Shown in pieces: positions 1 to 64,000 of a stretch of DNA of 64,000 nt. The notes beneath the pieces are model-generated. The model made no database searches and was not told the DNA's origin. It saw nothing but the letters and a program-made list of their open reading frames with translations. Position numbers and translations under genes: made by a program. Source of the stretch: Mobula birostris (taxonomy: Eukaryota); contig NC_092386.1 in assembly GCF_030028105.1 (NCBI RefSeq), positions 41,656,347-41,720,346 on the forward strand, read 5' to 3'. Position 1 is the first letter of the stretch, and each line of letters opens with the position of its first letter.

Positions 1-1312
1 GTCTCACGAGCCTAATTGTGTTTTGTTGAGGAGGTGACAAAGCAGATAGATGAAGGTAGAGTGGTAAATGTGATGTATATGGATTTTAGTAAGGTGTTTG
101 ACAAGGTTCCCCATGGCAAGTGCATCCAGAAGGTCATGAGGCAGGGGACTCATAGAAACTGCACTGTGCAGATTGCCTAATTGGCTTTCCCACATTCGGC
201 AGAGGGTGATAGTAGAAGAACTGTATTCTGCCTGAAAGTCAGTGACTAATGATGATTTTTATCATTGAACAATGAGGAAACAGGGAGATGGTTTTATAAG
301 TTTTCAAATGCTTTATAATCTAGGAGGTTGTCATCAGTTACAACAGGATGTAGATTTGGGCAGAGAAGAGGCAGATGGAATTCAATCCAGAAAATTGTGA
401 AGAGATACACTTTGAAAGATTGAACTTGAAGATGGAGCATGAGGTTAATGGCAGGATTCTTAGCAGTGTAAAGGAACAGAGAGATCTTCGGATCCAAGTC
501 CCCAGATGCCTCATCAAAGTTGTCATGCAACTTGATCAACATACACAAAATGCTGGCAGCATCTATGGAAAGGAATAAACAGTCAATGTTTCAGTCCAGG
601 ACATTTTATCAAGACTTGATTTCCAGCATCTGCAGAATCCCATGTGTTCATGAATTGCGCAAATCTGTAGGGTTGTTAAGAAGGCATATGGTGTGCCAGC
701 CTTTACTAGTCAGGGTATTGGGTTCTATAGCTGCAAGGTCATGTTGCAACTCTATAAAACTGTGCTTCGATGACACTTAGAATATTGTGTTCAGTTCTGG
801 TCACCTCATTATAGGAAGGGTGTAAAAGTTTTAGAGAGGATGCAGAGGAGACCTACAGGATCCTGCCTAGATTGGAGAACTTGTCTTATCAGGAAATGGT
901 CAGCAATTTAGGGCTCTTTGCTTTGGAGCAATGGAGGATGAGAGACGACCTGATTGAAGTGCATAAGTTATGACAGGCATAGATAGAGTGGACAGCCAGC
1001 ATCCCTTCCCCAGTGAGGCAATGGGCAATGCCAGAGGGCATCCATTTAAGGTGAGTGGATGAAAGTTTAGGAAAGATGTCAGAGGTAGGTATTGTACACA
1101 GAATGGTGGGTGCCTTGAGCAAACTGTCAGGGGTAGTGATAGAGGCTAAAGCAATACATTCAAAAGGCTCTTCAACAGGCAATAGATGTAAGCAAATTGG
1201 AGGGTCATGGACTGTACAGGAAGGGTTAGATTGAATTTAGAGTAAGTTTATATAGTTCAGAATGACATTATGGGCTGAAATCCCCATTATCTACTGTACT
1301 GTTCTGTGTTCT
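1..1312 (+). mobile_element. CR1-clade LINE, degraded RT region through 3' tail
   Basis: Start translates as EEVTKQIDEGRVVNVMYMDFSKVFDKVPH. ORF 375..578 gives MEFNPENCEEIHF. Ends in the CR1-type tail ctgtactgttctgtgttcta. Interrupted at about 537-650 by a short Penelope-related element. Confidence 0.93.
537..650. mobile_element. Short Penelope-related fold-back element inserted in CR1
   Basis: caacatacacaaaatgctggcagcatctatggaaagg...ccagcatctgcagaatcc; same family as 15885-16045 and 28576-28722. Confidence 0.75.
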
Positions 1313-1575
1313 AGATTCAAGATTCAGGTTTGTTTAATGCCATTTCCAGTACACAAATATAAAAGAGAATTAAATAATTGTTACTCCGGATCCATAAAAA
1401 ACACACAAAATGCGATAAAGAACATAACAATAGAAATATACAATAGATATAAATACATAACATAGCTGATATACATAGATTGATTGTAGGTCCATAAAGT
1501 GACACTTGGCATAGGGTGTCTATACATAAGGTGACTGACAGGAAATGATAATTTAGTGGTGGTGGTGGATGGTCC
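1313..1575 (-). mobile_element. 3' UTR/tail of a Rex1/Babar-type LINE or derivative
   Basis: Begins with (attcaag)n followed by tttaatg, the reverse complement of a polyA-signal plus tandem-tail arrangement, like other Rex-type tails in the window. Confidence 0.55.
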
Positions 1576-1614
1576 ATGTTCTATATTGTATGTTCTTAAT
1601 AGCCCGAAGGTTAG

Positions 1615-1748
1615 AAAACCTGATGGGTCATTGACTTTAAACTTTATCTCTGTTTCACTCCCCACAGATGCTGCCTGACCAGCTGAATATTTTCAATATT
1701 TCTGTTTTTAATTAGAATTCTAGCATTTGCAGTATCTTGCTTTTGAAT
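1615..1748 (+). mobile_element. Penelope-related short element, old copy
   Basis: ctgatgggtcattgac...cccacagatgctgcctgaccagctgaatatt...ctagcatttgcagta. Confidence 0.7.
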
Positions 1749-2279
1749 ACTTAAAAAAATACTTTAATTTAATGTTTTTAATTTGTTAGGTGCTTTGAAT
1801 ATCTTTTATTGCTTTTATTTAATTTGGAATAATTTTGAAGTTTCTCTGAATGCCAGAGAAGTTGCAAATTTTGCAATTACATACTCCCACCTCTAGCTTT
1901 GTCACCTGCTAAAGGGTGCTTGAAATAATTCAATGCACTGGTCTGGACCCAGGGTATGATCCCTATCTGTGACCTCCAGACTCCAGGAACAGCCCACGCT
2001 CTGGATAGGGCGATTACAGGCACGGCAAACCATTGACTTTGATTCCATGCAGACATCAGGCCAGCCGAGAATAGCCCATTCCCTTATACAGAGAGTACCA
2101 AGAAGTTTGACAGGAGTGTTTAAAAATAGGAGCTTCTGACAGCCTCGGGAGGGGATGTCTAATTCCATTGGCTAGCTATTCAATTAATTTAAGATCAGTG
2201 AAAGGAGACAAAGGGATGAAGTACTTAAAAGAGTATCTTACTAGCATTATCAATTGCTTATACAATAAGCCACTACTAG

Positions 2280-3125
2280 TTAGACCATAAGACTATAAGA
2301 CATAGGAGCAGAATTAGGCCATTTGGCCTATCGGGTCTGCTCCGCTATTCCATCATGGCTAATTTATTATCCCCCAACCCTAATTTTCTGCATTCCCTGC
2401 TTAACCTTTGACACCCTTATTAATCAAGAACCCATCAACCTCCGCTTTAAATATACCCGATATCTTGGCCTCCACCACCCCTCTGTGGCAATGAATTCCA
2501 CAGATTCACCACCATTTGGCTCCACCTGTAAGTAGTCTGAACATTCTCCCTGTGAACTGCATGGGTTTCCCCCAGGTGCTCCGGTTACATCCCAGTGCAA
2601 AGACAGAGCTATTTGGTCAATTGGTCATTGTAGGGGTCGCTGGGTGGTGCAGCTTGCTGAACGAGGAGGGCCTGTTCCGCACTGTTACTCTAAATGAAAT
2701 AAAATAAAGGAAATCTTCCTCATCTCTGTTCTAAAGACCATTCTATTCTAAGACTGTGCCCTCTGGTCCTAGACTCCCCACTATGAGAAACATCCTCTCC
2801 ATGTTCCCTCTATCTAGGCCTTTCAATATTTGAGAGATTTTAATGAGATCCCTCCTCATTCATCAAAACTATAGCAAATACAGTCCAAGTACCCTCAAAT
2901 GCTCCTCATACATTAACCCTTCCATTCCCGGAATCATTCTTGTGAATATCCTCTAGTCTAGACGCACTCCAATACCTGCACATCCTTTCCTAGATAAGGG
3001 GCCCAAAACTGCTCACGATTTTCCAAGTGTAGTCTGTTAATGCCTTTAAAAGCTTCAGCATTATATCCTTGCTTTTATATCCCAGTCTTCTCGAAATAAA
3101 TGCATTTGCCTTCATAATAAGTGAC
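2280..3125 (-). mobile_element. CR1 LINE 3' fragment
   Basis: Tail (agaccata/agactata)n, then cataggagcagaattaggccatt. Body has the CR1 C-terminal motifs gggcccaaaactgctcac and ctcgaaataaatgc. Interrupted by a SINE at 2516-2708. Confidence 0.85.
2516..2708 (+). mobile_element. HE1-like V-SINE, 5'-truncated
   Basis: V-domain cattctccctgtgaactgcatgggtttcccccaggtgctccggtt, CR1-type 3' end gggcctgttccgcactgt and A-rich tail. Confidence 0.8.
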
Positions 3126-3391
3126 TCATCAGAGGGGTCGCCCCACCGTGTTTACAAGGAATGATATTGCAACTGCTTATCAAATGGATATAATCTTCAC
3201 CACCAAGGAAACTGCAGGAAGCACCAGCAATCACAGAGCATGGTCATACTCAACCACACAAAATTCTTATCTCTCTACCAACTTATTGTAGAGAATCCTC
3301 AAATTTAATGAGCATTGCCATTGAATGTGTTACCATTTCACATCTGTTTAGTTGTGATAGACAAGTCAAGATCATAGCCAATGCAATCCTC

Positions 3392-6300
3392 CAGTAAGGT
3401 GGCAGCGCACTTGGTTGCTCTGGCGTAGTTGTTTAGCCTTCATGTCATTTTTATGATCGAAAGACACTGCTGGGTGATAAGATCATCAACTACTACAGGT
3501 CTTTACCATCAGCGAGTTGCTCGACAGCGTTGGAGCTGAATTTGTTGTGTATGGTGTTACAGCATCCCAAGGAGCAAAGTGTCTAAGTGCTGTATGGAGG
3601 CAGTGCACTGTCCAACAAACAGGGCAAAGAGTTTTTTTTCCTTATGGACATTTTGCTTCTGATCACAAGACCCTGTTGGACATCGGTAATGTAGACTACA
3701 GCAAATCCCAGACCAATGGTGGGGGAGCTGCGTGGCCTCAGCCGTTGTGCAGACCACGCCCTCATGCCACGGGGCTGCCTGATGCAAGGAGACACAAGTC
3801 GGTGTGGCACGGCAGCATCCATGCTGGTTTTGGGGCTGACTCCTCCTGTCAGTGCTGCCCTCTAGTGTTCGCTTGGTGGAAGACAAGCTGGATAGCAGTC
3901 ATCTGCCACGGCACTAATGCGAGACAAGGAACTGCTGCTAGTCTTGTAGAAAATGTGGCTTCAGGACAACATCCCATGCACCATCGATCTACAGGCCATG
4001 ACACTTAGGGATTTTGGCTATATTGTTCTTTTTATTTCAGCTCAAGCTAGTAAAATCTGAGGTATGAGCAAAACTAAGCACACTCATTTATCAACCGCTA
4101 GGAGCTTTTGGGCTATTCTAGTGGTGTTCAGTATTGTGGCTTTCTGAAGATTTACATAAATATTGCTGTGTAAGCCTGATTGTTTAATGTCATTGTGTAG
4201 TAACTTTGGGATGATACCTGTTGTAGATATTACTATTGGGTCAACGTATATATTGTTCATGTTTCATAGGCTTTCTATTTTCTCTTTTAATTCAGCATGT
4301 GTCTGGTGTTTTACACTCATTGATTTCTGTATGTAATTTATGTTAAGAATGGCTATATCCAGTAAGTAAGTTGTTCTTGTGTGTTTATCCTGTAATATTA
4401 TATCTGGATGGTAATTATGGATTGTCCTATCTGTAATAGTGGATTGGTCAAAATATAATTTGTAGGACTTTAACTCTAAAACTGGATCAGGCTTATATTA
4501 ATAGTAAGATATAGTGTCTTTTATGAGTTTGCATTTTAAAGCAAGATTTTGGTGAATGATGTTTGCCACTTGATTGTGCCTGTGTAAGTAAGCAGATTGA
4601 GTTAAACTGCTGCAGGATTCTGCAATGTGTTGGATTGCTCTGGTTTCTCTTGGCATTTTCTACATTGATCATCTAAAATTTTTTGGTCTTTTATTACATA
4701 TTTTTGATTTTTTTTTTGTTTAACCATCTGGTCCTGTATCGGCACAAGGAACCCCTCTTTTTCTGGGAAGTGGTTTCCAACTCTGAGCCAGGCATTCAAC
4801 GCTTCCTTGTTGATAACTAGTCCGCTCAGATCATGGGTATGTCTTCTATGGAGAGTCCTGCTCTTCCATTGGTTAACTTCTTCATTTCTTCATTTCAGTG
4901 ATAATTTCTTCATTTTCTGGGTTGTGTTTTCATTTAAGTTTAGTGGTGTGTAGTTGTTATCAGAATTGCATATGCTCATGTGGAGTGCTGGATTTTGTTT
5001 TTGCTGATGAAAGTATATCCTTAGAAGTTGTATCTGACTGTTCTGTAAATTTTTTATGCCTGTCATTCCTCTTCCTCCTTCCATCCTAGGTAATGTTAAT
5101 CTAAGTGTGTTCGAGTGTAGATAATGTTTTCTCAAATTTGTCATTTCAGTTCTTATTTTCCTTTGTAAATTTTCCAGATCAGTTTCTGACCAAGATATTG
5201 TGCCAAAACAACATGTCAATATGGAATAAAGGAAGTGTTTATTGCTGTTGTTATATTTTTACTACTAAGCTCTGTTCGGCAGATTTTCTTAATCCTTGAA
5301 GTAAATTCTGTCAAAAGTTTTCCTTTTATCATACTATGATCTGTTTTCTTTGCTTGTTGATATCCCAGATATTCATATGTTTCATATTCATCCATTGATT
5401 GTATTGTATCCTGCTGCTCTGTTTTATATTCTACTGGCTCTATTGCACATTTCTTTCTCTTTAATGTTCTGCACTTATCTAGTCCAAAGTTCATGTTTAT
5501 ATCTTTAGAAAATAGTTTACTTTTGAACTAATTGCTTTAGCTTTACTGATGAAGGAGCATATACTTTCAAATTGTCCATGTATAGAAGGTATAATTTGTT
5601 TGGTGTCCCTGGTTTGATACTGAATTTTCATCCGATTCAGTAAATTATAGAGTGGATTTGAAGCTAGACAAAACCATAGTGGGCTTAGAGAGTCAACATG
5701 GCAAATGCCTCAGTTTATTTTGATAACGGTGGTTGGTTGTTAATTAATAGGGTGATTATAGTACCCCTATGCTTCCTCAGATCTTAAAGGAATTTCACAA
5801 GTCTTCAATATAGTTTATATATATTAAGAACTCCTATTAACCACACTTGTGGGACAGAATCAAATGCTTTTTGGTAGTCAATATAACAACATGAAAGACT
5901 TCTGCTTTTCCAATCAGCTTGATTTAGAATTACAGGATCTTTTATCAGATGTTCTTTCCATCCTTTCATACCCTTACAGTATCCTTCCTACTGATCTGTA
6001 AGTATATAGTGGATATCGAAGTGAGTGGTGACTAGTTGCGAGATGCATGATGTTAAAATTTTACATATAGTTTGTAAGCATGTAATAGAATGCTATCTTG
6101 ATGGATCATTTGAGATTTTTCCTTGTGGTAAGAGATATGTTTTATCTTCTGTCAAAAAATTGTGCACTTTTTCAGGATTTTTAAGAGAATTGTTGCTAAG
6201 TATTAATAAGTACAGATGAAGGCAAGTTAATTTTTTTGACCAATAATTACACACATTACAACAGCTGGTACTTTTCCAGTTGTGGGTAGTTTTTATAACT

Positions 6301-7155
6301 GCTTTTAGCATTACCTTTGTAACTTCAGGTACTTGCATTTCTTCAATTGTGTGAATGTGTTCTTTTTCCTCCCTAACCGGCTTGCTTCTTGACTGTGCAT
6401 CAACCTATTCGACCAGATATTAGACCAAAAATTCATTATCTCTGTTGGTAATTCCGTGCAAGCATTAGTGACAGTTTGTTGTTTCATTGTCCTGTATAAA
6501 CCTTTTTCAATGTTTCTGAATTGATAATTCTGTTTTCTTCACCTGGTGCATTTCATATATCTATTTGGTCTGGCTTTGTATGCTCCAAGTTTTTGTTTCA
6601 GCGTAGCTATAAATTTTAAAATGTTTTTGTTAGGTTGATCATATATTGTATGGACCTTTTATTTCCATAGTATTTCTTTAGCTTTTCTCTTAACTTTTTG
6701 TTCAGGTTATCCATTTTATACTCCATTAGGCAGGCTATTTCTGCGCTTTAGGTTTCAATTTTGTTTCTTAATCTCTTCTGCCATTTCAGTGTTCTCATTT
6801 TATTACTCAGTTTTGGGTTTCTGTTAATGAGTACCTCTGGTTTTGAGCCATTTCATTGCACTGCTCTTAATGCTGTGCACTATGTTATTGTGTGTAGTTC
6901 TTAAAATGTTTCTAGTTTTCCTAAATATTGTGGTAATATGATATTATTGAGAATATTAACAATCATTATTATTATGATTGTTACTATACAGCATGTTTTA
7001 CTGCTTTCATAATTATATGTGCTATATGTATCTTACATTGTGTACCACTGTTGGTACTGCTATTTGCACCCTGGCCCCAGAGGAACGCTGTTTCATTTGG
7101 CTGTATTCATGTGTATGGTTGAATTACAATTAATCTTAAACTTGAACTTGAACTG
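3392..7155 (+). mobile_element. Non-autonomous bipartite LINE derivative (family A), split by the Dong insertion into 3392-4030 and 6975-7155
   Basis: Collinear with 62321-63049: shared 5' start taag(a/g)tggcagc, internal tgatcacaagaccctgttggacat and 3' ctggcccc...gtattcatgt...(cttgaa)n tail. Confidence 0.75.
4032..6960 (-). mobile_element. R4/Dong-clade non-LTR retrotransposon (RT plus restriction-like endonuclease), 5'-truncated and pseudogenised
   Basis: Minus-strand translation gives RT motifs YIDYQKAFDSVP (about 5850-5885), DSLSPLWFCLA (about 5660-5695) and LLYMDNLKVYA (about 5555-5590), then FGLDKC, LTLPRMEGGRG, EGFLVPIQDQ, a CRKC zinc knuckle, [10 protein letters not shown], the endonuclease PDIILQDK...LLDIA and terminal LQKATILNTTRI. 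Stop at about 4084-4086. Confidence 0.92.
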
Positions 7156-8436
7156 AATGAATCCACTGCAAACACTGTCCCTGCACAGACAGGATATAAT
7201 CAATCCTATATTGATATTGCAAACCTCTCCTTAATCTTCCTCACTGCAATATTACATCATACCTCCAAGAATCTCCCCACTGGAGTGGAACTGGTCTATA
7301 GGGTGAACTAGAAACTCTGTTGAATCCTGTTGCCTCTCTCCAAAACCAAGATCATTCCAAGCTCAATCATAGAGTTACCTTATACAGATGACTCTTGCAT
7401 ATGTGAAACTCTCAGAGGCTGAGATTCAAGTCATCATTACCACTTTCAGTCAGTCATTTAATGGATTGGTCTTACTGTTCTACCATATGTTTTCACCAAA
7501 GAACATTGTGGCCCAGTAGTGAGATGTTGGAAAACAGAGATCACTTTCCATATCATAGGGACCACTTCTCAGTGTATGGAGATATCAATGATGAAATTCA
7601 CCGCTAGTAGATCAAGAACCCACTCCAAGCACTAAATTTATGGTCTCTCAAGTAACCATGACCTCTGTCTCTTTCACACACTATAGACACGTAAGACCTA
7701 CAGATGGTGCATGCAGAGTAGTAGATAATTATTTCCAATACTATATTCAGAAGATCATTCAAACTGATAGGATAAGCCAACTCCCAGCATAAACTTTGAT
7801 CATGTTGAACCAGCTCCACTTGTTCAACAACATAATATGTACATCAGACATCAGACTCCTCCACTGCACTCTAAGCTCCAGGTGAAAAGAACATTTCAAA
7901 GTCTCCTTAAAATGATCTAATATCCCAACTAACTCATTACAATCCGTGGTCCAAGTGGAGATGGATCATCCAGAGAGGCAATGAGATCAGAGTGACTTGT
8001 CTTGTGTTCTTGGAATCTGCTTTAAATGTTCTGTTCTTTTTTTGGTAGATGAAATAATGATGAACGCCAGGCAGATTTTCACAAGGAACTCTTGATGGAA
8101 ACGTGAAGCATTGATTAGAGGTGAACTGGCATTCAGGTGCTTTTTGGCTAATTTTCAGTTCTACCATTAGTTGCACACAATCTCTTTCTTCTTCTTTGAT
8201 ATCTTGCTTCCACATTACTGTCCTTGTGCTTGCGGTGTCTGATTAATGTTACGTGGGATCCACAGATCTGATATAGGTGGGCAGATTGAGTTGCTCTGAG
8301 GTTCTGCTCTCCATTCGCTGTTTCACTAGGCCACCTAAGTGTGCCGCAATAGTTGGCTGAAGGGCCTGTCTGTTCTATAATGCTTTATGTTCTCTGTTCT
8401 ATCTGCTTCCCTTCAAAATAACCAGATTGAAAGTAC

Positions 8437-8910
8437 ATCTAATCAGCCAATCATCACAGCAACTCAATGCATAAAAGCATGTAGACATGTCAAGGTGTTC
8501 AGAGTAAACATCAGAATGCAGAAGAAATGCGATCTAAGTGACTTTGACTATTGAATGATTGTTGGTGTAAGACAGGGTGGTTTGGGTATCTCAGGAACTG
8601 GTGATCTCCTTGGATTTTCAAGCACAACAGTCTCTAGAGTATACAGAGAATGGTGCAAAAAACAAAAAAAAATCCAGTGAGCGGGAGTTCTGTGAGTAAA
8701 AATGACTTGTTTGTGAGAAAGGTCGGATGAGACTGGTTCAAACCAAAAGAAAAACGACAGGAACTCAAATAAATATGCATTACAACAATGGTGCACAAAA
8801 GAGCATCTCTGAGCGCACGACACATTGAACTGTGTAGACAGGCTGGGCTATAGCAGCAGAAAACCACACCGGGCTTCACTCCTGTATCTAATCAAGTGGC
8901 CACTGTGTGT
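8437..8910 (+). mobile_element. Tc1-like DNA transposon deletion derivative (N-terminal HTH region plus right TIR)
   Basis: Translates as KKCDLSDFD..MIVGVRQGGLGISGTGDLLGFSSTTVSRVYREWC...SISERT...GYSSRKP. Right TIR ctaatcaagtggccactgtgtg at about 8888-8909. Confidence 0.85.
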
Positions 8911-10374
8911 TCATTAACAAAAGAAGGTCAGGAATTCAACCACTTTGTCCAAACAATGATAAACCTTCACCAAAAACTCAACTTGCAAGCATTTGAAGTG
9001 GAGTATTAGAAAAGTAATCTTGAAAGAGAACTTTCAGGAAATGTTGAGTCCCTGCAAAGATAAATAAAGTTATTAATGCTCCAGAAATTTAATTTGGCCA
9101 TCTAAAAATTATGGTTCCCTCTAGTTGTTTTCTAAGATTAGGGTTTTTTTTCAATATTGCATATCTAAAGATATTTCTTGGCAGTTCAACCTTCCTTCCT
9201 TTCTCTGAATTTGGTTTCAAAGATTTATGTTCCTGTTCTTTTCACAAACATGACCTCTCCAGGCCTATGTCTTAAAAAACATATATACACTTAATAGTGT
9301 AGTTTGAACGTTTGAGAAACAAGTTTATAACACAGGGCGAAAGAAAGACTTGAAAAATTTATATTGAAATGTTTCACATACATTGTGAATAAAGCCAAGT
9401 TCTTTGATCCAGAGACTATAAATACATCTTGAAGCAACAATAACATGGCATTGCTTCAATAAGAGAATAATATCACTTGAACTTGAGCTGTTGTGAAGTA
9501 GGCACAGTGTACAGAATTTAATTCAAACCTCCTTTCATCCAGGAGTTGATAGTTCCTTTTCTTTGGTCTATTTCTGGAATACAAGTCTGTCTTCAAGTTT
9601 GTTTTGATGTATATCTTACTTAGAATGGAGGAAGTGATCTTTCCTTTAGTTAAAGTACAACATTTTATTTTAAATAAAGAAAATTATCAAAGGGATCGGA
9701 TCAAAGACTTTTAAAAATTGTGTAGATCTGATTGGAAGAGTTCACTCACCTCTCAGGAAAAGGAAATAGGTTGTTTGGGGCTTGTCAGTGTTTTATTTGT
9801 AACACAATCAAATCACAATGATAATCCTTGAAAACACAGCTCACCATTTTCCCTTATGCCTTTTGTTATATAGGGGATATTCGAGATACCGTCAATAAAG
9901 CAAGAATTCATTCGCAAACTGGCAAGTTCAATCCATTGCTTGTATCCCTAAAAAATAAATTAATGGAAATTATATCAGAAGTCAATGTTTTATGAATGTT
10001 TAGAGTATAAAAGGAAGTTGCATCCAGCATAACTCCTCCAAAATAAGCAATATTTAAAGAAGGGTTGGAAATTTGTGTGTTTTATGGGTTTTATTTTACT
10101 TGGGTTTGCAGAAAACATTTAATGAAGTTCTATAAATGAAACATAAAATTGATGGCATCTACAATATACCATGTGGTTGTCTAAACCTAAGAGAGACCAC
10201 ACCTTCTATAAAAACCACTCTGCTCTACTGGCTTTTAAATAGTTAACTCCACAGATTCTCAGCACAGTCTGAAGTACAAGTGCTAGTCCAGATTCTCAGT
10301 CCCCCTGCAGAAAAGCGTGAACAATGCGCCTTAGGAGGCAAATAACATGATTAAAAACTAAGACAGAAAATAGA

Positions 10375-10720
10375 GGCACAAGAAATACAGATGCTAGAAT
10401 CTGGAACAGCACACGCAAAGCGCTGGAGGAACTCAGTAGGTCAGGTAGCATCTATGGAGGCAAATGGACAACAAAGTTTCAGCTTGAGACCCTTCATCTG
10501 AACTAATAGTTCATTTCATTCCATAGATGCTACCTGGCTTGTTGGGTTCCATCAGTGTTTTGTGTATGACTTAAAACAGAAAATGCAGGAGATATTCAGC
10601 AAGTCACTGACTTGAGACGCTTTTCTGAAGAAAAGATATTGACCAGAAGCATTACCTTGCTATCTCGCTCAGTAGATGCTGCATAACCTGCTGAGTATCC
10701 CTAGTATTTCCTCGTTTGAA
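10375..10720. mobile_element. Two adjacent Penelope-related fold-back short elements
   Basis: gctggaggaactcagtaggtcaggtagcatctatgga paired with ccatagatgctacctgg; second copy gcaggagatattcagc paired with agatgctgcataacctgctgagtat. Hammerhead cores are degenerate. Confidence 0.8.
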
Positions 10721-13700
10721 TGTAGCTCATCAGCACTTTTGGTTTTATTTCTTTTCAGATAATGTGTGATCCTCTCCCCCGCCCCCCACGTGTCCCATGA
10801 ACTTTGATGAGTCTCCCCCCCCACATACTATGTGAACTTTGTTATCTTTACCAATAGTATTCATGTTTTGTGACCTTTGCCATTTATTTTCAGTCCTATT
10901 TTGCTGATGGTTTTCCTGCTGAACAGCCAGACAGCCTGTCACTAAGGGCCAGAGAAGTATTAATGCCATTTGCTCTGAAGCAGCCAGGATTACTCAATAT
11001 ACCCTGACACCTGCTTTCTCCTCCTTTATAACTTGTGCAGACTTGCTTCTACTCCTGTCTATGATTCCATTAACCATTGCACAAACACAAAAGTCTAGAA
11101 CTGGCATTATGCAAGTTAGTCTCTTCCTGTGCTCTTCAGAGACAAACGAGGGATTTTTATCTAGATAGAACACTATCCAAACATTCATAGCACATGAAAA
11201 GATGTTCCTGGCATCTTCGCACTGTGATGCATTGCTCTTTTAAGATCGGTTGCTTCAGAATTGTCCAAATACTATCAACTTTGACCTTTCATTTTGAAGT
11301 AATTCTATACTGGAAAATTATTGTTAGTCTACAGTTTGTCTTGTGCTAAAATTTTTGTCCAATTGCCAGTTACTGCAGATTTTTGTTTTCTTGAAGCTGA
11401 GGATACAGAATAGAAAAAGAATATGAAACATAACCTTGGCCACATACCTTCGGGTTTCATTCCTGGCTTTGTTTTGGTCATCTTATTAACAGGACATGGA
11501 TAAGCACAACAAAATAAGGGTGCATCTTATTCAAGCAATAAAAGGCGGATATGTGACAAATTGTGCTGACTGATACCTTTACCTCCATCCACAGAAGCTG
11601 AAGTAGTGAAAACTTCAGTCATCCTTTCCAAGAATGGTAGTTCAAAGAAGTATGAGAGATACTTTTTAGGTTCTTCCGAACTCTACAAGAAATAATCCCA
11701 ATCCATTGCCTGCTAGAAGTGTTGCCGGCTTTAAGGCATATTGAACATGATAACCAGGCACATCACTTTCCACCCTCTAACATCATGGACTACATTAGGG
11801 CAGGCAGTCAATCCCACCACAAACACATCAGCAGCACTAAGCAATCTGAATTGCTATTTGGTGCCCCATGCAGCCAGCCAACATTCTCAATCTCAGACAA
11901 CTAATGCCAGAAGAACACAGTCCAGACCACTTTATGGCACACATTCATGTACTTTAAAACTTGAATTATGAAACCAACTGTTCACTGTGGAAAAATTTAA
12001 AACAGTCAAGTGTCTGAAACAGTTTTTTTTTCAGTAGATTGCAGCAGGGACTTTTGTTTGCAACATACATATAGTCTGACTTGGTACCTACCATTTTTTC
12101 TGCATGTTGCATATCTTCTGAAATGTTAATATAATCAAGTAAAAGCAGAAAAGCAAAATAGCAGTCATTGCATGTCTATGCACAAATCACACTGAAACAT
12201 CCCAGGATTTAGCATACCTTACTATCTACAAAATCAATGCCACCAGTTTCACTTCCAAAGACATCCCTGTCAGGCAAACTCAACCAATTAATCAGGTTTA
12301 ATGCTGAGATAGAAATAAACAATAACTAAATACTTCCCTTCAGTTAATCAGGAAGCTTAATGTGATGTTCATCAGGTCCCCTTCAAGTACAAATGAACAT
12401 CTAAAGTAACAAAAGTAGCGTTGAAAGATTGATCGACCCACGTTTAGCTTAGTAAAAATTATGCTTGCACAAGGAATGGAAATCCACAATGCTGGGATAC
12501 TTTGTTAAGCCTTCATTTACAGTCCATCAATATTTATTCTGTAGAATTTCCAAGGAGCTGGCTTCAATAAAGAGATGATTCAAACTTGTATCACGCTTGT
12601 TGAGGCACATCAAGCATTCGTTGTGTGTGGCAGGTCGATGAACTTTCCAACAGAACGCCTCCAATTTCACAATTCAGTGGTGCAGAGCACTGAGTAGGAG
12701 AGCAAGTTCCTCAGCACTGTGGTACACTGCAATGAAGTTAGGCAAATCAAGGAATAAGTCGTGCACTTGTGGTGTTCTCAAGGGAAAGAAGCCCAAAAAT
12801 TGGAAATGAGGTCAGAAATGGAAAGAGGGGAGGTTGGTCTAAGTTGATGAATGGGGAATGTTTGCTGTGCTGGGATTGGAAAAAAAGGGTCAGCAAATGG
12901 GACTGGAGTGGGTTGCTTGTGGGCTGGGAAGTTATCCACAATATTATTCAGCTAATCAAGCTGGAATGACAGCATTCGGGGTGATGAGGCAAAGTCTGCA
13001 AACTAGAGGGCTACGGTCACAGTGCGAGTGCCCAACAGATTCAGGTCATTAAAATTCCTTAAGTGCGAGGGCTGATTTGAGGTGGGTTCCCAGTATTGGA
13101 TGCACAGGCTGGCAATTGCTCAGTCAGAATTTGTCTGGTGCTGAAGCAGGCCTCGCAGGTGCATCTGTTTGTGTGGCCCATAGATTCTGCAACATGGACA
13201 AAACTCTCACAATCTTGGCTCACCTTACTGTCCAGTCTCTATCACTTGTTGTTGCATCAGGTGCATGGTGGATCTACAATAAAAATCATTGCTATTTGCA
13301 GTAAATTCCTCTATTTATAATTGAAAGTGAATCACGTAAAGTAATATGGAGTCATACGATCCAATTTCTAGACAGAAGAGTTTGTCTGCTTTTCCTTCTG
13401 CGTATTCTGTAGACATTGACGGGTGATAATGTCTGTTTCGTTAAGGCTTTACATTTAGGGATTTCCCTTAGTATGAACAGGGATGACAGGAAGAGTTGAA
13501 GTCAGCCAGAGCAACACCAACTACAGAACGTGAAAGGAAAAAGATGGACAGGATTGTATTCTCTTCAGATATAATTCCTGCAATTGATCTCCAAAAGAAT
13601 ATGCACTGCTGTTCTAAAACGACTGTGCCCTCTCATGGATTCATCTTCAGAAGAAGTATGTGCATGGAGCAAAAATACACTGACCACAAAATTCCACTCT

Positions 13701-13800
13701 ACAAACACATAAGAGCTAAATCTACAGGATTCCCTTAGAGTCATGGACCTTACAAATAGAAACAGTCTCTTTGGGTCTTTGAATCTAAGCAGATCATCAA

Positions 13801-13937
13801 GCACAAACAAGAGAAAATCTGCAGATGCTGAAAATCCGAGCAACACACACAAAATGTTGGAGGAACTCAGCAGGTCAAGCAACATCTGTGGAAAAGAGTA
13901 CAGACAACGTTTTGGGCCAAAACCCTTTGACAGGACT
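13801..13937 (-). mobile_element. Penelope-related short element with about 16-bp TSD
   Basis: Flanked by ctaagcag(g)atcatcaa at 13785-13800 and 13936-13952. Body ctgcagatgctgaaaatcc...ggaggaactcagcaggtcaagcaacatctgtgga...caggact. Confidence 0.85.
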
Positions 13938-14449
13938 AAGCAGGATCATCAACCACCCATTTACAACTGATCTTAAACTAATTCCATTTTATTCTGCTTC
14001 CACTCTCGTTAACTCCAGCAAGATAGTAGCATTTACCTATACACAGGGATATTTTACAGATGCTAATAAGCCATTCTAACACACACCTTAGGGATGAGCA
14101 TGTCCAGGCAAAGTCAAGATGATATCAGCAATGAAATCCAAAATATACAAAGGTTGAAGCCGGATTTTCAAGTGATTTACCTGAGGATTTCCTTTCAGCA
14201 TCTTTTTTCACCCTGTCTCCAAAATAATTCCCAAAATATCTCACATAATCAAGTTGCAAATGTCTCCATCAATCTTATAATGCAAATATCTGGAGTTATG
14301 CAACTCAAGAGAGAAAAACATGGCTACTTTAAAATAATAAAATGGTATTCTGCATTAGTTTCACTTTCAGCTGAGATTACTCACTTAATTTTCCATGCTG
14401 TGTTCTATGTTTGTTTCAAACAAGGTGTCTCTAGTTCACAGGTTATGGA

Positions 14450-14635
14450 AACATAGAAAACCTACAGCACAATACAGGCCCTTCAGCCCACAAATCTGTG
14501 CCAAACATGTCCCTACCTTAGAACTACCTAGGCTTACCCATAACCCTCTATTTTTCTAAGCTCCATGTATCCATCCAGGAGTCTCTTAAAAGACCCTATC
14601 GCTTCCACCTCCACCACTGCCACCGGCAGCCCACT
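14450..14635 (-). mobile_element. CR1 LINE 3' end fragment
   Basis: aacatagaaaacctacagcacaatacaggcccttcagccc tail followed by CR1 C-terminal sequence. Confidence 0.85.
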
Positions 14636-15884
14636 TTATAATTGTCATAATATTGTTACATTTTTATGTTCCAGTGTCTCATCATCACTTGAAAAACAAG
14701 CGGACATTGAAAAAGTTTTCCTCCTTTCCTTTTCAAGGAGCTCTTATGAAACCCCACTCATTCTTCCCATCTCTGGTTTCTACTGCACTCCCGCTCTTTG
14801 ACCACATTCTTACCAAGAGGGTCTATTACAACCATTTTTCCTTCCTGCTCCTAATGCAGGGTTTTGGCCCAAAAGGTTGACTGTCCTTTAGCCCACAGAC
14901 GTTGCACTCATCAGAAACCCTGCACAACCTGAAAAAGTCTTCTTCTTCTTAGGTTGTATCACAGATTCAAGAATGATTCATTTCCATTCTAGTTCTGTGA
15001 GCAGTAAGCTAGCTAATGAGGTCAACATGAGCACTGCAGCCTCAATAATGTGGATGTTGACCTGGAGAAGGACTCTGCTGTTGGACCAGTGAACTTGGAG
15101 GATTTTTGCAAAGGTAGTACTAAGTGTATTTTTCCTGGGCTTGGAGATGCTTGCTGAAGGTGGTCCAAGCCTCAGGAGCATGCAGGAGGGGATCACGGCT
15201 GTCTGATCTACCTTGAGTTCTGTGCTGGATCTGAGTTCTTAATCTACTGTACCCTTTCAATAATCAGCTAAATGCAACACAGGCCCACAAAAGGTGAATT
15301 TCAAGACTTTTGCTTTCACCAAAAAATGGCTCCTGAGATATGGGAATTGATCCACATTTTGAGGATGTCACTGTGAACCTTTATTGTTGGAGGCAGGTTG
15401 GTGTAGCAAGACATGTGTACCACACTATTGATGTGTCAGTTGCTAAGAAGGATTTAACATTAAAATCTGTTTTTTTTGTCCTCGTGGATATTAAAAATTT
15501 CATGACATTAATGGAGGACAAAGTACTCCCTCTGCGTTGGTACCTATTCACCCATGCTAGTCATTAACAATGAGCACAACTGCAAATCTAACTGATACAT
15601 TATTTTAACTGCAAATTCAGTACCACTATCAGATGTACTTTCCTTTTCACGCATTTCCTACTTGGTTGCTGTCTTTTGTGTAAGTTAACATCACCTCTGA
15701 AGTTTCAAGTCTGCAAGATACAGTTTCATAGTCTATTTTTGAAGAAACAAACGTGGGCTCAAAAGAATGAAATACTGCAATTTATCAAAGCACAAGATAA
15801 AAATGTTTGAATTTGCACAATAAATCTTGATTTGAACACTGTAAAAAAGTTGGGTGATGGGAAAAGTATAAGGTGCATAAAACA

Positions 15885-16045
15885 ACACACACAAAATGCT
15901 GGAGGAACTCTGCAGGTCAGGCAGTGTCTATGGAGAGGAATAAGCAGTTGATATTTCAGTCCAAGATCTTTCATCAAGAGTCCTGATGAAGGGTCTTAAC
16001 CTGAAATGTTGACTTTTCGGCATCTGCAGAATCTCTTGAGTTTAT
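15885..16045. mobile_element. Penelope-related inverted short element carrying a hammerhead motif
   Basis: Two arms joined head-to-head at about 15978. Flanking duplication gcataaaaca at 15875-15884 and 16051-16060. Confidence 0.85.
15979..16014 (+). ncRNA. Minimal type-I hammerhead ribozyme motif, CpG-decayed variant
   Basis: AGUC-CUGAUGA-AGG(gucuuaa)CCU-GAAAU-GUU-GACU. Stems I and II pair; GAAACGUC has decayed to GAAAUGUU. Confidence 0.55.
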
Positions 16046-16227
16046 GAAAAGCATAAAACATCTCTGGAGTTCAAATGAAAGAAACAAGTTAAGTATAGTA
16101 GCAAAAGGAAAAAATAACAGAAGTTCTGATAAATGAATGTAAGTTTAATGGATAAGGGAGGAGTCTGACGATGAGATGGCAACCATTTTTAGAATTCATT
16201 CAAACTCTATGAAAATGCTGGTAAATC

Positions 16228-17280
16228 CATATACTTTATACTTTATAAAGTATTGTTGCCAAACAATTGATACTAGAATGTACAATAATCACAGCGATAT
16301 TTGATTCTGCACTTCCTGCTCCCTGGAGTACAAATCTATATAAATATTAAAAATTTAAATTATGAGTCATAAATAGAAAATAGAAAAGGGAAAGTAAGGT
16401 AGTGCAAAAAAACTGAGAGGCAGGTCCGGATATTTGGAGGGTACGGCCCAGATCCGGGTCAGAATCCGTACAGCAGTCTTATCACAGTTGGAAAGAAGCT
16501 GTTCCCAAATCTGCCATATGAGTCTTCAAGCTCCTGAGCCTTCTCCCGGAGGGAAGAGGGACGAAAAGTGTGTTGGCTGGGTGGGTCGTGTCCTTGGTTA
16601 TCCTGGCAGCACTGCTCCGACAGCGTGTGGTGTAAAGTGAGTCCATTGGTTTGTGTGATGTGCTGGGCTGTGTTCATGACCTTCTGCTGCTTCTTCCGGT
16701 CTTGGACAGGACAACTTCCATACCAGGTTGTGATGCACCCTAGAAGAATGCTTTCTACGGTGCCAAATTTCTTTAGTTTTCTCAGGAAGTAAAGGCGCTG
16801 GTGGGCCTTCTTGGTAGTGGACTCTGCTTGGCTGGATCAAGTCAGGTCATTTGTGATATTGACCCCGAGGAACTTAAAGCTTTTGACCTGTTCCACTGGC
16901 ACACCACCAATGTAAGTGGGGTCGTGCGGTCCACTACTTCTTCTGAAGTCAACAACTAATTCCTTCATCTTGCTGACATTGAAGGATAGGTTATTGTCTT
17001 CGCACCATGCCAACAGGTTCTTAATTTTCTCTCTGTACTGAAACTCATCATTACCCGAGATATGGCCTACAATTGTGGTGTCATCAGCAAACTTGTATAT
17101 TGAGTTCGATGGAAACTTGGCTACACAATCATGAGTGTACAGTGAGTACAGCAGGGGGCTGAGTACACAGCCTTGTGGGGCACCAGTGCTCAGAGTGATT
17201 GTAAAGGAGAGCTTGTCCCCTACTTTTACAGCCTGGGTCCTGTCTATGAGGAAGTTGAAGATCCAGCTGCAGATCTGAGT
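16228..17280 (-). mobile_element. Rex1/Babar-type LINE, 3' portion
   Basis: Minus strand encodes TGAPQGCVLSPLLYSLYTHDC, KFADDTTIVG and terminal GNSFFPTVIRLL. (tatactt)n tail at about 16229-16246. Confidence 0.9.
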
Positions 17281-19484
17281 GTATATATTGCACCTTAAAC
17301 AGACTCAACTCCATGGAGACTTAAGAGCTGCTGAGGAGGGAAGTGTTTGACACTAAACAGTCCACAACTCTTGAAATTAGTGCCGGTATCAGAGGATAGG
17401 TGCGCATTTGATTTAAAGTCAAGGACATGAATAAATAAAGATTGAGACCATGAATAGGAAGGAATGATAGATATTAAGAAACTCACCCTTTGATGAATAA
17501 AAAAATGACAAAAGTTGTTGCTGTTTCATCATGAACGGGGAATGGAAGGTGAACTTCTGATTCTGCTATTGAATTGAACCATTTGTGACAAGACTAGAAA
17601 TTGTGAGCACTCAGGGTTTGTAGACTAGAGGACAGTGATGAATGTAGAGTGGTCTTCAGCAGAAGAGTGAATTTATGGTCAAGTAAACAAATGGTAATAT
17701 TACCTGTGAAAGACCATTAATTTTTACAGGACCGCACTTCGGGCTATTTGCCAGCACAGCAGTCATTTATACAAAAGTGTGATAAAATTCTGCCATAGAC
17801 CTATCAGCTCATTACCTGCTCCAGGTAATTGCCCATTTATTCACTATTACAGTGATTGAAGGTTTCTCCTACTGAATCTATCCAGTCTTGTTTTGATACG
17901 TATTTTATGTACGATACATAGGTGGATATTACTTTGGATACAACGCCAATTAATCTCTTTGCCAGCACTGTTTCAACAATTCATCGCATTTAAGAAAACA
18001 GTGAACAATATGGGCTTTTAGTTATGAGAATAAACTTGTGGATAAAAGGTGAGGAAAACAGTGAGTGAATGAACATTTTTAAACTTTTAGCTGAATAATT
18101 AGATTTTGCATCAGAAACAGAGATCCAGAATTTTTTTTTTGTTGAAAAGAAATGTTTTTGTTTAGGATTTCTGATGCAAGAGCACAGCATTAAAAGCAAG
18201 TTACAGTGATTCCACAGATCCTGTTGAATTGGTCTTTCCTATCCTGTTGTTATGCCCATATCTGTACTGTAATAATAAATTTTACTTTGAACTTTGAACT
18301 TTTCTCTCTCTAGAGTTCCAAATTGATCAGTTTCAAGATCCTTGTTCAAAATACCGTCACCCACCCTGGACTCTCTGCACCTCCGTTCACCCCTATGTTC
18401 CGAAGAAGACGAAGGGAACATTCAATCCCTATTTGTAAAATCTGGGAGCCCATTTTTTTTTAATCCCCTGTTCTAGGATTTCCATTGTGGTCAGATGTCT
18501 GCATTAAATTTCCAAACTCTGTGTTCCTCTATTTCATAGTTAATTTACTTCACAATGTTCCGCTAAAAATCCTCTGTGCAAGCTATACATTTCACGAATA
18601 GTCACTTGACTGCCTAATGCGTTTATTCATCCTTGGATTCACTTAGAGTACATCTTTCATACAGCTGTATTTGCCATGCCATCTTCAAAGGTTGATGGTA
18701 TGTTCCCTTTCTTAAATCTACTTCATTTTTGTATATATTAAGAGTATATTTTATTCTCTATTCTCTCCCCAGAACCAAGCCTATTTGTACTGCCATTTCC
18801 CTCATGAATACCATGGCTTGACATTTTATTGTAGTAATATGGATCTGCAGTCATCAGTCATAACTTAAGAAACAGCTCACAATGTAGAGCACAAATGGCT
18901 ATCTGGGATGTCTGCCAAGGACCACAGGTGAGACTGAGGACTTGTGGGGAGCCAATTTGTAGAGAGCATGTGTGTAATGTCTGAAAGCAGCCTTCAGTTT
19001 TAATGTAAATTGGGAAGTACCACTCCTGCCCCATCAGAATGACATAAATTCTCCTCCTTAAAAACCAGACATAGAGTTGGCTTTAAGAACCATGGCTTAG
19101 GCCACACGTAATTCTGGTAATCCTGAATACTGTAAGGTTTCATTTGCAGCTTTTTGCTTTGTTGTAAAGCAAGCAGTGTGTGAGCTGAAATATCTGGAAT
19201 ATCCCCTAGCCCAATTTTACAAGAACTGCCTGGACCTGCATGCAGTCTGAGGATTAAAGAACATGCAGATTGTCAGATCTATGAATTTTGTAATGGCAAA
19301 TGGGAACATTCTGTGCCATGTAAAAACAGGCTCACAAAGCTGTGTAGATAATTGTGTAACACAACACATGCAGTTGAAAATTCTTCCCAAGTTGCTTTAA
19401 AATGACACAATGTCAATGACAACTGGTGCAATACAATGTAGTACAGAAATGACTCATAGCATGTCTTAACATAAATGATGCAGT

Positions 19485-20153
19485 CTTATTACATGGGATA
19501 TTGCAAAATAATTTCTAACTCACGTCAGTCATCTGACACTACACCATGGTTAGAGAGAATAGTTTTTAAATAGAGTCATTTGGTGAATTTGTGTTCAAAA
19601 AGCAGTGATTTTTGTCAGTGATAGTTGGTGAGAAATAAGCAGTAAGACAATTTAGAATTCTTTTACTCACTGTAGTTTCAAGCATTCAGGCTTGGAGATG
19701 GCAGAAAGAGCCAGGAGTGAAAATGAAATGGTTTCACTGTTTCAAAGATTCAAAGAACACTTATTATCAAAGAATGTATAACCTTGAGATTTCCTTGCTT
19801 ACAAGTAGCACAAAGCAAGAAACCAGAAAGAACCAAATTTAAAAAAAAGACCAACACCCAATGTACAAGAGAAAAGAAAAAAAAACACAAATTTTGTAAA
19901 GAATTGAAGCCAGCAACAACATTCCGAACCAAATTGAGTCCTCAGATCTGGACCCTAGAGCAGCCCAGAGTAGGCCTAAAGCCTCACTTATCAGTTCATC
20001 ACGTCAGCCAGCATGGAGCACAGCAGCTGGGACGGTCTTCATCACCTCAGCACAATGGACAGAGGAGTGACCATCACAGAGAGCAAGCAAAATCAGCAAC
20101 TAGTTAGAACTATGAAGAATTTGAAGGGATTGACAATTATCTTGAATGAAACT
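19485..20153 (+). mobile_element. Tigger/pogo-like DNA transposon fragment, interrupted at about 19742-20094
   Basis: Reverse-complement homologous to 22915-23300, e.g. gatagttggtgagaaataagcagtaagaca versus tgtcctactgcttatttctcaccaactatc. FKHSGLEM resembles the pogo C-terminal motif region. Confidence 0.55.
19742..20094 (-). mobile_element. Truncated non-autonomous element with Rex/Babar-type tail
   Basis: (ttcaaaga)n tail and ttattatcaaagaatgtata, similar to the tails at 31485 and 33951. Confidence 0.6.
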
Positions 20154-21591
20154 ACCATTTATCTAAGTAACAACTTGTATTCAAATGAAATACAGAACAA
20201 ATTAAAACACTACAAATACCTCTACAGTACTGTAAGCTTGTGTTTTAGTTCCCAATTGGTATTGACAGAGGAAATCCTCCAGTGTACAGTACCATGATGT
20301 CTTGATTGACTGTAAATGAACAAAATCAGCGCAGAAACCTATTGCAGATAATGGACTGCCTCTGTACAGTGCTATGGACGATTGCATCCTCCAAATATTG
20401 ATTGCCACCTGATTGGTTCCAAGGGTTTGGACGGGGCAGGGTTTGTTAAGTGTGTCCAGGACGGATTCCTGTCACAGTATGTTGACAGGCCGACTCGGGG
20501 AAATGCCATACTAGATCTAGTACTAGGTAATGAACCGGGTCAGGTCACAGATCTCTCAGTGGGTGAGCATCTGGTGGACAGTGACCACCGCTCCCTGGCC
20601 TTTAGCATTATCATGGAAAAGGATAGAATCAGAGAGGACTGGAAAATTTTTAACTGGGGAAGGGCAAATATTGAGGCTATAAGGCTAGAGCTTGCGGGTG
20701 TGAATTGGGATGATGTTTTTGCAGGGAAACGTACTATGAACATGTGATCGATGTTTAGGGATCTCTTGCAGGATGTTAGGGATAAATTTGTCCCGGTGAG
20801 GAAGATAAAGAAATTTAGGGTGAAGGAACCATGGGTGACAAGTGAGGTGGAAAATCTAGTCAGGTGGAAGAAGGCAGCATACATGAGGTTGAGGAAGCTA
20901 GGATCAGATGGGTCTATTGAGGAATATAGGGTAGCAAGAAAGGAGCTTAAGAAGGGGCTGAGAAGAGCAAGAAGGGGACATGAGAAGGCCTTAGCGAGTG
21001 GGGTAAAGGAAAACCCCAAGGCATTCTTCAATTATGTGAAGAACAAAAGGATGACAGGAGTGAAGGTAGGACCGATTAGAGATAAAGGTGGGAAGATGTG
21101 TCTGGAAGATGTGGAAGTGAGCGAGGTCCTCAATGAATACTTCTCTTCGGTATTCACCAATGAGAGGGAACTTGACGGTGAGGACAATATGAGTGAGGCT
21201 GATGTTCTGGAGCATGTTGATATTAAGGCAGAGGAGGTGTTGGAGTTATTAAAATACATTAGGACGGATAAGTCCCCGGGGCCTGACAGAATATTCCCCA
21301 GGCTGCTCCACGAGGCGAGAGAAGAGATTGCTGAGCCTTTGGCTAGGATCTTTATGTCCTCGTTGTCTACAGGAATGGTACCGGAGGATTGGAGGGAGGC
21401 AAATGTTTTCCCCTTGTTCAAAAAAGGTAGTAGGGATAGTCTGGGTAATTATAGACCAGTGAGCCTTACGTCTGGGGTGGGAAAGCTGTTGGAAAAGATT
21501 CGTAAAGATAGGATCTATGGGCATTTAGAGAATCATGGTCTGAGCAGGAACAGTCAGCATGGCTTTGTGAAGGGCAGATCATGTCTAACAA

Positions 21592-21691
21592 CACACATAA
21601 AAGTTGCTGGTGAACGCAGCAGGCCAGGCAGCATCTCTAGGAAGAGGTGCAGTCGACGTTTCAGGCCGAGACCCTTCGTCAGGACTAACAA
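21592..21691 (-). mobile_element. 100-bp Penelope-related insertion within CR1 ORF2
   Basis: ctaacaa duplicated at 21585-21591 and 21685-21691. Removing the insert restores GRSCLTSLIELFEEVT in one frame. Confidence 0.92.
21651..21686 (-). ncRNA. Minimal type-I hammerhead ribozyme motif, intact core
   Basis: Minus strand reads AGUC-CUGACGA-AGG(gucucgg)CCU-GAAAC-GUC-GACU. Both conserved boxes (CUGANGA, GAAA) are present, with a 4-bp stem I, 3-bp stem II, palindromic ACGU stem III and a GUC cleavage triplet. Confidence 0.75.
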
Positions 21692-23469
21692 GCCTGATAG
21701 AGCTCTTTGAGGAGGTGACCAGGCATATAGATGAGGGTAGTGCAGTGGATGTAATCTATATGGATTTTAGTAAGGCATTTGACAAGGTTCCACACAGTAG
21801 GCTTATTCAGAAAGTCAGAAGGCATGGGATCCAGGGAAGTTTGGCCAGGTGGATTCAGAATTGGCTTGCCTGCAGAAGGCAGAGGGTCATTGTGGAGGGA
21901 GTACATTCGGATTGGAGGGTTGTGACTAGTGGTGTCCCACAAGAATCAGTTCTGGGACCTCTATTTTTCGTGATTTCGATGAACGACCTGGATGTGGGGG
22001 TAGAAGGGTGGGTTGGCAAGTTTGCAGATGACACAAAGGTTGGTGGTGTTGTGGATAGTGTAGAGGATTGTCGAAGATTGCAGAGAGACATTGACAGGTT
22101 GCAGAAGTGGGCTGAGAAGTGGCAGATGGAGTTCAACCCAGAGAAGTGTGCGGTGGTACACTTTGGAAGGACAAACTCCAAGGCAGAGTACAAAGTAAAT
22201 GGCAGGATACTTGGTAGTGTGGAGGAGTAGAGGGATCTGGGGGTACATGTCCACAGATCCCTGAAATTTGTCTCACAGGTGGATAGAGTAGTTAAGAAAG
22301 CTTATGGGGTGTTAGCTTTCATAAGTTGAGGGATAGAGTTTAAGAGTCGCAAGGTAATGATGCAGCTCTATAAAACTCTGGTTAGGCCACACTTGGAGGA
22401 CTGTGTCCAGTTCTGGTCGCCTCACTATAGGAAAGATGTGGAAGCATTGGAAAGGGTACAGATGAGATTTACCAGGATGCTGCCTGGTTTAGAGAGTATG
22501 GATAGTGATCAGAGATTAATGGAGCTAGGGTTTTACTCTTTGGAGAGAAGGAGGATGAGAGGTGACGTGATAGAGGTGTACAAGATATTGAGAGGAATAG
22601 ATAGAGTGGATAGCCAGCGCCTCTTCCCCAGGGCACCACTGCTCAATACAAGAGGATATGGCTTTAAGGTAAGGGGTGGGAAGTTCAAGGGGGATATTAG
22701 AGGAAGGTTTTTTACTCAGCAGGTGGTTTGCGTGTGGAATACACTGCCTGAGTCAGTGGTGGAGACAGATACACTAGTGAAATTTAAGAGACTACTAGAC
22801 AGGTATATGGAGGAATTTAAGGTGCGGGGTGGTACATGGGAGGCAGGGTTTGAGGGTCGGCACAACAATGTGGGCCGAAGGCCCTTTTCTGTGCTGTACT
22901 ATTCTATGTTCTATCTCCATTTTCATTTTAAAATTCAAGGTAATTGTTGATACCTTCAAAGTCTTCGCACTTCCTTATTTGTTGAAATAGTAAAATTATT
23001 TAATTTTCATTATCAACCATTTCTGGCATCTCGAAGCCTGAATGCTTGAAACCGCAGTGAACAAAACAATTCTGAAATGTCCTACTGCTTATTTCTCACC
23101 AACTATCAGTAACAAAAATCATTGTTTTTAAACACAAACACACACAACTAACACTATTTAAAAACTGTTTTCTCTAAGTACATGTAGAATCCAATGGCCA
23201 TCCAAGTGCATGCTACTAGTGCCTGTTAGAAGCTGCTCAGCAATCATTCCCTGTCCCGGTTAAGTGGCAGAGTCTCCCAAATAAAGAAGAGGAATCCCAG
23301 CTATTTTCTCAATTAGTTTTTGTTCTTTAAGAGTTGTCCCAAGTAAGCTGCTGCCCCAATTAACGGATTTCCCAGTTAACCTGAATCCATTTTATATAAA
23401 GACAAAATGCTAATTTTCAAAATGTGAAATCATTTAAATTAAATCAGTTAACTAAAACTGTTGCTGGCA

Positions 23470-25155
23470 GAAACTCAGATGGTGATGAACAGGTGCACAG
23501 GAGTGCAGTAGATCAGCTGGTTGAATGGTATCCAAACAACAACCTTGCAATCAATGTCAGTAAAATCAAGAAACTGTGAAATTCAGGAAGGGGAAGTTGG
23601 GAGATCAAATATTAGTCCTTATCGAGTGGTCAGCAGTGAAAAGGGTGAGCAGTTATGTTCTCTCTAAGCTAAGCGCCTGTGCGCGCACACACACGTTTTT
23701 CAACCAGCGCACAAAGGAAATTAATGTGTGCACAAAAGGTTAGTTACCTAAAATAATGTAGTAATTAATAATTATACTTATTGAAAATAATCTCTTAGCT
23801 AAATGTTTCTGTTAATAGTTAGTCGATTTTTCAAATACCACAATGCACGTCACTAATTTACATCACCTCACCTTTCCTGTTCTGATTTGTACAGCAGCCA
23901 TCATGGCTGCTGGTTCATATTGTAAAGCTTACAAAGATCTGTTTCAAAATCCTGTAGATAGCTTACTAAGTTTTTATTGAAAAAGATCAGTCAAATGACC
24001 CTGTGGCTAAATACTGTCACAAGAAATTGATAAACATCACATACAAAGTGGCTTTACAGGTTTTAAGTGATGTCTTTGATGAACTGGCTGCACTGTGCAA
24101 GATTCTGCAAAAGAGTGGCCTGACACCAATTGATTCACTTCATCTTGCGCGAGGCAAAATTAACAAAATAAGAAAGCAGTATCTGGGAGACAATGTTTTG
24201 TGGAGTGACAAAGTTAAAGTTTTGCTAAGCCAACAACGTGAAGAAAACATCACAGTACACTGTTGACTTTTATAAATAGTCTCTGTGTTCCTTTAGAAGA
24301 AAGGTTTCCTGAAGACGAGGTACAAGAATGGTCAGCTTTTGATTTCTCCTCAACTGCAAATTGTGACTTCACGCCTGGCAGTGAACAAGTTAATGCCTTA
24401 TGCCTAAAATATCATGATTTTCTAGCTGAAAATACTGTAATAGTTAGACAATTTAATGATTTCAAATCTTCCGTGCTTTGGTCACAGGAAAAAAATTTGC
24501 ACAACGTAAGATCTTTGCGCACACTGACTACTAAAAATTAGAGGGAACATTGGTGAGCAGCTTCAAGTTTCTGGGCATCAACATCTCAGGGGATCTACTC
24601 TGAACATACATATTGATGCAATCATGAAGAAGCTAACACTTCATTAGCAGTTTGAGAAGATTTAGGATGTCACAAAAGCCTCTAGCAAATTTCCATAATG
24701 TACCACGGAGAGAATTCTGACTAGTTACATCTCCACCTGGTATGGAAGCTCCAATGCACAAGATCAAAAAATGCTGCAGAAGGTTGTAGGCTCAGACGTC
24801 ATGGGCACTAGCCTCCACCCCATTGAGGATTATTTTAAAAGGTAGTGGCTCAAGAAGTTGGTATCCATCATTAACGACCCTCACCATCCACCACCCAGGG
24901 CAAGCCTTCTTCTCAATACTACCATCAGGGAGGAGGCACAGGAGCCTAAAGATGCACAATCAACACTTTCTCTCGGCCACCAGATTTCTGAACAGTCCAT
25001 GAACCCATGAGCATTACCTCACTATTGTGCTTTTTTTGTTTGCACTATTTATTTATTTTTCAATATTTCTTATTGTAATTTTATGTATTGCCCTGCACTG
25101 TTGCTAAGAAATTTCACAATGTCTGTCAGTGAAATAAACTTGATTTGGATTCTGA
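23470..25155 (+). mobile_element. Rex1/Babar-type LINE fragment split by a hAT element
   Basis: NNLAINVSK-type motif at about 23535-23565, ERVS/SFKFLGINIS across the insertion, IINDPHHP and LPSGRR, then tail. Confidence 0.85.
23653..24552 (+). mobile_element. hAT-superfamily (Tip100/ZNF862-like) deletion derivative with transposase fragments
   Basis: Perfect 8-bp TSD gtgagcag (23645-23652, 24553-24560). Imperfect 15-bp TIR ttatgttctctctaa / ttagagggaacattg. ORFs 24003-24266 and 24263-24541 (LSDVFDELAALCKILQK, LEERFP) resemble the hAT catalytic/insertion region. Confidence 0.88.
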
Positions 25156-27999
25156 GTCTTCTTTCTCTCACAGCTGTTCTAGCCATTGAAATGAATGGAA
25201 TCACAGAATATATGTCGCGTTTATTTGTGCTTGTGCAGAACTGCCAGCATTTGGTGGGAAATAGTTAACAGTGTGAGAGACAGCGCACTGATGTGAGGGA
25301 TCTTCCCCTGCGTGACAGCTGAATACTTAAGCTTAAAGACAAATTTGCAGCACTAACAGGTCACTGTGAGCAAAGTAAAATTTAATTTCCCTTGTCAGAA
25401 TAAAACCCTTTAAATGAACCAGAATCAAGTTCTAGAGTTGTTTACTTATGTTCCTGCTAGTTGTGCCTTACAACTAATGTGCAAAATAAGGCCTAACAAC
25501 ACAGGCTCTAGCTATGAACCGATCAGAATATCATTACTATTTTACATTTAAAGAAATGAACCAATTGTTAAGTGACAATTCATTTCGGCCATCCACTCAA
25601 TCAACAAAAATTGAAAAAATAATTTGTTCACTATAACCTTCAAGCGACCTCACAGGCAACAGGAGTCTTTAAAGCACTATTCCATTACCTGTCAAGCCTG
25701 TGTAGACAGTTATTTTCCCCTACAGTAATAGCAGGTTGAACAGGGTAATAAACACCTACTGAGTGGGATGTAGCATGAAAAGATCTCATCACCTGCCATT
25801 AACACACTAATGAATAATTCAGCAAGTGTTGTCGTATCTGTCAGGAAAGCTCACGTCTAACCATTCTGCTATGTGCAGGCTAACGCCATAGGAACAGGGA
25901 CAGAGCCACAGAGATGCACATGACAAATTGGTGACTGGGTGCTGTGTATTTCAGTGATGGAGCAGGTGTGTTTACCTCAGGATGAGTGCCTTTACCACAC
26001 GGATTCACTCTGATGAATACACTAATGTAAAATTTCTGACTCAATGAGCACTGATTGCACAGCCTCCTAATTTAGCCCCGTAGATTCTCAACATTATTCA
26101 TGAAATATGAGGTTTAAAGTGTGTTGCACCTCCCTGCAGACTGGCTGTCTAGTAATTATTCATTCTTACTGCTCTGCTTTTTTGGGGAGAGTGCATGTGT
26201 CTATAGGGCCAATTTTTTTTTAAATTGTCTGCCCAACAAAAATCAGGTGATGACAGATTTCAAATTGCTTTGATGAATTTACTACTGCATCCCCTTTTTT
26301 TGCCAGTGCCCATAAATTTTAGAAATCAGACGCAAGGGAAAGATACTTATCTTCTTTGATTTAAAAACATAGCTCTTCCTAGTATTAAAAAATTGATGTT
26401 GTTAGCTGAGAGGAAACAGTACATGCTAATAGACCACAGCACAGTGTAAATTTGCTCATTGTAACAGCAGCGCCTGAGGGCTTATTTGTAATGCAGAAGG
26501 ACATATAGAAAACGAAGTGTTTTGTGTTGGCTAGATCTTCAAATATATTTGTTATGATTTCCAAATTTATGTCTGTAGTTTTTGATCAAAACAGACAACT
26601 ATTTCTTCCCTTTCAGTTTAAAATGGAGAGATGACAAACATGCATAATACAGAGTGACTCATGGAGAGCCAGCCACTTCTGTACATTTCTGTACAACACC
26701 ATTGATAGCAGTCCCATCTTTTATTTCATTACCAACTTATAATAAGTGTAAGTGAGGAAACAAAAGCCCGTCTGAGCACAAGGCCATATCTAATTTAATG
26801 GCAGCTTTGTGCTTCAGGACAGCTTTTGTTCTAAACTTTTTAGGCAAGACCAAAAAGCGATTCTATTGTCAAGAAAGCATTACAATAAACAGACTTGATC
26901 TTACTTTGGAGTCTCAATGCAAAGCTTGTTTACACAATGATGTAAAGTCATTATTCAATAAATTAATATTTTAGCACTCCATTGCACTCCCTTGTTTATT
27001 TATTAATCTGACAAGAATTCCACTCACCAGTCTCTGGTGATTAATTTACGGTGGACATCTGGTAGTCATGTCCATTATTTAATTTGTCAGACAAGACATT
27101 GCTTAATGATGGTATGCCCAGTGGAATGCAAACGCATACCAGTCTGGCCGCCTACAAAATGCTGGGTGGTCTTTGAATTGCAGATGGAAAATGTGCATTG
27201 TCAGTAGCTTTGCAATGAAATCAAACAGCTTCGTGGCATGGTACCTTTGCAGCTTCCTTTAAAAAAAGCTGGTTACAGGGCACTGCATGTTCCACCTGTC
27301 CTCTGATCAGTATGTCCAAACTTCACGGCAATCTAGTGGTAATCAATAGATCTTCAGCTGCAGAGAGTCCAGTGTTGGGGAAAATACTGTTTGTGAGGAG
27401 GTGGTGAAAGAGCAGCAGCTGGTAATTGGGAGGTCCCAAAGTAGACGTGGGGGAACAGATGGGTTGGGGTTTGAGTTAGTCTCGTAAAAGTCTTCCTCTC
27501 ATTCATTTTAGAGGTTATTCACTGGGCAATTATTGGGCCTGGAGGGAACTATTCTGATTCTTCTAGCCTAGGAGCAGAGGTGTAATAGCTCTTATCACAT
27601 GGACTCAGAGCTTCTTGCCGGCTTTCAAGCCTCAAATAACATTGAATGTCGCAGAGTGCTGCAACGTTTGCACTTTGAATCCATAGTTTAGAAATCGATT
27701 TGAATTTCAGAAACTAAAGCTAATGTAAGTATATTATTGTGCTTTTAATGCATATAATAGGGGACAGATACTGAACCCAGAAATCTCTCTGTAAGTTTTA
27801 AATCATCAAACTGCTTTCAACAGATCGTTGTTTTTTAAACCAAGAAATAGACCCACCTTCAACACGTGGGTCAATCCAAACCAACTAACCTTAAAGAGTC
27901 AGAATTCAGCCCAGAGTTTCCAAAGTGTAAAGCAATAAGCATAAAACTGATGTAAATAAATCAAACTAAAGATTATGAAAGAAAGGTAGGCTGAAGAAC

Positions 28000-28490
28000 A
28001 AGTGATGCAAAGGTAGATAGTCCTTTTCTTACCTCTATAATATAACTCCTAGTTCTAAGTCACAAGCCTCCTAAGGTCAATCATCTATTTCAAAGAAATT
28101 GTTCCTCATCCCTTTAATTTCACCTTTCACGGTCTTTCCTGTTTGAACTGTCCTCTGGTACCAGGGTTAAGTTCAGTGAACCAGGGTTGCATTGTCCCAA
28201 GTAAATACATCCTTATTGAGATAAAGAGACCAGGTTGTAGCACTCCAGATGTGACCTTGCCAAAAGCCCAAAAATGTCAGTAAGACTTCCTTACTCTCCT
28301 TGTCCAGCCCCCATGTCCCACATCCCTGTAAGGGTTAACATCATCTGTTTTCCGAGTTGGTTAATACACCTACAGCGTCACATTTTGTGATTCATGTACC
28401 TGGACTCTACATTTCAATATTTAATTGTCTTTCACCTTTTAAAACATCCTGCTTTTCAATTCTTCAAAAAAAAAGTCACACATCCCCACT
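28000..28490 (-). mobile_element. Old degraded CR1 fragment
   Basis: tttgaactgtcctc, gataaagagaccagg...cactccagatgtgacc and cacacatccccactgt match the reverse complement of CR1 C-terminal sequence. Confidence 0.6.
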
Positions 28491-28575
28491 GTAATATATT
28501 ATCTGTCTCCGACTTTTCTTACCACAGCTATTGTTGATTTCCCTTTAAGGCCCCTATGTGTCCTCGTCACAGCTT

Positions 28576-28722
28576 CACTCACAACACACTGGAGGAACTC
28601 AGCAGGTTGGGCAGCATCCGTGGAAAAGGTCTTTTCCACAGATGCTGCCAGACCTGCTGAGTTCCTCCAGCATGTTGTGAGTGTTGCTTTGACCCCAGCA
28701 TCTGCAGAGTATTTTGTGTTTA
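28576..28722. mobile_element. Penelope-related fold-back element with 14-bp TSD
   Basis: TSD cctcgtcacagctt (28562-28575, 28723-28736). 53-bp inverted arms at 28576-28628 and 28631-28683, plus a 39-nt one-sided tail. Confidence 0.92.
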
Positions 28723-28744
28723 CCTCGTCACAGCTTATTGTCTC

Positions 28745-29022
28745 AGATAGCATTGTATAATTACTACCACAACATTGGAAAAATTTTACAATTTGACCAC
28801 TTACACTAACATGAATTTTGTTTTATTTTCTTCTTTCTAGTAAAAAATATGTAAAATGTATGTTTAATTTGCTTTTCTTGTGATTGTTGCTTATCTGATG
28901 CTATGAGCCTGTGAGGCCCCTGCAGGTAAGTTTTCCATTGCACCTGTGCGTACACGTATTTGTGTATATGACAATAAACTTAACTATGATAATACTATGA
29001 CTATGACTCTGAATATGACTAT
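28745..29022 (+). mobile_element. Rex1/Babar-type 3' tail
   Basis: gtaagttttccattgcacctgtg...tgacaataaact followed by an (actatg)n tail. Confidence 0.6.
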
Positions 29023-29374
29023 GTATAATTCGTTAGCATTTCAGTTGGCCCCCAAATCTGCAGCATTTTCAAAAGATTATGACCAGCAATTATCTTTATT
29101 TCCATATGATCCGTTAACCAAACATTAATGCTAATATATTGATACCCAAATCCAAATAGCTAGAAATCTCTTGTGTGGCACTTTGCAAGTGGCTTTTAAA
29201 TGGTTTCTGAAGATCCAAATATGCTACAATCACCTTTCCCCATGATCTATTCTGCATCACCAAAGATCTCTTACCAAACCAAATGCTTTGTTCTTGATCC
29301 CTTTTGATTACCTAATCACACTATGATTTTGTTTGTGCTCTTGTACCAACACCATGACACAAGAAGTTAATAGT

Positions 29375-31480
29375 TTCTTAAACTGAATAAGGCGCACCCT
29401 CAGGTTTCTTGACATTGACATTTTTGCGAATTTTGTCCCACTTTTTTGTCTCAAAAATCACACTCAGGTCTTTTTCCCATGCTCTTTTAAGACACAACAG
29501 AATTTTGTCCTGGAAATTTGTGTTAAAGCTGAATAATAAGTTGAAGCTTCATGACCTTTACTATATGCAGCCAGTACAGTAGACAATTTTGTAGCAACTT
29601 GTGGGGGTTGCTGTGTAGAACCAAAAGTTGCATTGAGCAAATGACGCAGTTGAAGCTATCTCCAAAATTGTGACCTAGAAATATCATAATGTTGGATTAA
29701 CTGATTTAAAGATTTTAAACTATCACCATTATAAAGGTCTCCCAATTTAATTATGCCTTTCCCTTGCCATTTCCTCCAGAAGAAAGGGGACTTATCAATA
29801 CACAACCTTGGATTCATCCAGATAGATAGATTATGAAGACACGTAGTCCTCTTTTATTGACATTTAGTAAAGCATGCATTAGGAAATGATACATTATTTC
29901 CTCCGGTATGATATCACAAAACACAGGACAGACCAAGACTGAAAAAACCAACAAAACCACATAATTATAACATATAGTTACAAACAGTGCAACAATACCA
30001 TAACTTGATGAAGAAGTCCATGAGCACAGTAAAGTTCAAAGTTTCTCAAATGTCCCACATCTCATGCAGACGGGAGAAGGAAGAAAAACTCTCCCAGCCA
30101 TGCCGACCACAATCCGACTCTGAGTCATCAGAAAACTTCCAGCTCTGATCAGCTCTCCGACACCAAGTACTGAGTGCCATCTCTGTCTGAATGATTCGAC
30201 CTCCTTCTCAGTCGCCAAAAGCAGGCAAGGCCGGGGATTTTGAGGCCTACCCTCCAAAAGATTCCCAACAACACAGTAATGACAGCAGCGAACAGGCGTT
30301 TCAGAAATTTCTCCAGGTGTTCATCTGTGCTTTCACATCCATTCTCCATCAAATCAGAATTGTCCACGGCCCCTAGCTGACAGATACGATATCATTTTTC
30401 ACCGGAGGGCTGCGCACACGCAGGCGCGCTGCCAACTTCTCCTCCCGCTACTCGAGGCTTCATTCAAATATGGATTAAATTTAAATAATCTGGCTAGTTT
30501 ATTCCAAAACAAATGCATATGTGATATAATTGGGTGAGACCTTGCCTCAGGAGGTAACTTGATAGACAAACATTGTAATGGAGGGATGGGAGGAAGAGCA
30601 GAACATTCAATACGATACCAAGGAGGCGCTCTCTCCGGAGGGAGAGATCAATATGCTAAATGTTTAAGAGTAAAGGCATCGTAATAATATATTAACTATT
30701 TGTGAACATCCCTTCCACAAAGGATTAAGGTCCATCCATGAAACGCCCGGACCAATTTTAAATGCTCAGAAACGACGCCAGTGCGATTTCACAGTCAACA
30801 TAACAAACTTAACAGCTTATCAACCCTAGTGAGGATAAGGCAGCTTCAGTACCATGCAATCCGGCAAGATTTAAAACAAATAACAAACACAACCCCACTC
30901 ACATCTTGCTCAATTTAGCTAGCGTAGTTAAACTATCCCATCTCCTCAATAAATTTTCTTGCTTTACATGGGCACTCAAAAAACTTGAAACCTTTCTTAG
31001 TCTCTATTCTTAGCTTGGCTGGACAAAGCAGCGCAAAGCTCACATTCCGCCCCCAAAGCACCTTCTTACATTCTTTAAAATTTTCTCATTTTACTTGCGT
31101 GGGTCTGGAGAAGTCCGGGAAGATCATAACATGATTGTTGTCCCAGATGAACTTGCCCTTGACCTTTGCCGCTCGCAGCACACAATCTCGATCCGTTGAC
31201 CTGAGGAATCTCGCAAGGATAGGCCGAGGCCTATTTCTGGTACTGGGTCTAGGGCCAGTGCTCTATGTGCACGTTCTATTTCAACCTTTCCCTCCTGATT
31301 GCCAACAAGCTCCAAGACTAATTTATCCATGAATGCAATGCTATCCTGCCCCTCTTTTCCCTCTGGAATGCCAATGAATCAGAGATTGTTGCGCTGATTA
31401 CGGTTCTCTATGTCCTCCAGTTTATCTGTTAGCTGGTCAACGTCCGCTTTGGTACTTTGAGCATAGTTTTCCTACTACTA
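29375..31480 (-). mobile_element. L1-clade LINE remnant: ORF1 C-terminal half joined to the post-RT part of ORF2
   Basis: ORF1 reads KLEDIENRNQRNNL*FIGIPEG, IERAHR, RPRPILARFL, MIFPDFS and PAKLRI, with a stop at about 30934. The ORF2 tail reads PPERAPPWY, FNPYLNEASS/IWMNP, WQGKGIIKLGDLY, FWR*LQLRH and AWEKDL. Interrupted by 29821-30446. Confidence 0.88.
29821..30446 (-). mobile_element. Non-autonomous bipartite retroelement (family B), full length
   Basis: Highly similar inverted copy of 42832-43452. 5' gggaggagaagttggc start and (atct)n tail. Confidence 0.9.
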
Positions 31481-31483
31481 ATG

Positions 31484-31960
31484 CTCAAAGTTCAAAGTAA
31501 ATTCATTATCAAAGTACATATATGTCACCATAAAACTGTGAGGTTCATTTTCTTGTAGGCGTACTCAGCAGATTCAATAACCATAATAGAATTATTGAAA
31601 GGACGTGCCCAAGAGTGGACAACCAGTTTGCAAAATACATCAAACCATGCAAATACAAAAGAAAATAAATAAATAATAATAAAAGCAAGAAATATCAAGA
31701 ACTTGAGATGAAGAGTCCTTGAAAATGAGTCCATATGTTGTGGGCACATCTCAGTGAAGAGGTGAGTAAAGTTGAGTGAGGTTATCCTCAAGAGCCTGAT
31801 GGTTGAGGAGTATTAACTGTTCCTGAACCTGGTTGTGTGAGTCCTGAGGCTCCTACACCTTTTTCCTTATGGAACCAGTGAGAAGAGAGCACAACATGGG
31901 TGGAGGGATCCCTGATGAAGGATGCTACTTTCCTGCGACAATACTCTGTGTAGATGTGCT
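31484..31960 (-). mobile_element. Rex1/Babar-type LINE 3' fragment
   Basis: KVASFIRDPS motif and (ttcaaag)n tail. Confidence 0.8.
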
Positions 31961-31961
31961 C

Positions 31962-32203
31962 ATCTGGGCAAGGTTGTATGGAAGACCAGCAGTTGCCCAT
32001 GCTGCAAGTCTCCCCTCTCCACGCCACCGATGTTGTCCAAGGGAGGGGCATTTGGACCCGTACAGCTTGGCACCGGTGTTGTTGCAGAGCAATGTGTTGT
32101 TCAGTGCCTCTCTCAAGGATACACACGCTGCCTCAGCCAAGGCTTGAACTAGTGACCTTCAAGTCACTAGATGAACACCTTAACCACTTGGCCACGCGCC
32201 AAC
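31962..32203 (-). mobile_element. tRNA-derived SINE with CORE-like body and RTE-type 3' module
   Basis: Minus strand has an A box tggccaagtgg, a B box agttcaagcc and a CORE-like gtatccttgagagaggcactgaac. The 3' part is homologous to 59034-59141. Confidence 0.8.
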
Positions 32204-32204
32204 A

Positions 32205-32545
32205 CATAAGAACGTAAGAACATAAGAAATACGAACAGGAGTCGGCCACCTGGCCCATCGAGCTTGCTCTGCCATTCAATAAGATCATGGCTGATCTGAC
32301 CATGGACTCATCTCCACCTTTTCCCCATAACCCTTCATTTCCCCTACTATGTAAAGATTTTTCGTCTCCAATGTATTTATTGAGGTAGCCTCCAATGCTT
32401 CATTGGCAGAGAATTCCACAGATTCACCACTCTTTAGAAAAAGCAGTTCCTCTTCACCTCCATCCTAAATTTACTCCCCAGAGTCCTGAGTCCTTGTTCC
32501 CTAGTTCTAGTCTCACCTACCAGTGGAAACAACTTTCCTGCCTCA
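32205..32545 (-). mobile_element. CR1 LINE 3' end fragment
   Basis: (cataagaa)n tail, aggagtcggccacctggcccatcgag and gaattccacagattcaccac. Confidence 0.85.
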
Positions 32546-32755
32546 GTAGAAGTTTGCCAAACTTTCAGATGTCATGCCAAATTAGATGTGATGTCATGCA
32601 AACCCACCAGTAGTTTCATGTTTTCTCTCTCAGATTACATCTGTTGTTCTGATCAGGTTATAGATCTTCCCACTGATGGGTCCAATGGTCAGAAAGACCC
32701 CAGGAGTTGCAACGAAATTACCTTTTGAAGCAAAAAGACAAGCTTCAACATGCGA

Positions 32756-33271
32756 CGAGGGGTGATTGATAAGTTCATGGCCTAAGGTAGAAGGAGTCAA
32801 TTTTAGAAAACCTAGCACATTTATTTTTCAACATAATCCCCTTGTCCATTTACACACTTAGTCCAGCGGTCGTAGAGCATACGGATCTTGGACCTCCAGA
32901 AAGTGTCCACAGCAGGGGTGATTGATAAGTTCGTGGCCTAAGGTAGAAGGAGATGAGTTATTAACTTCAAACTTTCTGCATAATCACTGAAAGAGCTTGA
33001 ACTGCATGTGCATGTAACGAGAGCTGTATAACTCATCTCCTTCCACCTTAGGCCACGAACTTATCAATCACCCCTGATGAGTTATTAACTGATGAGTTAC
33101 TAACTTCAAATTTTCTGCATAATCACTGAAAGGGTTGAAATGCACGTGCATGTAACAAGAGCTGTATAAGTGTGTACATGTAGGAGGGGACTATGTTGAA
33201 AAATAAATGTGCTAGGTTTTCTAAAATTGACTCCTTCTACCTTAGGCCATGAACTTATCAATCACCCCTCG
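32756..33271. mobile_element. Mariner-type MITE (irritans/Hsmar2-like TIR) with nested internal TIR pair
   Basis: 86-bp near-perfect TIRs cgaggggtgattgataagtt... at 32756-32841 and 33186-33271. TA on the right, GA on the left. Confidence 0.9.
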
Positions 33272-33841
33272 TAGGTGAAGATAATATAAGAGAAATCTCC
33301 CATGCAGCATGTACACATTGATTTACTAGAGAAAAAATGTTCAATTGTCTGCATGTTTTACAATTATTTGATATATAGATAGCGGTTGTATTTTCTCTGT
33401 AAAATATTAGTATAATTTTCAACAGTCACACTGCTACACTATACAATCAAAATCTTCTTTGGAAAATCTTTCAGAGTCCTCATCTGTCCTTTTAGGTAAC
33501 GGGCATTTGAAGGAAGATTGCTTGAATTTGAATACACCCCAATAAAACTGGCTTTAATCTCCCACAACAAAGACTCCAAGTGATCAGTTAATTATATAGA
33601 TAATGAGCAGAAACCAATAAATGACTACCGTGAATTTAAAATGGATAAGTTATGTGACATCAATATTCAATTAATTAGTTAATAGAACAATTAGTGCTCA
33701 CCATTTGAAATCATACACATTCATTCCTGCTGCGTTCACCAGCAATTTTTGTGTGTTACATTCATTCCTAGCTTTCCTGCCATTTTCTTTTTCATTCCAG
33801 TTTCTCATTTGTAATTTATTTTGTAAAACGTTAAAATTTAT

Positions 33842-34825
33842 TTAGCAATACAGTGCAGAGCAGGACCTTTCAGCCCATTGAGCTACTCTGCCCTAGCAAA
33901 CCCTGGTGAACCCAATTAACCCTGTCCTAATCACAGAACAAATTACAATGGTTTAATAGTTCAATTTAATATCAGAGAACGTATACAATATACAACCTGA
34001 AATTCTTATACTTCACAGACAACCAGAAAAAAACCCAAAGAATGAATGACAGAAAACGTTAGAACCCCAAAACCCCTCCTCTCCCCCAAGTACAAGCAGA
34101 AGCACAAGCATTGACAGTCCTCCCCTCTCCCCACTTGCTCCAGCAAAAGCTTCAAACCCCCACCATCCACCATGCAAGCTCTCAAAGTGACCATGATCTA
34201 GAGTCCATCAAAAGCTATTGTCCTCTCCAGCACTTCTTCATCCCAGACAGGCTGCCTCTTTCTCACTAGCAAGGGAGGGAGAGATTCCGCTCCTGCAGCA
34301 AAGAAAGGGGAGACCTGCAGCTTGCTGTTTTGATGTTACAATCTGCCGCATCGCTTCAGTCGACAATATCGATGAGGAACTGGGTTGTCTGTGGGGCCAC
34401 GCCCCGGAGGCACATGTTTTTTTAGGCTGCTGCTGGAGATATTAAAACGTCAGGCAATGCAGCAAGTCTGGGAACGAGAACCCACCGCCCATGGAGAAAT
34501 GTAGCTTGAGCTGCAGCTGTAGACCACAAACCCCAGCAAGACCCTTTCCACCTTGAAAAGAAAGGAAAGACATGCAAGAAAAAAGTTTTGCAGACAAACT
34601 GGAAGAAGTCACCTGGGTCTGCAAAAGCCTCTGGCACCATCTTTAGCTCCTGCTACACTAACCAACTATCCTACCTCGTACGTCTTTGGACTGTGGGAGG
34701 AAACCGGAACACATTCCATGGAAAGGACATACAGAGACTCCTTATAGAATGGTGGCGGAGTTGAACTCGGGAACATCCCAAGTTGTAATCACGTCGCGCT
34801 AACCACTACGCTATCATGGTGCCCC
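33842..34825 (-). mobile_element. HE1-like V-SINE split by an insertion at 33951-34653
   Basis: tRNA head at about 34755-34825 (A box tagcgtagtgg, B box gagttcaactcc on the minus strand), V-domain (tttggactgtgggaggaaaccgga) and CR1-type tail at about 33842-33880. Confidence 0.82.
33951..34653 (-). mobile_element. Non-autonomous bipartite retroelement related to family C
   Basis: 3' part matches 41520-41700 (tcagagaa.gtatacaa...aatgacag...cgttagaaccc). 5' start ggagctaaagatggtgcc. Confidence 0.75.
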
Positions 34826-35399
34826 TAATTTACCATTTCTCACTTTTTTAACAAAGGGCAGCTGATCCCGTTCAGGAGTAACACAGGATTGGAACCAAGT
34901 GTAAACTGGTATGTTGGGAATTTCCTCACAATTTTGATTAACTTTTGGACTCGATGCTGATGTCTAAACACATGTACTCATTGTAATGAGTGGCCACTCT
35001 CATTCTATCAGCTTGCAATTAACTTAGATAGTACTTAGTGTTAAGGGATTGTGTAGTGCACCTCATACTGTAGTATATGAAATTACTAATGTTTTTTCCA
35101 AAGGGAGAGGCACCATCACTTAGTGGTAGTACCACCATCACTTTTGCAAATTGATTATACGAATCAGTAGTTCCCAACCCCTTTGCTTGAAAACTCATTT
35201 ATTTATATTTATTAAATTACTTCACCCCTCCCTCTCATAAATATCTAATGCTGCCTGAGGCTGGGCCTTTTAAGGAGTTGAGGTTGTCATGGAAACTGCT
35301 AGCAGCCCTACAGTATGAGCAACCAGCCTACTATGTATGCTTTTATTTACTTTTATTGTGAAACTGTTGGATCCATCTCCGCTAATATTCACTCACCTT

Positions 35400-36005
35400 C
35401 CCATGGCAGTGGTTTACTTGACCTCTTAAATTTATTATACTGCATTCTGCATTCACAGTGCAAATCTTTGGCCATTTTGCAGAATGCTTCCATTCAGTCC
35501 ACAAGCATGACACGTGGCTTCCAGTTTCCTGTCACACTGGTTCTCGCAGTCTCACTATTTCATCTTTAATCTCCAGTGAAAGCCAGCGTAAACTGAGGAA
35601 TAATCCACTTGACTTGGTGCAGTAGAGCCCCAGAACACAACACTGAATTCAAGTAATCACCCATTTCAGCCTGTATATCAGTTCCACCATTCAGAGTGAT
35701 ATTTTTAATCTCACCCTCCGTTTCTCTTTCACTTTCGGATCTTATTGACCTCCTCAATTTTAGACCTTCCCCAGATACAGTTTTTGCTACCCTTTCTCTC
35801 TTTCAGCAAGCTAAATTACTATTGGGTCATTCAATCTCGCCTGGTCTCCATTTAATTACAGACCTTCCATTTTGAGTTCTCCGCCACTCACTACTTACTC
35901 TGCAACTGAAGACTATTTCTAAATTTTCCCATTTCTGTTGAAAAGCCATGGAGCTGAAGTATTAACCCTATTCCTTTTTTCATGGATACTGAATAATGCT
36001 GGTCT
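35400..36005 (+). mobile_element. Penelope-like element remnant: GIY-YIG endonuclease region plus 3' pLTR
   Basis: Degraded translation NLLYCILHSQC...GHFAECFHSVHKHDTWLPVSCH...EASVN/QRKL matches the PLE pattern N.IYCI.C..C...RF.EH..SV....LPVA.H. Downstream ctgttgaaaagccatggagctgaagtattaac...catggatactg is a decayed version of the short-element sequence. Confidence 0.7.
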
Positions 36006-36654
36006 TCTTTTTTTTCAATTTTAATTTTATTAAAGCATTACAAACTCCTTGTAAATTATGATGCTGTACACAAAGAGGGATTGCGCACTCTGGACTGAGA
36101 ACCACTGGAATAAATAACAAAGGGAAGCAGAGAATCAATCCTCACTTCTTCATGGCAACAATTTAAGGTAGAACTTTTGAGGTTTGTAGTTCTCGTAAAT
36201 GTTAGGTTAGCAAAACGTTACACTCAGCACCAGCATTTTACCATGTCCAATTTTCACTTGAGATAGATCTGTATACAGTTCCAGGTTCAAACCATAAAAG
36301 CTGGGATCCAATAAATGTCCAGTTCTGAAATCAGTCATTATTTTCACACAGCTGCTTATCACTGCCCACCATAAGGCAAGTTTGGATCATCTCATGAAAT
36401 CTCGACATAAATTGGCACATAAATCATGCACCTCATATAAACAGACTTACTTTTTAGTGCTGCCAGCTATTTGTCCCTTGCCCACTTGTTTTATGGGCTC
36501 ACATTCCTGGTCAAGGAAAAACAATTATTTTTGCTTTGAATTTCTCCCATAATGTCTTCATTAAGTACTAGTGAAAGATCCAGCCTGCACAGGGATTGTT
36601 TACTCTGCTAATATAATAATTAAAATGAAGTAAGGACAGTCATCTGAACAGGCC

Positions 36655-36890
36655 ATCACTGGGGATCAAGGGTGGTTTGCTTCCACTCTCGTTTTTTGTG
36701 CTCTGCTGTGGCTGATAGGGCCAATGTTGGAACTACAGACTCTTCCGCAGGTGGGACTTGGGTGCTGACAAGCATGTGGGTGGATTGGTCATAATGTGGT
36801 TCACTCCTTCTTCCACTTACAAAGAACCTCTGTCTGCCCTGAATTTGGGTCACGTATCCATTCACTGAGTTTGGAGGATTCTGCACAGGA
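36655..36890 (-). mobile_element. RTE-clade LINE 3' end
   Basis: Minus strand gives PTCGRVCSSNIGPISHSR, the RTE C-terminal zinc-finger-like motif. Confidence 0.7.
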
Positions 36891-37589
36891 AGCATTGGTG
36901 GCAATGTTCCGCCTTCTTGAGGTGCCTCCTGCACTTAGTTCATGACTCAGAGCCCTACAGGAAGGTAGAAGTCATTACTGCCCAGTAGACCGTGAGTTTT
37001 ATGCCAGGTCTGGGGTCTTGATCTTCAATCACCCAAAGGCTGTGCTAGTGCAATGGAAGTGTTACGAGTTGCATTATTAATGTCCGCTTTTGTCAAGTGG
37101 TGGCCCCTGAGAAATGGAAGGTAACCTGCTTTCATTGTGGGACCAATGAGTTACAATGGAAGCAAGTTAGCATAGGATCTTTATCTTGTATACAATATGG
37201 CCTATCCTTGCCTATGCCTCAGTGAAAGCATTGACTATAGTTTGGACTCAGCATCTTAGTATATGCAAATATAAGAGTCATCTGTATATTACAGCTTGAC
37301 TATTGACTTCCTGGAGTGTAGTTACTATAGGCTGAACAAATTCCCATTTATCCTAAGGATTAGTTCCACTCCCATAGGTGAAATGAAACAATGAAGTAAG
37401 GAAGATTGAAACTACTGTTGTGGGAATGCCCACTGGAAGGAAAACTTCAAAGGTTTCCTCAATCAAAATCTGTATTTAACTTGAGTGCCCTTACCTCCAT
37501 CCCACAGAACCTGTTTAGCCCAGATTTGCTGCTACCAACTAGCAACAAGTAGTCAAGAATGCCACTTCTGCCCATGGTTACTAGAGAAA

Positions 37590-37940
37590 GAGAACTCTCC
37601 TTAACCAGCAACCTAAGAGCTGCTCTCCAGATCTCAGTGTAAATTCCGTCCATCTAGGAATCTTGTGGCAAGTGAACATAAATTTCACCAGGAGACAAGT
37701 CCACAAATGATGCGAGGAGTTACACCGGCCACGATACATAGACTTTTTCAACCTCACTAAAGTCTTTGACTTCACCAGTTAGGAGGGACCATGGACACTG
37801 TCCCTGAACTTGTTTCACACACAGATTTTACGTCACTATATGACTGCTCCATAATAGTGTACAAGCCCCATTAGTAACAGATGTTTTGACAACAGGGTCA
37901 ATCTCAGTGAAAACTGGTGTCAAACACTGCAACATCGGGA
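37590..37940 (+). mobile_element. RTE-clade RT fragment, old
   Basis: Degraded SQCKFRPSR, FFNLTKVFD and VKTGVKHC, corresponding to ESQCGFR, FIDLTKAFD and TGVKQGC. Confidence 0.7.
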
Positions 37941-39764
37941 TGTTACTGTACACTTAAGTAGCAAAATAGCAACAATCCTATTTATACTTAATTTCATTTC
38001 ACAGAGCTTGCTTGAATCATAGTTTGTAGCTGAGCTTTTATAGTGTCATTGGTCCCATGTCATGACCAGATCATTTAGAATAATTCATGGTACAATCTCC
38101 TTGTAAAGAAATAGTAAATGTGATGTCTCCTTAAATGCATATATACCACTCATTTCTGGTCAAAGTTGATGCATTTTAATTTTGACAATTCTGTGATCTC
38201 TCATCAGAATTTTGTATTACCTTCTGAATTTCATCGATTCTGTTCTCTCTCTTACTTTTCTGTTTTACCTTTTTGCTTGTTCTTTGTCCTTGTTGCTTAC
38301 TTTGTTTACGTTCTGTTTCTTTTTTCTTATTCCTGGGCCACAAACCTTAAGACCAGAGTGGATCACAAATTATGAGCAATGCGTGGATTGCCCATTGGAG
38401 TATATATTGTACCTACAATTGTTTAAAAACCCTCCCACACAGGTCTCCTGTCATTGTCAGACACGATGGACAATCACCACCATTTGCACAGCACGGTAGG
38501 AACCTTGTGCCCCACGGAATCTTCCTACAATGCACACAAATTGCAGTTGATAAGAGGAAGATTTTTCTACAGTGTGGGGCTGACTGGTTACAGATTCTAC
38601 AAGTTGTTGATGCATCTCACGTACAGTTGGGTCATACAACCAGAAGTATGAAAAAGCTTCATCAGGAGCTGTAGATTGGCTGAGTAAAGCGTGCACATGA
38701 TATAAATGGTGGTATTTCTAAGAGATAACTGTCTGTCATGAGGCATATAATTTGATCTGAATTCTTGATTATTTTACTCTTACACTGCCATCAGCAGTTA
38801 GTGAATTCTTTAGTTGTCATAAAGTTGAGAAACTTAAAGAAAGCAGCATCATTAAGGAAACAGCATCTGAAGTCAACAAAAAAAATCACAATTGATTTTA
38901 TTACTTATTTGGGAAATAATCCACAAAATAGATATTCAGAAGTGAAATTCAAGTATCATCTGCTGAAGGAACTTAAATAGCCTTTGCATGCTCGTTACGC
39001 GATGAACATCACAACTTTTAATTAGATGACAGTGGTGTAATTCACACTCTGCAATCCATTGCTCTTGATTTGAGTGTATATGAGGTTAAAAGAGCAGTTC
39101 CAATAGCTATGATGAGTTAATGCTTGATCTTCCACCAGAGTGCATTCATTTGGCAGCAATCATGTTAAATAGCATCAGATAGGGAAGCAAGAGTCTTCAC
39201 AAATCACACAGAATAGGTGTATGAGATGTCACAAGCAGATGGGGTAAGTCAGGCATTGACTTATTTGCATCTAGGTCGAATGCTCAGAATAGATGTTATA
39301 TTGTATGGAGGCCCTGAGGCAGCTGATCTGATGATTTCCATTGAACTGGAAAGATTTAAAATTTAATGTTTTTCCTCCTAATGTTATTCTTCAAGGACTC
39401 AAAAGGTATGTGACACTGTTCAATGTAATTTCTGACGTACAAATGCATGGTTGAGAGTAATGTGTATTCAAATATGTGACTAATAATCTTCTCGAGTGAA
39501 GGAATTTATTATTTGTAACAAGCTATAATTGCACTGTTACTGATAACTCTAATTCAACATCCAAAGATGTTTCTTGACAGACAGTCATTTTTTTTATTTC
39601 TGCACAGATTGCTTAAAGACATTTTCATTTTGAAATATGTGAGTGTCATCTGCCACTTGTACTGGAGGAAAACTATTGGAAACATCTGTGCAGAAAAATA
39701 AATCTGTCTAGTTTGGTCAGTGTTATTGTTTTAAAATACAAATTGAATTTACTACTTCATAGTA

Positions 39765-40085
39765 CATGCTGGAGCAGTAGCTACCGCTGCTTCATATCTC
39801 CGGGTTCAATCTTGACTGCAGGACCTGACTATAGTTTGCACAATCTCCCTCTGACCTTATGCGATTCCCTCTGCATTCCAAAGTCATGCTGATTGATTAA
39901 TTGCTTGTTGTAAATTACCTTTTAGCATCAGCTAACAATGAAAAGAGTCAAAGGGGAATTGATGTGCATGTGTGTGAGAGAATGAGTTACAAGCGTACAC
40001 AGAAATGAGGAGATGAAAAATGAGACGAACGACATGCTTGTCTGGGAGCCACCATCAATTCAATGGGCCGAATGTCCTTCATGTA
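39765..40085 (+). mobile_element. Old V-SINE
   Basis: B box gggttcaatc, agtttgcacaatctccc, cattccaaag, tgtaaattacc and CR1-type end atgggccgaatg. Confidence 0.7.
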
Positions 40086-41505
40086 GGCTGATAGAAAGAA
40101 TAAGGAAAGAGATTGTACAACAAAATGGAAATTAAGCAGCATATATATTATTACTTGTAAAGTCTTGGTGATTTATAAACAAATTAGTTAATAAACTAAT
40201 TGTTCAGCATATCAAAAGAAAATCACTGCTTGGAAATATCATAAGCAGTCACTATGTAACAAAATGGATATTTGGATGCTAGACTCAGTATCTGCTTGGA
40301 GATCTCATCTGGCCAGCAGAATGGATGCAAGTGTTGTATTTGAAGCTCTTTAGCTGCATCAGTCACGTTCTCAGCTCAGCTGTGGTCTTCTAATGGGAAT
40401 TCCCATGGAAATTGAGATTACATTACCAATCAGCAATGATTGCATGGACCTGCGCATGTAGAACTCCAATTGGATAAGTTGCTTGGCACAATATTCCTTG
40501 CCCAAAGCATTGCTTTCCAGAGAGGAGTGAAAATGATCGCCGCTTTGTTTATTCATTATCAACAATTCAGAAACAAATGATGCACAGTGGCAGATGTTGG
40601 GCAATGTTTGATGTTGAGAAGTCATTGTTCCTAGATCTGTCAATAAATGGCAATAAAGAGCTACAAAAGAACATATGCCAGCTTCACATAAATAACTCAG
40701 AATAACACTGTTATTGCCTTTTGATGGCTGGTTTTAATCTGTGTTACAAGCAAACCAGCAAACTACTTTCATTAAAAATGGCACTTTTATGTTCTATCAT
40801 GCCACTTTTGCATCCAAAATAACCCTCATGACACATCCAGAAAAAGTTAACCCCAAAAGGTTTTTCCTTTCTAGCTGCAGTGGGGGTGGAGAGCAACAAG
40901 GTATATAGCGATCCTTATGTAATGTAGGAATATGAACAAGTTTAGAATGTGTCAGTGTGAGAATATCTGGCACATTTCCATCCACTGACCTTGTTTAAGC
41001 CCTTTCTGAGTCCTGATATCTGGCCAAAGTATAAAGAAAGACAATCACCAGCTATCATGGAATGCAAAAGACTCAAGAATATCTCTGTAATTTTTTTCAA
41101 TGATAACTCAAACACAGTTAATTGGTCCCATGAAAATTAAATCTAATGTGAAATATGCTCCACTATTGCAAAGGTATACTGAATAATATAATAAACACTT
41201 TCCTTTGCCAATCATATTTCATTAACAATAATCCTATATTTAAAACACAAGCACAATAGTTAAGAGCCCCTCAAAGTCCAACCTCACGACACATTGTGAG
41301 AGGCGGAAATGGGTAATGCCGGCCAACAGGGCTCTAATGAAGCTGTATAGGCCAATTCCCTGTACAGTAGATACAATGGATTACAGAAATTTTGATCAAC
41401 TCCAACCATACCATCAAATTTAGACGACAGAAATGGGAGGTCATCGATGGCCTATGCTCCAGTGAGAGCTTAGGGTCCAAGAAGAAGAAGACAAGAGTTA
41501 AGGAT

Positions 41506-42340
41506 TTCAATAGGTTCAATAGGTACATTTAACGTCAGAGAAATGTATACAACATACATCCCGAAATTCTTTTTCTTTGCAAATGTCCACGAAAACAGAG
41601 GAGTGCCCCAAAGAACAAATGACAGTTAAGCGTTAGAACCCTAAAGCCCCCCCCAGCACCTCCCTCCCATGCAAAAGCAGCAGCAATCAACAATCCCCAC
41701 CTCCATCTGCAAAAAAGCATCAGCACCCTCCACCAAGCGCTCAAGCGTGCAGCAAAGTATCAATAAAGACACAGGCTTGCAGTACCCCAAAAACTACTCA
41801 TTCACCCAGTAATTCAACATACCACAGACTCTCTCTGTCTCCCTAATAAGGGAAAAGGAGCTGTCCCCATTTCACAGTGAGAGGGGAGGCATAACAAATA
41901 ACTTGCTGATTTACCATGTTAAAAGTCTGTTGCGTTGCATTTTCTGAGCTCTGTACCCGAAGAACTCAGGTCTCTCTACACACAGCCCGCAGCTACCCCG
42001 CTGCTTCCAATGTTCCGTGTTCTCCGGCGACACCTTCAGTCAGGGGCACCGGCCGTGGATCAGCCCATCTCCAGAGCCACAACAATCTGGCACCTTGAGG
42101 GTGCACTAGTCTTCCAGGCTGCATCCTTGGGATATCAAAAAGCGGCCCGTCATGAAGCCCTGAGAGTGGGTCCCACTCCTGCAAAGAACTGAAGTCAGAG
42201 TGTAACTCCAGGTCAGAGTTTTCACAAGAACCTTGAAAGGGAAAAAAACAAGATATCAAAGATAGAAATAGAACTGTTCCTGAAGATGCAAGCAAAGGAG
42301 TGGCCCTTTAACATCATCATGACTTTGCTCCGCTCCCCCG
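41506..42340 (-). mobile_element. Non-autonomous bipartite retroelement (family C)
   Basis: Inverted homologue of 43968-44789, with (tcaataggt)n tail. Confidence 0.88.
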
Positions 42341-42831
42341 TCCTGTTTATGCTGAACTTCTCTTTGGTGATGACTTTTGTCGTCTGTGATTCGCTCCTTT
42401 CATTAGCGTTAATGCAAGAAATGATATGACATCAAAATGATTAATATGGAGACTATAATTGTGCCAGTCATCATGAACAGAGAGATTAGTAGTGATAAAT
42501 TGCACTTTTTCCAGCTGGGCATCTAACACTATTGTGTACAATCTCCCATTGCACTGTATTGTAAATCCAGGACAGTTAGAATTCAGAAAGTGTTCTGAAT
42601 GTACTGAGTGCCAACCTTATCATCTGAGACTTCATCTGAGAGACTGAAATTGGAAAGGATGGTACTTGCAATGACCCACCACTTTCAAGGTGTGCAGAAT
42701 TCTCGAATCTCTGACATTTTGGAAGATGACAACCAAAGCATCCACAATCACTCTGATCACATGCTTCGAAACTTTAAGCTTTCAGGTCTTGGAGGTTTGT
42801 TGGGTTTCATTGTTTAATGAAACCCAACATA

Positions 42832-43452
42832 CGGGAGGAGAAGATGGCAGCACACCGTGCGTGCACAGCTCTCCGGTGAAAAATGATGTCGAATCTGTTA
42901 AATAGGGGCCGTGGACAATTTCTGATTTGATGGAGACAGACGTGAAAGCACAGAGGAACACCTGGAGAAATTTCTGAAACACCCATCCGCTGCTGTCATT
43001 ACTGTGTGGTCGGGAACCTTTTGGAGGGTAGGCCTCAAAATCCCCAGTCTTGCCTGCTTTTGGCAACCGAGAAAGAGGTTGAATCGTTCGGACAGAGATG
43101 ACGCTCAGTACTCGGTGTCGGAGAGCTGATCAGAGCTCAAAGTTTTCCGATGACTCAGAATCGGACTGTGGTCGGCATGGCAGGGAGAGTTTTTCTTCCT
43201 TCTCCCGTCTGCATGAGATGTGGGACATTTGAGAAACTTTGAACTTTACTGTGCTCATGGACTTCTTCATCAAGTTATGGTATTGTTGCACTGTTGTAAC
43301 TATATGTATAACTATGTGGTTTTGTCAGTTTTTTCAGTTTCGGTTTGTCCTGTGTTTTTGTGATATCACACCGGAGGAAATAACGTATCATTTCTTAATG
43401 CATGCATTACTAAATGATAATAAAAGGGGACTACGTGTCTTCATAATCTAAT
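42832..43452 (+). mobile_element. Non-autonomous bipartite retroelement (family B), full length
   Basis: Starts gggaggagaagatggc and ends aataaa...cataatctaat. Second copy at 29821-30446. Confidence 0.9.
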
Positions 43453-43967
43453 ATCACCACATCTAATATTTAATTGTGATTACTGCCTTTCACCTTTCCC
43501 TTTGCTCCAGCTGTGTTGTTTTTTTTTCTGCACCTTCTTAACCTCTTATGTGAATTGCTATACAAAATATTTGCATATTGCTATTTCTTTATTCTCTGAT
43601 ATATTTTCTCCTATTTCAGTCCATTGCAGATTCACATTAACTTGAGAATTTTGCATATCTGTGGAAAATTTACCTTCTATTTTTATGTCTTTCTCTATAT
43701 GCCTTTTATATTCTACGTTCCATTTTCAATCAACGGTCCTCCTTTGTGGAATTCACAATCTTTTCTAGTCCTTGTGATTCTGTTTCTTGGCAATATAGTA
43801 AGTTTTTTCCTTTGATGCAATACTAATTTTAACTTATTTTGATAGCCTTGTCTGGGCCATTTTCCTGTTAGTTTTGCCTTGAAAGAAAATACATTACACG
43901 TTAATTCTTTGATAGTCAGGCATTCCTCTGATACTTTCCTATCTTTTTCTCTGTTTCTCTAATTGTG

Positions 43968-44789
43968 GAGGGTGGAGCAAAGTTAAGATGGCACTAAACA
44001 GCAACTCCTTTGCTTGCATCTTCGGAAACAGCTCTATTTCTATCTTTGATATCTCTTTTTTCCCTTTTCAAGGTTCTTTTGAAGACCCCGACCTAGAGTT
44101 ACACTCTGACTTTGGTTCTTTGCAGGATTGAAACCAGCTCTCAGGGCCTCACGACCGGCTGCTTTTTGATATGCCAAGGACACGGCCTGGAAGACTAGCG
44201 TGTCTTCAGGATGTCAGTTTTTCATGGCTCTGGAGACCAGCTGATTCAAGGCAGGTGTCCCTGACTGAGGCATCGTGGAAGAAAACAGAACATCAGCAGC
44301 TATGTGTCCAGAGACCTGAGCCTTCCCAGGGCCGATCCTCTGGAAGCAGAGCTCGGAAAAAGCGATGCAACAGACTTTTAACATCATAAGGCAGTGAGTT
44401 GTTTGTTATACCTCCCCTCTCACTGTGTAACAGGGACACCTCTTATGCCTTATTAGGGAGAGAGAGAGCCTGAGGTATGTCAAATACCGGGTGAACAAGT
44501 AGTCTTTGGGGTACTGCAAATCTATATCTTTATTGATGCTTGCTGCATGCTCGAGTGCTCGATGGAGGGCGCTGATGGTTTTTTGCTGGTGGGGGAGAGG
44601 GGTCATTGACTTCTGCTGCTTGTGCATGGGAGGGGGGTAGCTGGGGGGAGCTTTGGGTTCTAATGTTTAACTGTCATTCAATCTTTGGGGCACTCCTCTA
44701 TTTTCATGGATGATTGTGAAGAAAAAGAATTTCATGGTGTATATTGTATACATTACTATGACATTAAATATACCTATTGAACCTATTGA
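43968..44789 (+). mobile_element. Non-autonomous bipartite retroelement (family C), full length
   Basis: Starts gagggtggagcaaagttaagatggc and ends attaaa...(acctattga)n. Confidence 0.88.
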
Positions 44790-45547
44790 TCTTTTACTAT
44801 GATTTCCATATCTACAATGGCCACCTCATGCTTTATCCCTTCATAGTTTGCTTTATTAAGGTTCAAGACACTGGTTAAAATTGAAAAAAATGGTGAAAAA
44901 AATAGAGTTCAATCTTCAAATAAAGTTGTATCACCTTAAGCCTCACTGATTAACCATTCAAGATTGATTTTAACCTTTTCATTGTTAAAGTGGAACATGA
45001 AGCAGAAGTTAAACTCTGTATGATATTAAAGCATCAGCCTAGAAAATATCACCATCTATAGGATCGTTAATGCATCAAAAAAGAAAATCACTTCTGCTGC
45101 ATTGTTCAAAACTTCATAACAACTCCAAGTGTTTTACATCCAATGAGGCACCTCTGAAGAGGGGTTATCATAATAATTTAAAAATCCAGTCAGCAAAACT
45201 GCAAGTTCAAATAATTAATGATGAGGTATTGATCAGGCAGTCTGCTCGAGTGAATATGGTTGAGAGAGTGAAAAGAATTGTTTGAAAGGAATTGATTGGG
45301 GACTTCATGAAGGGGAAGTTGAGGAACACACACCAGTCCTCACTGAGGGATCAGGAGTGGAAAGACTGAGCAGTTTCAAGTCCCTGGGTATCAACATTTC
45401 TGAGGATTAATCCTGGGCCCAACATGTTGATCCAACTACAAAGAAGACACAACAGTGGTTACATTTCATTAGGAATTTGAGGAGAATTGGTATGTCACCA
45501 AGGACACTTGCAAATTACTACAGATATACTGTAGGGAACATTCTAAC

Positions 45548-48500
45548 CATAGAGCCATAAAACCATAGAACACTACAGCATAGAAAACAGGCCATTCAGC
45601 CCTTCTAGTCTGTGCTGAAACATTATTCTGCTAGTCCCATTGACCTGTATCCAGTCCATAACCCTCCAGACCTCTCCCATCCATGTACCTATCCAATTTA
45701 TTCTTAAAATGTAAGAGTGAGCCTGCATTTACCATGTCAGATGGCAGCTCGTTCCACACTCCCACCACTCTCTGAAGAAGTTCCCCCTATCTTCACAATC
45801 TTTTCTAGTCCTTGTGATTCTGTTTCTTTTCCTTTGATACAATACTAATTTTAACTTATTTTGATATCCAAAGGAGTTGCTGTTTAGTACCATTTTAACT
45901 TTGCTCCACCCTCCACAATTAGAGAAACAGAGAAAAAGATAGGAAAGTATCAGAGGAATGCCTAACTATCAAAGAATTAATACATCATTTACGTGTAATG
46001 TATATTCTTTCAAGGCAAAAGTAACAGGAAAAATGGCCCAGACAAGGCTATCAAAATAAGTTAAAATTACTATTGCATCAAAGGAAAAGGCTTACTATAT
46101 TGCCAAGAAACAGAATCACAAGTGAAGAATCTCCGGAGGGGAAGGCCCCGAGTCCTCGGCTTTGCTAATTGTTCGGCGGCCGGGGCGGGGTCAAAGCACT
46201 CAGCAGAGATGGTGCTCGGTGCTCGGTGTCGGAGGGCTGGTCGGAGCCTCGAAGTTTTCCGATGGACTCAGAGTCGACTGCAGTCGGGTGCCTCCAATGC
46301 ATTGGCAAGTTTGCGGCGCTTGGAGTTTCATGGCAGGGAGAGTTTCTCTCTTCTACCGTCTGCGTGAGATGATAGGGCTATTGGGACTTGAGACTTTTTT
46401 TACTGTGCCCATGGTCTGCTCTTTATCAAATTACGGTATTACTTTGCATTGTTGTAACTATATGTTATAATTATGTGGTTTTGTCAGTTTTAGTCTTGAC
46501 TTGTCCTGTGTTTCTGTGATATCTTTCTGGAGGAACATTGTATCATTTTTAATGCATGCATTTCTAAATGACAATAAGCGAGGACTGAGTGTCCTCATAA
46601 TCTAATCTAATCTAATCTAATGTTCCCCCTAAACTTTTCCCTTTCCACTCTAAAGCTATGTCCTCCCATATTTTTCTCTCCTAATCTAAGTGGAAAGAGC
46701 CTATTCACATATACTATGCCTATACCCCTCATAATTTTATAAACCTCTATCAAATCTCCCTTCATTCTTCTACGCTCCAAGGAATAAAGTCCTAACCTGT
46801 TCAATCTTTCCCTCTAATTCAATTCCTGAAGACGCGGCAACATCCTAGTAAATCTTCTCTGCACTCTTTCAATCTTACTGATATACCTTCCTATAGTTAG
46901 GTGACCAGAACTGTACACAATACTCCAAATTTGGCCTCACCAATGTCTTATACAACCTCTCCATAACGTCCCAACTCCTATACGCAATACTTTGATTTAT
47001 GAATGCCAGGATGCCAAAAGCCTTCTTTACAACCCTGTCTACCTGTGATGCCACTTTCAGGGAATTATGTATCTGGTCTCCCAGATCTCTTCGTTCCTCC
47101 GCACTCCCCAGTACCCTACCATTTACTGTGTATGTTCTACCTTGATTTGTCCTTCCAAAATGCAACACCTCACACTTGTCTGCATTAAATTCCATTTGCC
47201 ACTTTCTGGCCACCCCCCCCCAGTTGTTGCAGATCCCTCTGCAAGCTTTGAAAGCCTTCCTCACTGTCCACAACGCCTCCAATCTTAGTGTCATCAGCAA
47301 ACTTGCTGATCCAATTTACCACATTATTATCTAGATCATTGATATAGACAACAAACAACAATGGTCCCAGCACAGATCCCTGAGGCACACCACTAGTCAC
47401 AGGCCTCCAGTCTGAGAGGCAATCATCCACTACCACTCTCTATCTTCTCCCACACAACCAATTTCAAATCCAATCTCTCCATGGATACCTAGTGACTGAA
47501 CCTTCTGAACTAAGCTCCCATGTGGGACCTTGTCAAAGGCTTTACTGAAGTTCATATAGAAACATCCACAGCCTTTCCTTCATCTACTTTCTTGGTAACC
47601 TCCTCGGAAAACTCTACAAGATTCGTTAAACATGATCTACCACGCACAAATCCATGCTGACTATCCAAATCAGCCCTTGAATGTCCAAATATTTGTATAT
47701 CTGATCTCTCAGAACACCTTCCAATAATTTACCTACTGCTGACGTCAGGCTCACCAGCCTGTAATTACCTGGTTTACTTTTGGAGCCTTTTTTAAACAAC
47801 GGAACAACATGAGCTACCCTCCAATCCACTGGCACTATACCCATGGCTGTGGACATTTTAAATACTTCTGCCAGGGCCCCTGCAACTTCTAAACTAACCT
47901 CTCTCAAGGTCCGAGGAAATATCTTGTCAGGCCCCAGGGATTTATCTACCTTTATTCGCTGTAAGGCAGCAAGCACCTCCTCCTTTTTAATCTCTATATG
48001 CTCCATGACACTGCTGCTTGTTTCCCTTCCTTCCATATACACTACGCCAGTTTCCTGAGTAAATACTGATGCAAAAAAACTGTTTAAGATCTCCCCCATC
48101 TCATGAGGCTCCACACATAGACGACCACTTTGAATTTCTAGGGGACCAATTTTGTTCCTTACTATCCTTTTACTCAATATACTTGTAGAAACCCTTCGGG
48201 TTTACCTTCACATTATCTGCCAAAGCAACCTCATGTCTTCTTTTTGCCTTCTTGATTTCCTTTTTTAGTATTTTTTATGTTCTTCAAGTACCTCATTTTT
48301 TCCTTGTTGCCTATACCTGCTATGCACCTCTCTCTTTTTCTTAACCAGATTGCCAATATCCCTTGAAAACCAAGGTTCCCTATACCTGTTAAATTTGCCT
48401 TTAATCCTGGCAGGAACATGCAAACTCTGCACTCTCAAAATTTCACCTCTGAATGCCTTCCACATACTGAACACATCCTTGCCAGCAAACAACTTATCCC

Positions 48501-49150
48501 AATCCACTCTTCCTAGATCCTTTCTCATTTCCTCAAAATTGGCCCTTCTCCAGTTTAGAACCTTAACTCGAGGACCAGACCTATCCTTATCCATAATTAA
48601 CTTGAAACTAATGACATTATGGTTACTGGACCCAAAATGTTTGCCTACACATACTTCTGTCACCTGACCCGTCTGGTTCCCTAATAGGAGATCAAGTATT
48701 GCATCCTCTCTCGTTGGTACCTCTATATATTGATTTAGAAAACTTTCCTGAACACATTTGACAAACTCTACGCCACCTAACCCTTTCACAGCGTGGGAGT
48801 CCCAGTCAATACGTGGAAAGTTAAAATCCCCTACTATTACAACTTTCTGTTTCTTACATCCGCCTGCTATCTCTCTACAGATTTGCTCCTCCAATTCTCT
48901 CTGACTATTGGATGGTCTATAATACAACCCTATTAATGTGGTCACACCTTTCCTGTTCCTCAGCTCCACCCATATGGCCCCTGTAGACAAGCCCTCCAGG
49001 CTGTCCTGTCTACGCACAGTTGTGATATTCTCCTTGCTAGTAATGCCACTCCTCCCCCTTTCATTCCTCCCCCTCTGTCACGTCTGAAACAACGGAACCC
49101 TGGAACATTAAGCTGCCAGTCCTGCCCCTCCTGCAACCAAGTCTCACTAA
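45548..49150 (-). mobile_element. CR1 LINE, most of ORF2 (APE plus RT), pseudogenised
   Basis: SETWL, GGGVALL, IGLYYRP, VGDFNFP, PTREDAILDL, NYRLVSLTS, SGVPQGSVLGP, KFADDTK and YCVQFWSP. Tail (ccataga)n at 45547-45570. Confidence 0.96.
45792..46621 (+). mobile_element. Composite insertion: locally templated DNA plus 5'-truncated family-B-related retroelement with (TAATC)n tail
   Basis: 45792-45866 copies 43752-43844. 45869-46122 is the reverse complement of 43771-44012. 46123-46621 is homologous to the 3' part of 42832-43452. Confidence 0.9.
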
Positions 49151-50507
49151 CAGGTTGCATCACCATCTGGTATGGAGAGGTGAGTGCACAGGATTGAAAA
49201 AAGCTATAGAAAGTTGTAAACTATGCCAGCTCCATCATGGCCACTAACCTCCCTAACATCCAGGACAGCTTCAAAAGGTGATGCCTCAAAAGAGCAGCAT
49301 CCATAATTAAAAACTCCTGTCACCCAGGACAAGCCTCTTTTCATTCCTACTATCAAGTAGGGGGTATAGAAGCCTGAAGACATACACCCAATGTTTTCAG
49401 GAACAGCTTCTTCCCCTCCACCATCAGATTTCTGAATGGACAATGAGTCCATGGACATTACATCAGATTTCTTTACTCTCTTTTCGCACTACACATTTAA
49501 TTGAATTTTCTTTATATATTAGTAATTTATAGTTTTGTAATTCTGTATTGCAATGCACTGCTACTGAAAAAGAAAAAAATTCCTGATGTATGCCAGTGAT
49601 ATTAAATCTGATTCAGAGATAAGCATGATGCAGAACACCAAATTAAGCTTCTTTAAATAGTCACACTACAATTTTTCCATCACCGGTTGGGGAAGAAAGG
49701 AGAGTGGCTTAATGTCTTATCACAAAGACAACATCCTCTGACAATTCCCCACACTTGGCACCATGTTGGAGTGATATTCTAATTCAGTGTAGTAAATATA
49801 AGCCCGAAATATCCTGCCAGAAACAAACTGCTCTCAGTCTTCACTAATTTGCATAGTAAGTTGAAATTGACCTCCTGTGGTTCCTCTAACCCTTCCTGTC
49901 CAAAACCACTGCAACCCTCAGCACAATTCCCTGTGGAATAACATGGTCTTGCATGCATAAATGTTGTCTCTTGGAAAGAGACAGAACAAGCACCAGCCCA
50001 AAAACAGCTGAAATTTTGAAAAATAGAAAGATTGTGTTGGCTTAACTTTCAAAATCTACAATATAAATCAATAAAGAAAAAGAAACAAAAGCATAACTTA
50101 TTCAGAAAGTTTTAAAACATCTAAAACATATAAAATGTAAAAAAAAGTAATCTTAATTTCCTTTAATTCTTCCTGTCCATCTAAATGAATATAATAATTT
50201 AATAACTACAATTAAATGTCAGATCTAAAATACAAGAGAATTTGTAGATGCCAAAAATCTTGAGCAATGCATACAAAACATTGGAAATAGCATCAAATAA
50301 CATTTTCTGTTTTTATATCAGATTTCAACCATCTCCAGCAGTTGATTTTCATTTTCTTACTCTCCATGTTCAAAATTCATCGGGCATAATTATGCCATTG
50401 CATGTAAAAATTGAATGTAGAGGTTAAAAATGTATAGTAAGATAAAAATTAACAGAGGGGACAATTTGTTGATTGTAGACATAAAAATATAATCAGTCTA
50501 ATCTTGG

Positions 50508-53400
50508 AACATAGAGGAGTACAGCACAGTACAGCCTCAAAGCCCACAGTATTGTTCCAACAATTATCAGGTCTGCTCTCATCCCACCTTCCCTCCAAAG
50601 AGGAAAGCCCTAGCTCATTCAACCTATCCCCATAAGACGCTCTCTAATGCAGGCAACATCCTGGTAAAAATCCTCTGTACCCTCTCTAAATCCTCCAAAT
50701 CTACCTGCCCTTTCTCAGCCTAGCTCTGTCTATCACTGTCACTTTGCAACCTATTGCAACCTTCAACACTGTCCACTACACCACCAACCTTTATGTCATC
50801 TGCAAACTTACTAACCCATTCTTCCACTTCCTCATCAAAGCATTTATAAAAAGAACAGGGGTCCCTAGAGAACACCACTGGTCACGGACCTCCAGGCAGA
50901 ATACTGCCCTCTGCCTTCTGTGATTCTGAACCTACACACAGTAGATAAATTCCCCTAGATCCCATGCCTCCTGACTTTCTGAATAGTCCTACCATGGGAG
51001 ACCTTATCAAACACATAACTAAAATCCATATGCAGTACTGTGCAAACGCCTTACTGAATCCATATACAGTACTGTGCAAAAATCTTATATATAGCTAGGG
51101 TGCCTAAGACTTTGTGGAGTGGAGAGCGAGTCTGTATGATTCCTTTCATAGGTACCCCTTCTATGTACAGTTTACGTACCTGAGTTTTGCACAGTACTGT
51201 AGTGATTTTATGTACTGCACTGTACTGCCACAAAAAAACTAATTTCGTCACATGTGTGAATGATGACAAACCTGATCCTGATATGGGTCTCTATTGTGGA
51301 CTGTAAATGGGAAGTGGTCTGGGAGAGGAGAGGGAGCCTGAAGCATCAAAGGGATATTCTGTAATGATCAATAAACCAGTCGTTTGGAATCAAATGACCT
51401 TGCCTCATATCTCAGGGCTGGATGTGTCTGCACCTGCGCCACCCCCACCCCGGTACTCTTTCTCTGCCACCTGTCCCTCATCCATCCCACAGCACTCCAC
51501 TCTAACTATTCCCAACATATTTTGCTCCCACCAGGTTTATAAACTCACTCTCTGCTCCACTTTGACAAATGCAGTTCATAGAAAGGTTGTAGGCACACTA
51601 CAACCTTTTCATGACTTATGCCTGCGATATCAAACCTGATTCTGATTCTGAGTTATGTATATATGTGCCTATGGACTTTTGCACAGTACTGTACACCACA
51701 TCCACTGCTCTACCTTCATCAATTTGTTTTGTCATCTCCTCAATTCCATCAGGCTGGTGAGGCCATGCTGACTATCCCTAATCAATCTAGTTTGTAAATC
51801 CTGTACCTAAGAATCCTCTCCAATGGTTTGCCCACCAGTGATGCAGGACTTACCAGTCTATAATTCCCAGTGTTATCCCTACTACCATTACACCCTCCAA
51901 TCTTCTGGTACAACTCATGCGCCAGTAAGGACACAAAGGACCATCACCATAGGCTCAGCAATCTCTTTGCTTTCTTCCCGTTGTAACTTGGAATATATCC
52001 CGTCTGGCAGCAGAAACTTATCTATTCTAATGTTTTCAAAAGTTCCCGCACATCCTCTTTCTTAACGTCCACAAGTTCCACTATACTAGCTCATTTTATC
52101 CTGTCCTTGCTTTCATCAAGGTCCCTCTCACTAGTGAGTACTGAAGTAAAGTATTCAGTATGGACCTCCCTACCCCCTCCAGCTGGAAACACGTTTCCTA
52201 GTTCATCCCAGATTGTTTCTGCCCTCACTCTGGTCATCCTGTTCTTCACACATGTATAGAATGCTTTCAGGTTTTCTTTAATCTTGCTCATCAAGAGCTT
52301 CACATGTCCACTTCTGTTTCCCTTAGAACTAATCATAAGCTCTTTCCTGGTTTCTTTACAACTCCCTAGAGCTCTGCCTGATACTTGCTTTCTAAACCTT
52401 TAATAAGCTTCTTTCTCCCACTGGACTAGATGTTCCATATCTTTTATCAACCATGGTCCTTTTACCCTACCATCCTTTCACTGCCTCAGTGAGACAAACC
52501 TATCCAAAACTCCATGCAAGTGCTCCCTAAATAATTTCCACATTTTCATTGTACATTTCCTTCAGTACATCTGTTCCTAATTTACGCTTCCAAGTTCCTG
52601 CCTCATAGCATCACAATTGATCCTCCACCAATTAAATACCTTCCCATACCCGTCTGCTCCTAACCCTCTTAAGGGAATTGTGGTCACTGTCTCCAAAGTG
52701 CTCAGACACCAAGAGGTCTGTCACCTGGGTAGGTTCATTGTCTATAGTATGGCCACTCCTCTAGTCAGCCTATCTACATGTTGTATCAGGAGTTCTTCCT
52801 GGATACACGTAACAAATCTGCCCTGCCTAAACTTTTTGGACTAAGGAGCTGCCAATCAATATTAAGGGTGTGGAAATCCCCCATGAAAACAACCCTGCTA
52901 TCTTTGCTCTTTTCCAAAAATCTACCTCCCAATGTACTCCTCTATGTAACTCGTGGGGTGTTTTATTGAATACTCCCAATATAGTGATTGCTCCCTTCCT
53001 GTTTCTGACTTCCTCTCGCACTGACTCAGTAGACTATCCCTCCATGACGTCCTTCCTTTCTGCAGCTGTGATACTATCCCATTTTTGTAATGCCACTTCC
53101 CCCACTTTATTTAACTCCTTCCCTGTCCCTTTTGAAACATCTAAACCCTGGAACATCCAACAGCTTTTCCTGCCCTTGTGACAGCCAAGTCGTTTTGATG
53201 GCCACAATATCGTAGTTCCATATACTGATCCATGCTCTGATTTCATCACCCTTGTCCCTAATTCTTTTCACATTAAAGTAAACACCTTTCAACCCAGCTA
53301 ACTGACTACAATTATACCCTATCCACTGCCTGTCTTTCCTCACAGACCCACTACAGGCTGCATCGACCTTTACACCAACTGCTCCATCCTCTGACCTTGC
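50508..53400 (-). mobile_element. CR1 LINE, older, internally deleted, including the ORF2 start
   Basis: LKGVYFNVKRIRDKGDEIRAWISIWNYDIVAI at the ORF2 start, KFADD at about 50795-50810 and tail aacatagaggagtacagcacagt. Confidence 0.9.
51067..51691. mobile_element. Tc1/mariner-type MITE with internal TIR copies
   Basis: TIR cagtactgtgcaaaa / ttttgcacagtactg. TA duplicated within the CR1 sequence tccata-TA-caccacatcc. Confidence 0.85.
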
Positions 53401-56400
53401 CAAATACAAATATAATCTTCTAGAAATGCAAATCTTACTATGAGTTCAAGTAAAAAGGTCAACATAACAATTAATTATTCTCTAACAATGAGCAGTATTC
53501 TCATTAAACTAAACTAGTGCAAAATCAATAGGATTGGGATTGGCAGAGAGCCTACAGGAACAATATGCCAACTCACTCTCTGTAAATGCACAGTAAAAAA
53601 TCTCCACTGCACACTATTTCCTGTCACTTAAAACAATGGTGACTAAATTAAATGAGGTGTGTCCTGTTTTTTATAATATTTACATAGAATATTTCCTGCC
53701 ACTAGAGCTATCTTGGAAAAGTTTTCCACATGAAGACTGAATTGTAGCATTTACCCATAATTGTTTTGCATGAAAAATGAGGTGGGAGCAGTTCAGACGC
53801 CAAAGTAACTGAAGACACAACATTCTACTTCAGGAAAAACAGCCAAGAAACGCTTGCAACAATTAAATGAAGGGCTAAGTGAAGAGTATAATGACTATGA
53901 GGTTTTACGTCCTCTTGCACAGATGTCCTAACAGTCTGAAATTAATTCAAATCTAGATGCCAGAGGAGAAAGGACATATCTCCCTGCATCTCATAATCCT
54001 CCAGCAATATTCTGTCTCAATGTTCCAATTGGCTGCAATCCTTGCTATGTGTTTGGTGAGGCAAAACAGCATTGCACATTGGCACATGCCAGGAACATTC
54101 AGCTGGCAAACAGTTAAACTAATCCCTACTGATTCACAATACTTTCTATTACCATTTGTAATATTCGGCAGATTTTATACCTCCAGTAACCTCACAAAAG
54201 ACTTCTTTTTTCTTGCCTCGATAAAGCTTCACATTTGTGTTCTTGCCATATACTTTAAGATTCGTACTTGAAAAAGCACTTGAATTCTGTGGCACAGTGT
54301 GTCAGTGCTAGCTTATCTGGCACAAAAGCTGCTTCAACATCTGTACATCTAAACAATATGAAATTACAGAGGGAAATAAATCAATAGCTGGTAATGTGTT
54401 TTCCATGAGGAGATGCAGCATTCTGTCCTCTGAGCTGTTAGCAGGTGTGTTGGGTGCATACAGATGAGCTGATAAAAGGCTGATGCGATAGATGGGTAGA
54501 AAACACATGCTTTGCTCGCAATGACTTTTTAAGTCGCAATACATCAAACAGACAGTATCGGCCTTTGAGGATAAATCTGTGAAGGCTTGTTGTGCCTCTC
54601 TCAACTGCTTCTGAGGCCAAGAGACTAAAAAAGTGCCTGAATGTCATATTAATTCTACTTGGGAGGATGGAGCGCTTCAAAGAGAGTGCAATCATATCTG
54701 ACGGGAAATACATTTACTGAAAGAACCTGGGTGAAGGAGACAATGCGTAATTACCATAAAGCTGAAACAGACGGGTGTTTCTCCTCGGCTATATTTTATC
54801 TTTATTGGATTAACAGCGTCAATGGATGTTATGTCAAAGGGAATCTGCATGAATATTGAACATAATGCAGCCTAAAGAATAAATAATGTACATCAGGCTC
54901 CTAACATGAAGCAGCCCTTTCACATAAGTAATTAAGTTGGTGCTTGTCTCAGTGCAAGTCTTGTCCTTTAGCCATCAAATGACCTCATTTGTTCTGCTGT
55001 CACTGTGTAGCAGAGAATGGCCGTCAGGTTTTATTCATTTTCATCTCCAATGCCTGTCAGTTTCTGGTGTGCTTTTCACATTTACAAATCACTGACTAGC
55101 ACCAAAGTATAAATGTAATCACATTGAATCAGCAAATATTTAGGGAGATGATCAGCTGAATATCTGCCTTCCGTCAAGAGCTTCACTATATTGCAAGGGT
55201 ATTGACTTAGTCTCCTCTTTAACATTCGCGGAACATCTTACTGAACATATATTCTAAAGAGAGCTGTTTAGGATTTGTTGTTAAATTCAATCCAAAGTTA
55301 TACCATTGCATACGAAGAAATGTTTCATGCAAATGGTGTTTTGGTGAAAATCAGTGTATCTTTGTATTCAACAATTTTATATCAGCAATTAGGAAAAGCT
55401 GTTCCAAATTCAGGATCTGAGTTCAGTCCTGGACTAGTTTGGATTGACTGAGAATATTGGGAGGGAATTCCCCAGTATTTATAATTTGAACTATAGGAAA
55501 TTAAAATATTGCAGGGATTAAGCAGGAAATTGGAGTTCGGGCCAAGTTCAGAACATCTAAGATCTTGCTGAGTGATGAAGCAAGTCATTCAGCCTCCTCC
55601 TTTCCCCCTAAACTGCTCTAGGAGTTTTACCCTCTCCCAAGACAGCATTTAGTTACACTGGCAGGTTGATTCTATACCATCCGATGCATACAATGTCACA
55701 AGATTCTCCATGAAGATTACCTGTAATCCTTCATGAATATCAGGGAATTTTATTTTCACCTTAGGTTTGGAGAATTTAAAATAACAAGAGGAGGCTAAGT
55801 GCATACAAGTTAATCAAAATGCTCAGTTTTTAAGAGAATCAGAAATTTCCTTGATAGCAACGATAACTAAGCTAAGTTTAAGCATTGTGATTAATATTAT
55901 AACACTTTATTAAGCTTTAAAATTAATTCTAAAAATTTGCTTGAAACTGACATTTTTTGCCAAGATTGTTAGATGCTATACTCCGTTATGAATTTCTAGT
56001 GACCTGAAAAATTCAATGACTGTTTTCCCCTGTGCAAGGATCAAAGGATAAATTTAATGGCTTAACTTTTCTTAACACATGTGGTGGACTTTGAAGTATA
56101 GAACATACTGGCACAGAAAGAAACATGCTCAAAATTTTGAAGCAGCACATAACAGGAAATGTCAGAAATAAATATTTCACATTGTCAAAGCATATCTCTT
56201 AAGGTCAACGTTTACAATGCAGTGCTAAATGAAGAAGATCAAATAATTCTTTTGCTAGGTTATGAAGTCAACACTAGTTTAAAGGAATTGAAAACAAAGG
56301 AAATTATGAAATATTTTGTAAGTCACTTTTTTAATCACTTTTGAAATTATAGCTAAGATATTAAGCATCCTACCAGATAAACAGAAATAATTATAATTAA

Positions 56401-57346
56401 GCAAGAGATGGAGGCATGCTCCTCAAGATAATTGCTTCCAATATTCCAGTAACTCCAATAAGTACTGTATAAGTTCTGCCTACTGATCGTATGTGAGTGA
56501 ATACTGAAACAGTTATCCCCAATGTTGTTTCTAACATTGAGTGACAGAAAGAGATTGAAAGTGACAGAAGGTGGAAAGTAAAATAGAGCATGTACAGAAA
56601 ACAAATTGTGTATCTGTAAATTCTGTAACGTTAAATGTAGAATTGCCACGGCATATCATTTCAGAACAGAATGTTCACTCCAGCTGTCCCATTAGTAACA
56701 ATCCCTATATATTTTACAAAAGATATGAATGCTATACGCTATCATTGCAGTCAGAGAATCACTGAAAAGGAAATGGTAGCTACTTTACAGATGATCCATA
56801 ATTTGTGTTGTCATTGGGTTTAATGTAATTGAGACAAAATCACTCCAGTGTCAACCAACAATAGATCAGTTAATCAAAAAGAATTTATGTAAAACCATTT
56901 GTCTGAGCATGGTATTTATAAAATTAATCTATTCTAAACAGCAATTCTTCACAAAAACCTGGATGTTGCAATCAGCAACAAAACATGACACGTGTTGGCC
57001 TGAAAGAAAGCTGTCCACCAAGTTGTGTTAAATGGGCTTCCACCTTATTGTTGCTATCATCAATTCAAGGGGACTTCCTGACATTCAACAACTGTAATGC
57101 TTTGGCCAGCTAAGACCATCATATTAAAGGATTCTCACAGGCAACAAATAAGAAAGCAAAATGTATTATCTGTAGCTAATACTTCAAATATTTTATGTAT
57201 TACAAAATCACAATTGGATCGTCCATGTATGATTAATTTATAAGCTAAAATATCCAACTGTATTTACATAAAATCAGCGTCAGGTTAATATCACTGGCAT
57301 ATATCATGAAATATGTTGTTTAATAAATTATAAATTACAATGAGAA

Positions 57347-57440
57347 ATACACACACACACAAATAATATTCATATATATATACATACACACACATACACA
57401 CATACATATATACATACATATAATTATATAATTATAATAA
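57347..57440. repeat. Compound (CA)n/(TA)n/(TACA)n microsatellite
   Basis: Directly visible in the sequence. Confidence 0.9.
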
Positions 57441-57968
57441 CTACAAAAATAGAGCAAAAAACAGTGAGGTAATGTACATGGGTTCATTGTCCATTTCAAA
57501 ATCTGATGTCGGTGGAGAAGAAGCTGTCCCTAAAATATTAAATGTGTGTCTTCAGGCTCCTTTACTTCCTCCTTGATGGCAACAATGAGAAGAGATCAAT
57601 TCCTGAGTGATGGGGGTCGTTAATGACGAGAGCCACCTTTCTGAGGAATCGCTTTTTGGAGATATTTTTGATGCTGGGGAGGCTAGTGACCACGATGGAG
57701 GTGGGTGAGTGTGCAACTTTCTGCAGCATGTTTCTGATCCTTTGAAGTAGCTCCTCCACACTAGGTGATGACACATCCCGTTGGAATGCACTCCGTGGTA
57801 TTTCTGTAGAAACCTGCAAATCTTTGGTGACATACCAATTCTCCTCAAACTCCTAATGACATACAGCCACTGTTGGGCCCACTTTGTAATTACATCAATA
57901 TGTTGGGCCCAGGATAGAGCTTCAGAGATGTTGATGCCCAGGAACATGAAACTGCTCACCCTTTCCAT

Positions 57969-58222
57969 TGATAGATATACTTTATTAATCCTGAGGGAAA
58001 TTTGGTTTTGTTACAGCCGCACCAACAAAGAATAGAGCGTAATATAGCAATACAAAAAACCCCAACAATCAAACACCAAAATGCAAACTATGCCAGATGG
58101 AAAATAAGTCCAGGACCAGTCTATTGGCTCAGGGTGTCTGACCCTCCACGGGAGGAGCTGCACATTCGATGTCCACAGGCAGGAATGACCTCCCGTGCCG
58201 CCAAGTGTTGTATCACGGTGGA
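57969..58222 (-). mobile_element. Second Rex1-type 3' end nested in Rex1
   Basis: Minus strand gives RHGRSFLPV. Flanked by attg on both sides, with a (tatc)-like tail. Confidence 0.7.
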
Positions 58223-58637
58223 ATTGCTGATCCTTTGATGAGGACTGGTGTGTGTTTCCTTTCTGAACTCCACAATCACTCCCTAGGTCTTTCTGATATT
58301 GAGTGCAAGGTTGTTGCTGTGGCAGCACTCAACCAGCTGATCTATCTCGCTCCTGTACAGCTCCTCGTCACCACCTGAAATCCTGCCAACAGCAGTTGCG
58401 TCATCAGCAAATTTATAGATGCCCTTTGAGCTGTGCTTACCCACACAGTTGTGGGAGTCAAGAGAGTAGAGCATGGGTTAAGCACACATCCTTGAGTTGC
58501 ACCAGTGTTGATTGTCAGTGAGGAGGAGATGTTTTTTCCTGATCTGTACTGACTGTGGTCTACTGATGAGGAAGTCAAGGGTCCAGTTACAGAGAAAGGT
58601 TTTGGAGCTTAATGATTAGTATTGAGGGTAGGATGGT

Positions 58638-59208
58638 TGTTATAGCCAGAAGTGGCAGTGCGGATAAGCTCCCACTACATATTAAATACTCCCAATGGTG
58701 TGAGTCTCAAATAGCCTCTGACAACCAAGAACAGCTCCTGGCCTTCATGTATGGCTTAGCTACTGAGCCTGGCAGAGTCATTCCTACTGACAGGTGAAGG
58801 GGCAAAGGTGGGTTACTGGTGTCTTAAAACCAGTTGCTTCGGGCATATGGGGCTCGTCAGTCATGGTTGACAGTTCATCGAGGAGAAGGAAAACTCTGAT
58901 CTCAAACCTCTGCTGCCTTGCAGCTAACCTGCTCATAGAGAAGTCTTTGGGAGTAACCCGTGAGGAAAATTCCAGAGCTGGAGTCCTAAGGCAGTGTTAC
59001 ATTGAGTTCAACGCTGACTGATAACACCTGCAACGCCAAACTCTCTCAGTCTCTGCCATTCCTTTGGATTAATCAGTTGCGTGGAGAGGGGGAGCCTGCA
59101 GCATGGGCCACAGCTCACTCTCCATATCGTACTGCCCTGGCTTGCATAGCATGTAGACAGCTGGGACGCAGCACCTATGGCCGACCTCGGCCAATGGAGG
59201 GTCTCATG
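58638..59208 (+). mobile_element. RTE-derived bipartite non-autonomous element
   Basis: RTE 5'-UTR-like aggagaaggaaaactctgatctcaaacc and 3' end gacctcggccaatggagggtctca. Shares a module with SINE 31962-32203. No ORF. Confidence 0.6.
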
Positions 59209-60004
59209 GCAAGCATAATTGGCCTTAGTTGTGATGTGCACCACTGTCACTCGTCTAACAATGCAGAATGTTAGTAAGAATAAGTGTGAGGTAACCCAAG
59301 AATGGTTGTCAGGGTTGCACGAGGGAATCAATGTCCACCAGTGGAGAAAAGCAGGAAATAAATAAACTGTAAATAAATGGGCAAAGGAAGATTACTTTTA
59401 CGGTAAGTGCTGCCTGCACTTTAAAACCGATCACAGTCATTTAAAATCAGTGGTGCTTGAAACTCCTGCTTTATACTAAAGACTCTCTCATCACATGCCT
59501 GGCTGAGCGGTGACGCTGTCCAAGTTCACTGCACTAAACTGACATTCCAATTTCAAAAACTGGGGTCAAAGTTCATTCATGCCTCTCACTGCCAAAACTT
59601 AATAGAAGAATGGCTACAAGCTTTAATTTCATAGCTACATACATCCCAAGAACTGAAATATCACAAACAGGTTTGAGAGTTGAACACAGACTAATATGAA
59701 AAATACACCAAATCTCCAATTCTGCTGATCTGGATTCTGGCGGAATATAATTGAATCAGCCAAGCTGTCTCCTTACTATGTAAAGATCCTGCTGTACTGG
59801 CTGCCAAGCTGAAGCCTGTAACTGTTCAAAGCAACATATGGGAGAAACAATCGTGTCTTTGCAAATCTTAATGAAAAAGTTAGTGACGTAAGTTAGTTCA
59901 TGCCCATATTTTCACAAAAGTTCATGCAGCTTGGAATTTCATTCCAATATAATGGGCCAAATTAAGTAGGCTGATAGCTGGCAGACCCAATGCGATTGAA
60001 AAAT

Positions 60005-60140
60005 TGGGCAAGCTGGAAATACGCAGTGGGTCAACCAGCATCTACGGTAAAAGAAACAGAGTCAATTACTGCAGCACAATGAACTTTCTTCAGAACTGGG
60101 AATACTGAGAAATCAAGCACCTCTCAGTGTAGAGAAGGGG
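60005..60140 (-). mobile_element. Old Penelope-related 3' fragment
   Basis: gctggaaatacgcagtgggtcaaccagcatct...ttcttcagaactggg. Confidence 0.6.
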
Positions 60141-60164
60141 CAGGAGAGGAGATTATGCCACTCC

Positions 60165-60960
60165 TCCCTCTTCTGTTGCAGGAAAGCAGCATCCATCATC
60201 AACGATCCCTGCCATCCAAGACATTCTCTCTTCTCATTGCTGCCACCAGGAAAAAGGTACAAGAGCCTCAGGACCCACGTCATCAGGTTCAGTAACAGTT
60301 ATAACCCCTCAGCCATCAGGGTCTTGAGCCAGAGGGCATAACTTCACTCAACTTCACTTGCCCCATCACTGAAATGTTCCCACAACCAATGAGCTCACTT
60401 TCAGGGACACTTCAGCTCATGTTCTCAATATTTATTGCTGTTGTTATTATTATTGTTATATTTTTATTTCGCTCTCAACTCAAGCTGGAACATCTGGAGT
60501 ACGGCCATAGCTAAGCACACTCATTTCTCAACTGCTATGAGCTTTCAGACTATTTTGCTGGTGTTTTGTATTGTGGCTTCCTGAAGATTTATATAGATAT
60601 CACTGTGTGGGCTTAATTGTTGAATGCTATTGTGCTGTGACTGTGGGGTGATACCAGTTGTAGATATTACTATTGGGATAATGTATATCCTGTTCATGTT
60701 CCATAGTCTTTCAACTTCCTTGTTTAATTCAGCATTATTATAATTATTTTTATTATTATTTCAGTTTTCCTTCTTTTTGTATTTGCACAGTTAGTTGCCT
60801 TTTACACATTGATTGTTTGTCCATCTTGTGTGCAGTCTTTCATTGATTCTATTGTGTTACTTGTACTTACTGTGATTGTTTCAAGAAAATGAATGTTAAG
60901 GTTGTTTCTGGTGACATCTGTGTACTTTGACAATAAATTTACTTTGAACATTGAATTTTG
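60165..60960 (+). mobile_element. Rex1/Babar-type 3' fragment hosting a Dong 3' end
   Basis: RKAASIINDPCHP and LLPPGKRYKSLR. Tail aataaatttactttgaac. Confidence 0.85.
60462..60735 (-). mobile_element. R4/Dong 3' end fragment, second copy
   Basis: Homologous to 4032-4300 (ctaagcacactcattt, tattgtggctt.ctgaagattta, gttgtagatattactattggg). Flanked by (tta)n on both sides. Confidence 0.88.
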
Positions 60961-61669
60961 ATAACAGTGAGAATGACTCCAATAGGTCAAGACCATGAAA
61001 ACCTCGACACAAATTAATGCTTGCAGAGAAAGAGTGGTAAAATAAAATCACAATCAGAAAAGTAGTCCATTAACCACATTTTGATTATTAAAATGATGGA
61101 AAATTCATAACTTTTACAAGGTCTTAGAAAATTAATATTCAGTCACATACTTTATTGAAATAATGAAGGCAGCCTATAATATAGACCTCAAAATATTTAA
61201 ACACAAAACCATTCTTTTGAAATCTAGCACCAAGGAATAACCAATTGTTAGTTGATTGGATAATTCATGAATTGTATTTTTCTAAACTGCCTGGTCTTCA
61301 GGGCATTCTCTCAGTAGGAGTAATTGCTTCTCTCTGTAATATTTTTCTCAAATTTCACTCGTCAAAATTAATGTGTTGGCACTTCCAAGATGTCGATGAG
61401 GCTCATCAACCAAACCCGAATATAGTTATGCTATGTTAAATGTTCTCTGAACTGACAACAGCTCTTGATCCAATAAGAACCATATGTGTATGCTTAGAAC
61501 TGGCACAGAAACAAGCTCTGAAAAGTCAATCCTGGTGCTTTACTTTTAAAGTGTGGATGGGGTATCCAAAAAATACTTCACTGTTTATCTCCACTGTTTC
61601 AGTTCCAAATCTTCTATTTCAGTATGGACTTCAGGGATTCTTAAGTATTAGTGATTAATGAGAGCTGTT

Positions 61670-63785
61670 ATTCCCAAGACTCAGTTATCGAACATAGATG
61701 CCAGCAAAGTCACGGAAGGACAGCAAATGGAACTTTTCCAGGTTCCTTGACGATGTGGAGCTTATTGTGAATTTGAGTATGGTGAGGTACAAAGAGACAT
61801 CATGGTGCTGCAGACAAGCTTAGTGAGTGGGCAACAACATGGTAAATGGAGCATGATGTAGTAAAATGGGAGGTTATCCTCATCAGCAGAAACATGAAAG
61901 AGTTCCTAAATGGAAAGAGGTTTGGGAATGTTGATATTTAAAAGTACCTGAGGGTCCTTGTATACAAGCTGCAGAAAGCCAATATGCAGTGCAGCAAGAC
62001 GATTGGTCTGTTAACTATCCTATAGGAATTTAGTACTTTCGGGTCTCCTTGCCTGAAGAAGGGTGCACTTGCTTTAGAACAAGTGCAGCAGATATTCACC
62101 AGTCTAATTACTGGAGCTCCAAGTTTATCATATGAGGATGGCTGAGTGACTATTCTCCAGAGTTAAGCTTTATTAAGACAAGTAAAATGCAAGCTTTAGT
62201 GGATTCAACAAATTAGACATAGGGTGAATATTTTCTTTGGTAGAGCAGTCTAGAAGTTTAGAGGTTCACAGTCTAGGTCTCAAAACAAGAAATACATTAT
62301 TTATGCGTGAAATAAGATTTCTGGTAAGATGGCAGCACGTTCGATCGCTTCTGCGGGGTCAACCAGAGATGTTACTGTCTTTTATAAACATATTTTTTAT
62401 GATTGCAAGACCCTGTTGGACATTAAGAACTTAAGGTACCACAGGTCTACCCCGTTGCTTATTGGCAGAGAAACTGAAGGAGCTGGACTTGGTGCAGATC
62501 ATGCTGTTGCCTGCGTCAGAGAGGCGTTGGAGGAGTCAATGTGTTGAGTAGTGTGCAGTCTAACAGCAAGTGATCATCTTAGTCAGTTTTCTTGTGATCA
62601 GAAGACGTTGTTGGACATTGTTAATGTGGGATGCTGCAAGTCCAATTCACTGATATATTGGCAAACATCGGGGGCAGATGGCGGGGGAGCTGCAGAGCCT
62701 CGGTCATGGTGAGGCCAAGGCCTCAAGTCACAGAGTCGCCTGTTAACAGCTTCCCAGGAAAGAGGTGTCAGAGTTGGTGTGGTGTGGCATCCAAGCTGGA
62801 GCCAGTGCTGCCCTCTGTATTCACTAGACAGAAGACAAGCTGTATTGTGCTCCACTGCAGACTGCGGCAATATTCATGGTCTTGGGTCTTGTACTATATA
62901 TTTTACACATGTTTGCTATCTTTTATGTGCTACATGTGCCTTATGCTGCAAGTGACTGTTGCTACTGTGTTTTGCACCTTGGCCCTGGAGTAACACTGCT
63001 TTGTTTGGCAGTATTCATGTATAATGGAATGACGATCAAACTTGAACCACTTATTCAAAGGGTGATCTTCTCAACCCAATAGAATTGCAGTCTTTGATTG
63101 CACTCAAGAGAGATTCTGGTTATGACAGGAATCAAGGGATAGGATGAAAAAGAAGTGTTAAGGTGGAAGATCAGCCATGATTTTTTGAAGAACAGAACAA
63201 GCTTAAAGAGTCAAATGACCTTTTGCTTCTACATCTTGAATGTTTATCTCAAGTGAGCTGTAGTATAAATACTTGAAAATTATGTTAAACTTAGGTAGAT
63301 CTCTGGTGAAACTTCATGCAGGGCATTGTCCTCAAGGAAGGATAGGCTGGCTTTGGATGTGGTCCAGCACAGAATGACAAAAACAACACCCTCGGGCCTC
63401 AGCAGTTTCATATGTGCTCTAATACATGGATCAGAATTTTATTCCCTTGAAATATAAAAAATTATGTAATATCAGTATATAATTGCAGATGATTGGATAG
63501 GTAAGATAGAAAAAAACTATTTCCACCAGTTGGATGTTCAATTGTGAGATTGGGGTTAAGTCTTTTATTATGATGTGTCAGGAATCACTTTTTCATCAAA
63601 GATGAAGGGAAATATGGAACTCTCATAAAAAATGAGACTGATAGATTTTTTAGGCAAAGCTATTAAGGAGTATAGAACTAAAATGTGTTGATGGAGCTAA
63701 GATTTATATCAGCTATGATTTAATTAAATAGCAGAACAGGCTTGAGGGCTTGAATGGCCCACTCGTTTTACTATATTCCTAATAT
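61670..63785 (+). mobile_element. Old degraded CR1 fragments (61670-62320 and 63050-63785)
   Basis: gagtgggcaacaacatggtaaatgga, agtgcagcagatattcaccag, gatcagccatgat and tail ggcttgaatggcccactc. Confidence 0.7.
62321..63049 (+). mobile_element. Non-autonomous bipartite LINE derivative (family A), uninterrupted
   Basis: Starts ctggtaagatggcagc and ends aaacttgaac. Collinear with 3392-7155. Confidence 0.78.
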
Positions 63786-64000
63786 TAACTTGCATTACTC
63801 AATCACTCACTCAGGTAGCATTGGAATTTGTACCATTTCAAACTCAGAGCTGAAGGTTGATAAATTATGGATGAATTTGTTTTATGTCTGTTGAGGATCA
63901 AATTGAGAATGCCAGAAATTGCCTCACTTGCGATCATCAGCAGTCTTCCAGGAGAAATGATCTATAACCCTTCTGGAATTTACATCAAACATCAGAACTG

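Follow-up and report, generated by a model that had tools for sequence, protein, structure and literature searches.

How did a segment with a complete hammerhead core come to lie, on the minus strand, inside a LINE, and does it represent an element family of its own? This is the question raised by a 100-bp insert in the 64,000-nucleotide stretch of Mobula birostris DNA that was analysed here (the window). A sequence-only reading had seen in it a separate, non-autonomous and retrozyme-like family derived from Penelope-like elements (PLEs). Our results confirm the PLE connection and point to another status for the repeat, as the insert is probably a run-off copy of the uncleaved leader RNA of an autonomous PLE. 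The features are collected in Table 1; positions within the element are counted from C3 of the hammerhead (position 0, window 21682, minus strand), which places the predicted cut at +27|+28.

Table 1. Features of the insert and of its host LINE, in window coordinates.
Feature	Positions	Strand	Remark
Host LINE (CR1-like)	20352..22950	+	RT frame shifted by the insert; further breaks present
Insert, widest reading	21589..21689	-	pLTR segment -7 to +93 of a Neptune-type Penelope-like element
7-bp repeat, 5'-junction copy	21685..21691	+	5/7 bases also match the element (-7 to -3)
7-bp repeat, 3'-junction copy	21585..21591	+	3/7 bases also match the element 3' end
Minimal type-I hammerhead motif, predicted	21651..21686	-	core and architecture as in PMC4209133
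Stem I, AGUC	21686-21683	-	
CUGACGA	21682-21676	-	
GAAA	21662-21659	-	
C-G	21658-21657	-	
U	21656	-	
C17	21655	-	
GACU	21654-21651	-	
Conserved 3' part of the pLTR (+46 to +93)	21589..21636	-	predicted stem-loop ending at the short 3' site

The interrupted LINE is presumably a CR1, a name that we take from its motifs. It gives RVT_1 matches on both sides of the insert, and its frame resumes after the insert with an offset of 1, as expected from the frameshift already proposed: ...KGRSCLT, to the left, and SLIELFEEV..., to the right, lie in different frames. The same proposal had described a clean 100-bp insertion flanked by a 7-bp duplication. The 100-bp insert holds, CTAACAA being found at 21585 and again at 21685, at a spacing of 100 bases; the duplication is fully explained by microhomology: TTG is the 3' end of the element and GTTAG its bases -7 to -3. 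As element sequence covers the 7-base repeat from both sides, the true target duplication may be of 0 to 7 bases. The 3' end of the insert corresponds to a "short" 3' site, without a tail of about 35 nt. No host exon was found among the 54 frames of at least 95 aa in the window, where matches are to LINE-type domains only, and the insert shows no sign of a host function. Minus-strand LINE remnants are also present at window 16459-17304 and 48265-49077 (RVT_1 with an ALKBH8_N-like tail; Exo_endo_phos_2).

The minus strand has the complete set of core bases for a minimal type-I hammerhead, and both the core and the cut position (21655|21654) had been correctly recognised from the letters alone. 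The CUGANGA, GAAA and UH boxes and helices I and II are accompanied by a single base between positions 9 and 10.1, by a palindromic 15.2-16.2 (ACGU) and by no loop 3, as in PLE minimal type-I hammerheads. Stem II had been drawn as AGG-gucucgg-CCU; this drawing is replaced by an extra, unpaired A followed by a 4-bp helix (GGGU/GCCU, with a CUCG loop), a form typical of PLE hammerheads (PMC4209133) and of lower energy (-6.0 vs -4.6 kcal/mol). The insert copy thereby has a G.U wobble at the conserved 10.1-11.1 pair. G10.1-U11.1, with U at +19, is found in 58 of 77 young copies and G-C in 17, while all three older subfamily consensuses have C at 11.1 and form G10.1-C11.1. The young subfamily, mostly with U at 11.1 and hence the wobble, has yet reached tens of thousands of copies.

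The descriptor search that had been suggested as a check came out in favour of the motif, with 155 hammerheads in 1.1 Mb of element-enriched loci and 0 in both the shuffled and the reversed controls. An Rfam scan of the window returned no hammerhead among 13 matches at E<=10. Stand-alone folding bears neither for nor against the motif, because it is no better than that of shuffles (z of 0.91, -0.81 and -0.36) and the minimum-energy fold is an inactive hairpin. When the consensuses of four subfamilies (6-120 copies each) are compared, all core bases and helices are common, and +33 to +46 and the upstream tract differ; changes inside the motif are restricted to N7, loop 2, 11.1, H17 and distal stem I, and no compensatory pair or covariation is seen in the helices among these four subfamilies of this genome. 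Such conservation fits selection and does not amount to covariation; +46 to +77 is also well kept. By analogy with the Poseidon element of Anolis carolinensis (PAc; Frangieh et al. 2024, PMC11167929), +46 to +93 is likely to be a protein-binding or RT-start region. A family with a different stem I was also searched for in the genome: 247 matches were obtained, and inspection of 30 showed members of the same families, either decayed or truncated.

The insert is a pLTR segment of an autonomous, Neptune-type element, its PLE origin being almost certain. It is identical in kind with the pLTR of full-length coding copies, which were reached by walking upstream from insert-like loci: L068, with 204-bp pLTRs that are 96.6% alike and an ATG at +169 followed by 93 codons, one stop and 918 open codons, and also L069, with a 642-bp repeat. 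The insert is co-linear with the pLTR of these copies, and 20 of the 30 best genome matches continue upstream into the 3' UTR or ORF of a coding element. The frames of this element match RVT_1 (E=1.4e-7) and, at the C-terminus, a GIY-YIG domain (E=0.003-0.004, below the Pfam cut-off), the GIY-YIG motif and a CCHH being visible in the ORF despite the sub-threshold score; two of five element frames gave no Pfam match. A single ORF flanked by pLTRs, with RT and a GIY-YIG at its C-terminus, is the layout of EN+ PLEs, whose 5' truncation, inverted 5' copy (at 5/7 extended loci) and optional 30-40-bp tail are all found as well. A Cx4CxxC linker lies between RT and endonuclease in L068. As a CX2-5CxxC linker is a mark of the Neptune clade, also present in Nematis (PMC8557442), and as only Neptune and Poseidon are reported for vertebrate PLEs in the available text of bioRxiv 10.64898/2026.07.22.740005, this linker points to the Neptune clade.

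The repeat is indeed very abundant, as had been supposed. A 34-mer from its 3' part has 54,289 exact matches in the genome (control, 0). In a sample made of the first 100 of these matches by position, from the first 5.5 Mb of one contig, the core and both stems are kept in 61 copies, and the palindrome too in 47, from which about 33,000 copies with core and stems, and about 25,000 with the palindrome as well, can be extrapolated to the genome.

The ends of the 100 sampled copies were also recorded. The 3' ends form two groups about 35 bases apart (49 at +79 to +104, 51 at +116 to +141), which match the two RT start sites bounding the tail in PAc, the insert using the short one (PMC11167929). 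The 5' ends are scattered upstream of -10 in 57 copies, and 36 copies are short units starting at -10 to +10. Among the 81 copies reaching the hammerhead edge, 21 end at -5 to 0, a rate of 0.043 per base that exceeds 30-fold the upstream one (0.0014; p=3e-25) and is also above that inside +1 to +40 (0.005; p=2e-14). Starts inside +1 to +20 are found in 15 copies, and a start at the cut site (+28) in a single one. Unit ends are therefore set by the 5' edge of the hammerhead and by the two 3' sites, and not by the cut site. A set of 38 short copies comprises 25 arranged head-to-head with an inverted arm, 12 flanked by host DNA, nine of which have target duplications of 8-14 bases, and one direct stutter. 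At four sites, with low resolution, their haplotypes are those of 54 long copies, in similar proportions. As both ends and haplotypes match those of long copies, short units appear to arise repeatedly from the coding family, on RNA left uncut by the hammerhead.

Direct tandems offer an additional view of these ends. They were collected with one uniform pattern (87 matches, all fetched); after same-locus repeats and duplicated loci were dropped, two scripts gave 75 or 76 independent junctions. Besides -4 and -8, starts are found at -9 and at -16 to -23. The steps at -4 and -8 are both pyrimidine|A, which we take to be in line with the initiator consensus. Of 11 junctions in which filler precedes a start at -4 or -8, 10 have G as the filler base (p=1.3e-4 against 1/3), and G precedes 5/6 sampled copies that start at -4. 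Other reverse transcriptases add C at the template end or cap, so that an extra G before the start is expected. Genome-wide, G is not dominant before -4, since a hand count of the first 100 of 4,200 matches with a non-native -5 base gave C 51, G 30 and A 19; older subfamilies with a native C at -5 account for 7/30 loci, and some G comes from microhomology. Finally, the starts of the two units of a locus track each other (rho 0.62; 15/23 vs 2/52), which suits second-strand synthesis restarting on one cDNA.

Taken as a mechanism, the run-off origin of the insert would involve the following steps. The GIY-YIG nuclease of the element would cut the host LINE, and reverse transcription would be primed by the cut LINE end, beginning at the short start site some 95 bases within the uncleaved transcript. 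The enzyme would then run off the RNA 5' end, likely at the front edge of the predicted hammerhead, and may add C opposite this end, probably a cap; the cDNA end would finally join the target by means of the 5-base microhomology. The hammerhead would be carried along because the leader opens with its ~36 bases. When alone in a stub, the predicted hammerhead would be inactive or weak, as a partner RNA and the element protein would be needed, the latter by analogy with PAc. That the 5'-end pile-up reflects run-off at an RNA 5' end seems to us likely; that this RNA end is a capped transcription start is only somewhat better than an even guess. Also counting against a leader starting at the hammerhead edge, the region just upstream resembles a 3' splice site, and the start site of Penelope in D. 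virilis lies well upstream of an intron ending at helix I (PMC2377424; PMC4209133).

The most serious competitor of run-off, although a rather unlikely one, is that the short units arise by ordinary 5' truncation on the 3' pLTR of long transcripts, no RNA end lying at the hammerhead edge and a strong RT stop being set there by RNA or cDNA structure or by a bound protein. Indeed, 57/100 copies pass this edge and truncate at scattered upstream points, and the region is generally stop-prone, as judged from the 15/100 copies that stop inside +1 to +20. A cDNA end at -4 can moreover pair with +28 to +31, a join shown by 2/30 loci, and the match between tandem-unit starts is compatible with any fixed cDNA end. 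Nevertheless, stem I should already be unwound when RT reaches -4, the extra G of the filler junctions suits run-off at a template end, and only 1/75 upstream tandem units extends to -25 or beyond. The 3' splice-site resemblance suggests a further scenario, in which the 5' ends come from splicing intermediates, RT stopping at the lariat branch or copying the processed exon. A branch-point-like TACTAAC, pyrimidines and CAG/TAG do lie at -24 to -3 in both pLTRs of L068, on the minus strand, ending right at stem I; the pyrimidine tract and CAG are kept in older subfamilies, starts at -18/-19 are found in 2/100 copies and at -18 in 6/75 junctions, and an intron ends at helix I in Penelope of D. 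virilis (PMC4209133). The main start is however -4, and not -2, -6 or -18, and a direct-orientation join to upstream element sequence, expected of a spliced exon, is seen in none of the 38 short copies, the stutter being their only direct join. We thus regard splicing intermediates as a very improbable source.

A further improbable reading, though less so than the last, makes the repeat a separate element with a hammerhead: non-autonomous, similar to retrozymes or SINEs, and dependent on PLE proteins acting in trans to mobilise master copies of its own. The number of short units starting at -10 to +10 and the duplications at 9/12 host-flanked copies would agree with such an element, whose stub may keep an internal promoter; L169 and L174 have the same 13-base filler between inverted arms, and PLE-derived retrozymes have been described, including one chondrichthyan (bioRxiv 10.64898/2026.07.22.740005). 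A separate family is not supported by the shared haplotypes, the full-length coding copies and the best matches running into the coding element. The short copies have no private haplotype at the four sites compared, and hence, within this low resolution, no non-coding lineage of their own as retrozymes have; both their ends vary and match those of long copies, 25/38 belong, as one arm, to head-to-head pairs whose junctions vary, and there is neither an array of whole units nor a pile-up at the cut site. Retrozymes are tandem units, each with a hammerhead, whereas the insert is a monomer and the stutters that form direct tandems are incomplete and infrequent (87 matches against 54,289 copies).

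If the leader RNA is usually copied uncleaved, do the tandems keep a trace of cleavage? In 76 junctions, the upstream unit ends at +27 in 19, at +26 in 7, at +28 in 1 and at +29 in 0; the others end at +30 (5), +33 (7), +34 (11) or elsewhere (26). The predicted cut base +27 is thus the commonest single end point (p ~4e-12 if a flat 30-base window is assumed, which this one is not). The 19 junctions of this class are joined to seven different starts and 15 of them lack microhomology; CpG decay leaves one of them uncertain, and two may be duplicates of each other. Upstream units ending exactly at the predicted cut base are possibly a new observation. Against cleavage, the second peak at +33/+34, which is not a cut site, is as large as that at +27, the tracking of unit starts fits a restart on one cDNA, and a new strand ending at +27 can fold +2 to +5 onto +24 to +27. 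Starts at the cut site gave 718 matches, with 12/30 truncated, vs 357 and 11/30 (8 by eye) three bases downstream; starts at +28 are therefore about 2-3-fold over the control position, mostly with microhomology, and concern roughly 1% of copies. Solo inserts ending at the cut site were found in 0/30 inspected from 406 matches (control, 1/30 from 263), which gives no support to priming on a cleaved 3' end. A jump between the two RNAs of a hammerhead dimer was set aside, because the unit starts of a locus track each other. It is consequently doubtful that cleavage causes the +27 ends. An equally tentative proposal is that the genome records both ends of the leader RNA, the stubs marking a capped start at the first base of stem I and the C17 stutters the 5' cleavage product. 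If true, in-vivo cleavage by a minimal hammerhead of a metazoan PLE would be traced here for the first time, and it would affect a minority of transcripts, clipping the cap-bearing leader. Four copies of one junction locus (L269-L272; G000:C7, 185.99-186.22 Mb) were also seen within 230 kb, as a local segmental duplication.

Minimal hammerheads are known in the pLTRs of metazoan PLEs, including Neptune of fish (Cervera and de la Pena 2014; PMC4209133), and both the hammerhead type and its tie to PLEs are already published. The present motif is like those in being of type I, with a 4-5-bp helix I, a base between 9 and 10.1, a palindromic 15.2-16.2 and no loop 3, and in its occurrence in both pLTRs and mostly as scattered single motifs from truncated elements. 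It differs in its 4-bp helix II (7-8 bp in S. mansoni), in the G10.1-U11.1 wobble of most young copies and in a copy number above the 4,000-9,000 motifs of coelacanth and Xenopus; in the available text of PMC4209133, sharks and rays are not named and end-point statistics are not reported. Activity of these hammerheads is low in previous reports, with no cleavage as monomers and low cleavage as dimers (PMC4209133), and 1/9 Xenopus dimers active (bioRxiv 10.64898/2026.07.22.740005). In PAc, cleavage is protein-assisted and not required for insertion, RNA-seq gave no ends at the cut, and insertion occurs from uncleaved RNA, as we propose here (PMC11167929). In both elements, the tail is delimited by two internal RT start sites at a distance of 30-40 bases, with the hammerhead upstream of the two sites. 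They belong to different clades, and in the present one, whose ATG is at +169, the 5' leader, not the ORF, contains the hammerhead together with both 3' sites; run-off leader copies and a 5'-end pile-up at the hammerhead edge are not described for PAc in the available text of PMC11167929.

The 5' truncation, partial tandems, inverted 5' copy, one-sided tail and solo pLTRs are in agreement with those of other EN+ PLEs (PMC8557442, PMC3846280). Solo pLTRs have been ascribed elsewhere to recombination or deletion (PMC3846280), whereas many stubs here have their own duplications and a preferred 5' end. Metazoan non-LTR retrozymes are likewise non-coding, with a type-I hammerhead and a tie to PLE pLTRs; they form tandem arrays, most of their hammerheads are canonical and their circular RNAs are abundant (PMC7229834; bioRxiv 10.64898/2026.07.22.740005), unlike the insert, which is a monomer co-linear with an autonomous element and whose ends are not at the cut site. 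Our searches of the open-access literature brought up no account of the family, nor of stubs made by run-off or of cut-site junctions. Our results touch on whether PLE minimal hammerheads cut in cells and on how pLTRs and inverted ends are built (PMC4209133, PMC11167929, PMC8557442). A young family of more than 54,000 copies allows single-base predictions: RNA 5' ends at -4/-8, RT starts near +95/+130 and a minor cut at +27|+28.

Some individual loci deserve mention. In L020 (~850-1625 in element orientation), a short unit is followed by a longer truncated copy, and one 12-base target sequence is present three times, at the two outer ends of this pair and between its members. L169 and L174 are unlinked head-to-head loci, and their near-identical filler hints at a small re-copied fold-back lineage. 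As to the window itself, about ten relatives of the insert had been counted; a profile finds 14 pieces including the insert, and both core boxes are present only in 2/14. The only other piece with both boxes is the plus arm at 15983. Older head-to-head copies lie at window 15878-16017 and 10397-10568, and head-to-head 3' parts of an older subfamily, without hammerhead, at 28570-28692, where a long hairpin gives rise to spurious Rfam matches. A 36-base 3' fragment at 33726-33761 is like the young subfamilies.
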